A stretch of 63,835 nucleotides of DNA, the filler included, from Octopus bimaculoides (Eukaryota), in the NCBI RefSeq assembly GCF_001194135.2. It is 7 parts of 7 records of this genome, joined end to end, with 100 filler letters (N's around TTAATTAATTAA, not from the genome) between each part and the next. Parts side by side here need not be neighbours in the genome. Positions count along the whole stretch, not along the records: positions 44,287 to 50,644 come from NC_068994.1; 6 more parts are not named here. One strand, given 5' to 3'. A program made the translations under genes and the position numbers. Positions 1 to 63,835 of the stretch are shown here, one piece after another; positions within the stretch are counted from its first letter, which is position 1, and the number at the start of each line of letters is the position of its first letter. Under the pieces are notes generated by a model. The model had not been told where the DNA came from. It worked only from the letters and a program-made list of their open reading frames with translations, and made no database searches.

Positions 1-444
1 TATATATATATATATATATGTATATGTATGTATGTGTATATATAGCTTGATGCACACATACATACATACAAATATACATAAATATATTGATAAAATAAGA
101 ACTTAGCTTTAAAATAATTTGTGGGGTCTATATGCACGACTGAACCCATAAGAATAGTGAACCTGCAAAGCTGCAATCTAATAACTAGTGAAAAGATGAA
201 TACAGGAATATGTTGTATTTATATATAAATGTGTGTCTGTCTGTCTGTCTGTGTGCTTGCGCGCGTGTGTGTGTATGTATACATATGTGAATGCGTGTAA
301 AGAGAGAGAGAGAGTGAGAGAGCGTCAGAGAGAGAGACAAATCCGTGTATATCAAATACCATACAAAAAACATTTATTGAAATTATTTCCATTTGCAGTG
401 GATGTGTCATAATCTCTAAATGAAAGTTGAGACCAGATCTATTT

Positions 445-660
445 GAGAAGGGGTAATAATCACGAGATTCAATAATTTCTCGGAAACTGACGAGCCATTA
501 TGAAAAAGTATAGGCTTGTAGTTTGGAGATAAGGGGACAAGTGTTTCTAGCTCAATAACCATGATCAGCTCGACAATTGTCCTACATCTCCAGCAACTAC
601 AAAACAGAATAGGAAAGTGTAATGGCCGAGATAATTTTCATGAGATTATCTCCCCTTATC
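445..660. repeat. Degenerate foldback (palindromic MITE-like) element
   Basis: 445-540 (gagaaggggtaataatc...ctcgg...gccatta...ttgtagtttggagataaggggacaagtg) aligns with the reverse complement of 575-660 (gataaggggagataatctc...ctcggccatta...ttgtagttgctggagatgtaggacaattg). Confidence 0.55.
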
Positions 661-775
661 AAGAGATAATGCTTATAAATCAGGAATTTTTGCTGTATGG
701 TATTTAACATACCAGTATTTGTCTATGTTATTCAAATACACGCCACTTGCTAATTCGATTAATTCGTGTTAGCTC

Positions 776-818
<43 letters not shown>

Positions 819-2119
819 GGTATAGTAAGTTTTAGAGGTAATACTTGATAAGCGTAAGCATCTGTATATGCCAGATAGTGGCAGATGTGAAAGAATATAT
901 TAGACGTAAATTGAAAACAGAACACAAAGGATAATTTACGTAATATATATATATATATANNNNNNNNNNNNNNNNNNNNNNNNNNNNNNNNNNNNNNNNN
1001 NNNNNNNNNNNNNNNNNNNNNNNNNNNNNNNNNNNNNNNNNNNNNNNNNNNNNNNNNNNNNNNNNNNNNNNNNNNNNNNNNNNNNNNNNNNNNNNNNNNN
1101 NNNNNNNNNNNNNNNNNNNNNNNNNNNNNNNNNNNNNNNNNNNNNNNNNNNNNNNNNNNNNNNNNNNNNNNNNNNNNNNNNNNNNNNNNNNNNNNNNNNN
1201 NNNNNNNNNNNNNNNNNNNNNNNNNNNNNNNNNNNNNNNNNNNNNNNNNNNNNNNNNNNNNNNNNNNNNNNNNNNNNNNNNNNNNNNNNNNNNNNNNNNN
1301 NNNNNNNNNNNNNNNNNNNNNNNNNNNNNNNNNNNNNNNNNNNNNNNNNNNNNNNNNNNNNNNNNNNNNNNNNNNNNNNNNNNNNNNNNNNNNNNNNNNN
1401 NNNNNNNNNNNNNNNNNNNNNNNNNNNNNNNNNNNNNNNNNNNNNNNNNNNNNNNNNNNNNNNNNNNNNNNNNNNNNNNNNNNNNNNNNNNNNNNNNNNN
1501 NNNNNNNNNNNNNNNNNNNNNNNNNNNNNNNNNNNNNNNNNNNNNNNNNNNNNNNNNNNNNNNNNNNNNNNNNNNNNNNNNNNNNNNNNNNNNNNNNNNN
1601 NNNNNNNNNNNNNNNNNNNNNNNNNNNNNNNNNNNNNNNNNNNNNNNNNNNNNNNNNNNNNNNNNNNNNNNNTATATATATATCGAGAGAGAGAGAGAGG
1701 AAGAACGAAAGCGAAAGAGGTAAACTAAATCCGAAAATATGCAGAACAAAGACAGAAATGTATAAATGTTGACGCTTTAATACATGCGCAGAAATGGTCA
1801 TATAAGCAGAATAATAAAATATAGATAACAGATGATTGCAGCACTTGGCTTATAGCAGAAACGGATTAAGAAGAATATTTATCGCAATTGTGATTTTGAC
1901 AATCAACAATTTGAATAAAAAGACATTGCCCAAATATCAATCGATAACTCGCTACATGCAGTAGAGTTATTTTAGTTTAGTTTTTGAATATGTTCGGCTC
2001 TATCGTCATTTATGTGACAAAAGGAGCATCTTCATACCCAAATACACAAACACACACACACACATATACATTTATGTGTATGTGTGCGTATATATGCATA
2101 TATATATATACTGTATACA

Positions 2120-2160
<41 letters not shown>

Positions 2161-2204
2161 ACATATACATATCTACCTATCTATACATACATACATACAT
2201 ACAC

Positions 2205-2248
<44 letters not shown>

Positions 2249-2650
2249 TAGCTGACGTACCCTTCGTTCCGTTCTCATAACTGGTTTGCTAATCCAATAA
2301 CAACAATACAAAGTATCTAGCCCTTTAAACGGTTTTTGTGGATTTACAGAGAATACCAAACAGTCTTACACAGGATCTTGTTTTTAGGAATCACCAATAA
2401 GTTATGAATGCCCAAATTATGAAGTCAGTTACGTAATAACATGAAATTAGTTACTCAATAGTAAGAATCAAATAAAGTAGCCCCAAAAAGGGCTTTAATG
2501 CGTTCCCAGAGTATGTAGAACCTAGGAGGAAATACTAATGATGTATAAATACTAAAATCGTGAAGCATGTTACGTAATAATCAGATATGAGATAATAACA
2601 ATTCAAAGTAAATAACTCTCAAAAGGGCTTTCGTGCGTTCCCAGAGAATA

Positions 2651-3080
2651 TTACCCTCAGCGGCGCTAATGTTGGTATATTCGTGAATAAGTCACTAACC
2701 AAAATAAGTGGATGTATTGTTTAGGAAAATACTATTTACTTGTTCAAGGGTTCTACTTGATAAATTGCGAAAATAACTCTAACAGTTCAAACACTAAGAA
2801 GTAAGCACACTCAATTTGATTTATGCGAAATGATTTAGGAAAATGAATAGGTTATTTCCCTTGGCTGTTAAAATGAGATATATTAGATATATATACGGAT
2901 CCCTTGTAGGCGCCCTACTATCTCATTTTTCAACAATCTGAGTATGCCATGAGGTTTCCAGACATGAGTTCCACACACGTGTCACCTTACATCAAAATCG
3001 ATAAAACAATGTAGGAGGAGTTAGCCAACAACTCCGCAAACATACCCACAGACAGAATTTCCCACATATGTAGTAGATAT
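2651..3080 (+). mobile_element. Dispersed ~430-bp non-autonomous repeat (Helentron/HINE-like), copy 1
   Basis: Colinear with 35976-36452 from ttaccctcag... to ...gtagat; contains a catcaaaatcg motif; no coding capacity. The family assignment is inference. Confidence 0.6.
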
Positions 3081-3110
3081 ATTATGATAAGATGAAAAAT
3101 AGAGAGGTAG

Positions 3111-3517
3111 GAGTGACTGTGTGGTAAGTAGCTTACTTACGAACCACATCGTTCCGGGTTCAGTCCCACTGCGTGGCACCTTGGGCAAATGTCTTCAACT
3201 ATAGCTTCGGGCCGACCAAAGCCTTTTGAGTGGATTTGGTAGATGGAAACTGAAAGACGCCCGTCCTATATATGTATATACATATATATGTATATACATA
3301 TATATGTATGTGTGTGTATCCGTGTTTGTCCCCCCCAACATTGCTTGACAACCGATGCTGGTGTGTTTAGGTCCCCGTAATATAGCGGTTCAGCAAAAGA
3401 GAACCGATAGAATAAGTACTAGGCTTACAAAGAATAAATCCTGGGTCGATTTGCTTGACTAAAGGCGGTGCTCCAGAATGGCCACACTCAAATGACTGAA
3501 ACAAGTAAAAGTGTAAA
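3111..3517 (+). mobile_element. tRNA-type SINE, family A (octopus OK/OR-like)
   Basis: Head gagtgactgtgtggtaagtagc...ttccgggttcagtcccactgcgtggcacc, central microsatellite, tail gctccag...aatgactgaaacaagtaaaag; about 10 copies in the window. Confidence 0.85.
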
Positions 3518-4544
3518 AATGAACAAACATCATTTACAGCTGTTTCAATTCCAGACCTTCAGAAAATTAATTCATAAAATTTTAAATTATTTGGAAGTTG
3601 AATCTCTTCAGAGGTAGTTTAAGATATACAAAATAGGTGTTCAATTCCTGCATGTTCAGTAAACGGCTGCAAACCGCTCATGCATTCATACACAAAAACA
3701 TTCAACATACATATACATGCGTATGCATACACTCATATAAATATATTTATGTATCTACATATACACCTATGTACACTCACATACACGTATGCACACTCGC
3801 ATACAGCATCCATCTACTCAAAAACACAAAGGTCTATACACCCGAACAATTTTAATATATATCATTGTTATATTAACCCATACATAGGTACATACATTTG
3901 TCAGTTTCAGCAGCTCGTCACCCATGCAAGTATTGATACACATAATAGCAATATTAATAGCACGTAGGTATGTGCTAACTGCAAAATAAGGATCAAACAA
4001 TTATTTCATTGTGGGTGGGGGAGATTGTCAAATGAGTAGATCCAATAGGCGTCTCCATTAAACAGAAGTAGACCGATGCTGACGTAAAGTGGTCAAGAAT
4101 AAACTAAAGTGAAACAAACCAACAATGAATATGGAATGGTAAGGTATGTTACAAATTACAGGCAAATTCATTCATTGTTACGGTGGAGGATCAAGATACT
4201 ACTATGGGAGAGTAAGGTACAGGAATGGATACTTGTGCACTCTACAATCTAAATTTACGTTAAGAGTCTGGCATTATATGATTATAAGAGGATGTAAAGG
4301 AGGAGTAGTAAAATTGTGCAACATAATATAGTTTAGTTATTATGAGTGGGAGAAGGGTTTTAAAACTCAGATGGGTTTCGCGTAAGTATATTAATGTTGG
4401 GTTACCTAAAAGGGGCCCAGGTAAGTTAATCTATTAATCAAATTATAATTGCAAGCTAGTTTATGCCAACATTAAGAATCGAATTCTATTTCTATGGTGA
4501 AGCGCTATAGCTGCCATTAATGGAGAAAATGCATATTAGATGCT

Positions 4545-7115
4545 TACAATTATTTATATCTAGAGAAAGCAAATTTGTGCAAGGGATTTTGCTCTTCCCT
4601 TGGGTTGAGTATTACGAGTCTAGCCTTTAATATGAAAAATATTTTCATTGATGTATAAGTGGCATTTCTTATTTTTTTACATTGTATGAAGGTGCGGAGG
4701 CAAGGAATTTCCATTTTAATCAAAACTGATTTCTTGATCTTTAAGCTCCTAAATAAATTTACTTAATCCTGTCGAGCTAATCTTATTTCTATTTCTGAAA
4801 GTGTGTAGGTACGCGGCTCATCTTCGCTTCATTTCGTTTTAGAAGTGCTATTAAGGGCTCAATTATCTTTATTTCTGAATCACATAGGTTGTGTTGTGGG
4901 GGGATAGCTAATTACTACTAGATTGGTATATATAGATGGATTATTAAGAAGTGTATTATGATTAATAGGGTTATTATAGTTGTTAGTATTATCATTACTA
5001 TGCTTGAAGTGTTAATTGAGGTTGTTATTTTCATTTTTATCATTGTTTTTATTATTGATATTGTTATTATTGTTATTTCTATCTAAATAGAATGTATCTA
5101 GTTCTTTATTATTATTTAGGGATGAAATGATGCTAGCTAAATTATGTATCAGACTATAACCTATCAATAATTTTCGAGTACCTGCTATTCTTATCAAGGT
5201 GTTTATTTATAGTTTGGAATATAGATTTGACAAAATTAGTTTTAATTTGCATAGCATACGCGAGTATAAGCCAATTACTATCTTTTGTTTTTCCAATATT
5301 CCTACCATACAACCGAATTTTATTTTTGTTGGAGTGATGAATGCTACATTTATGCTTATTTGTTTTTATCATCTTGTTATCTATGTTATACACGTTAGGC
5401 ACTCCATTGGTGATGTTACCATTAGGTTTTTGCTTATAATATTTTATTGTTGTTGTTGACGTTATGATTAGTGTTATTGTTGGTATTATTTGTACTACGC
5501 TTCATTCTCATAGTTATATTGTTATTTTTATTATTATTATTATTGTTGTTATATTTGGTGTTACAATTTCTATTCTTATTAGTGTTGGGCATTATAGGTT
5601 TCTGTACTTTATTGCTTAATTTAGGTAAATTTCTATATTCCTTATTACTGCTATTGATGTTATCAATATTATTACTAGTCATTATAGTATTATATGGAAT
5701 ATATTTAATTTTTCTTTTGTATCCTGTAGTTTTTAGTGCCCTGTTGTATTGTTCTTTATGCTTATTGAATAAATCCTCATTAGAATAAATTATTTAACTA
5801 ATGCTTTTTATAAGAGCTTTTTTATCGATTGCGGATGATTACTAAGAGAGTGTATATATTAGTATTTAGTTTCATGTAAGGTTCATGCAGTCCCGTATTT
5901 AAATTATAGTTAACGTCTAGGTAGTTGATTCAGTGGTTTTCATTCTCTGTAGTGATAGAAAGGCCAAATCTATTGAGAAATTTGTACAATTTTTTTAAAG
6001 TAGTTCTAGGCGTCTGTTAGAAGTATTTCTAATTATAAAACGTGCATCGTCCCTGTAGAGTCCTCCCACCAAATTATAGAAATTACTTATTTAAGTTGTC
6101 TAGTAGATATATGCCCACAAGGTGAGTCATTCCCGCCGAATCCGGGGATCCCATTGTTATATAAAAATAATTAAAGTTATCCTTTCTTGCTCGCAATTTA
6201 TTATCAAATTCAATAATAGAATTTCAGCCCGTGGGGATTACGTTTATTTCTTTCGTGCTGATCTTAGTGTGGTTCTTAGCAAAAATAAGGGCCCTATTTA
6301 AGATAGTAGGGTTTATAGAGGAGTCATAATTTTGAATATCTAATTGTAAAAGTTTATGCTTATCCTTATGCTGTATATTAGAAAACCAACCTATTGCATT
6401 TTGGATATTAGTCCATAATTCAAGTTCAATCTTTTTCCTAAGGGTAGGTATGTACTTATCTAGAATTGCTTTGCTAAGTTTTCCTAAATCTGATTTATTG
6501 GGGCAAATTAGTCTAACATGGGTGTTGCTTAAGAAGCTATCCTTATGGTCCTTAATTGTAATACGAGGACTAATAGGTGTAAAAGGTTCTGTTGTATCAC
6601 CTATATTGTAATCAGTCATAATTTTCTTAGCGTCTAAGCTGATTGTTTTATGAGTGCTTCTAGGAACTACTTTATATTTTTGTGATTTCTTTGTCGATGA
6701 GTTCATGATAAGCATTTATGTCCATGTTGTAAGTGCTTATGATTTTGCCTGAATCTACTATTATTCCCTTTTTAGATTTTAATTCGAGAATCAGGTTCTT
6801 TAGCTTCCTCTGGTGTTCACTGCGCTTAAGGGGGTGTTTTTTAAACTAAATGTCCTCAAAAGAGGACCAGAGTTGTTGTTCAAATGCATTAAGGTAGCTG
6901 TTTGGTGGTGGTTCTGAAAATTCCGGTGGTAAGGTTTTTATCGTCTATGGCGTTGGTGTTGGTGTTGATGTTAGTGTCGGTGTCTAGATAAGTTAGTTCA
7001 TGCTTCCTGTCGTAGTATTAGGGTTTCCAACGTAATCTATGGGTGAATTCACTGATTTTAAGTATTAGGTCTTTAGGATAGATTTTCTTGAGAGGGATAG
7101 GAATATTCAACTTTT
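4545..7115 (-). mobile_element. Decayed Penelope-like retroelement (RT plus C-terminal GIY-YIG region), probably Naiad clade
   Basis: Translated across stops and frameshifts: NIPIPS...HRLRWK; ITIKDHKDSF..VRLICPNKSDLGKLSK; LDIQNYDSSI; ITMGSPDSA; GLYRDD; NYLDVNYNLNTG; SNHP; KTNFVKSIF; LSKFI*ELKD..KWKFLA..Y..KKCHL..NE..LNPREE. This motif order is typical of PLE RT-EN proteins. Confidence 0.9.
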
Positions 7116-7366
7116 CTCTTTTTCTTCTTTATACTATTCTTCTTTATTTATTCTTCACTCTGATGAAGTTCCATGTTTCAGATCGGTTTTATTACCGAAT
7201 ATGATAAATATTTTTAGCATATCAATGGCAATACTATACAACATCGGAAGCAGAAACAGCTGTTAGATGGGTCGCAGTCTATTTGTATTGAATTAATAAA
7301 TTATAATTGATATAAGTCAATTGTTGTTCATTAATATTTTTCCATTTTCTGTTCATATATATATAC

Positions 7367-7416
<50 letters not shown>

Positions 7417-9409
7417 NNNNNNNNNNNNNNNNNNNNNNNNNNNNNNNNNNNNNNNNNNNNNNNNNNNNNNNNNNNNNNNNNNNNNNNNNNNNNNNNNNNN
7501 NNNNNNNNNNNNNNNNNNNNNNNNNNNNNNNNNNNNNNNNNNNNNNNNNNTATTTATTCTTCACTCTGATGAAGTTCCATGTTTCAGATCGGTTTTATTA
7601 CCGAATATGATAAATATTTTTAGCATATCAATGGCAATACTATACAACATCGGAAGCAGAAACAGCTGTTAGATGGGTCGCAGTCTATTTGTATTGAATT
7701 AATAAATTATAATTGATATAAGTCAATTGTTGTTCATTAATATTTTTCCATTTTCTGTTCATATATATATACATATATATATATATGTGTGTGTGTGTGT
7801 CTGTGTGTGTGTGTGTGTGTGTATTTGCTTAGATTCAAATTAACGCGCCAGATCCCCAGATTATAACCAAGGCCCAAGTAGATCGCCATAAAATTAATTT
7901 ACAGTACGCCTACGTGAACATAATGCCTATGATCTAAGATGGATTGATCGAACATATTTCAGAGTGTTTTAGTTGACATGAAGTATTGCAATATATATCG
8001 AAAATCAGTGTGCCATTCAATTTGAAAATTAAATATCAATAAGAGTATTAAAGATATTGCAATTATATCTTTCAAATATGTAATTAGTCCTTAGGGTCGA
8101 ATACAACTTTTAAATTGTGTTAACAAGAGAGAGACACGAATCAGCTAGTGATGCTGAAAATAATGAAACTCACATCTGAATTAATATTAAAATGCTCCGC
8201 TTCGAAGAGATGAGGAACTAAATATGCAATTAAATTTTACATATCTAATGTTATTATATATTGACACATAAATTTTAATGCCATGAAAGTGTTCAATATG
8301 AAATAGTGGTAAATGAAATGTGTTTGAAGTTTGACGTTTAAGTGTACTAGAGACATTATGTATGCTTTTTGAGATCTCAAAGTTTCACGTGCCTCATATA
8401 CAATCATCAGTAAATGAAGAGAGGCTTTACAATAATATATACCTAATCTATAATTCTACGATGTTATGGGGAAAGAAATGAAACTGAAAAATAAAGAATA
8501 ATAATGCTTTCCTAAAAATTTGTTTCAAGCATATAATTTCAAAAACTATGTGGGTCAGAAAACAAACAGTTTGAAAAGGAAACAATCTTTAAAGATTTGC
8601 CTACAGTTTATTGTACATTGCAAATACATTTTATATCAAATAATCAGAAAATATTTGATGCAATCATTAATATTCCCATAAAATTAGACATTTTTAATTC
8701 GCAAATTTTCTTCAGCCCATCTTTTCGTTGAACTTGTCTCAAGTTTCTAACCTCTGGACACGCTTACTATAGATCTTTCTGCTTGTTATTGTTGCAAAAC
8801 TAGCCTAACTTCCTGTGTGCATTAAGATATAATACTTGCATCCTAAGACCAAAGGGCATCGCCATTATAGAAAATAATCATATTCCTAACAGAACATACA
8901 ACAGTTAATAACCAACTAAATGCAAATATTTTTTTTCTTTTCAAGAGCAAGCATGGAATACCAAGAAAATAATGAAAAAATAAATACGTTTCTTAATTTC
9001 TGGTGAACAGGAAATTCATAATAGATTCCTTCTGGATCAGGTTTAACAATGCTACAAAAAAAAAAAAAATATTTGAAGAAAAATCAAGTTATCTGTTAAA
9101 CGTGAATTTCTAAAGTAATTAGATGTTTTGGAGAAAGTAGGAGACTAAGGGAATTTTACGTTGCCCGAAGCAACTTCAGCATTATTGCCATGCCAACATT
9201 CTCACCATAATTGATTTTAATATCTTTCTTCCTGAATTCGTTTCTGCAAATGTTTTGTCTACGTCTTTTTAAAGTGATTCAATCAGTTGTTAGTACTGTA
9301 CCGGCTGATAACCCATTTCCGGTTATTACTGTGGAGATCTACTGATTTCTAAGGTATTCTTCTTATATATCACCTTTAGATGTAATAACTCATCCATAGA
9401 TATTCATGT

Positions 9410-9475
<66 letters not shown>

Positions 9476-10445
9476 TCAGAGTAATAACTAAAACTGTACA
9501 CATATGCATACAACAAAACCTATTAATAACACCGCAGGCAGACATAGACTCACAGAAACACACCCACAAACATATACACAAATTCACAGACACGCACACA
9601 TATACACATATATGTATGCATACATACACACATACATGCATACATACATATGCACATATATGCACACGTATACACATACACATATGTTTGTGTGCACGTC
9701 TGTATCGATGAAATTATGTTCTTTTTATTTGTGTTATTGGTACTTTAAATCTTCCAGTATGAATGTCTGCTTATTTCTATATTCATTGCTGTAAAAGGGA
9801 ACATATATTGTAGAGTCAAATACTGATTTAATTCATTCATTTCAGAGAAAGGCCTGAGTCCTAGAGTATTCACTTAATTATTGCTGTCTCTCACATCAAT
9901 ACCTTGTATTACATTACCTTACACGTCGACCCAAAATTTGCAATACCTACCGATTCATATTGTGTAACATGAACATTTTTGTCGGCATATATGATTATTT
10001 TATTTCCCTTCATTTTGATTACAGCTGATTCCCCTTTCGGTTTAAACGAAATCTTTTTAAATGAACTTTACAAATATTGAAAATATAGCCCCGAACTAAA
10101 AGTTGAATAAAAATAAAAACTGTGTGGATGTAATGTTAAAATCTTTATTTGTTGCATGCTTTCTTTACAGGAACATAACGTATTCTGTCTCATTGAGTCC
10201 TTTATTCCGTATCTCACCTAAGGCTTAAAGGAAAGAAGAGGAGGTAAAAAGGGATTGATTGAGCTTGTTGTGGAGACATGGATATAATATGTGAAGGTTA
10301 AAGTACTCCGTTCTGGTTTGTGGTGGTAGAGAGTAACTGGGGAAGCGGTAAGGCAAAAAAAAATACATTAGATAACATTAGCTTTGGCTGGCTAATTTGG
10401 AGTTCTAGAAATCTATACGTTCAAGGGATTGGCTACTTAGGTTTA

Positions 10446-10673
10446 AAGTCGAGGCCAAAAGTTTGGAACATAGGTCTGGAAATTAGAATTTTTATATTAA
10501 ATGCCCAATGTCATAGCTAATTTGCAGTATATTATTACTTCACCAAAAGTTTGGAACATAAGTCTGAAAGTTAAATTTTTTATATATTAAATACTCAAAT
10601 ATATACGTTAATCGAATTGTGTTTGGGTATAATTTTAATTTTTTTTAATATTCCACACTTTTGGCTACGACTG
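10446..10673. mobile_element. Tc1/mariner-type MITE
   Basis: TIRs (ta)aagtcgaggccaaaagtttggaaca and, reverse-complemented, (ta)cagtcgtagccaaaagtgtggaata; TA flanks; internal ~87-bp tandem duplication. Confidence 0.7.
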
Positions 10674-11550
10674 TACGCGCACTGCCCTACCCTGTGGTAC
10701 CTGCTTATCGCTGGTTGGATCGTACCACTTTGTGAACCACTATGACGTATAAAACTGCTCACTCACGATTGTCGATGTCCTATTGCCGTAGGCGGATGTG
10801 TTTGTGTATCTTAAATCTTCTTTCCCATCATCTAGCCAAATCAAAATCGGAATTTTAAGGATATTTATCAAATACATATACTACCTTCCACGGAGTGACG
10901 TTCTGGACTACAGTTTTGAAGACAGATCAAGTTCTATACCAATATCTGTATTTCAATAACTGTAATTCTGCACGATTGGGAAACTTATCTCTTATAAATG
11001 GAACATCTCTTTTGAATGGATGCATTTGGCATGTGATATCTGAGAATATACTTGCATATTCACTACATTGGTCGAAAGCGGATGTGCGGTCTCCAAACAT
11101 GCTAGTCTGTGAACTCACAATTGCCCTTTTTCAGAAATTATGGCCTTTACTAGTTTGGCTGTACACAGTGTCATCCTACTGACGAATTGATTAAGGCTGC
11201 CATTCATCTTAACTCTTCTTTGGTTTTCAGACAGCAAATGATGAGCAGATAATGATATAGCTGCAGGACTTTTATGAACGGATATTAACTACATTATATA
11301 AAGATTCTTAAAGTTGAAATGCTCATGATATTCAATGGGTCTATATGAATTAAACATTCATGATTATAAATATGTTCAGCAGTTTTATTTTTCCCAGGGA
11401 TAACATAACTAATCAATCGATCACAAAACTTATACGTTTCGGATTATAATAGATCCTTAACAATGTGTAACGAGAGGTTCACCGTTTATTTAACTTCTGT
11501 TTATATATATTTATGCATGAGCGTTCAATTGAGTGAAACAATTGATGATT

Positions 11551-11671
<121 letters not shown>

Positions 11672-14600
11672 TGTTCCCATATACATCCTTTCACGGAAGA
11701 GCAATTAAAGCAATGAGATGCAAGAAACACGGTATATCTAAGCATTTCATGAAACCACAAGGGAACAGCTTCTTTTAGTTTCTATAGTTGTATCTGTTGC
11801 ATGAAGTCATTCTTCCTTAAATCTTTTGAATAATTAACAGTAAATCTTCTGAACCGAAATCTTATAATTTTAAATCTTTAATTTACATTGAAATATTAAA
11901 CCCATTAAAAAGAAACTGCACTTCGGTTCATTGGGTTCTTGCTAATTAATTGAATATATATTCATAATATGAAGTTCAACTTTAAGCTGCCATTGTTGGG
12001 ATATGTATCCTGTCCAAATGTTTCTTTTAAGAGCTTCGATTGTGGTTCTTATCTTTATATCTTTATTTTTTTCATTTTTGTCAGCCATTTATTATTCTGC
12101 TGTCCTGACTGGAACCTCGTTGAAGAGTTTTGCAATGCGCTTGAAGATAACAGTCGGTTGTTTGATAATAATCTACGGGGTTTGGTGAAGGACTGGACAT
12201 TAATTGTCATAGGCCAATGTATTTGTTTCTTCTTAAAGCTTTGCTAGGTTAAAGTTAAAACTTACATTCAGCTGTCTTCCTCGGGTAGGAATTATTTAAT
12301 AATAACTTAACTTCATTTTGATGGCATATTGTAAATCACGTACCAATGGCTCCTGTATATGTCCAATGAGGAGGACAAAATTTAACCGTTCCCATATTGA
12401 CCAACTGTATCACCGAGATTTCCCATTAGTACAGGAATTTCCTATTCCAATGTCGTCGTTTCAATATTAATTCTCGTCAAAAATGGGGACGGTAAAGGCG
12501 TTTTTAAAATTCTCACGTATTACTACATATCTATAAAATGCAACCAGTATTAACCATATATTTCAAGTTCAAACAAATACAGAAAATGTAATATTAAAAT
12601 AATATTAATAATATGAAATATTAGAAACCTACTAACAGTCAGTGTTATTTATATATGTCGATAATGACATTTTAAACATATTCTTATGAACTTTGAAATA
12701 TATGCCGCAAATTCAGTCACGAAACATCATTTCCATTTGGCTAATGCAAAATACTTTAATCGCTACATTCAAAGTCATTTAATTCTACTTTGTCTTGCAA
12801 CCATTATTTATAATTGATAACAGTATATCTATTTATGTTGTGGTTTAAATAACATATTAAAAAGAGACGTTTTCTTTGTGTGCTAGAAGCAGTTAAGAAC
12901 TGGAAATGGAAGCATTTCAAATTGTGTATACCAACAATTGCTTTGTGTAGTGAAGAAAAACAAACTTTCTTAAAAGGATCAGATTAATAACATAAATAAC
13001 CAAAGCAAAATGGACCATTGTTCAAAATTATTGCTTATAATTATAGCAAATTGCTTCGGAAAGAAAATTTCAAAAACAAAATATCTGTAGATTATTTGTG
13101 TTGCATACAAACAGAAATTTGTTTATTAGATTATCGAAAATTATATTAATAATTAGTAGAGTCTAAGCCCGTAAAGAAAACGAAAAGTAAAATAAGTGAA
13201 ATTCTTCTGCCGAAATAAACACGAGTTCGATTTATTGATTCGCAATTGATATTATCAACTGTCCAGAACGCCAGACATCACTGACATCTGACTTTATTTT
13301 TAACAAATTTCAATAGGAGGTATTTTTAAAGGCTATAAATATTTTTGGTTAATATCAAAATTACAATGTGGAACCTATTTTAAACATTTGCTGTTTTGAC
13401 CTAAACTTCTGCTGCTGCAGTTGTTGCTAACTTAAAAGCTCTTTAGTTGAATCGATTCTGAAAATAAAACCTTTCTTCCATGATATAACAATATGAAGGA
13501 AGTAGTTATCAGCAATATGAACGAGCTGGTTAATTAGATAACCTTCAGAGTGCAAGAATGAAAGAAAGATCAATTTTCTCCATCGATAGTTAACATTGAA
13601 GTAAATGCATTCAGAAAAGAGGAATTGAAAAGAGGATTGATCTGAAGACAACCGTATTGAAATAATATTGAATAGACTGTACTGTTCATATGTGAAAGTA
13701 CTCAATGTGATTAGAACTGCTTTCATAGGTTCCATAACGATTTGGTGAAAGAAAAAGTTACATTTCTAAATATATAGAATTTTGGCTTGATTGGAAAATG
13801 ACCGAGAGAGCGAGAGATAGACGGTAGAAGTGGAAAAGTGGAAAAGTGATTGAATAAGAGTAAAAAGGTTGAAGGTAAATTTACATACTACACAATATGG
13901 AATCAAGGCAAACATTGTGGCATTTGGTTAAAAGACAACGATTTAGTTTAGAATTTCGGGAGCATTAAATTGTAATTTGACAGACGTTTTCTGCTATAAT
14001 TGATTCCATGAAAGAACATTAACTGCAAAAGATTACTGACAAGAGATATAACTATCATAATTATATAGTTTAATGGGCAGTAGTTTTAAGCACCCATCGC
14101 ATACATACGCCTACACACAAACATTAAACAGATATTCTGCAATTCTTTTCACCTATTACTGAATTCAGTCATTGAACTACGACCATCCTTCAAGCGTTAG
14201 TAGTCGATCGTATTGATTCTGTTTATTTCAATCTGGTTTTTATTTTAATAATAATAATCTTCATACATCAAATGACTAATTTGTGCTTTTAAATCGATTA
14301 GCAGTTTTGTAAATATAAACTTAAACACGCGTGTATATTTCTGTACGTGTGTGCATATATGAATATTTCTGTGTATATGCACGTTTATATCAACAGTGAT
14401 GTCTATTATTTGTTGCCTTACTTAATCTTGAACATATAAATAAATCTCCTAGAAGATAAGAATAGTTAAATCATAGACATTGGTGCACAACACTGAACGT
14501 TATTAGGTCATGAAATTCATCACAGGATTAACTTGCGAAATTTGTTCGATTCCAGATATAGAGCTCTAACACTATTCTATTGACAAACTCCTTTATATAT

Positions 14601-15322
14601 ATAAATAGATATTAGATGTTGTTGCTTTAAATTTTGAGGAAGTGGCCAGATATATATTTCTTAAATATGTATGAGATTAGTAAAAGAATCTCGACATTTT
14701 GGACTAAGTCCTTCAGAGGAAAGGATAAAAATATATTTTCATTGTACTTAATTTCTTAGAACTTGGACACATGAAATGGTACATAGATTTTGCGCATGCG
14801 TGAGATATAAGTCAGTAAACAAAGTATTCACTGATGTGTGCCGCATGGGCCAAGTAAAAGTTAAATCAATATTCATACTTGAAATAGCGTTAGCTTAAAA
14901 TAACGATGCGTATAATATTTACAATATATATATAAATTTAGAACGGCACTAGCGATAATGTTTGTCTGAGAGTAAAATTTCCCCAAACAAGTTAAAAACA
15001 CAATTCTCGCTTGAACAGCCTTAAAGTACGTATATTTATTTAATTTTAGCCCCATGAGCTTTCGCACAAATCATTTGAGATTTTGTGTAATGGTTTGTGT
15101 ATCGGAACGAGTATTTGTACTTAACTCAGAATAACTAGGTTTGTTCGTCTCTGTAGACACCAAACAAATTCGAAGCACCGGTGTCTCATGATCCGACGAC
15201 GACGTTCTGAGCATGCTCTGTATTATGCGACACATAAATGTTTTCGAGAAGTTTCTCTGAGACAAACATTAAAGCTAGCGTATTTCGACGTCTGTAAATA
15301 AACTATGTTATACATATTTTTT

Positions 15323-15610
15323 TCTACTCGAGGCACAAGGCCCTAAATTTGGTGGGAGGGGACCAGTCGATTAGATCAACCCCAGTATGCAATTGGTACT
15401 TAATTTATCGATCCCGAAGGCAAAGTCGACCTCGGCGGAATTTGAACTCAGAACGTAAGACAGATGAACGGTTATACATATTGTTAAACATATACATATT
15501 TTTTAAAGCAGAACTTATTGTTTGTAAGCCTAGTACTTATTCTATAGGTCTCATTTGACGAACCGCCAAGTTACGGGGACCGAAACATACCAACATCGGT
15601 TGTCAAGAGT
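15323..15610 (-). mobile_element. SINE family B fragment joined to a family A 3' part
   Basis: ggcacaaggcc...gtcgacctcggcggaatttgaactcag followed by cctagtacttattctat...ccaacatcggttgtcaag. Confidence 0.75.
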
Positions 15611-15644
15611 TGGTGTTGTCAAGAGATGGTTGTCAAGAGATGCA

Positions 15645-15678
<34 letters not shown>

Positions 15679-15778
15679 NNNNNNNNNNNNNNNNNNNNNN
15701 NNNNNNNNNNNNNNNNNNNNNNTTAATTAATTAANNNNNNNNNNNNNNNNNNNNNNNNNNNNNNNNNNNNNNNNNNNN
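15679..15778. other. Assembly placeholder: 44 N + TTAATTAATTAA + 44 N
   Basis: The identical 100-bp cassette recurs with the linker at 15723, 33337, 44231, 50689, 56716 and 62182. Confidence 0.97.
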
Positions 15779-15996
15779 ATATATATAAAAGGTTGAAAAG
15801 TAACACACGACTTGGTATGTATAAGGAATATAAGACAGGGTAAAAAAAATGCTAAAGTGCCCTTGCATTTGAAAACTATGGAAATATATTTTTGAAAAAA
15901 GCATTTCAATTCATCGCCGCAATGAATGAAACCCGTCCTAAAATGTTCTTCATGATAAATTATTTCAGCATTTTCTACCTTGTCTTATTTTCCTTA

Positions 15997-16047
<51 letters not shown>

Positions 16048-17505
16048 TTTATAACTTTAGTCTTCTTATATCAACTGTAATCAGATATGGAATGGACATA
16101 TAGATGACCTCGTCTCATTGGTTTTGATTTCAGAAGATCCGTTTTAATCTTACCCAGGTTCTCTTTGATGTATATTGAGATCTTTTAGAAGTTATGACAT
16201 TGTGATCTGTGTTATTATCAGAACATTGCGTTTATACTTATCACTGCGCAGCCCTCTTGGCACGTAATTTAACATAGTGATCCGCGTCTAAAGGTTGCCA
16301 GGTAGATGTAAGGCTTTGACTTCATACATCTAAAGATGTATAACTTCTTAAGTGTTGATAAACTGGATGGTGAAGGACCGTAACTTTTTGTGTCTTCACC
16401 TTGTACTAAATTATGGCAGGTACGATGCTTTTGTGTGTAGAAGACACTATCATGAATCAAGCATTTTTATGTAACGTGTAATGCACTTCTGGAGAATCTA
16501 GTCGCTTATTACACAGGCATAATCGCTATGGAAACATCTAATGTAATCGGCTACACTTAATGTGTAATGAAAAGTAGAATGCAATATATAAAATAGAGAT
16601 TAATAGTGTTTTTCATCGATCATATGACAAAAAGAAAAGTAAAAGAATATATCTGTAGTTTTGCACAACCCTATTCGTTTAGATCAGACACGGATTCTGC
16701 GGAATCGTTTCCCAAGAAGCGATAGTCATTTCCTCTAAACATGTCGACAAAGATTATAAAATGTTGTGCGTTCCACTAAGCTAAGTATTTTTAAAAAATA
16801 GTGCATGATCGATAGCTCAGGGGCCACGCTGGACGTTTTCTATTAACTGGTATGGAAACTGATGAAAAGTAGCGAGACCAGATAAAATAAGATTAATAGA
16901 TGGACAAAAACAGAAGTGTAGAAAGAAGGAAATCAGAGTGAATAAAAGGAAGGCGGAAGAGGAAAAGATGGAAAGAATGAACAGAAATAGAGAGGCAGAT
17001 TGAGACAAAAAAAGAAATTCTAAGTATATTAGCTAGGTAGAAGGATAAAAGGAAAAATAAATGATTGCTTCTACTCTCAGCAAGTGTCTGCTAAAACGAA
17101 AATGACATCATAAATTCATAAATTTTCTCGTGAATAAAATTTGTCACGTTATAAGTAATGAACTTGTTAATGAAAGATGTATACATTCACAACACGTTTA
17201 TCAAAATCTACAGGAGTGAAATGTCACAACATAGAAAAAGTACAAATAGCGCTGAAGAAAATGCTGCAAATTACAATTTTGAATACAAATACAAAGCAAA
17301 ATGAATACTTATCCAACAACAGCAGAAGATTACCAGAAAGAACTCTACTATATAAGAAATAATTCAAGTTTCGTCCATACAGTCTTAAGATGTTTCATAA
17401 GGCAGTTGATAAAATATCTGGAGAGGATATTTCCTGTAATTAAGATCAAGAACGTGTTATTTGTTTATTTCAAGTCTATTTCATCCATTAGCACTTGAAA
17501 ATGCA

Positions 17506-18913
17506 CACCCAGAATCACGCTAATAGCTTAGGAGCGAACTTTAGGATTTCTCAGTTTTCTGTGAATCTATGTTGATAACACTTTTCCCAGCTGGTTTGCA
17601 CACTAAGGCAACACCATTGTCATGCATTCATTATTCTGTGTAACGTCCTTTCTTTTTTTTTTATTTCAAATTCTTCATTTTATGGGTGAATCACGCTAAT
17701 AGCTTTTGAATGAAAATAGCCCATCTAGACATATTGATTTTCAGATAATGAAGGGTAATGATACATATTAAGTATACATTAAGTATATATTTAACAGAAA
17801 TACATAATAATGTTATAACAGTTATGGACATAATGAATTGTTTAGCCAAATATGCGCCATTTCGTCTGATAACTTAAAAAGACCCTATTGGTCATGGAAT
17901 CTCTCAAATTCCTTAATTGTAGCAGGTTGGTCTGCCTATTCTGCAGCTTTGATGGTCACCCATGAGATATTTTTCGACGTCAATTGGCGTCCATCAGCAT
18001 AAGCAGCTTGTTTAATTATGGAACAAATATTTTCGATTGGGTTGAGATCCGGAGATGCTGGTGGCCACACCATCAGTCTTCTACCTTGTATGTTGTAAAG
18101 CTGCAGTAATGTTTGGGCGGTCCTACCAGAGTGAGAGGGAGCGTTGTCATGCATGAATAAGAGATTCCTTAGAAGTAACAGTGGTATGTCATCTGGCCAG
18201 GGATCTATGACCTTCAGGAGATTCCAGTAGGCGGCATCTGTCTATTTAACTCTTTCGGGCATCCTGATTGGTCACCAAGTCTGTCCCCAATGATACCAGC
18301 CCACAACATAGTTCCTCCACCCTGTAGTTGACATCGTAAACGTTGGTTACACTGATCTACAAAAGTGACCCAAACATTTGCCCAACGTTCAGTTCAGTCA
18401 AATGACAACCTGGTCTCGAAGATACGATTTCTGGTGGTTTTCGGTACACGAGGAAGTCTGCAAGCGGTGAAAATGGCTTTGCTTGTTTGTCTACTTTTCC
18501 CACATAACTTGCGCCAAATAATTCTTAAATGCCTAGCTATCACAGTAATGGAGGTCCCTTAATCGGACCGGTTCTTCCTTGTCGAAGTATCTTTCAGGAG
18601 TTGTCTAACCGTGTCCACATGTCGACCTACTTTCTCCGTAATGACACAAAGACAAGTACATTTAACACTTTTCCTGATGATGACAGACCTTTCTTCATCG
18701 TTAAGGTATTTTCCACGCCCCATTGTTCTTAGGGAAGAGAGAGGCTATTAGCGTGGTTGACCCCAAAACTGAAGAATCTAAAGTAGAAAAGAATGGATGT
18801 TACACAGAATAATGATAAAATAACAATGGTGTAGCCATAGTGTGCAAAATCGATTCACAAAAAACCGAGAAATCCTAAGTTGCACTACTAAGCTGTTAGC
18901 ATGGTTCTGGGTG
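17506..18913 (-). mobile_element. Tc1-family DNA transposon, decayed, with long TIRs
   Basis: Transposase from ATG at 18723 (MGRGKYLNDEER...) to the DDE region HDNAPSH...WPPASPDLNPIEN; inverted termini cacccagaa... match over ~130-150 bp (17506-17660 vs 18785-18913); TA at the right flank. Confidence 0.92.
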
Positions 18914-20329
18914 TAGGTTACTGAAGCATCTTTAATTGCGGTTGCATGTGTAACCATACCTGCTATTTTCTTTCTCCCACATCACCATAATAATTATGTT
19001 GAACTTTGTACGATTTAGCACACAGCAATGGTATGCGCTTCATTTATTGTGAGAAATTACGATGGTTCACCATGACGCTGGATGCATGTGTTGCATATTT
19101 AGCAAAAATTGCAAAGAGATCGTAAAGCGGACCTCAATCCAATATTTCCGTCAATATTGTTTTCTTAACTTCCACTACATCTAATATCCATACGATCCCC
19201 ACCATTTACAAATCAATGACATTATTTCACTCATTTCTGTATTTATCGTACGCTATAGTATAATGCCTTGTGAGCTGTTTCTAAACATGCACATATTTGC
19301 AATAGAAGGCCTTAATACTGTGTCAATTTTCCGAATATTCTTTCAAACTTAGCAATTTCTAGAGTGCAGGGTACACAGACAAAATGGTTAATGATAAACC
19401 TACTGAACAAAGATCTACAGCTTGGCTATTTATGTCGTAAATACTTTGGATAGAACAAATAAACTGAGAGACTCTACTTGACTCTGTCACCGTGATAGAT
19501 AGCATAAAAATGTTCCTTTCATAAATTCAATGGACAACAACAATCTTGCGCAAACATTTCGCCTCAATTATCACTGGTTGTATTGGCAACTATGAGGTAG
19601 ATAAAAGAAAAAAGAAGACGAGGAGAAGTAAAATATAAACAAAAACAGGGGTGTGTTAAGTATCGGCATAAGAAAAGGTAGCTGAAGAGAGAAAACAATT
19701 GAGAGAAAAGAAAAAAACGTTTTTCAATCAGATGGTGACTGCGTATTCAAATGACCGGGAGAGGAAGTTGTTGGTTTGAGGAGTGGAAGGCAATGAAGAC
19801 AACATTGATTTCGTCTTTGTGTGTGAATGTGTGTGTGTGAGAGAGTGAGAGAGATAGAGAAGGTGGAAACACCTGGGCAGGCATGAAGCTAATGTGTGTG
19901 TGTGTGTGGGGGGGGTGCAAGTGTAAATGCGCGCGCGCATGTCTGTATGTGTGTGTACGTGAGTGTGTATGTGTGTGTGCGTGTGTGTGTATGAAGTAAT
20001 GTGCGTGTATATGTTGTGTTTATGCATGAGCATACATGTCTATGGACGTGTGAATTTGTAAGTGAGGCTATCTGGTGTATATGTGTTTGAAGATATTAGA
20101 CACGAGTATGTGTATGTATGTGAGTGCACCGGCGTATGTGAAGCTGTTTGTGTGTCTATACGCTGTGTGCGTTTAGCCTGTGTGTTTGTAAACTTGTGTG
20201 ATCCTATTTTCTGTTTGTATGTGTATGAAAGAGAGAGAGAGAGGCTATAAGACACAGTTCAGCGTGTGTGTACACTTTTATGTGCCTCTAGTATTTGTGT
20301 GCGTATATATTGTGTGTCTTCATGCGTGT

Positions 20330-20650
20330 GTTCATGGAAGCGTGCGAATTTGTGTATAGCAGAGTGCGAATGTGTATATGGAAGTATGCGTGAGTGTTTA
20401 TGGAAATGTACGAGTGTGTGTATGGAAGTGACGAGTGTGTGTATGGAAGTGTCCTAGTGTGTATATGGAAGTGTTTGAGTGTGTATATGGAGGTGTACGA
20501 GTGTGTTGTTGGAAGTGTGCGAGTGTGTACGTGGAAGTGTTCGAATGTGTGTATGGAACTGTGCGAATGTGTTTCGAAGTGTGCGAGTGTGTTTTTTGCA
20601 AGTGTGCGAGCGTGTATATGGAGGTGTGAAAGTGTGCGTATGAAAGTGAG
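20330..20650. repeat. ~22-bp minisatellite (cgagtgtgtatatggaagtgtg), about 13 degenerate copies
   Basis: Tandem units are directly visible. Confidence 0.8.
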
Positions 20651-21505
20651 TGAATGTGTGTATGTCTCAGTTTTCAATCGGTGTGTGTGTATCAGATTAT
20701 TGAACAAAGTACGTGTGTGTATGTAGATAATGTGTGTATTTGTGTGTGTGTGTTTCATGTGTTTGTGTCGGTCTATACGTGTCTATGTTTGCGAGTATGC
20801 GCGTGTGAGATGATTTGACCCATTTGTGTGTTATATGAAGATATTAAGTGTGCTTTACTGGACACAGATTTTAGGTAGGAATAGAGGAAGTCGGTGTTCT
20901 GAAGCGTGAGTGTTAGTGTGGATTGTGTAAATGCGGGAGAAAGAGGGACAGAGGACTTAGATCGTCGGGGATTCAAGTAAAGAGAGAGAGACAATTAATG
21001 CATGTCTTAACAGAGACGGAGAGCCGGAAGTCTGTATGGAAAACCAGGTGGAACGCAAACAGATGTTACAGGGAATAACCAATCGAATGGAAATGGCGTG
21101 GGTGCACACTACCATCACTGAATCTCGTGTCATGAAAATATTCGGCAAAACGGTCGGTTAGTTGCTGCCGACCAATTTGTCCAATTTACGGCAAGTGGTA
21201 AAGTGAGGGGATAACTTCATACGCACATGAACGGAGCATAGGATCACACGCATAGATACAAACACACACACATACATGCTAAACTCACACCGTACACTCT
21301 TACACATACAGTATCTTCATACACAATGTGCTCGTCAGCTCACACACACACACACACACACGTACACACGCACAGAGAAACACACTGACAAGAACACGTC
21401 AGATAGCCTTACATACATACGTATACATATGCATAATCACACAGAGTATAAACATATCTCTTCATACACACACACGTACTTGTTCGCGCACACCAATACC
21501 CACGC

Positions 21506-22325
21506 ATCTGAGTAGCTATAAGTGGTAAGGAGTCTTTGAACGGAGGTAGTTGCTCAAGGAACTCGAATAGGGAGTCTGAGAGAGAAGGAAGATCGGGCAA
21601 GCAGTGTCAAACTGAGGTGACCATGTGAGGATATAGTATTTGTGAAATAAACATTCAAGAAACCACACGAAAACGAAAATAAAAGGAAAAAATATGGCGT
21701 ATTAGGTTTATGATAACGAAAGAATAAAGAGAAAAAAAATTTCAATAAAAGATCAAACGTGTCTCAGTTACACTGTGACCGAATGGTGAATTGATCGCAA
21801 GAGGAAGTTATTTGACTGGAGGAGTGGTTGCCAAGGACAACACTGACCTGACATATGTGTGGATATGAGCAAGCACGTGCGTCCATCCGCACGCACATAC
21901 GCGCAACTCTTCGATTCATACACACTCTCGCGCACACATTAGCTCCATGCACAAACACGTCCGCGCACACATTATCTTCATACACAGTCACGAGCTTGCT
22001 TATACACCACACATATGTGAAGTCAGTGTTGTCCCTCTGGCCACCCACTTCCTCTTCCGTTTAATTCAGACACATTTGATCCTTTATTGTAATTGTTTTC
22101 TCTCCACATCTTTTCTTTCCTTATCATAAACCTAGTACGCCATATTTTTTTTTTTCGCTTGTTGTTTTCGAATGTTTCCACCATAAATACTATATGCTCA
22201 CATGGTCACCTCAGTTTGATCCAGCCTACCTGATCTTCATTCATTCTCTCTCAGACTTCCTATTCGACCTACTTGAGCAACTGCCTTATCTCAAAGACTT
22301 CCTTACCACTTATAGCTACTCAGAT
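21506..22325. repeat. Long inverted repeat, arms ~370 bp with a ~100-bp spacer
   Basis: 21506-21880 (tctgagtagctataagtggtaagg...aaactgaggtgaccatgtgag...aatatggcgta..aggtttatgataa...ggacaacactgac..acatatgtgtgg) matches the reverse complement of 21990-22325. Confidence 0.88.
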
Positions 22326-23200
22326 TACCCATTCGAAATCTATTACGACTATATCCGTCACTGCACTTGTAATACCACCTTGCTGGACCTTGCAGTTTCC
22401 TGAGGTTTACAACTAAGATAAATTAAAAGGTTACAAGTGCCTCTATTTTAATAGGCTTGATTACATCATCATTAAAGTCAATTACGTCCATAGGTACTTA
22501 AATTACTTTCAAGAACGCTTATTATAAGAGAAAAGGCCGTGTATCAAAATCTATGGTAGAAAATTACGAGGAAATGCGATATAAACGTATGATATTAGAT
22601 AAATGATGGAACCGTCAGCTGTTTAGTTTTGGTACATAATCTCCTCACATTGTGTTAGAATTGAATGAGGTGCTTTCGTAAGCATAACATTATTACCACT
22701 TCTTTATACTAATAGTTTATACTAATAGTTACTGCAGTTGTCAATCTTTCTGCATCATTCAAAATTAAAACCCAAAAATCTGTAATTGGTTTCGAGATCA
22801 TTCTGTCTGATTTTTGTCTCTAAAGCTTTATTTTCTTAAGAACTTTCGATTTAATGATAACATAATAGTTTCTCTTTGTGAGAAAGAAATTATTGGTTAT
22901 TTCTATCTTCAGAATAATATATTTGATCATGTTACAACAGTGTGTATGTTTTCTCGTGTATCATTAAATTTAGATAGAAACAACTGCTGATTTTATTCAA
23001 AAGGATAATAATTGGAAAACTTCAACTCAGAAATGATAGAAATACAGTTGTTTCCTTTATCTCATGTTACTTGATAAGCAATTGGATTATGTTACCATCT
23101 TAGTAGAAATTCATAATAGTTTCTCAAAATTTCTGTCTCTATTTTCTATCTAAATCTAAACAGAATGCAAAGAGGCTGATAAATAAATAATACACAATTA

Positions 23201-23412
23201 CAGTAATCCCTCGCCATTTCGCGGTTCACCTATCGCGGTTTATTATTTAAGCTTACGGCGATTCCTCCGCGGTGTTGTTTTGCATTTATAATAAAGTAAT
23301 ATATACAAATAAAAATAATGAAAAAAATGTACAGTACTGTTTCTACTTTGTGGATTTTTACCTATCACGTGGAGCTTTGGAACATAACACCCGTGATAGT
23401 CAAGAGATTATG
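23201..23412. mobile_element. Tigger/pogo-type MITE
   Basis: ta-cagtaatccctcg... and ...cccgtgatagtcaagagattatg-ta inverted termini; related copy at 56846-56945. Confidence 0.75.
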
Positions 23413-23834
23413 TATTGGGTTTCTCTCCTTTCCTTCTAGTCCATAAAAAACTGAATAAGTTTTCATTTACATGGCCTTAACAATTTTCCCTAAGGTTGCT
23501 CTCACCAATAAAATACCTTCAAAACACATCATAACGATGTGAAGTGAATACCAATTATGTACTTGATCACCTCATCTTTAATAGAAATTACGAAGGTTTA
23601 TTTATTTGTAATTTATGGTATTTGAGAAGAACAGATCTTCATTTTAAATAGGATTTTTTTCAAAGTATTAACTATTAATCCGACATAAAATCCATATTAT
23701 AATTCTAATCGTAAATCTTCGTTCGTTTTGTTCCTGATCTGCAGGGCCGTGGACAATCAAATATGTTTTACCTTAGTCCAGAATTTGATTATTATACTAA
23801 TGTGAAATTGATTTCAAATTTTGTGGCAACGCCA

Positions 23835-24020
23835 GCAAAATCGGGGAGGGGTGAATCGATTACATCGACCCAAGTGTTCAACTGGGACTTGTTTTATCGA
23901 TCCCGAAAGGATGAAAGGCAAAGCCGACCTCGACGGAATTTGAACTCAGAATGCAAAGACGGACGAAATGCCGCTAAGCATTTAGCCCGGCGTGCTAACA
24001 ATTCTGCCAGAACGCTGCCC
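23835..24020 (-). mobile_element. tRNA-type SINE, family B
   Basis: Reverse complement of ctggcagaattgttagcacgccgg...ctgagttcaaattccgtcgaggtcggctttgcctttcatcc. Confidence 0.85.
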
Positions 24021-24263
24021 TTTAAATGTGATATTATTGAAGAACTGTAGACTAGATTGTTAATATTGCTTAAAACAAATTCTAGATTTTTTCTCATCAA
24101 TTCTCATTGTAGGTTGTTCATGCCTGATTTGCATTAAAAAATATCACAATATGTAGTTTATTTGGAGCAAATAATTTTAATTATATACTTGTTTGTGTTT
24201 GACTTGTCTGTGCAAGTGTATGCATGAAATAGTTTAATAATGGCCGGATTATTATATAAAATG

Positions 24264-24267
24264 ATAG

Positions 24268-24336
<69 letters not shown>

Positions 24337-24375
24337 AAAATAGATGGGTAAATAGATAGATAAATTTATAGATAG

Positions 24376-24455
<80 letters not shown>

Positions 24456-24485
24456 GTAAGTAGATAGATAGGTAGATAGAGAGAT
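24264..24485. repeat. (GATA)n array
   Basis: Direct observation; similar GATA/GACA arrays at 42915-43040 and 57031-57120. Confidence 0.95.
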
Positions 24486-27064
24486 AGTATCAGTTACTTA
24501 TTAAACGCAGACAGTAAGGTGCAAGGAAAATTAATTGTCGATATATAATTTATATCTAATGAAAACGGAAAAATCTACAGCTGAGACACCTAACGTACGC
24601 TATATATTGATATTTTTCTTTCGCATAAAACATAGAAGGTATTAATTCCTTTTTGGAATATAATAAGTTGTTTCAGCCCTAAAGGTTATAATCATATCCT
24701 GTTTAGCTCAACGTAGGTCTTCATCTTCCTATGATAATGGTTAATTATCAGATTATATATCCTTGGTTGATTATGTAAGGTGCTTTCTAGCATTTTATTA
24801 GTTTCCTGTTGATCAGTTGATTATTTAATCATCAGTATTGACACGCACATTTTCTCATTTACGCGAGTTTTCTAGACTCAATGATGCGCAATGGATCTTT
24901 ATGCCAAGCTCTCTTCTTCCTATCGAAATATCAACAACATTGTGGCTTAAACTATTGTTTATTACTGACTAGCAACTTCATTATTGCGATGTATTTACAC
25001 TCCTGCACATAGTTCTGTAGCTTAGCATGATGCAACTTCTATAAGCATCATTCAAGAACATAGAATATAAAATTTTCGACATTAAAAAATAGATTATTTG
25101 CTTATATTTTGTAAGACGTATATGAATGCTAAAGCTTTAGTTTTTATTTTCTCATGTGCAATTATGATTAATAATCTAATCCCTCTAATTTGCATTCATA
25201 TGATTTATATTTATTGTGTACATGGCTGTTCATAGAAAATCATGCATCTTCGAAACAGCATCTTCCTATTATTTAATATTCAATAGGCATTTGTTTAATA
25301 AGACTCTCGATATCACGCAATAAGTGTCGGAAGTAGGGATTGTCTAGCATAACTTTCTTATGAGTTTTGGCTGAATGACTGCAAAGAGATAATGCAGTTT
25401 ATATATTGCTGAGCAAATTAAAAGCATTATGGTTTATCTGGATAAAAAAACGAACTTTTTGTTCGTACCAATTTCAGTTAATCTGCACACTCTTTTAGAG
25501 TTACCATCACATTTTCAGTGATTATAGATAGAGATTTCTATGATGTATCCATAAAGTCGTTCACTCTTAGTATGTTTCTAATATTCCATTGCACAATAGA
25601 ATATAAATCTTCATTCTACATTTGAAGATAAATATGAATTTATATCAGAGCGCCTGGGAACTTTTCTTCCTTTCGATCTCAGTGCTATCCCAAGTCACTT
25701 TCATACATTATACCGTAGAGAAGAACATCATGTCTCAAGTGAACCCTCAATTTGAAAGACGGTATGTGTATTTTATCACTTGATAAGATACAATCCTTCA
25801 TAATCTGTTATTAAAACTGTCCTTGCATACAATATAACCATTGTGGTATTCGACAAAAAGTATTTCCTTCTCTTATTTCATCATAGATAGAATTTAAAAC
25901 AATGATTTCAGGGCGATATTTTGCTCATATGCGATTTGCTTTAGCCTGTTACTTTTATTATCCTGCATAGTATTGCATCAGTTAACCAGAATATATAGAA
26001 GATCGTGTGTTTTCCCAAAAGCCAGATTTATATATATTATCTGACATAGCGATGCTCCGATTCTCACGAATTTACTGAATTGATAGTAAGATGTATGTAT
26101 TTATTTTATCACAAGATAACGCATACCGTTGCACATTTCCTTAATCTTATTGTCAATGCCAATGAGACCAAAATTTCTATTTGCCCATTTCCACAAAATT
26201 TTATTTCGTTTATTGATACTATAAGGGAATAGTTTGTTGGAATGGCAGCCCTCATATGCTATATCATGTTATGCCATACCGTTTTTAAGCACGTTATTTA
26301 CTTTGCCAGCTACAAAACCTTCATATCCATATTTTCACTTAATTTAGTATGTAACTATATAATTGCTGTCAGAAATGTACGAGCATATCAATACTATTAA
26401 CAAGCAATGTGCCGTATTTTGATGCATTCTTGTCATTCAAATATATAGTATAAACTAGTGATAGAAGAAATACAAGCTTAAGACAACTGGCGAAACTTAA
26501 TGGAAATTATTAATGCAAGACGGGACTCTCATGAAAAATGTATTTTCCTAAACTCGCTTTTCAGATGGATTTTATTATCTGAATTCACGTAAGAAGATGT
26601 AATAGAACCAAGTAAAATGGCTATGGTAATACCATATACTTCCTTTCCTTTACATCTAATGATATATTCTATGCTATAAATGAATATCAATCAAACGACG
26701 AAAATGCATTTTCCAACGGTTATCTAATTTAATTAATCATATAGTTAGCTCCGAGATCAATAAACATTCAGATACAACAGGTTGTCAAAAGGGATAACGT
26801 CGTGTGCAGAAAAATGGCAATTCAGCAATAATGTTCAATTTATTCTAAAGTTGTTTGCTCAAACTATATATAAATACTTAAATCCCAGTATAAGAAAGCA
26901 ATTGAATTAAATATAGCCTTGAGTATTATAAGAACAGCAGTTAGGTTTCGTTTTACTTGCTCCCCACTCTTCTACAGAAAAAAAAACCCAATTAATAACA
27001 CAGTTCACAAGAAATTTACATCCATAGTTCAAAAGACGAACACATACAGAAAATGTCAGAACAG

Positions 27065-27136
<72 letters not shown>

Positions 27137-27465
27137 GAGCAAGAGATAGAAGTAAGATGACTCAAATAAACCAGTGGCATAGATTTGCATAATTGAGTTA
27201 AAGGAGAATGTGCTGAATGTTGTATGTGCAATAAATTCTTAATTTAATAACATTTGTGTCTGAATGGTAGACGGAAAATGAAAACCTAGCGGCAATAATA
27301 TATGCATGCATACGTACTTACATACATAAATGCATACGTATGTATAAATATGTATGTGTATATGCATATANNNNNNNNNNNNNNNNNNNNNNNNNNNNNN
27401 NNNNNNNNNNNNNNNNNNNNNNNNNNNNNNNNNNNNNNNNNNNNNNNNNNNNNNNNNNNNNNNNN

Positions 27466-27500
<35 letters not shown>

Positions 27501-28738
27501 GCACACACATATACATATGCATACACATGCACATATATGTATACACACACATATACATATAAATACACGCACATATACGTATACATATACATATACATAT
27601 ATATCGTATATATGTGCTTATATATATATATAACCATTTAACTTTGTGCATTCACATGCACACATGGCATATATCTAAATTATAAAAGTATATTTTGTGC
27701 AAATGCTTTTTAATGCAGTAATACAGTATCATTCTTTGTGTGGCTTAAAAACACACGTTAATCTTATATGAAAGGACATCTCACCACTCTTGCCTGAAAC
27801 AATACTGTTTAAAAATGTTGTATAATGAAAACTTTAGCAACACGATAACGAATCTATGCGCAGGAAATATGCGATAAATTACTTAGTACGGTGAAATATT
27901 GAGAATCATCTTTGTTAGTTTCTTATTGTGGCTTGTGTCTTTTCCAATTTCAGGTTATGCACACTATATTATTCCGAAAACCTGGCAGTGTTGCCAGTTT
28001 TGTTATAACTTTCGTATAGCCCCATAGATGTAAGTTCAATTCGTGTGATGTTCAGCTTTGTATATCACATTTTTGGCGTCGATGAAACAAATGCGCAATG
28101 CAGTACGTATTTTCTGTATTTCATTCATTCTTTCTTGTTTCCTTTTTTATAATTTCCTGATATTTGTCTATCTGATTCCCTTCTCTCTCACAAACTGGAC
28201 AAAATTCCCTGAGTTCTACCATAGCGTGGGATGCACTTCACTCCATGTAAAACGTATGACAATAACCAAATCAATATTAGAGATGTCAGAACCTAATAGA
28301 AGAAAACCTCTAGTTCATTGCATGCAGGTATCATTTCTAAAATATTCCCTAATGAAAATACTGATATCCTCCATTATATTAAGTATACTCGATTCCTTGG
28401 CAACACATCCTCAACATTAATGATTTATATCTGTGTCAAATATTTTTTCTGCAAATATTTAACAGAAATATAAGTGTAGTACATCTCGCAGGTATACATG
28501 TGTATTCTAATATGTATCCCTGTTAAGAAGCATCTAATTATATGCATATATGTAATTCTTGAAACGAATAAAGCTTCAAGCTAATGCAAGAAACTGGAAG
28601 ATTTACTATATATTACAAATTAGATTTGTAAAACTATAATTTTTATCGCTACACACGCGAGCACACATATACAAACACACACACACACGCACTCATACAC
28701 ACACACACACACACACACAACTGTGTGTGTGTGTGTGT

Positions 28739-28776
<38 letters not shown>

Positions 28777-28990
28777 ATATACATACATATATATGATCTT
28801 CCTTTGCAATATAATTTGCAGAACTATATACGAGGCGTCCGCATGAGATTGAACATGTATATAATTCTACCAATTGCATTTGGGGTAATATTTTAAAAGT
28901 CTTCGTTTGGGGCTGCCAAATACCCGAAATATTTAGGCAGAAAATAATTCTCTGCAGCGAATTTTGCCGGATAGAGTTCTGTAAATTTAA

Positions 28991-29391
28991 AATTTAAATA
29001 ATAAGGGTGAAAAATTGAATATTAATTTGATTAATATCAATTTAAAACCAGTGGCCTAGTGAAGAGTTGCAGGCAATTACGTACGTAATTGCGTAAATAG
29101 TTAACTACGAAACCAGTCTATGATTAATTCTTTATATTTTGTATCCTTTCATTTGTCTTGCTCGCTTACGTTCTGGTGTTTGCTAAATTTTCTTGGGAAC
29201 AATCTTTTCTTAGTGGTCAGACCGTGGGTGGTCTTCTAGCAAAAGAGATGTCCACTTCTTGGTCATCCCTCTTATATATAAGATATGTAATATATATTTT
29301 CTGAATCTTCAGATTTTTCAATTTGCTAGGCCACTGGTTTTAAATTTATATTAATCAAATTGATATTCAATTTTTCACCCTTATTTAAATT
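28991..29391. mobile_element. Foldback/MITE with ~68-bp near-identical TIRs
   Basis: 28991-29059 vs the reverse complement of 29326-29391 (taagggtgaaaaattgaatat.aatttgattaatat.aatttaaaaccagtggcctag). Confidence 0.85.
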
Positions 29392-29800
29392 CATATATAT
29401 ATATATATATATATANNNNNNNNNNNNNNNNNNNNNNNNNNNNNNNNNNNNNNNNNNNNNNNNNNNNNNNNNNNNNNNNNNNNNNNNNNNNNNNNNNNNN
29501 NNNNNNNNNNNNNNNNNNNNNNNNNNNNNNNNNNNNNNNNNNNNNNNNNNNNNNNNNNNNNNNNNNNNNNNNNNNNNNNNNNNNNNNNNNNNNNNNNNNN
29601 NNNNNNNNNNNNNNNNNNNNNNNNNNNNNNNNNNNNNNNNNNNNNNNNNNNNNNNNNNNNNNNNNNNNNNNNNNNNNNNNNNNNNNNNNNNNNNNNNNNN
29701 NNNNNNNNNNNNNNNNNNNNNNNNNNNNNNNNNNNNNNNNNNNNNNNNNNNNNNNNNNNNNNNNNNNNNNNNNNNNNNNNNNNNNNNNNNNNNNNNNNNN

Positions 29801-29833
<33 letters not shown>

Positions 29834-30277
29834 ATATAGGTTAAATCGCAACTGCTTCCTCTTAAAGATCTTCCACTGATTTCAATATTAGAATCGAATA
29901 TATTTAGCCTCAGTTGCTTCTGGGTCTTAGTGCAAAATACAAAATAAAATTGAGAATTATGGAAATATTATTTGCAGAGACATTGTATAAAAAAAAGATA
30001 GGGCGTTGGAAACTTATCTGTTACTATTTATTAATCATTATACATGTTTCATCTGCTAATAAGAGTTACAAAGTTTTACGCTCCTAAATCGACATTTACT
30101 GAATTTCCTATTGGTCGTCCTCAGACAGAAAATTTAGATAATCAATTAATTTCTACGTCTAAAGAATTTCTGATAGGACATTCCTAATATGTCTATCTAA
30201 CATATAAAGCTTTGCAATTTCTATTAACAAGTGAGACACGTGTAATAGTACCAACTATTTCCAATTCCCCTATTTGG

Positions 30278-30340
<63 letters not shown>

Positions 30341-30516
30341 CACATACACGCAGACACACATATCTGTAGATTTCGTAATGAGCTATTCGCTTGAATAGTT
30401 GTAATAGTTGTAACAACCGGTATGATCTAGATGCATAAAGATAAAAATATAAAGCCGCAAACAGTTATGCATACATTCATGTAGATATACGCGCCCACAC
30501 ACTCATAAATACACAC

Positions 30517-30553
<37 letters not shown>

Positions 30554-33392
30554 TTTACATAATATACTATATAGAAATATGTCATACATATATAAGCGCG
30601 TATGTATATATCTATGTTTGTGTGTGTATGTATGTGTGTATATGTGCCTGTATGCGTGTATGTTTGAGTGTGTGTGTCTGTGTGTGCGTGCGTTTGTGCG
30701 TGTGCGTGCGCATACGTCCATGCACAAAATATATGTGTGGATGGTTCTTAAAAACTCATTTTCATATAATTTCCATTCCACATTTAATCTTCAACCTTTC
30801 TTCATGGGAAAACACTACATAAATAAAGAATGGATAAAAGCAAATGAATTATAATGGCAATAGGTATGAAGAGATTCTTTGGTTGTGTTTGTCTTATTTT
30901 GTCTGCTTTAGTTGATAACATTGCTGGCGTTGGCAATGTGGAGAATGTGGTCGATAGGGAAACATATTGATCTTATAAGTATTCAATTGCGTGACTGTGC
31001 CGTTTCAAACATGAAACAGATTTAGAATTTGACTGAATCTTATCTTCAATAATAGAGACCGTTGATTGATCTGATCAGTATAATATCTCTGAACGCTATA
31101 AATATCTATTATTTCGAGGCTTAGCGACGATAAATTGATGCTAGAATGACTGAAGTTTAATTTTGTTTGAAACATATAGGAAAACTTAATAAACTTCAAT
31201 TAAGGCTGAACATGATATAAATTCTAGTTAAACATGATTTTCTACTGAATAGGCACGGACTCACTTCGGAACAGAAAAGAACACACATTCCAACATTGTC
31301 CAGTAAGTGTTCCTTCGTTCAGTACTGGTATGGTTTAACAAAAATGTTAATAAATGAAGAGAAACTAAATAAATGGTGCATTAGATTTTTACACTCATTC
31401 ATTCAGAAAATATAATTTCGTTCATTACACGTATGTTCGTAGAAATATGAATAAAAAAAGAAGTAGGGTTAAATGTATGCTACATTAAAAATTGCAATAT
31501 TGACAATAATTTACGACACTTCTCTCCTGCTCTCCAATAGAGAGAAGTTATAATACATAGAATCATGCGCATTACATTGAGGAATCTTCTAGCTGTTTAC
31601 GTGAATGAATGTGATTAAATTTGTTGTACATTAAACACCACATCATAGCATGTTGACCTAAAATCTCTCTCTAAATGAATATGTGGTTCTCGAGAAGAAA
31701 TTCAGTGTTTATAAATGTCATGTGCCAGTGGATACATACTATCACACTATAGTACTATCACACATACATACTATACATACTATCACACCAAAAATTCTGT
31801 TGGTGAACAGTAAATGTTTCGTTCTGCGTATTAAATTTCACGTTTAAGTCAATACTCACCACAATCATTCTAGCCTTCGCCGTCACGTCTTCAGTTTCAG
31901 ATGTGTATATATATATTATCAATAATAGTGAATCAAACAAGAATTTAATTTCTATTTAATCTAATTGGAGAGGTAGAAGTAATTTCAAGGCCTGCATAAT
32001 AGCCTGCATAAGAGCATAGATTCGTCATGTCTATACCCATCCATCACCGTTGATTTTGCTGTGGAGATATGCGTGGACATGATCAGCGAGTTCTACGTGG
32101 CAAGTCGTAATGTTCATATAGTAGAACTGATCCACTTCTTCAACTTACATGCGAATAAACTTGCAAAACTTATACATAAACGTTAAGTTTGTAACTCATC
32201 TCTTTACCACCTCTAATGCTACAACGGAAATTTTCTGTTGACTCTGTATACCAGCACTCAAGTCTTTCCCTTGCTACTTGAACGATGTGGGTATCAGAAT
32301 GCTTCTTCAGATATTTTAATACGCCCCATGGGAAGCAACAGATGCTTCAATAACTAAATCCTCTGATTTTCTCTTTTCTTATTGCTGGATAATGTCTTGG
32401 GTGAGTGTCGAGTTTAGATATGACCTTTTATACGCCAAATCATATTTCCTTATCTTCTATTACTTTACCGTGTGTCGGTGTTATATCAGAGGTGCTACAC
32501 TAAACTTTAGCTTCTTAGATTGATTTTTCAAAGTTTTCTATGCACGTCTTCATTATTCCGCAATCACGCATTTCTTTTCTGTTTCTTCTCATTAGTTTGG
32601 TATCTGATAATATCATATAATAGTTACGTGACATTGTGGAATAACAAAAGTCGTAAAATAAACAAATTATGTACACACGCACACATACACACACGCACAC
32701 ATATTCACACAAGCACACACACGCACGCAAATACACATATAAATGTGGTTTTATCGTTATTTTGATTAACGTTGCTTTGTAACAAATACACTAAATATAG
32801 ACATGGGTAAGCGATTTATATTATGCACCGCTGTGTGGAGGGTGAAAACAGAGAAAAAGAGGATTAAATTGGATTACCTGTTGGGACTTACCTAACGATC
32901 AGCTATGAATGTTAGCTCCGCGCATCAGAAAGACTGTTTTTGAAAGACATTCTTTTGGGGAACTTGATAAAGAAGCTTGTCCGATTTGCACAGAAAATGC
33001 ATATATGTTAGAATCCAATGTCACAAAAATGTGTAACATCATACTCTTCTTTTGTTTCATTTTCTTTCATTTTAGACATTCTTGTATTTGGCAAAACTTT
33101 ATGTATGGAAAGAAGAGTTATGGACAGTTAAAGGGGTAATACTTTCATTGATGCCAGGACAACATTCTATGAAAACTATTTAGGCTTCTGTTGTTTTCCT
33201 GTTCTCGAAGATATCATAAATAATGTCAAATCGCTTATATCGTCTAATAGATACTGTGTGAGGTAAGCGTGGTAAACATCGATTTATTCCGTNNNNNNNN
33301 NNNNNNNNNNNNNNNNNNNNNNNNNNNNNNNNNNNNTTAATTAATTAANNNNNNNNNNNNNNNNNNNNNNNNNNNNNNNNNNNNNNNNNNNN

Positions 33393-33424
<32 letters not shown>

Positions 33425-35061
33425 TGTATGTATGCTAATGCATATGCTGTAGGACAATTCGTACGTGATTCACTACCCGAGGTCATTAGTCAGGTTTGGG
33501 AATAACAATACTTTATATTCAAATTGAGGTTGGAAACATTACCTTGAATAACTCACACAACACACATATGCTCAAAATTTAATGCAGCATGTTTGTGTTT
33601 GTGTTATTATTTAGCACCACGTCAACTTAGACCAAGAAGTTCTATTCTTCTATTTTTCTATGCTTGCCTGTCCCTTCATTTCAAGGGGTATGTTTGACAT
33701 GTTCTTTCTTGTTTAAGACGGTCGGTTTCGATATTGAACTCTAAGAGAAACTAGACTACAGCCTCTGGATATAAGTTTTGAGGAAATATCCCAAGTTTTC
33801 ATCGAATCCATCAAGATTTCCTTTGTGACCACCATTTTACATATACCTGTACTACTTTTTTGATGATGAAATGTAGCATAGCTTTCTAAGTACTGTTGAC
33901 ATCGTTGTTTAACCCCGGGACAGAAATATATCAACAGAAATATGCAAAAAACAAGTTACCCTATTTGTTGGCGTATACGACGTGCTATATTCTGAAAAAA
34001 ATGTCTGAAAAATGCTTCTCGGATCCTATACGCGAAGTTTCTTTAAATGCTGTTTTTTTTTTTTTTTGAAATTGGAATGCGTCTTATATAGCTATCTGTC
34101 TTTTATGCCATCAAACACGATTATTTATGCATCAAAAATTCAACAGATCCTGTGTCAAGAATTGTAAGGGGAGTTTTTACACAGATGTATAATATTATAG
34201 GGGAGTAGAAATAAAACAATATATTGAAAAACTTTTTTAAATTTCCTTGTGATTAATTACTGAAGGATGCCATCCGCGTGAAAAACAATTTGAGTACAAC
34301 GAGAATCAACAGATCTGTATATACATACACACACACACACACTCACACACACACACACACACACATACACACACACACACACACACACTCACATACACAC
34401 ATATATATATAATAATCTTTTCTACTATTAGGCACAAGGCCTGAGATTTAGAGGCGGGTAAGTCAATTACATCTACTGCAATGCTTCACTGGTACTTAAT
34501 TTATCGACTGCGAAAGGATGAAAGGCCTAGTACTTATTCTATCGGTCTCTTTTGCCGAATCGATAAATTACAGGATCGTAAACACACCAACATCGGTCTC
34601 AAACGATGTTGGTAGGACAAGCACAAACAAANNNNNNNNNNNNNNNNNNNNNNNNNNNNNNNNNNNNNNNNNNNNNNNNNNNNNNNNNNNNNNNNNNNNN
34701 NNNNNNNNNNNNNNNNNNNNNNNNNNNNNNNNNNNNNNNNNNNNNNNNNNNNNNNNNNNNNNNNNNNNNNNNNNNNNNNNNNNNNNNNNNNNNNNNNNNN
34801 NNNNNNNNNNNNNNNNNNNNNNNNNNNNNNNNNNNNNNNNNNNNNNNNNNNNNNNNNNNNNNNNNNNNNNNNNNNNNNNNNNNNNNNNNNNNNNNNNNNN
34901 NNNNNNNNNNNNNNNNNNNNNNNNNNNNNNNNNNNNNNNNNNNNNNTGGGGCTAAAAGCAACAGTAACATCCACCCCTAGGGGTCAGCCACACTTAAGTG
35001 GCAATATACTACACTTTATCGTGCAGTTACTGTTAATACTTCATTTAGAGAATTAACATTG

Positions 35062-35092
<31 letters not shown>

Positions 35093-35096
<4 letters not shown>

Positions 35097-35215
35097 ACGG
35101 ACTTCTTTCAGTTTCCCTCTATCAAATCCACTCACACGGCTTTGGTCTACCCAAGGCTGTAGTAGAAGACATGTGCCCAAAGTACCACGCAGTGAGACTG
35201 AACCTGGAACCATAT
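35093..35215 (-). mobile_element. SINE family A, 5' half
   Basis: Reverse complement of the family A head. Confidence 0.8.
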
Positions 35216-35975
35216 GTATTTATATATATATATATATATATCTGTGTGTGTTTGTATGTGTGTGTATGTATGTATGTATGTATGTATGTTTTTGTGATTG
35301 TGTGTACAAGGGCAGAGAGAACGAGAGAAAGAGGAAACTGAATATGTAATATTCATCTTTGAATGTGTGAGTGCGCGTATTTCTTCACTGGTATGCATGT
35401 GTATGTGTGTACTTGCAGTGTATGTGTACGTCAAGTGGAGACATTTTTGATATTCTTGACATTTCGTAGCATTTTTATTTTCAAATAACTTCGCACTTTT
35501 CAGCAGCACACGCAATTATAAAAATAACTGTCTCGCCACATCGAAATAGAAGCGCTCGCACACGTTATCTTTTATGTTCTTTTCCAAAATAGTTGTGTGA
35601 TATGATAATAGTTTGACTGCTATGTGTAGCATTTCGAGCGACCACCTCGTAAAGCTTCCCTCACTGGTACGTTTGAGCTTCAGCTTTTAGGATTTAAAGA
35701 CTTAAATGCATTAAAGATAACAACACACAAAGAGAAAGCTGAATAGTATGGGTGAAGAGGAGACTAGATAAACAACTGCTTGAGGGAAGACACCATTCAT
35801 ATACAGGCAAGCAAATAGATACTCCATATCGGTGAGTAAATCTTTCTAATTAGCATTAGCTTTGTAGTTGAATGAGAGTTACGACAGTTCCTTTCACGAA
35901 CAGTAACTGGTCCGCTGGTCCACTGGTCTGCTGGGTCGCTGGTCCGACATTGAGTTATAAAGTCAAGTTACAATA

Positions 35976-36452
35976 TTACCCTCAGGGGGCGCTAGTGTTG
36001 GAATATTCGTGAATAAGTCACTAACTGAAATAAGTGAATCTATTGTTCAAGAAAAAACTATTTACTTGTTTAAGGGTTGTACTGGATAAATTGCGAAAAT
36101 AACTCTAACAGTTCAAATACTAGGAAATAAACATACTCAATTTCATTTTTACCAAATAATTTAGGAAAATGAATGGTTTATTTCCTCTGGCTATATATAA
36201 GGATCCCTTCTAGGGGTGAATGGGTTATTTCCCTTGGTTTTAAAAATAAGATATATTAGATATTATAAGGATCCTTTCCAGGGGCCCTATTATCGATTTT
36301 GTTAACAATCTGAGTATACCATGAGGTTTCTAGACATGAGTTCTAGCCATGTGTCAAGCTTCATTAAAATCGATAAAACGACGTAGGAGGAGTTAGCTAA
36401 CAACTCCACAAACACACCCACAGACTGAAGTTCCCATATATGCAGTAGATAT
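35976..36452 (+). mobile_element. Dispersed Helentron/HINE-like repeat, copy 2
   Basis: Colinear with 2651-3080; has an internal ~50-bp duplication. Confidence 0.6.
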
Positions 36453-37404
36453 ATGTGTGTGCGTGTGTTTGTGTGTGTGTGCGTTTGTCAAATATTTGTG
36501 TATCTATCTGTCTATCTATCTATCTATATAAATGAATGGTATACATAACGTGTATTATAAGAAAATATATTAAATTTATACCTTGCAGAAAATAAATCAC
36601 GATTTGAAATTATAATTTTAACTAGTTTTATACAGTGTTTATCAGGTCAGTTCTTTACTAAATGTTGATTAACTTAATCAAAATTCAATATATACTATAC
36701 ACATGACCGAGAACCTTGCTATGTTTACCGAAGTGGTTTTGCTAACCCTTTCATATATCATAATTTTATTGCAAATTATAACGTTAAGTAGTTATACCGC
36801 CTTCTTCTCCATAGAATCTTATAATTTAATCAGAATCGCACTTACGTTTAAATGTTTAAATACCTGAGATTTTGCTGTTAAATTCCCTTATTTTATAAAT
36901 GACTTGATCTCAGACTATGTGTTGAAGATTAATTAAAAGACAGAAGAATCATCGCAGCCGTTTAAGAAGGCACAAAATCTATGACGTTTAAACTTCATCT
37001 GGTCGGTCGACTTGCCTGGACCAATAAGACAGATTGCTCTTTCGATTGCTAGGTGTCTCACTTTTGTATGCCACGACTACAGATCATACAAGTAGATCGC
37101 TAACGGAAGTGATTGATCCTCGCTGTTGTCAGTTTGTCGACTGCTCATCAGTTCACATCTAGTGATAACCGCCATTGCTCTAAACAAGTACGTCTGCTGA
37201 AATAGTTAATATCCACCATGCTGCAACCCATGATTTTTACATAACCCTGTCTTCGCTGGTTATCGGATACTAGACCTTTCCAAGTGAATGGGCTAGCCTC
37301 TGTAATTGGTTCCAGAGAAGCTTATTCCCATATTCACAACTGTTCTCTATTTACATGCTAATTAACCCATTGCTGACAGAATGGGTTAATTAGCGGGCAA
37401 AATC

Positions 37405-37595
37405 GTTAGCACAATTGGCAGAATGCTTAGCGGCATTTCACTTATCTTCATGTTCTGAGTTCAAATTTCGCCGAGGTCGACTTTATCTTTCATCTTTTCG
37501 GGGTCGATACTATAAGTAACAGTTGAACAACGGGGTGACGTAATCGACTTACTCCTTCCCCAAAGAACGCTGGCCTTGTGCCAAAATTTGAAATC
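37405..37595 (+). mobile_element. SINE family B
   Basis: ttggcagaatgcttagcggcatttc...ctgagttcaaatttcgccgaggtcgac...ggggtcgat. Confidence 0.85.
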
Positions 37596-37901
37596 TATTA
37601 AACCATAGCTGCTCTATGTCAGAGCAGACCTACGAACAATAGTAACAAAGGGGTGGCTGCACTTTCCTCAAAACACTGGAACACCGAAGTCAGGGCCCCA
37701 CACCTGGATACGGTTTAAAGTCATATCCAAGTCATATGAAAGTAACTTTCCATTTATTTCATAAAATTAGTCTGTCATTAAGAGTCGAAGTTTCTTCATT
37801 TTTCTACGATCAATCATTAATGCAATTTTACTGCAGATGCAGAATCAGTCACTTGGGTTAATTAACAGCATCGTTAAAAATAAGAAAAAGAGTAGGTACA
37901 G

Positions 37902-38350
37902 ACATGGTTGTGCGGCTAAGAAGTTTCCTTTCCTATACTATGTCGTCTTGGGCTCTGTTCCACTGTGTTACATCTTGGGTAAGTGTTTTCTGCTATATCC
38001 CAGAACCGACCAAAGCCTTCCGAGTAGATTTTGTAAACGGAAACTCGAAGATGAATGTCGTATGTATATGTATACATACGTACACACACACACACACACG
38101 CACACACACGCACACATACACACATATATATATAGCTGTGTGTATCGTTGTGTTTGTCTCTTCCCATCACTTAACAATCGGTGTTGTTTGGTTTTATCCC
38201 CATAATCCAGCGGTTTAGCAAAAGTGACCGACAGAATAAGTAGCAAACTTAACAATAAGTACTGGGGTCGATTTGTTCAACTAAACTCCTCAATGTTGGG
38301 CCCCAGCCCGGCCGTAGTCCAATGACTGAAGCAAGTAAAAGATAAAAAGA
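37902..38350 (+). mobile_element. SINE family A, full length
   Basis: Head, internal (CA)n and tail ...aatgactgaagcaagtaaaag. Confidence 0.85.
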
Positions 38351-38739
38351 ATTGCATTTTGATTTGAAAAGAAAAATTATGATTATCTGTATAAACCAGG
38401 TTTATAATCTGAAAATAATATCATTGAATGGCCAAATCATATATCTTGATTTATGGTACTATCAAATCGCACATCAAGATATGACATTTGCAAGTCATAT
38501 ATTAAATATAACGGTCTTAAGTTACTTATCAGTTTCTATTTGAAACTTAAATATTTTAATGTGATGCTTTTTTAAGTCATATATCAAAAACTTAAGGAAA
38601 ACAAAATGGGTTAGGAAGGAAGGTGATGGGTGTCAGTTCATAAAAAGGGTGTGGAAAACAACACTATGATGAACTACTGACATGAGAAAAATAGGGAGAC
38701 GATGCGAAGACTGAAGGAGAGAAAAGCTGTACAGTGACG

Positions 38740-39120
38740 GTGACGCCCAGCTTCTCTTCTAGCTACCTCGTATAATTCTCTGCTACTCCCATTCTTCCAA
38801 TACTTCCAAGCTTGTCTCTCTGCTTTTATGGTTCTGTTTTCGTCATTGTTCCACCTTCATTTTCATCATCGGTCAGGCTGGAACTCTGCCCTAGCCACAG
38901 ATTTATCTGTAGCCCTCGGTAAGTTGTCTTGGAAGAAATTCCAGCTCTCCTGTATGTTGTGTGCCTTTATCTCCCTCTCCTGCTTAACAAAATCTTCGAT
39001 TAGGACTTCTAAATCTCTGACAACTCAATAGAACTTTTAGCTTTCATATCTTCCTTGTCTTTTATCTCTGAATTCTTCTAGCTCTACGTCCGAAGTCACT
39101 AACCAATAATGTATTCATCA
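38740..39120 (-). mobile_element. RTE-clade LINE fragment (linker between endonuclease and RT)
   Basis: LLVSDF.RRARRI ... QESWNFFQDNLPRATD ... WNNDENRTIKAERQAWKYWKNGSSRELYEVARREA, with stops. Confidence 0.8.
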
Positions 39121-39649
39121 TTCACTAAGGGCATTTACAACCATCTTTCTTTAATCACTTTCTGGTGAGAATGTAGTCAGTCTGATTTGTGTTCCCACCA
39201 AGCTCACAGGTGATCAGGTGGCTGGTTTCCTGAAGCTAGTGTTGCAAATCATTGTCATTTGCATGACAGAGCACTAAAAGCCATGTTACTCCGCTATCTC
39301 ATTTTGAAAACCAAATCCATAGCCAGAATGCTGTCCAACATGTCCAACAAAGTTACCAGTTACAAAGTTAAGACCACTGTCATTCGCCATCAAGGTAGTC
39401 TGTTAGAAGATGTCATAAAAATGATTTACAAATCTTTAAATTCATTGACCTTATATATATTAAATTTTTTCAAGTGGCATCTCATTTACATTAACAATTA
39501 TCATTGCGATGATCTATATTAACAATAATTTTGTTTTTAATTATCGTAAGGTAAAAAAGTTTTAAAGTTCGGTGAATTGGAAGGATCATAATAATATCAA
39601 AGAGAATGTCTTACAGTAATTGTTCCAGAACTTAACTTTCTCAGTTAAA

Positions 39650-40260
39650 ATCTTACCGAAGTCAACTCTTGTGTTACGTCCTTTCGGGGTCGAAAACATA
39701 ATGTACTCGTTAAGTACTATTATCGATCTAATCGATCAAACCGCTCCTCTTTCTGAATTTTTGTAAGAAACAATTGTCTGTCACAAAAAATAAAACACTG
39801 GAAACTTTCAAACAAAATATATTCTTTTCTACTCTAGGCACAATGCCCGAAATTTTAGGGGAGGGGGCTAGTCGATTAGATCGACCCCATTACGCAACTG
39901 GTACTTAATTTATCGACCCCGAAAGGATGAAAGACAAAGTCGACCTCGGCGGAATTTGAACTCAGAACGTAAAGTCAGACGAAATACCGCTAAGTATTTC
40001 GCACGTCGTACTAACGTTCCTGCCAGCTCTCTGCCTTTCAAACAAAATATATTAGTTGTACTTCATTATGTCTCTGTTCTTTATATAAGTATTGCTTATT
40101 ATTTAGACATACTTCTTCTGAGTTCAAATTCTGCCAAGGTCGATTTTACCTTTTTCGGGGATCAATAAAATAAGCGCCAGATGAGAACTAAGGTTTACGA
40201 ATTCGAATATCTCACACCCACAACATTTCAGGTCTTGTGCCTACAATATAAAGAATTATA
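39650..40260. mobile_element. Cluster of three family B SINE fragments in +/-/+ orientation
   Basis: 39650-39780 (+), 39828-40040 (-), 40100-40260 (+). Confidence 0.75.
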
Positions 40261-40770
40261 GATACATAAAAGACGTGTATATGTGTGTGTGTGTGTGTGT
40301 GTGTATGTGGGCCTAGGTGTACTCACACAGGTATGTGTGTGCGCATGCGTACGTACGTATGAATGTATGTGTGTATTAAGCGTGCTATAATTTTGGGGAG
40401 TTGTAAGAGCATAGTTCTATATTTGTATGTGCTTTCTTTTCCATTCTTTATGAATATCTAAAAGTCATTTGTGAGCAAAAATCTGAAAATGTGCATTATC
40501 TCTATACATATTTATCGATAGCAAAATGACATATTATAAGGCTAACAATGAACAGGACCATTTCTTATATTCATACATAAAAAGAAATAAAGTGAAATAA
40601 TGCTTTTGACCTTTCTGTTAGTATGATGATTTCTAGAAAAATCATAAAAATAAGAGGAGAATGTTAAAAACAAATTCACAAAAACTAGAAAGGCAGAGAT
40701 ATTTTGCTTCCCACGTACACACACAAACACACACATACACACACACAACACACAAACACGCATACACACA

Positions 40771-40811
<41 letters not shown>

Positions 40812-40831
40812 CATACGTACACATAACATAC

Positions 40832-40865
<34 letters not shown>

Positions 40866-41774
40866 NNNNNNNNNNNNNNNNNNNNNNNNNNNNNNNNNNN
40901 NNNNNNNNNNNNNNNNNNNNNNNNNNNNNNNNNNNNNNNNNNNNNNNNNNNNNNNNNNNNNNNNNNNNNNNNNNNNNNNNNNNNNNNNNNNNNNNNNNNN
41001 NNNNNNNNNNNNNNNNNNNNNNNNNNNNNNNNNNNNNNNNNNNNNNNNNNNNNNNNNNNNNNNNNNNNNNNNNNNNNNNNNNNNNNNNNNNNNNNNNNNN
41101 NNNNNNNNNNNNNNNNNNNNNNNNNNNNNNNNNNNNNNNNNNNNNNNNNNNNNNNNNNNNNNNNNNNNNNNNNNNNNNNNNNTATATATATTTGTATGTA
41201 TGTATGTATGTATATGTATATACATATATATACATATCTATGTGTATGTAACACTTGTATATACACACGCCGACATCTGTGTTTGTGTGTGGTAGTTTGT
41301 TTATGCACATATCATGCATAGAGGTTTTGGGCGAAGCAGGGATTGTTATAAAAACAAAACAGAACAAATTACCTCTAATGGACATTCCTGGCTGAGAGAA
41401 TGCGCTAAAATGTTGACTGTGCGTAAGATACTAAGCATCACAGTTTGATAAACAGATTAGTAGATAAAGAGATAAATATAAATAGAGAACCAAGCAGAAA
41501 ATTTACAAAATTATAACAACGATACTAAAAGACAAATACATGAATCGGAATTATAATATAAAGTTATATTTAATTTTTTTTTTTTTGTTTTTAATCATAG
41601 CAATAGAAAGAAATGCCAGAATAATTTCGGTCAATCTCTGCACGTAAGAAAAAAAAATTATTTCACAAATTTCAGGGTGTAATGAGTTTTTGCTTTATGT
41701 TGAGTAGAGCGAAGTCAAAGCGGGACATGGCACAAGGAATATTTCTTGTATATTAATTCTTGTTGCTTGTTGTA

Positions 41775-42225
41775 AGGCGGTAAACCAGCAGAATTGTTAC
41801 CACGCCAGGCAAAATGCTTAGCAGTATTTCGTCTGTCTTTACGTTCTGAGTTCAAATTCTACCGAGGTTGACTTTGCCTTTCATCTTATCGGGGTCGATG
41901 AATTAAGGACCAAGGAAACTTTGGTGTCGATGTAATCGACTTATCACATTCCCTGAAATTGCTGGCCTTGTGCAAGCATTTGAAATCGGTATTTGCTTCT
42001 TGTAGTAAGGCGGCGAACCAGGAAGATCGTTAGCACGCCGGACAAAATGCTTAGCAGCATTTCATATGTCTTTTCGTTCTGAGTTCAAATTCCGCCGAGG
42101 TCGACTTACACTTTCACTCTTTCGAGGTCAATAAAATACGTACCAATTGAGTACTGAGATCGATGTAATCGACTTAACCACGTCCCACGATTTTGTTAAC
42201 CATGTTCCAAAATTTGTAAACAATA
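41775..42225 (+). mobile_element. Tandem pair of family B SINEs
   Basis: Two head-to-tail copies, 41775-41990 and 42005-42225; a similar pair at 57575-57930. Confidence 0.85.
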
Positions 42226-42914
42226 TTTCTTCCTATTCTCACAAGCTGATGTGTGCGTGTATGTACGTATGTAAGTCGGGGTATAGTGCACAGTTTCATG
42301 CAACTAGAGCATCATGAAACGAACTAAGCCATAGATTAATAGTTCAAAGGTTTGCAGGCTTTGTACAGCTGAAAGATGAAGGTAGCAAACCCTTAAGTAG
42401 TGTGCGCCTCTACATTTCTGGCATTTTGGTCTCGATACCTTCAATATGATATTAATCTGTTTTCCATTCCGGAAACAAATATAGTCAGCAAATATAGTCC
42501 TCGGTAAATATGAAAGTGTTTTGAACAGTAGTACGTCGAAGTTCTTCATCATCTGTGGCATGGACGCTCCACTATGGTGTTGACACAGCAGTATAGTGCC
42601 ACATATATCTTGGAGGCTTTTTGTTGCCTGAGTATTTGCACGTTTCGAAACTTCTTAGTGACACTCTTGATGCTTGCTTTTTATTTCTCCACTTTCAATA
42701 GCTCTCCTACTAAGTATATGGAACTTCTCATTATAATATTTCCATGTATTTTTCCCAGTACTCAGCATTCAACTGCCTAAGATGATCTTTTCGGTACCTG
42801 TGTGATCAATCCGCTTTTGGAGAGAGGTTTCTGCTTATTGTTTTTCATCTTGTTAGTGCTGATATTATTTACGTAGTTGAGTCGATAGTGGTATAGAAAC
42901 TAATGATTTTGTTG

Positions 42915-42964
<50 letters not shown>

Positions 42965-42993
42965 CAGATAGACAGACAGACAGACAGATAAAT

Positions 42994-43028
<35 letters not shown>

Positions 43029-43845
43029 TAAATAGATAAGCGAAAGGTATGCATATATCCATTTTAGATGTGTGTACATGTTAGTGCATATGTATGTAAC
43101 TGTGTGTATGTGCAAAAGCGCATGCGTATGCTTGTGTGCATGTGATTGGATAGAATTTTTACGAGTGACAGTGTTAAGTATATAAATGACTCGTTAAATA
43201 TTTATGTTGTTGTAAGTAACTTTCCAAATCTTCTTTATTATTCTGAATAGTATAGATTATAAATTTTGTGTAGGCAGTAGATAAGAAGACATCAACGCTA
43301 GTGTATTAATTATGTTTGGGTTGGGAGTATTTGTTTAGCTTATTTAGTGTGTCTCACACAAATCTATCGATTTGTTCACTGTATTATACTTGTGATAAAA
43401 AAAACAAAATCATGTTTATGTAAAACTGTCTAAATGAAAATGATTAAAAAATAAGATTGCGTCGTGGAAGAGTCATGATAGCCATTTAAAACATACATTT
43501 ATCGCCATATTCATTGTTTATTTTGTAACACAATTATATACCGCTAAATATCAACAAATTTCATCGTACATCTGCCATCAGTCCACAGTATCTAATACAG
43601 TGATATAGAGCGTTAATGACCCAGGAGTATATTTAAGGTAGAGTATTTTCACCATTAATATATACTTTTACAAAATAAAACAATGGAGGACTATAACTGT
43701 ATTGCCATTTTTTTGTTTTGTTTTTTCTTTGCTTGTTTCTCATTCTTCTTTCTGTTGAAACTTTTTGCGGTGGAAGCACTAATTCGTTTACTAGTAGCTT
43801 CCAAAAGAATTCATTCAAAATAGAGGGAGATTCTTAACCACACAG

Positions 43846-44130
43846 TCATGGTTGTATGGTTAAGAAGCTCACATTGTATCTATGTGGAATGGGGTTAACT
43901 TCCACTGCCCAAGGGTTTGTACAATTGTCTTATGCTTCAGGTCGGGATCGAGCCTTGTGAGTGAATTTGGTAGACAGAAACTGTGTGGAGGCCTTATCGT
44001 AATTACGCACACACGCACGCACACACACATATATATACACACACATCTATATGTGTCTTTGTGTTCGTGTTTGTCAGCCTACTACCACTACTTGAAAACT
44101 GGTGTTGGTTTGTTTAAGTCCTCGTAACTG
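43846..44130 (+). mobile_element. SINE family A
   Basis: catggttgtatggttaagaagctc...gtgaatttggtagacagaaactg. Confidence 0.8.
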
Positions 44131-44286
44131 ATTATATGCACGCCTGTGTAAATATATATTTGCATACATATGTGTGTATATATATANNNNNNNNNNNNNN
44201 NNNNNNNNNNNNNNNNNNNNNNNNNNNNNNTTAATTAATTAANNNNNNNNNNNNNNNNNNNNNNNNNNNNNNNNNNNNNNNNNNNN

Positions 44287-44619
44287 AATATGACTTGGAT
44301 AATTATCATTGTAGCAGCAGCTGTAATACTGTCTGTGGCTATTGTAGTGTCCATAACACTGTGTGTTTTCAGATGTATTAATCACTTCAATAATTCATCT
44401 GCAGAAAAAAATAATCCAAAATTTCTATCGAGGACTGAAATGAGACAAATCCTGTATCAGACTAACAATCCTGTTGCAATAACTCGGAATGCAGAAGAGA
44501 TATTTAGCAGAAATCTTCAGTCAATAAACCCCAAAAGTCCATATTATCCAGAGATGGAACAATCAGCCAATGAATGGAAATTCTCAACAACACCCAGGAG
44601 ACTTCCACCAGTTCCACAG
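44287..44619 (+). CDS. Uncharacterised single-pass membrane protein, first visible exon (5' end at an assembly gap)
   Basis: (N)MTWIIIIVAAAVILSVAIVVSITLCVFRC... TM helix, then a tail ending PRRLPPVPQ; donor CAG|gtatct at 44619/44620, phase 0. Confidence 0.75.
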
Positions 44620-45822
44620 GTATCTAGGCAACAAATCTATCTTTCAAGTGTTGTTTAATGCTTTTGTTTTTAATAATATTTATTCACTTCATTATTCCTT
44701 ATATCGCCATATCAGCATATAATTTAATACAAGCTGTAGAGTGGACTTCAAATGTTTTTCTTATCCTACTTCCTCAGAGGTTTATAAATTTCAGAAAATT
44801 ATTTGCTATAGCCATCATTCTGGAAACCTTAATGTTCAGAAGAATAAGTTAGTTTCTGGTTTGGCCAATAACACCACCTAAAAATTCTTTACTGTTTTTA
44901 ATCCTGATATTTGTAAGCATGGGAATTACCCTGGAACTTTTATGGATTCTTATTAGAGTAAGCACCTGATTTAGCTATTATTTGGTTCCATATGTTTTGA
45001 CATTAAAGCTGCTATTAGTCACCAGGCAATATAACAATGAAAGGTAATGTCTTTAAGTAAAAATAAGTTTATATGCTCTGGATAGCATTAAAACCACTTG
45101 GATATTCTACACTCATCCAGAAATTAGTTTTAGGGTTCCTATTGCGTTTAAATTTCCATATTTTCATGGCTACTCAGATCTTCAAATGCTGTGTTGTGAT
45201 CTGTGTGTTGTATTCTTGTTATATTTGCATGTAATCTGGATACAATGAGCTGGATAATGGATAATTATACAGAATCATTATATTTATGGATCTCTGCTAA
45301 ATATTTTACTCAGTTTACATTGCAAAACATAATTTTCATATGTACTACTCATTGTAGTACTAACTGATTCTTGAATCACTTCTCTCCAAAAGATACACTA
45401 ACTGTGAAATGCCATTTTAAGTGGTTAATCAACCAGTCTCATAAAGATCTACCAGAAGCATTTTTAATATAAATATATGATCTGTTATACATTTAACAAT
45501 TTTACTATCTCAAATGGTTTTACGTATTGCGTTTTTGTAGAAGTACAAAATTTAAAACATCAAACTCACACACTCACATACAAACCTCACTCACCCTCTT
45601 CCAACTCAAGAAGGACATGATATAGGCTAAACAACTAACTAACTCTACTTAATCTTGTCTAACCAACACAATACACAGCACAACAATACTTGAACTAATT
45701 CTAAGTACTTCAGAAATATACTGTAATGAAAACTGTAATCTCATATGAAATCATCATAAACTCATAATAGTGTACACTAACTGTCAAATGTTTAATCTAA
45801 AGCTTTGTTATTTCAATGACAG

Positions 45823-45970
45823 ATCTACAATAAACAGATTTCAGATGAGTCTTGTGAGCAAGGTGACAACAGTGGCATTGTGACATCAAACAACTTAAGT
45901 GATACATTACCATCTCAAAGAGATCACTGCCGTGGATGGAGTGAAGGAGATATTAAAAATCATATATCAG
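45823..45970 (+). CDS. Uncharacterised membrane protein, middle exon
   Basis: Acceptor ttatttcaatgacag|ATC; open frame IYNKQISDESCEQGDNSGIVTSNNLSDTLPSQRDHCRGWSEGDIKNHIS; donor CAG|gtaact, phase 1. Confidence 0.75.
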
Positions 45971-46389
45971 GTAACTTGTCAAATAACAAATGCTGACACT
46001 TACTTCCCATAAGTGCATGGATATATTTATAACACTGACTTTTTAATATCATATAAAAGATTTTAACAGTATAAATGAATGGATATCTTTCAATGATTAT
46101 CTGCAACAATAAACACTGATTCCATATAAGCTCACAGCAGCAATTGTATCATATTTTATAACCTCAAATCCCTTTATTGTAATGTAAAAAGGTTTATAGG
46201 TTTATATAAGATACTCAAAGAGTAAACTATTTAAAAGAATGTGCTTTAATGTAAGCAGCTAAATCTTGCATAATATAATATAAAAACTAATATAATAATG
46301 TTGGATTAATTTAATAAAAGGCATTGGGATAATATAAGGTAGCTATCCCTTTCAACACTTATTAAAAAATAATGTTTTTTATCTTTCAG

Positions 46390-46478
46390 AATACAGTAAC
46401 TACACACCAAACATACCTCCAATACTAAAAGATGAACATGAACAAGACACATATCTAGAACCAATATATAAGAAATAG
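46390..46478 (+). CDS. Uncharacterised membrane protein, last exon
   Basis: Acceptor tttttatctttcag|AA completes phase 1; EYSNYTPNIPPILKDEHEQDTYLEPIYKK*; AATAAA at ~46549. Confidence 0.75.
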
Positions 46479-48452
46479 TAAACTCAAAATAAGCACAATT
46501 CTAATTCTTTGCTTTGGAGATTTTTAAAATTTCCTTGCATTTAATATTAATAAAGCAACAGAATCAAAACATTGCTTCTGCTTTAAAATAAAGTAAAATT
46601 AATTTGAAAATACAGAATAATGTAATATCAACTAATATAGCTACATTTATACATTAAGAATATGCATTTGTAAATATTTTCCTTCAAACTGTAACTTAAG
46701 AACAAACAAATTAGTTCATTCAAATTCATAAATATCATAATTTAATTTGGACATACACTAAGCCAAAATATTCAAAAGATAGGGTAAAATATTCTGAATT
46801 TCCTCTAGTATATTAATAGTACAGTTTGTATTTACCCTGCAAAAAAAGAAATGCTGTCAGAAAATATTAAAATATAAAAACAAAAGTACAAGAAAACATT
46901 TACTCCAAAATTCTACAATTTCTACAACTACTTATACTATTCACTAATAATATACTATTACAGGTTAATGAATAAACAGTAAAATGGCCCAAAAATTACA
47001 AAATGTCTATAATTTTTATGTAATTAAAATAATCATTCTACAGTTTAATCCATCACAATATGTACCATTAAATTACCATTGAAATGAGAAATTGATATTT
47101 TACTTATTGCAATACACAATGTGCAAACATGAGCATACAAATTAGGGTGTCATAAGCATACATATACAAATAGAATGTAATACGTGTGTGTATGTGTGTG
47201 TGTGTGTATGCGTGTGTGAGTGTGCATGTGTGTGTGCATATGTACATATTCATGTACTTTAAAATAAATTAGAGTTATTGTAAAATTAACTATTAAATAT
47301 TTCAACCATTGTTTAAAATAATTTGAACAAATTCATTATGCACCAAACATAGATTCTTTAAAGAGTAGTTGGCTCCCTATTTAGCTCACAAACCTACACC
47401 ATCTGGATACTGCAATTGTCACACTACTACAGCAGCAGTTACACTGGAACACTACACAATAATGTCTTCTCTAAGAGGCCCAAACAAAGGATTTCTCAAT
47501 AACAGTAAGTCATTTTGCAATTTTACATTAAATATTTTAGTAATACATATTTAAATATTGAGATATGATGTGAAAAATTAAAAATAAATAATAGTGTGTG
47601 TTTCATGGTAATATATATGAACTACACAACAGAGTGCCATAGACAGGTCTAGCCATTACTAAAAGTAATTACTACAGCAGTAGTGTCGTTTCTATGAGAA
47701 GTTAGATATTTTATCAACAACTATTATGTTAATACTCATCTCTGTCAGCCAATTGTATTTAATTAAATATTTTCATATATACTGCCACATTTCTTAATAT
47801 GATTTAATGATATAATATTGTTATAATTGAAAATATTGAATGGATCCTTGCATCATCTTATTTCTCTCCACTGAAATGGAGTGCTAGATATCGATGTATT
47901 AGACCATATAAGGTTTTCTAGTATATAATTCATATTTTGGGATATATAAATAATGAAATACTGCATATCACTGCCAATATATTGTTAAAACACCCTCACT
48001 TTATTTACCATAGATATACCTATAATAAATTTAAAATTTTAAATATTTCCTTGATATTTATTATATATTTATATTATGTTATATTTTTAGATCTTTTCAT
48101 TTTGGTCATATGCAAATTCAAGTTTTCTAGTTTTCCAACTTTGGTTAAATGAAACCGTCATTTGTAACAGGCATTTCTTATTTTATTCACATTTTTATGA
48201 AGTAATTGTGAATTGCAAGTATGTATACATGTATACACACACGCATACATACATATATGTAATAATTGTTTGGCTATACTAGTTATACATTCCAAAAGAG
48301 CATTAATAATGAACTAGTATTATTATATTCTTGTACCACTACTACCACTTAACCTCAAGTGAATTTGATTTGGAAACACAAACCTACACATTGTCAAACA
48401 TCTGGATTGTATTTTTGATATTTGTAAAAATTCTACCAAACCCAGACACATT

Positions 48453-48887
48453 ATTATCATCATCATCCAGTGTTTTAAATCTGGGTTTTGTCCCTGTTAA
48501 TGGGGGTGGTCAGATCCACCTCAATGCCCTAGCAACCACCTTGCCATCTTGCCCAGTTTTAGGCGTCCTCCTTTCTCAAGCCAACCCTCCCAATCTCCTC
48601 CTCTATCTGTCCCCTCTGCATTTTCCTCAGTCTACCTCACTTTTGCGGTCCATTTACCTCAAACACAAGCATCTGTCTCAAAACATGCTCCTCATCCCTC
48701 CTTAATACAGGCCCATACCACTGCACTCCATTCGCCCTTGCCAGCCATTTCACCGATTCCTCCAACCCCAGCATCCCCATCAAGTCCTCAGTCCTCTTCT
48801 TTTCAAACAGCTTCACACCACACATTTCTCTCACTATTGCTCTCTCAGTCCTTCTCAAAATTGCCATCTTTCTCCCTCAGACACCAT
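48453..48887 (-). mobile_element. RTE LINE 3' end
   Basis: LRRTERAIVREMCGVKL...NGVQWYGPVLRRDEEHVLR, then 3' UTR and a (GAT)n tail. Confidence 0.88.
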
Positions 48888-49378
48888 NNNNNNNNNNNNN
48901 NNNNNNNNNNNNNNNNNNNNNNNNNNNNNNNNNNNNNNNNNNNNNNNNNNNNNNNNNNNNNNNNNNNNNNNNNNNNNNNNNNNNNNNNNNNNNNNNNNNN
49001 NNNNNNNNNNNNNNNNNNNNNNNNNNNNNNNNNNNNNNNNNNNNNNNNNNNNNNNNNNNNNNNNNNNNNNNNNNNNNNNNNNNNNNNNNNNNNNNNNNNN
49101 NNNNNNNNNNNNNNNNNNNNNNNNNNNNNNNNNNNNNNNNNNNNNNNNNNNNNNNNNNNNNNNNNNNNNNNNNNNNNNNNNNNNNNNNNNNNNNNNNNNN
49201 NNNNNNNNNNNNNNNNNNNNNNNNNNNNNNNNNNNNNNNNNNNNNNNNNNNNNNNNNNNNNNNNNNNNNNNNNNNNNNNNNNNNNNNNNNNNNNNNNNNN
49301 NNNNNNNNNNNNNNNNNNNNNNNNNNNNNNNNNNNNNNNNNNNNNNNNNNNNNNNNNNNNNNNNNNNNNNNNNNNNNN

Positions 49379-49650
49379 TAGTGCTCCAATTATTATTGGT
49401 AGGAATATGAATTCATAGTTTGGATATAAAAGCTGGAGCTTTTGAAGAAGTTATCTATACATATCCCCTTTTTCTTTGATTTTCAAAGAGATATTTATAT
49501 CTGCTGGGCAGCTGACCTCTGTGATGGTAGATATATTTGCTCCTCTGTCCCAAACAACATCCAGTCTGCTATGTTTACATTTGACAGAAGTTTTGATGGG
49601 AATATTCCACCCGTATTCTTTGAGTTGAATTCATTTCGAGGCCTCTGAAT
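49379..49650 (-). mobile_element. R4/Dong-like non-LTR retrotransposon fragment, restriction-like endonuclease domain
   Basis: KEYGWNIPIKTSVKCKHSRLDVVWDRGANISTITEVSCPADINISLKIKEKGDMYR*LLQKLQLLYPNYEFIFLPIIIGAL matches the RPD..IE.SCP..EK..KY..P..IGALG pattern. Confidence 0.8.
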
Positions 49651-51431
49651 ATTCACAGACCTAGGAAGCACATTTTCACATATTTTTTTTTTGTTTCTCA
49701 GCTAACATGGGACCATCTTCAAAATTTTATTTACGTAAGAAAAAGAAGGAAATATTCAAAATATTAGAAGGGGGGATAACTCTATTATTTTAATAGTTTT
49801 CATAGAAAATATATTGGCTACCACACAATTGAAAAGTTTCATAGATATATCTTGGAGACCAAGAGATTAACTACTGAATTTAATTTGCAACACTATATCG
49901 TCCAACAAGAATTGTAAGTGTAATAATTATACTTACTTTCAAATGGTGTAAAGCTAAGTTGAAAGAATATCCAAGAAAAGGGCGAGGACATAAATTAGTA
50001 CGTTTTTAAAATTAGCTCTGTAATTTGGTTGATATAAAAACTTTTAAATTAAACATTTTGATGAATAATCTGAGACAATGATAGATATTTGTATATTTTT
50101 TTAATCTAATGTGACTAAAAATATAGGATGATATAAAAAGGAAAAGTTCAAGTGAGCACTATATAGGAGTCAATTCAAATTGTTGAGTCATTTACTGCAT
50201 GGTACACAACCCCAGCTCCTCATCGCACACTTTCTATATCCATTTATACAATTTGGTTTAGTCTCTCAGTTCAGTTCCAGATCAATTCCTACAGTGGCTG
50301 ACATTACTTTAATTTCACCTGAGTTAATAACTTAACAACTATTTTTCATCAATTATATTACAGAAGTTACCAAACATTATGAATTAGAAAGTTTCTAATA
50401 TTTTTCATCTCTCAATTTAAACGATCTATAATATTCATATAGTTAACATTTTTATATTAGATTGTATGATTCAATTAACAAGCTCTCTTTTCTTTTTAAA
50501 TTTAGATATATTTATGAATAATAATGAATAACAACAATGGTTTCAATCAACACTTTACAGCTTTACATTTTTTATGGCTTACTGTATTCTGGTGTATCCT
50601 TAGACATTACTTACCATGTCAAGGAAGAAGACAGTCCTCACACCNNNNNNNNNNNNNNNNNNNNNNNNNNNNNNNNNNNNNNNNNNNNTTAATTAATTAA
50701 NNNNNNNNNNNNNNNNNNNNNNNNNNNNNNNNNNNNNNNNNNNNCTTTCCAATCATCATCATCATCATCATCATCATTTAACGTCCGCTTTCCATGCTAG
50801 CAGGGGTTGGAACGTGCCATCAGCAATTACTCAGGGTCAGCAGCTGGTGACCTTTTTAGTAAAACAAAAAATAAGTGAAACGCAAGCACATGACTGAGTT
50901 GGAGGCAGATTTACTTCTGCTTTTATAACATGTAAAGAAAACGGTGTTGTAGAAATGTATGCAGCAGCATGTGTGCTACAGCAGTTCTATGTGTAGCTTA
51001 AATACTGAGATTGAAAAGCAGGGGTGAATTATGCCTACCTAATCTACAAAAAAATAAAACATTTTATGCTATCAATATTTTATTCAGAGTACACACTGCC
51101 TACCTAGGCAGCACGTCCCTGGAGACATTTGTCCGAGGTTCCACACAGTGGGGATGAACCCCAAACCGCATGGTTGGGAAGAGCAAGCTTCTTACCACTC
51201 AACCTCATGGAGATCATCGACATCAGCTTTTAATGGGTTGGATGGGTTGACAAGATCCAACACATCAAGCTGCTGGACACCCATCCCCAATATCAACTTT
51301 ACAGAGTGTTTTGGGTGCCTTTTTGTGTGTGTGACTGACAAAAGTAACTTGCAAGACAAAGAAAAGGAAAAAAAACCGGGAGGAGGAGCCCCTTGACCAA
51401 GTGGGGTTGCAGAAGAGAAGGCACAACTCAC

Positions 51432-51626
51432 CTGATGCTGTAAGAATATATTCAATTGTAATAACCATTTCTTGGAGATGTTACAAGAGATTCCCTTCCT
51501 CTGATCACTATGCACACTGATGGTCCCCAGTGGGTAGTTCTCGGGTAAGGAGATCACCATCTCAATACTCACATCGTCCAGGGTATACACAGCCACAATT
51601 TCACGGCTCATTGGACGAGCACGCAC
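51432..51626 (-). CDS. LTN1: E3 ubiquitin ligase Listerin, RWD-domain exon
   Basis: VRARPMSREIVAVYTLDDVSIEMVISLPENYPLGTISVHSDQRKGISCNISKKWLLQLNIFLQHQ aligns to human [34 protein letters not shown]...WMLQLSTYLTHQ (from memory); tag|GTG acceptor, CAG|gtgag donor. Confidence 0.95.
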
Positions 51627-51733
51627 CTACAAAAGAGCCACAGTTTTCTGTTGGTAGAAGTCTTTTAATAATAGAATCACCCTCCATATCATCTGAACTC
51701 ATTCCCCCACAAACCCCCAAAAAAGCTCCTCAC

Positions 51734-51821
51734 CGTGATATTCGCCAAATTCATTTCCATACTCAGCAGATTTAAGATTTCCTTTTTGCACAGCACTGGA
51801 CTGATGAAAAGTTTGGTGAAG
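51734..51821 (-). CDS. LTN1: Listerin exon
   Basis: (N)FTKLFISPVLCKKEILNLLSMEMNLANIT, similar to FTSKYVSSVLSFQEISSV; cag|C acceptor, ACG|gtgag donor; phases consistent. Confidence 0.92.
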
Positions 51822-51974
51822 CTGGAATGTAAAGCAACAGGTACAGGGATCAAATGACAGCTGATGCCGAGTCAGAGAGAGACACACAAAAGAAGACATT
51901 CACACTAGTGACAAATGGGACACCAAAAGACAAAGACAATAAAAATAAATGAAAAAAAAATAATAAAAGGCACA

Positions 51975-52369
51975 GGAGTGGTTGTGTGGTAAGTAGCTAG
52001 CTTACCAACCACATGGTTCTGGGTTCATTCCCACTGCATGGCACCTTGGGCAAGTGTCTTCTACTATAACCTCGGACCGACCAAAGCCTTGTGAGTGGAT
52101 TTGGTAGGTGGAAATTGAAAGAAGCCCATCGTATATACGTATATATGTATGTGTGTGTATATGTTTGTGTGTCTGTCCCCCCAACATCGCTTGACAACCG
52201 ATGCTGGTGTGTTTACGTCCCCGAAACTTAGCGGTTCGGCAAAAGAGACCGATAGAATAAGTACTGGGCTTCCAAACAAGAATAAGTCCCGGGGTCGATT
52301 TGCTTGACTAAAGGCGGTGCTCCAGCATGGCTGCAGTCAAAAGACTGAAACAAGTAAAAGAGAAAAGGA
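51975..52369 (+). mobile_element. SINE family A, full length, in an LTN1 intron
   Basis: Complete head and tail; CpGs decayed to TpG/CpA. Confidence 0.9.
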
Positions 52370-52603
52370 GACGAACAAATGACATTTGGAGGAGGAAAAA
52401 GACAAGGAGGAAGAGGTTTTCAGACTTTGCAAAATTTCAAAGAGATGTTAACAATTAATATGGCGCTTGACTTTGTAGAATGTCAACTACGGCTCACGAT
52501 TGAGATATATTTTATGATCCTGAAGAACAAGGTTCAATCTTTGGACTCTCTTTTTAATTTTATGTTTGAAGAGAGAGATGAGGATGAAAGTGAAACCACT
52601 TAC

Positions 52604-52733
52604 TTATCAATAAAAGATGCAAAAGACCGATTCTGTTTAAGCCACCAGGTTCTAATGACTGCAGGAATGGTCTCCAGGGCTTCTTCATACAACATGCAGG
52701 CCATGTCTTGGAGTAATTTACCAGAAGGAGGAG
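52604..52733 (-). CDS. LTN1: Listerin exon
   Basis: (A)PPSGKLLQDMACMLYEEALETIPAVIRTWWLKQNRSFASFID, similar to [22 protein letters not shown]; gtag|CT acceptor, AA|gtaagt donor. Confidence 0.95.
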
Positions 52734-52797
52734 CTACAAGGCATAAAGAATAGTCGTCAGTACCCAGGGTAGAACAACAAACAGCAATGTGTATGTA

Positions 52798-52844
<47 letters not shown>

Positions 52845-52905
52845 CTAATTGGATTAGGTGAAAGGTCAAGGAAAAAAACAGAAAAAGTGAAATGGCTTCA
52901 CTTGC

Positions 52906-53074
52906 CTGATGTGGTCAGCAGATCTCTTTTAAAGGCTGATGCAGCATTTGTTACTTCGTCTTTCCTTGGTTGATGGGTTGAAACAAGGGATTCTGGGATC
53001 AGAGAAAAGATGTCTGAGAGAAAGACATCAACAAGACTCAGATTGTCAAGGTAGCGGAGGTACTCGGCTCTCAG
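52906..53074 (-). CDS. LTN1: Listerin exon with a GC donor
   Basis: LRAEYLRYLDNLSLVDVFLSDIFSLIPE..., similar to [28 protein letters not shown]; cccag|CTG acceptor, CAG|gcaagt donor. Confidence 0.92.
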
Positions 53075-53309
53075 CTGGGAAACAGAGAAGAAAGACAACT
53101 TCTAAGTGTGAGTGCAGAAGGTGCCTGCAGTAAGACAAGAAATGGCTCACAGGTCAAACAGCTATACAGGATAGAGATCACCAGGACACCTTGGCCCCCA
53201 AATCCTTTTGCAGCTCCTACCAAATGAAACTCACCATGCAGTTCTTCCACAGGGACCTGCTCTGCCCAACACATACTCTAACCCCTGATCCCACCTCAAT
53301 CTTGTGAGC

Positions 53310-53497
53310 TGCTTATGTTCACCTCACACGTGCTGGTGGCAGGAAAAAAGCACTGAGGTCCACGCAGTAAAGTGGTTGGCCTTAGGAAGGGCATCACCAA
53401 AGCAGGCTCTGGAGCATAATGCAGTTCTTGGACCCATCGCTTCAAACTATCCAGTCCATGCCAACATGAAACAGCCTGGATGTTAAATGATGATGAT
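53310..53497 (+). mobile_element. RTE LINE 3' UTR fragment with a (GAT)n tail
   Basis: Resembles the 3' end of the element at 56062-56671; another tail fragment at 50745-50810. Confidence 0.7.
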
Positions 53498-53510
53498 CAC
53501 ACACACACAA

Positions 53511-53652
53511 GGGCTTCTTTCAGTTTCCATCTTCCAAATCCATTCCTAAAGCTTTGGTTGGTCCAAGGCTAGAGAAGAAAATACTTGCTCAAGGTGCCAC
53601 ACAGTGGGACTGAACCCCAAACCACATGATTGAGAAACAAGCTTGTTAACCA
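53511..53652 (-). mobile_element. SINE family A, 5' half, in an LTN1 intron
   Basis: Reverse complement of the family A head. Confidence 0.85.
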
Positions 53653-54264
53653 ATGCAGCCACACCTGCACCTCTTAAAGGTATCAGTGTGTGATTCAGTC
53701 AAGTGCGACAAGTGAGGAAGAGGCTGACACCAGAAACAACGATGACAACACAGGAGACGTGTCATTGTTAGTGTTGTCATACATAAGATACATCATAGCC
53801 ACCAGAAAAAGTATGGTGGCTTATAAGCATCAGCATGATACCAAAAGTTTGCCCCTGGTGTGCAAGATTCTGGTAGGGCTTCTCATGCTGGACAGGTCAA
53901 CAGATAGGGACCAGATTAATATAGATCACCTCTTTGCAGGGGTAAAAAAATGTGCTTGGATTGGGCCAACATTTCTACCTAGAAAAAAAGCAAAGTAAGA
54001 GAAGCATTGATGACAAGTCAAAATCCAGCAAGTCCCGGGAGAGGAAGGAAGGCCTGTCTTTGTGGAAATAAGGCAGAATTGGAAAAGCAGGGATCCAACT
54101 GGAAAAAAGCAGAACAGACAGCCCAGATTAAAGAACAATAGAGAAAAGTCATTGAAAAGGCTATGCTCCATGAGGAATGAAAGGGGTTATATAAATAGTC
54201 ATAGGTTCACCAGATATAGGGGGGGAAATAGCAATATAGTCAGACAGAAAAGATTAACTCTTAC

Positions 54265-54460
54265 CTCACTGGTAGCTGTTTTGATAAAATGTAGCTGAAG
54301 TTTCCAGGTGAGGAGGTACCCCAGGGTACAGTATGGTGGAACGGGTGGTTTTTCAATACTTGTACTGCTACCACTACTACTGCTGTTGCTGGCGTCCATG
54401 TGGTACTCAAGCGCCTGCCAGGATTCTAGCAGTGCTTGCATTAGAGCCTCGTTTGGTTGT
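54265..54460 (-). CDS. LTN1: Listerin exon
   Basis: (R)QPNEALMQALL...[23 protein letters not shown], similar to [24 protein letters not shown]; gcag|A acceptor, GAG|gtaag donor. Confidence 0.95.
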
Positions 54461-54769
54461 CTGCATCAACAACAAAAACAGAATTTTATTAATTAGCAGA
54501 GACATGGAGAACGAATACACACAATAAACTACACAAAACCCATGCAATCAATAAAACAGTAATGCATGATGAAGACACAACAGGCTTCTACACAGTTTCC
54601 GTCTACCAAATTCCACTGACAAGTTATTACTGAGCCTGTACCTTCATCAGAAGATTCTTGCCCAAGTTGTCCTTCAGTGGTACTGGACGTGGAATCACAA
54701 GCTCGTTCACCCCGTCAGCCAGCAGCAAAGAGGTTCTGTTGACCCAAACAGTGTCACCATTTTACTTAC

Positions 54770-54868
54770 CTTCCGCTGTTGTCGTCTTCATCCCCATCAA
54801 ATTGGGAACAGTACTGCTTCATGGCCTGCTGGTGGACGGTAGCTTTGGAGGTTTCCTCCACTCTCGTA
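54770..54868 (-). CDS. LTN1: Probable Listerin exon
   Basis: tttcag|T...TRVEETSKATVHQQAMKQYCSQFDGDEDDNSG, AG|gtaagt; phase 2 matches the next exon; acidic GDEDD is similar to YGDEEEEP. Confidence 0.75.
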
Positions 54869-55089
54869 CTGAAATGTAAAAGCAGCCTATGTGAGGGATA
54901 AGAATATGTGAGAGAGAGTGCATGGGTGCATGTGAGTGAATATGTGTCAGTGTGTGTGTGTGTGTGTGTCTGTTATCTTCTCCCCAGTGCTACAGGCTGT
55001 GATCATATCTAAAGAGAGGTTTGAACTGAAGACCCTCTCCTTTGATAGTCTCTCCTGGTCCAAGAAAGACGACCCTGTATTCCTTGCTG

Positions 55090-55338
55090 AACAATCTGTG
55101 CAGACGGTTTGTTTGTTTGTAATAATCGTATGCCTGGGCCATACCATTAGCTCACTCCTTCCATTCAAATCAATGTTACCTGAACAGGTGCACAGTGTGC
55201 CACTTGTCAAGTGTCAAAGTGATTGCAGACCAACACGAAATGGAGTGTTTTGCTCAAGAATACAATGCACCACCCAGTCCAGGGATTGAAACCGTTATCT
55301 TGTGACCAAGAGTGCAGCATTCTTGCCATCAGGCCATG
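55090..55338 (-). mobile_element. SINE family C (gcatggcctga/agtggttag head)
   Basis: tRNA-like head then gtattcttgagcaaaacac; a copy with a related head at 58458-58712 (+). Confidence 0.75.
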
Positions 55339-55927
55339 CACTCTCATATCCTGTGACATATCAAACCATTAAGCCACCAGATTACAGTCTGCTCACTGAG
55401 ACTCACTCACCCCTCTCCCCATTTCTCCTGAAACAAGAGAGTTCCAGAGGACCCTTTTGATACCAATTTGCTTGATTCTGCCCCTGGTTCTACAATATAG
55501 ACATCCTGTTTTAAAGCGATTTAAATTAAAACCTTTCATTAAAATTCCATGTTAATTTATGTTCTAAACACTATTTTAATAAAGTTATTTTACTAAATTG
55601 TTTGTTGTTATTTTCAAACCCAGTTGAAACTAAAACCGTTTATTTCAACAGAAATATGGTAACAAAAGGGTTAAAGTGATCTAAATTAAAAATTAATATT
55701 AATTTGTTTGAATGCTTAATAATGACAAAGTTATTTTACTAAATTATTATTTTCAAAGGCAGAGCATCTCAACTGACATGAGAACTAAACAGTTGAAACC
55801 CAACCTTGTTATCCGTTAATTGTCCAAGAATTCCAGTTATTTTAACCCTTGCACCAACTCAATTCCTTCGAAAGTTGATGAAATATAAAAAGGAACCAAT
55901 GAGATGACAAATATCGAGTTTACTTAC

Positions 55928-56011
55928 GAGAGTTTCTTGAATTTCTTCACACAGTCCATCTCGGCTGAAGCGGATTCTTGGGTTTCCAAACTGTGGAGTT
56001 CACCAACGATT
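55928..56011 (-). CDS. LTN1: Probable Listerin exon, the most 5' one found
   Basis: Strong pyrimidine tract and ctcag|A acceptor, TC|gtaagt donor; open phase-2/phase-2 frame IVGELHSLETQESASAEMDCVKKFKKLS. Homology is weak; support comes from splice sites and phase. Confidence 0.6.
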
Positions 56012-56061
56012 CTGAGAAGATCAAAGAAAGAAACAGAGAATCTAACAACAGGCATTTAATA

Positions 56062-56671
56062 TCATCATCATCATCATCGTTTAACGTCCGCTTTCCATGC
56101 TAGCATGGGTTGGACGATTTGACTGAGGACTGGTGAAACCGGATGGCAACACCAGGCTCCAATCTAATGTGGCAGAGTTTCTACAGCTGGATGCCCTTCC
56201 TAACGCCAACCACTCAGAGAGTGTAGTGGGTGCTTTTACGTGTCACCCGCACGAAAACGGCCACGCTCGAAATGGTGTCTTTTATGTGCCACCCGCACAA
56301 GAGCCAGTCCAGGGGCCCTGGCAACGATCTCACTTGGCTTGCCGGGTCTTCTCACGCACAGCACATTTCCAAAGGTCTCGGTCAGTAGTCATCGCCTCGG
56401 TGAGCCCCAATGTTCGAAGGTCTTGCCTCACCACCTCAGCCCAGGTCTTCCCTCAACTGTTAGGGAGTGGCACTTATTCACACAGCTATCCTCATTCATT
56501 CTCACCACATGTCCAAACCAGCGCAATCGTCTCTCTTGCACACCACTACTGATGCTTCTTATGTTCAGCTTTTCTCTCAAGATACTTACACTCTGACGGG
56601 TATGCACATTTACATTACACATCCAGCGGAGCATACTGGCTTCATTCCTTGCGAGCTTACGCATGTCCTCA
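56062..56671 (-). mobile_element. RTE LINE 3' end
   Basis: MRKLARNEASMLRWMCNVNVHTRQSVSILREKLNIRSI...QERRLRWFGHVVRMNEDSCV, then 3' UTR and a (GAT)n tail. Confidence 0.92.
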
Positions 56672-56845
56672 NNNNNNNNNNNNNNNNNNNNNNNNNNNNN
56701 NNNNNNNNNNNNNNNTTAATTAATTAANNNNNNNNNNNNNNNNNNNNNNNNNNNNNNNNNNNNNNNNNNNNTACGTACATATATACATACACACATATAT
56801 ACAAATGTATATACATGCGTACGTACATATATACATACAAATATA

Positions 56846-56945
56846 CGGTAATCCCTCGACTATCGCGGGTGTTATGTTCCACCACCACCAACCCCCGCGA
56901 TAGGTGAACCGCGATAGGTGGACCGCGATACGGCTAGGGATTAGT
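56846..56945. mobile_element. Short Tigger/pogo-type MITE
   Basis: ta-cggtaatccctcgactatcgcggg..., the same termini family as 23201-23412. Confidence 0.7.
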
Positions 56946-57032
56946 CTACTTACACACATTACATACATGCATGCATGCATACATACATACATACACGTAT
57001 ACATACATACATACACAAACATGCATCCATAC

Positions 57033-57086
<54 letters not shown>

Positions 57087-58849
57087 GGGATAGATAAACA
57101 GACAGACAGACAGACAGATAGATTTAATCTATTTTAGGGTGCACACCCACACACACACACATGTACACATACGCTTATATACCTATGCAGGCACACACAC
57201 TTATCCATACGTCCACACCCACAGACACACATTGGCATTCGACATACATTAAACACTCGGCCGTGCTAAGGAAGTCACTTCTGCTTGGTCCACTCCCTGC
57301 TAGAAGCAGCAGCTAAAATCCATCTGATAGCACGTTGTACTGTCGAAGAGATGAAAGACACTGTGGATTGTGTCACCCTAAATACACTGTCTTGTAAAAT
57401 AGGATGTGGTGGTTACGGTTGTAACGGCTTTCATCCTAAGACTGTTTGATAAAGGTGTACCTGGATAAACAGGGATTAAACGTTAGTCGTGTGATTGCAT
57501 ATATAAGTATCAATGTGTGTGTGTGTGTGTATGTAAGTATAGATAACACATTATATCATAATGCGACGGGGGAAGCGAGTTGGCAGAATTGTTAACGCGC
57601 CGGACAAAATGTTTAGCGACATTGCTACCGGCTTCAAGTTTTGAGTTCAAATTCTGCCTTTGTCGATTTACTCTTCATCCTTTCGGGGTCAATAAAATAA
57701 ATACCATTTGAGCTCTGGGGTCAGTGTAATCGACTTGACCGAACCCCTTAAAATTTCCGGCCTTGCGCCAAAATTAGATAGAATTATATTGTAATGCGAC
57801 GAATTGGCAGTGTCGTTAGAACATCGGACGAAATACCTAACAGTATTTATTCCGGTTTCTTACGTCCGGAGTTCAGATCCCGCAGATGTCATCTTTACCA
57901 TTAATTCTTCCGGGGGTCGATAAATAAAGGACCATCCTAGGACGTTGCACTCCATTTTTTCTTTGGTGAATCTGTGACGCTTGAAAACGAGGCAGACATA
58001 TTGCCTCGACTGAAAAAATTACGATTTGAGACTTTTAAGACAAAAAGGAGTTGGGAGGCTTGTTCGACACCTCGGATCATAATTATGTATTTGGGTTGAT
58101 CAAATCGATTACAGGTTCTTTATAAATAATTTGTAGTTTTGTGCCAGTGTGAGATACTATTTTGAATCAAATACAAATAAATGCCAGTTTTCTGCCATTT
58201 ACGGTTGAATGCGATTACTTTTGCAAGAGAAAGTCGTCCATATATAAGATATTTGCAGTTAGGAAGATTGCAACACCAATACTAACTGAATGGATTAGAT
58301 ACAGAAATATACCGAAAATGGCTGGAGATTTCCTTTCCTGAAGAGATTCTATTTAGAGCTGTTTACATTACTGGCATGCATCGAATTCAGTCCAGTAAGC
58401 GTTTTAGCTGCATAATATCCCACTGACTTTGGCTCTGTATTATCCTGTAAATGGAGGTGGGTGGCCTAGAGGTTAGGCTGTTTCACTCACGATCGCTAGA
58501 TCTTAGGTTCGATTCCTTGACTGGGCAGCTCGTTGTGTTCTTGAGCAAGACAATTCATTCCACATTGCTCCAGTCCCCCTTCGACCAGGGGGAATGGTTG
58601 GCCTGCTTTCCTAGCCAGCGGGATGGCGTCATTTGAAGGTTAAAACGATACAAAAGCGCATTGTGACCAGCGATGTGTGACAACATCTGATAGCCTGGTC
58701 GGTCACGTGATTATTCTACAAATGCATACACACGTCGATATTGTATACAAACAAGGATATAAACTACACATGGACATACATATGACCAACTAAATCTTCG
58801 TGAAACCATATCCAACCTTCTTAATAAAAGTCTGGAATACAATATTGGT

Positions 58850-59052
58850 TTCAAACTTTGGCACAAGGCCTGCAATTTCGGGGTGGGAAAGAGTCGACCC
58901 CAGTGCTCAAATAGTACTTCTTTTATCGACCCAGAAAGGCTGAAAGGCAAATTCAACCTCGGCGGAATTTTGAACTGAGAACGTAAAGACGGACGAAATG
59001 CCGCTTGGCATTTTCTCCGGCGTGCTAACAATTCTGCCAGTTTGCCCGCCTT
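58850..59052 (-). mobile_element. SINE family B
   Basis: Reverse complement of the family B consensus; another copy at 61428-61595 (+). Confidence 0.85.
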
Positions 59053-59989
59053 AGTCCTAAACCAATTAAGTCCGGTAGACCAGGGCAAACCCCGGACAAA
59101 GCATCAACAAAAATACAATAACAACAGCAGCAAAAGCAACAACGACAGCAACAACAACAACAACAATAATATATTGAAGCGTATGTGATTAAGGTTTTGA
59201 AGCANNNNNNNNNNNNNNNNNNNNNNNNNNNNNNNNNNNNNNNNNNNNNNNNNNNNNNNNNNNNNNNNNNNNNNNNNNNNNNNNNNNNNNNNNNNNNNNN
59301 NNNNNNNNNNNNNNNNNNNNNNNNNNNNNNNNNNNNNNNNNNNNNNNNNNNNNNNNNNNNNNNNNNNNNNNNNNNNNNNNNNNNNNNNNNNNNNNNNNNN
59401 NNNNNNNNNNNNNNNNNNNNNNNNNNNNNNNNNNNNNNNNNNNNNNNNNNNNNNNNNNNNNNNNNNNNNNNNNNNNNNNNNNNNNNNNNNNNNNNNNNNN
59501 NNNNNNNNNNNNNNNNNNNNNNNNNNNNNNNNNNNNNNNNNNNNNNNNNNNNNNNNNNNNNNNNNNNNNNNNNNNNNNNNNNNNNNNNNNNNNNNNNNNN
59601 NNNNNNNNNNNNNNNNNNNNNNNNNNNNNNNNNNNNNNNNNNNNNNNNNNNNNNNNNNNNNNNNNNNNNNNNNNNNNNNNNNNNNNNNNNNNNNNNNNNN
59701 NNNNNNNNNNNNNNNNNNNNNNNNNNNNNNNNNNNNNNNNNNNNNNNNNNNNNNNNNNNNNNNNNNTGAGAGAAAGAAAGAAAGATAGATAGAGAAAGAG
59801 TGAGAGACAGAGAGACAGCGATACAGAAAGAGAGGGGGAAAAGCATATCAAGTAACAAGTGACAATCACAGCAATATGGCCGAGGGGAAATTCCTTCGCG
59901 GAATGTTCTTCATACTAAATGCATAATTTACGTTAGAGTTGTAGTAAAGATCGACCAACTGAGATTATCGAAGCAATCACTAGGTTTAT

Positions 59990-60400
59990 TTTTTACTTGT
60001 TTCGGTCAATGCGGCCATACTGGGGCACTGCATAGAAGAGCTTTCAGTCAAACAAATCGAGTCCTAGGATTTTTTTTCCTTCTTAAAGTTGTGGTACTTA
60101 TTCTATAATTTTACTGAACTACTAGGTCACAGGGACGTAAACACACCAACGTTCGTTGTTAAGAGCTGGTAGGGGATACACACACACACACACACACGCG
60201 CATACACACACACACACACACACACGCATACACACACACACATCATGTATATATACGACGAGCTTCTTTCAGATTTCATGTGCCAAATCCTCTCACAATG
60301 TCGGCCCGGAGCTACAGTAGAAGACACTCAAGGTGCTACGCAGTAGGATTGAACCTGGGACCATGTCACTAGGAAGCAAACTTCTTACCACGGAGCCACG
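59990..60400 (-). mobile_element. SINE family A, full length
   Basis: Reverse-complement head and tail with internal (CA)n. Confidence 0.8.
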
Positions 60401-60491
60401 CCTTTTTAAGGGTTAGCAAAAATAACTACACAAATCCATGCCTAACTCAAAGGACTAATCTAATGTCACAATTCAAAGATCTCATAAATCT

Positions 60492-60591
60492 GGGAGCGAA
60501 ACGCCTTGGCACAGCCGTTTGCCACCATTGAATCGACGATGACTTATTTGACGTCAGACTTTTATTGTTTCTCTCATGCTCTTCCTTCTTC

Positions 60592-60629
<38 letters not shown>

Positions 60630-60965
60630 AGTCTCTCTCTCTCTCTCTCTCTCTCTCAGTCTCTCTCTCTGACNNNNNNNNNNTCTCTCTCTCTCTCTCT
60701 CTCTCAGTCTCTCTCTCTCTCTCTCTCTCTCTCAGTCTCTCTCTCTGACTCTCTCTCCTCCCCCTCTCTATCTATCTCTGTGCGTGTGAACATATTTCTC
60801 TTTATCTCTCACTCTCCCACTCTTTCTACCTGTCCATATATATTTCTTTGCACGTATGCTTACCTCCACTGCCAAAAAGTACTGTCGCCAAATCAGACTG
60901 AATATCCATTCAGCCTTGCCAAATCGTTAACGTCCAAACAGCGGCGCCCAATCGTCTCATTTCCC
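60492..60965. mobile_element. Non-autonomous DNA transposon with GGG...CCC ends and an 8-bp TSD
   Basis: Degenerate ~40-bp TIRs (gggagcgaaacgccttggcacagccgtttg vs reverse-complement gggaaatgagacgattgggcgccgctgtttg); flanks ataaatct / ataaattt; internal (CT)n. Confidence 0.55.
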
Positions 60966-62237
60966 ATAAATTTGTATATTGAATTTATTTTCGGTTAGAG
61001 CAAGAACTTACAGTGCCTATAACCTGATGGAACTTTTTTAACGTATCCTTGTAGTATCAATTGTTCTTCTGGATTGAAATTGCATCTTCTCGAAAGAAGC
61101 GGAATTAGACGTAAACTGGTTGATTAAGTAATTTTAATTACCTAGTGATTAACCTATCACTTCTTCCCCCAAGTACTGTTCAGTTGATGCTTCCGTAAGG
61201 AGGTTTATTATATACCGAAACATTTTCTGATTTGTCTCCATCACTTGCCGAAATGATTGAAACAAAATTAATCATTGAAATGATATTGTCTTTTCCTCAC
61301 CGCATAAGTAATCCTAAACAGATTTTAAAACTCACTTTGTATTAACTCAGTATTTGTGCAATTAACACTAATAATTAATTACTATATAATTAACACTAAA
61401 TTAATATTGTTTAATTGTTCCACATGTACGACGAGCTGGCAGAATCGTAAACATGTCGGACAAGATGCTTCTCAACTTGTCTTCCGGCTCTTTACGTTCT
61501 GAGTTCAAATCCCGGTGAGGTAAACTTTGCCTTTCATCACTTTGGGGTCGATAAAGTAAAGTACCAATCAAGTACTGGGATCAATGTAATTGATCGAAAA
61601 TTGATGGCCTAGAACCCTGCAACGGACTAGTGATCTCAGTCGCTTATACACTTTGGAAACTGAGTAACCGGCCTTGTCCTTGGTCTCAAAAAAAAAAAAA
61701 AAAGTGTTCCATGTGGTTCGTAACTACAGATCACGAATTCAAAAAGCTTTGTACTTTGACTAAAGAAGCGCACTGTAGACCTGGGCTTTATGTCTCAGAG
61801 CTTGCACAATGTCAATTTAATACATTATCGTAATCACGGGCTGACATTTAAATGTAAAATTCTGGATAAGATTGCTCGACGCGAATGAGTTTTGTATTTG
61901 GAAAATATGTTACATCATGGTACCTAGCTCATTTCCCTTCCTCTCGCTCTCTATCCCCCTCACTCTCTCTCTCTCTCTCTCTCCCGCTATATATTAATAC
62001 ACATATATATATACACCTCCAGCCCTAACCTCAATTTCCTCTCTCTGATTCATCGATGTGAAATTAGCAGTGTTATGTTTAAAAAGCTGTGTTATTAATC
62101 CTTGTTTGTCTTCCAAACTCACAGTTCCACGAGATAANNNNNNNNNNNNNNNNNNNNNNNNNNNNNNNNNNNNNNNNNNNNTTAATTAATTAANNNNNNN
62201 NNNNNNNNNNNNNNNNNNNNNNNNNNNNNNNNNNNNN

Positions 62238-62279
<42 letters not shown>

Positions 62280-62284
<5 letters not shown>

Positions 62285-62492
62285 GTGTGTGTTTGTGTGT
62301 CTGTGTTTGTCCCCCCACCGTCGCTTGACAACCCATGCTAGTGTGTTTACGTCCCCGTAACTTAGCGGTTCGGCAAAAAGAGACCGATAGAATAAGTACT
62401 AGGCTTACAAATAATAAGTCCTGGGGTCGATTTTTTCGACTAAAATGCAGTGCTCCAGCATGGCCGCAGTCAAATGACTGAAACAAGTAAAA
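62280..62492 (+). mobile_element. SINE family A, 3' half
   Basis: Tail consensus; the 5' half is lost in the gap. A separate 5' half lies at 63650-63795. Confidence 0.85.
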
Positions 62493-62494
62493 CA

Positions 62495-63566
62495 GTTGGG
62501 GAAATAAAAAGTTATCTGCACTTTCGCCAAGACTTCGTGCTGTCCATACTGCCTTCGGCACTCGCGTGCTAAAATGTTGTACCTCGACTGCACCAGTTTT
62601 CCTTCTTCTGTTATAGAGCAAATAGGGGTTGAAATTCATCGCAGGCTTTCAGTATAATACGCGCTCAACCGCGTAGAAGTGTGTATAAATGGATCAAGAA
62701 GTTTTTAAATGGTCGGACAAGCGTGAAGCACGTAGATTTAGCAGAAGATAGTTCTGGAGAACCGATGAGTGACCATCGACGAGGCGACATGTTCTCCACA
62801 AATTAGTCATGATCTTGCATGTATCCGAAATCACCCATCACGATAGGTACCAAGAGAGATTTACGAAGCGCAGTTGTATGGAGATCTGTCAACGTTTACT
62901 CGACTGCTACAACGGTAAAGGCGAAGCTTTTTGGAGAGAATATTCACAGGAGATGAGACCTGGGTCCATCACTTTGAGCCAGAATCCAAACGGTAGACAA
63001 TGGAGTGGAAATACCCGGAATCGCCAGCGAAAAAGAAATTCAAGACTCAGCTTTCCGTAGAAAAAGTGATGCTAACCGTTTTCTAGGACGCAAAAGAGCC
63101 TATACTGGAACTTTACCTAGAACCTGTTGGCCATTAAACTGAAATCAGTAATTCGTACCAAACGTTGATGTCTATTGTCCAATCAAATGTTATTGTTGCA
63201 CAACAATGCACATACTGTCGCCTACACTGTCGAAACCACTGAAAACTTGGGGTTTCGTGTTGCTTGAACACCCTGCACACAGTCCAGATCTCGTTCCTTT
63301 CGACTGTCTCCTCTTTGGGCCGCTCAAATATCCTTTATGAAGCCGTCGATTTGCTACACACGGAGTGCCTGAAGCGGTGCGTAAATGGCTGCGCGACCTG
63401 CTGAAAGCATTCTTCTCCGATGGAATAAGCAAGCATGTGGACTGCTGGAAGAAGTACATTGAAAAGCAAGGAGTCTATGTCAAAAAATGATGTAATTGTT
63501 CAACCCATGCTTTTATTTTAATAAATTACAGAAACAAAGGTGCATATAATTTTTTACTTACCCAAG
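62495..63566 (+). mobile_element. Mariner-family transposon, decayed
   Basis: Frameshifted transposase: (I)FTGDETWVHHFEPESKRQ..EWKYPESPAKKKFKTQ..VEKVMLTVF*D; HPAHSPDLVPFD..LFGPLK; TIRs ttggggaaataaaaagttatctgcac vs reverse-complement ttgggtaagtaaaaaattatatgcac. Confidence 0.9.
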
Positions 63567-63796
63567 TATCTATGTATGTATGTGTGTGAGAGAGAGAGAG
63601 AGAGAAAGGGGGGAAAAGGGAGAGAGAGAGAGAAAGAGGGAGAGAGGGAGAGTGGTAAGAAGCTTGCTTCCCAACCACATGGTTCCGGGTTCGGTCCTAC
63701 TGCGTGGCAACTTGGGCAAATGTTTTTTTACTACAGCCTCGGGCTTTGTGAGTGGATTTGGTAGACGGAAACTGAAAGAAGCCCGTCGTATAAATG

Positions 63797-63835
<39 letters not shown>

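What the first reader, a model, noticed from the sequence alone, without database searches (positions are those of the whole stretch)
44287..46478. Unrecognised membrane protein with a LAT/PAG-like signalling tail
Seen: three exons with canonical sites and matching phases give ~189 aa. The order is: a 24-residue TM helix; juxtamembrane CVFRC; YPEM (YxxM); RRLPPVP (RxLPPxP); EYSNY (YxN); TYLEPI (YxxP); IYKK. Known: these are consensus docking motifs for PI3K p85 SH2, Src-family class I SH3, Grb2 SH2 and Crk/Nck/Abl SH2. A minimal ectodomain, juxtamembrane Cys and multiple Tyr motifs with no catalytic domain define vertebrate transmembrane adaptors (LAT, PAG, NTAL). Inference: if the ATG at 44290 (A at -3) is the start, this is a type III adaptor with no counterpart I recognise in molluscs. 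Otherwise it is the tail of an orphan receptor, and the N-M-T sequon just before the helix suits an ectodomain stalk hidden in the gap at 44187-44286.
Basis: partly seen in the sequence, partly recalled or inferred. Interest (0 to 1): 0.7.

Follow-up and report, generated by a model that had tools for sequence, protein, structure and literature searches.

The report
Tail of an octopus protocadherin gene
The supposed new signalling adaptor is the membrane-spanning and cytoplasmic end of one gene in the known tandem protocadherin array of Octopus bimaculoides; its adhesion ectodomain is hidden in an assembly gap, so the finding is ordinary.

Summary
Three exons (44287-44619, 45823-45970, 46390-46478) with GT/AG sites and matching phases give 189 aa, with one TM helix, CVFRC and the listed motifs. 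NCBI's own model for this locus uses the same two junctions.

The main interpretation, a stand-alone LAT/PAG-like adaptor starting at ATG 44290, fails. The piece is O. bimaculoides chromosome CM046614.1. In the gene just upstream, 94.6% identical over this exon, one open frame (broken only by a 244-N gap) runs from cadherin repeats through NMTWIIIIVAAAV to RRLPPIPQ|gt. An ungapped O. sinensis relative shows EC6, TM and tail in one frame. For this gene, a signal peptide and EC1 lie 2.2 kb upstream, across a 1774-N gap. The tail aligns to the C-termini of full-length octopod protocadherins, including a GenBank O. vulgaris protocadherin (QBA31128.1).

The receptor is a clustered protocadherin.

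Each gene in the array has its own exons 2 and 3. The tail is under purifying selection (dN/dS 0.36). RxLPPxP and TYLEP are conserved within the close subfamily. The YxxM methionine and EYSNY are not conserved. SH2/SH3 coupling is plausible but untested.

The parts
44287..44619 (+). 3' end of the large first exon of a protocadherin gene ('gene B'). It encodes the last stalk residues (N-M-T), the TM helix and the first ~83 cytoplasmic residues, and ends at donor CAG|gt.
   Evidence: It is 100% identical to L001:9848-10180. It is 94.6% identical to the end of the cadherin-repeat ORF of the upstream gene, L001:1947-2282.
44296..44370 (+). Transmembrane helix WIIIIVAAAVILSVAIVVSITLCVF, followed by juxtamembrane C26 and C30 (CVFRC).
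   Evidence: Hydropathy. It matches the published octopus protocadherin TM pattern [IV][IV][IVA]xxx[AV][VI]xx[SA]xx (PMC6339937, Table S2). The first Cys is present in every tail that includes the TM region; the second is replaced by Tyr in two.
44542..44592 (+). Conserved block YYPEMEQSANEWKFSTT (aromatic-Tyr ... EW-x-ST).
   Evidence: Y87 and W97 are nearly invariant in the 12-tail alignment. The Met at +3 is not conserved. The same block is repeated about 9 times in tandem in P0006.
44596..44616 (+). RRLPPVP, which fits the class I SH3-ligand consensus, immediately before the exon 1 donor.
   Evidence: Occurs in 0.025% of shuffles. Conserved as R-x-L-P-P-x-P in 7 of 14 tails compared (O. 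bimaculoides, O. sinensis, Argonauta); one more has QILPPTP. It is lost in more distant octopod protocadherin tails.
45823..45970 (+). Exon 2 (private to this gene): IYNKQ...DTLPSQRDHCRGWSEGDIKNHIS.
   Evidence: The junction region aligns with residues 797-837 of the 852-aa O. vulgaris protocadherin P0009.
46390..46478 (+). Exon 3 (private to this gene): EYSNYTPNIPPILKDEHEQDTYLEPIYKK plus the stop codon.
   Evidence: TYLEP is conserved in the subfamily, including Argonauta P0011.
50537..50644 (+). Start of the next protocadherin gene in the tandem array ('gene C'): signal peptide MVSINTLQLYIFYGLLYSGVS and the first EC1 residues LDITYHVKEEDSPHT. It is cut by the end of the piece.
   Evidence: The same N-terminal pattern, (I/L)DITY(H/Y)VKEEDSPHT, is seen in L001:7630-8073 (which continues YIGDIA) and, with single substitutions (R or N), in L003 and L005. 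The end of gene C's exon 1 is at L001:18525-18626.

Best explanation
The finding is the C-terminal third of a clustered (tandem-array) protocadherin gene of Octopus bimaculoides, chromosome CM046614.1.

Gene structure. One large first exon encodes the signal peptide, about six extracellular cadherin repeats, a short N-glycosylated stalk (..NLNMT), the TM helix and about 83 cytoplasmic residues. Two short exons of the gene's own complete a ~160-residue cytoplasmic tail that matches no known protein domain family. In this assembly the middle of exon 1 falls in a 1774-N gap. What remains visible looks like a small TM protein, and NCBI annotates it as a 138-aa 'uncharacterized protein'.

Shown: the identity as a protocadherin tail, the exon structure, the tandem array with private 3' exons, and purifying selection on the tail.

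Inferred from family knowledge: the protein acts as a homophilic cell-recognition and adhesion receptor, mainly in neurons.

Inferred and untested: the tail works through short linear motifs. Candidates are the juxtamembrane Cys pair (possible palmitoylation), the nearly invariant Tyr87 within the YY..E...EW.ST block, RxLPPxP (SH3 ligand) and the C-terminal TYLEP. These would recruit SH3/SH2 proteins such as Src-family kinases, or sorting adaptors.
For: Locus identity:
- The piece is 100% identical to GCA_001194135.2 CM046614.1 (L001:9848-16205).

Neighbouring and related genes:
- The upstream neighbour, L001:3-2291, is one open frame broken only by a 244-N gap. It has 5 Pfam Cadherin stretches (E 2.7e-58) plus Cadherin_2, and continues ...QNDAG...SNDTSPMLTAIHSQSDNNLNMTWIIIIVAAAV...RRLPPIPQ|gt.
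- Its ectodomain matches solved protocadherin ectodomains (PCDH10, gamma-A9, gamma-B4, alpha-7) at E 1e-63 to 1e-77.
- O. sinensis L003:5827-6384 has no gaps. EC6, TM and tail lie in one frame, aligning to residues 620-800 of the protocadherin P0009 at E 5e-44.

This gene:
- L001:7630-8073 encodes a signal peptide plus EC1 (Cadherin_2 26.7 bits against a cut-off of 23; DAESLC and DINDHQP motifs). A 1774-N gap follows, then NMTW. About 1.6 kb is expected from the neighbour.
- The 189-aa product aligns to residues 690-837 of the 852-aa O. vulgaris protocadherin QBA31128.1 (E 5e-23), across the exon 1/2 junction.

Family distribution:
- A profile search of 1.84 billion representative proteins gave only 15 hits. 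Among the eight best new hits looked up (all E <= 3.2e-8), every protein over 600 aa is an octopod protocadherin with the match at its C-terminus.

Array structure:
- Three consecutive genes each have their own exons 2 and 3. This agrees with PMC9068888: full gene duplication, no shared constant exons.

Selection and motifs:
- dN/dS between neighbours is 0.36 (0.21 for the exon 1 part).
- The TM helix matches the published octopus protocadherin TM pattern (PMC6339937).
Against: - The ectodomain of this particular gene is not sequenced between EC1 and the stalk (1774 N). Its continuity and intactness are inferred from neighbours, not seen.
- The nominal gap length puts EC1 and the TM out of frame. 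This is meaningless if the gap size is only an estimate, but it is not proof of integrity.
- The O. sinensis relatives have a frameshift between EC5 and EC6, which could be an assembly error or real decay.
- There is no expression data here.
- For the mechanism, no motif partner has been tested. The p85-specifying Met of YxxM is present in about 6 of 14 tails. EYSNY is limited to the closest copies. The more widely conserved YEEIP motif of the family is absent from this gene.
Confidence: 0.93

Rival explanations
1. This is a stand-alone type III transmembrane adaptor (LAT/PAG/NTAL-like), translated from ATG 44290, with a ~3-residue ectodomain. It would be palmitoylated at CVFRC and would dock PI3K, Src-family, Grb2 and Crk/Nck proteins.
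For: ATG 44290 has A at -3. A TM helix, juxtamembrane Cys residues and Tyr/Pro motifs are present. Public annotations list several such short proteins: P0001 at 205 aa and P0003 at 198 aa. A short isoform from an internal promoter cannot be formally excluded without transcript data.
Against: The short models all begin at Met residues internal to a cadherin-repeat ORF. MLTAV/MLTAI lies within ...VSNDTSPMLTAI..., and the models are cut off by gaps or frameshifts. The N-M-T codons are in frame with EC6 in every relative with upstream sequence. EC1 with a signal peptide lies upstream of this gene. The homologous tails sit at the C-termini of 646- to 1162-aa protocadherins. There is no Pfam match to any adaptor family at E <= 10.
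Confidence: 0.03
2. The locus is a decaying or fragmentary protocadherin copy. The tail exons would be remnants of a pseudogene whose ectodomain is disrupted inside the unsequenced gap, so no functional protein is made.
For: Fragmentary reading frames that may represent pseudogenes are reported in the squid (D. pealeii) protocadherin clusters (PMC9068888). The ectodomain here cannot be inspected (1774 N). O. sinensis relatives show frame disruptions. The exons 2+3 part evolves faster (dN/dS 0.46).
Against: All visible coding parts are open: the signal peptide, EC1, TM and tail. All four splice sites are canonical and match the neighbour in phase and length. dN/dS is 0.21-0.36, well below 1. 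NCBI built a spliced model on these junctions.
Confidence: 0.08
3. This rival concerns the mechanism only. The Tyr and Pro motifs would not be SH2/SH3 docking sites. They would be trafficking signals, or chance matches within a disordered tail. For example, Y87-x-x-hydrophobic could be an AP-2 sorting signal controlling surface levels.
For: At the Y87 site, 8 of 14 tails fit Yxx[LIMVF] but only about 6 of 14 fit YxxM. YxN and YxxP arise in 62% and 52% of shuffles. EYSNY is not conserved beyond the closest copies.
Against: RxLPPxP is far from chance (0.025% of shuffles) and is kept from Octopus to Argonauta. The wider family carries YEEIP, which resembles the optimal Src SH2 ligand pYEEI (own knowledge). 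Vertebrate Pcdh-alpha binds Fyn (cited in PMC6339937).
Confidence: 0.4

Closest known systems
Octopus/octopod clustered protocadherins (Albertin et al. 2015; Styfhals et al. 2019, PMC6339937; Albertin et al. 2022, PMC9068888; PMC9795677)
   Same: It lies on the same chromosome as the named O. bimaculoides protocadherin relatives found here. It sits in a head-to-tail tandem array. One large exon encodes the ectodomain and TM. It carries the published octopus-specific motifs (the TM pattern; D[AT]ExxC in its EC1; QNDAG in the neighbour's EC6). The tail is homologous to the C-termini of named O. bimaculoides, O. vulgaris, O. sinensis and Argonauta protocadherins. Each gene has private 3' exons.
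   Different: Nothing of kind. This copy is split by an assembly gap, so it is annotated as 'uncharacterized protein LOC128249406'. Compared with more distant family members, it lacks the YEEIP motif and has EYSNY instead.
Vertebrate clustered protocadherins (Pcdh alpha/beta/gamma)
   Same: They share about six EC repeats followed by a TM helix, all in one large exon. They share tandem arrays and an ectodomain similar over EC1-EC5 (E 1e-63 to 1e-69 to alpha-7, gamma-A9 and gamma-B4). The tail has no catenin-binding domain. Proline-rich and tyrosine-based coupling to Fyn, FAK and Pyk2 is reported for the alpha and gamma tails (PMC6339937, PMC7339444).
   Different: There are no shared constant exons; each gene has its own exons 2 and 3 (PMC9068888). 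There is no Cadherin_tail (PF15974) match. Profile comparison finds only a 10-residue resemblance, NEWKFSTTPR to TDWRFSQAQR, at probability 1.4%. The expansions are independent.
Transmembrane adaptor proteins LAT, PAG/Cbp, NTAL/LAB
   Same: In the visible fragment only: a single TM helix, juxtamembrane Cys residues, and a tail without any recognised domain that carries Tyr and Pro motifs.
   Different: The protein has a large cadherin ectodomain, with the N-terminus about 690 residues upstream in relatives. There is no sequence similarity to any adaptor family. It belongs to a neuronal adhesion-receptor family, not an immune adaptor family.
Delta-protocadherins (PCDH1/7/9/11, PCDH8/10/17/18/19)
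   Same: The ectodomain of the neighbouring gene matches PCDH10, 17, 18 and 19 structures strongly.
   Different: There is no RVxF (CM3) motif and no WIRS motif in the tail. There is no Pfam Protocadherin (PF08374) match. Styfhals et al. likewise found no CM1-3 in octopus protocadherins (PMC6339937).

Membership tests
Transmembrane adaptor proteins (LAT/PAG/NTAL type) | Very short extracellular N-terminus: translation starts just before the TM helix. | tested here: not met
   In the adjacent paralogue and the O. sinensis relative, the N-M-T codons are in frame with EC6. EC1 with a signal peptide lies upstream of this gene across the gap.
Transmembrane adaptor proteins (LAT/PAG/NTAL type) | Juxtamembrane Cys motif (CxxC) for palmitoylation. 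| tested here: met
   CVFRC is present, and the first Cys is conserved in all tails that include the TM region. Palmitoylation itself cannot be tested here.
Transmembrane adaptor proteins (LAT/PAG/NTAL type) | Multiple conserved SH2-docking tyrosine motifs. | tested here: inconclusive
   Y87 is nearly invariant, but its +3 Met is present in only about 6 of 14 tails. YxN is limited to the closest copies. Y[LV]xP at the C-terminus is conserved in the subfamily. YxN and YxxP are common by chance.
Transmembrane adaptor proteins (LAT/PAG/NTAL type) | Sequence similarity to a known adaptor family. | tested here: not met
   No Pfam family at E <= 10. No PDB sequence match of note.
Protocadherins (cephalopod tandem-array type) | TM helix plus tail homologous to the C-terminus of proteins with multiple EC repeats. 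| tested here: met
   Profile hits P0006, P0008, P0009 and P0013 (646-1162 aa) match at their C-termini and are named protocadherins. BLASTP to P0009 residues 690-837 gives E 5e-23.
Protocadherins (cephalopod tandem-array type) | Signal peptide and EC repeats upstream in the same gene. | tested here: met
   L001:7630-8073 has a signal peptide and EC1 (Cadherin_2 26.7 bits against a cut-off of 23; DAESLC, DINDHQP) at the expected distance. EC2 to EC6 of this copy lie in a 1774-N gap and are inferred from the neighbour, which has 5 Cadherin stretches at E 2.7e-58.
Protocadherins (cephalopod tandem-array type) | Ectodomain and TM helix encoded by one large exon. | tested here: met
   The neighbour gene L001:3-2291 is a single open frame ending at a GT donor, broken only by a 244-N gap. 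L003:5827-6384 shows EC6, TM and tail in one ungapped frame.
Protocadherins (cephalopod tandem-array type) | Head-to-tail tandem array of complete genes. | tested here: met
   Three consecutive genes on the + strand in L001, about 8 kb apart, each with its own exons 2 and 3. The same holds in O. sinensis L002. Consistent with PMC9068888.
Protocadherins (cephalopod tandem-array type) | No classical-cadherin catenin-binding domain. | tested here: met
   No Pfam hit of any kind in the tail at E <= 10.
Protocadherins (cephalopod tandem-array type) | Published octopus-specific motifs (TM pattern; EC1 D[AT]ExxC; EC6 QNDAG). | tested here: met
   The TM pattern matches at residues 6-18 of the product. 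DAESLC is in this gene's own EC1. QNDAG is in the neighbour's EC6. One EC1 pattern misses by one residue in this copy (patterns from PMC6339937, Table S2).
Vertebrate clustered protocadherin architecture (alpha/gamma) | Variable first exons spliced to shared constant exons. | tested here: not met
   Exons 2 and 3 are found downstream of genes A and B; for gene C only its exon-1 end lies within the locus. PMC9068888 states the same for cephalopods.
Vertebrate clustered protocadherin architecture (alpha/gamma) | Cadherin_tail (PF15974) constant cytoplasmic domain. | tested here: not met
   No Pfam hit. hhalign against a gamma constant region gives probability 1.4%. That sequence was recalled from memory and validated as PF15974 at 97 bits.
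Delta-protocadherins | Cytoplasmic CM motifs (RVxF PP1 site) or WIRS motif. | tested here: not met
   Regex scans of the tail found no [RK][VI]xF and no WIRS pattern.

The most novel reading that the evidence does not exclude
The tails of the octopod tandem protocadherins would carry a conserved docking module. Its parts are a nearly invariant Tyr within the YY..E...EW.ST block (tandemly multiplied in one family member), an RxLPPxP SH3 ligand in this subfamily, and YEEIP and TYLEP tyrosine motifs. This module would couple adhesion to Src-family kinase signalling. That would be a convergent, or via the [DE]W[KR]FS resemblance to the alpha/gamma constant region even ancestral, counterpart of vertebrate Pcdh-alpha/Fyn signalling. 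Published surveys report no analogy between octopus and vertebrate protocadherin tails, so this would be new.
Probability: 0.2. Interest if true: 0.5.

Novelty: already known. Interest (0 to 1): 0.15.

Why it matters
Mainly as a correction. An apparently new 'adaptor' is a fragment of a well-described gene family, separated from its ectodomain by an assembly gap. The same artefact explains several 'uncharacterized protein' models in Octopus annotations: LOC128249406, LOC106867376, LOC106870064/5, LOC106878683 and LOC118766097. These should be merged with neighbouring cadherin models, which affects counts of protocadherin genes.

A smaller positive point concerns signalling. How cephalopod protocadherins signal inside the cell is unknown. 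The conserved blocks mapped here (Cys pair, LYQxNNP, Y..EW.ST, RxLPPxP, DTLxS..GWSE, YEEIP/TYLEP) give concrete peptides for binding and phosphorylation tests.

Tried and rejected
- Pfam scan of the 189-aa product at E <= 10: nothing. PDB sequence search of the tail: only noise, E 0.7-1.5.
- A second word-index protein search with the 12-tail profile A2 returned only proteins already known. No extension to squids or other molluscs was obtained. All profile hits I looked up are octopod.
- Conserved promoter element upstream of the protocadherin start codons (window 49537-50536 against the upstream regions of gene B, L005 and the O. sinensis genes): no similarity between O. bimaculoides genes. 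Only the about 100 nt before the ATG align among O. sinensis copies.
- Homology to the vertebrate constant region: rejected as evidence. hhalign probability is 1.4%, with only a 10-residue match. A literature search for that motif found nothing relevant.
- Albertin et al. 2015 could not be read (not held). Its motifs were taken second-hand from PMC6339937.
- WIRS and RVxF motifs in the tail: absent.
- Structure prediction was not run. The tail matches no known protein domain family, so a model would not bear on the question.
Full report
**1. Observation**

The piece (window 44287-50644) was read and translated. The three proposed exons exist as described.
- Exon 1 part: 44287-44619, with donor CAG|gtatct.
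- Exon 2: 45823-45970, with acceptor ...tttcaatgacag| and donor CAG|gtaact.
- Exon 3: 46390-46478, with acceptor ...ttttatctttcag| and stop TAG.

The lengths are 333 + 148 + 89 = 570 nt. The frame is open and gives 189 aa. Residues W4-F28 form the only hydrophobic segment. CVFRC, YPEM, RRLPPVP, EYSNY, TYLEPI and IYKK are all present. NCBI's model for the locus (LOC128249406, P0002, 138 aa from MRQIL) is 100% identical and uses both junctions.

**2. Where the piece comes from**

P0002 is encoded on Octopus bimaculoides chromosome CM046614.1 (GCA_001194135.2). The piece is 100% identical to L001:9848-14448 and 14940-16205. In the real genome the piece is preceded by a 1774-N assembly gap (L001:8074-9847).

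**3. What is upstream**

The first 336 nt of the piece also match L001:1947-2282 at 94.6% identity. There they are the end of one open frame, L001:3-2291, broken only by a 244-N gap. That frame starts in EC1 (..SPHTYIGDIAAD..DAESLC..) and runs through cadherin repeats. It continues ...VYQNDAGTYELEFIVKDGGTPVQSATTAIILTLFVSNDTSPMLTAIHSQSDNNLNMTWIIIIVAAAV...RRLPPIPQ and ends at a GT donor.

Pfam finds 5 Cadherin stretches (E 2.7e-58) plus Cadherin_2 in this frame. The ectodomain matches solved protocadherin ectodomains end to end: PCDH10, gamma-A9, gamma-B4 and alpha-7, at E 1e-63 to 1e-77.

For the finding's own gene, L001:7630-8073 encodes MNYNNDYNQHIKFYFLYGLMYTVVS|IDITYYVKEEDSPHTYIGDIAVD...DAESLC...DINDHQPEFPQKQIKI. 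This is a signal peptide plus EC1 (Cadherin_2 26.7 bits against a cut-off of 23). It runs straight into the gap. The gap is 1774 N; the neighbour predicts about 1.6 kb of missing exon.

An O. sinensis relative without gaps (L003:5827-6384) shows EC6, stalk, TM and tail in one frame. It aligns to residues 620-800 of an 852-aa protocadherin at E 5e-44. The 'MLTAV...' starts of the short public models P0001 and P0003 are therefore internal methionines of the protocadherin ORF.

**4. Relatives**

A profile of the tail was searched against 1.84 billion representative proteins. It gave only 15 hits at E <= 0.001. Among the eight best new hits looked up (all E <= 3.2e-8), every protein over 600 aa carries the match at its C-terminus. 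These are P0006 (1162 aa), P0008 (646 aa), P0009 (852 aa) and P0013 (876 aa). They are named protocadherins of O. bimaculoides, O. sinensis, O. vulgaris and Argonauta hians. The O. bimaculoides ones are on the same chromosome.

P0009 is QBA31128.1, a GenBank O. vulgaris protocadherin of 852 aa. The finding's product aligns to its residues 690-837 (E 5e-23), across the exon 1/2 junction: PPVPQ|IYNKQISD against IATQIYSQQVAM.

No non-octopod relative was found. A second search with a broader profile added nothing.

**5. Gene organisation**

tblastn of the three exon peptides locates three consecutive + strand genes in L001.

| Gene | Exon 1 | Exon 2 | Exon 3 |
|---|---|---|---|
| A | ends 2279 | 3580-3727 | 4601-4689 |
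| B (the finding) | 9848-10180 | 11384-11531 | 11951-12039 |
| C | start at L001:16098 (window 50537); end at 18525-18626 | not determined | not determined |

Genes A and B have identical exon lengths and phases, and canonical splice sites. Each gene therefore has private 3' exons. This is as published for cephalopods and unlike the shared constant exons of vertebrates (PMC9068888).

Between A and B, the tail has dS 0.20 and dN 0.073, giving dN/dS 0.36. The exon 1 part gives 0.21 and exons 2+3 give 0.46. This indicates purifying selection.

**6. The motifs**

Chance was estimated from 20000 shuffles of the tail.

| Motif | Fraction of shuffles containing it |
|---|---|
| YxN | 0.62 |
| YxxP | 0.52 |
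| YxxM | 0.10 |
| [RK]xxPxxP | 0.12 |
| RxLPPxP | 0.00025 |

Conservation was judged over 12 to 14 tails.
- Y87, W97 and P107 are nearly invariant.
- The block around them ([FY]Y..E...[DE]W.x[ST]T) is the family signature. It is repeated about 9 times in P0006.
- The Met of YxxM is present in about 6 of 14 tails. A hydrophobic residue at +3 (YxxPhi) is present in 8 of 14.
- RxLPPxP is kept in 7 of the 14 tails (one more has QILPPTP); these belong to the close subfamily, including Argonauta, and it is lost in more distant tails.
- EYSNY is limited to the nearest copies.
- Most other family members instead carry YEEIP, which this gene lacks.
- TYLEP is kept in the subfamily, including Argonauta.
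- The first juxtamembrane Cys is present in every tail that includes the TM region.
- There is no RVxF and no WIRS motif, and no Pfam domain.

The tail is thus a conserved region with a few constrained short motifs and no match to any known protein domain family. SH3/SH2 docking is a reasonable hypothesis; vertebrate Pcdh-alpha binds Fyn, as cited in PMC6339937. A sorting-signal role for Y87 fits the data at least as well. Nothing has been tested.

**7. Comparison with known families**

The locus passes every test I could apply for a cephalopod tandem-array protocadherin. This includes the published octopus-specific TM and EC motifs (PMC6339937, Table S2).

It fails the defining feature of transmembrane adaptors, a minimal ectodomain. 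It also fails the vertebrate alpha/gamma architecture: no shared constant exons and no Cadherin_tail domain. A profile comparison with a gamma constant region singles out NEWKFSTTPR against TDWRFSQAQR, but at 1.4% probability. That sequence was recalled from memory and then validated as PF15974. I treat this as a lead only.

**8. Verdict**

The thing itself is already known: one member of the octopus protocadherin expansion, mis-split by an assembly gap.

Residual uncertainty:
- whether this copy's ectodomain is intact, since it is unsequenced;
- what the conserved tail motifs bind.

Interest is low (0.15).

Noticed in passing
window 50537-50644 (+): This is the start of the next protocadherin gene in the tandem array: signal peptide MVSINTLQLYIFYGLLYSGVS, then LDITYHVKEEDSPHT (EC1). 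It is cut by the end of the piece. The rest lies beyond a 2318-N gap, with the end of its exon 1 at L001:18525-18626.
   Followed up: yes
window 48637-48867 (-), extending to the gap at 48888: A 76-aa ORF (MAILRRTERAIVREMCGVKLF...VQWYGPVLRRDEEHVLRQ) resembles the C-terminal region of non-LTR retrotransposon ORF2 proteins (my own knowledge). Pfam gave no hit. It is truncated by the 491-N gap at 48888-49378. It is probably a LINE remnant in the intergenic spacer.
   Followed up: partly
window 47184-47243: An imperfect (GT)n microsatellite of about 26 units, 76% matches, lies in the intergenic region downstream of the gene.
   Followed up: yes
window 44620-45822 and 45971-46389 versus L001:2280-3579 and 3728-4600: Introns 1 and 2 of neighbouring genes A and B cannot be aligned at all (blastn, word size 7). 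Their exons differ by only dS 0.20. This suggests exon-restricted gene conversion or rapid intron turnover. PMC9068888 proposes homogenisation by gene conversion in these arrays.
   Followed up: partly
P0006 (O. bimaculoides 'protocadherin beta-15', same chromosome), residues ~780-1160: The tail block seen here as SPYYPEMEQSANEWKFSTT occurs about nine times in tandem there (SSQFYFVLEPQNEW[KI]ASTT). This argues that the block is a self-contained functional module.
   Followed up: no
L001:1908-5717; L005:6001-8027; L002-L004:6001-7125: Several public 'uncharacterized protein' models are protocadherin tails split from their cadherin-repeat ORFs by N gaps or frameshifts. They are LOC106867376, LOC106870064/5, LOC106878683, LOC118766097/LOC115230993 and the 216-aa model upstream. 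Conversely, some models fuse many array members (4324- and 5049-aa products).
   Followed up: partly
L003:5654-5827 and L004:4680, 5654 (O. sinensis): There are frame breaks between EC5 and EC6, and in L004 also within EC2, in the O. sinensis relatives. I could not tell whether these are assembly indels or real pseudogenisation.
   Followed up: no
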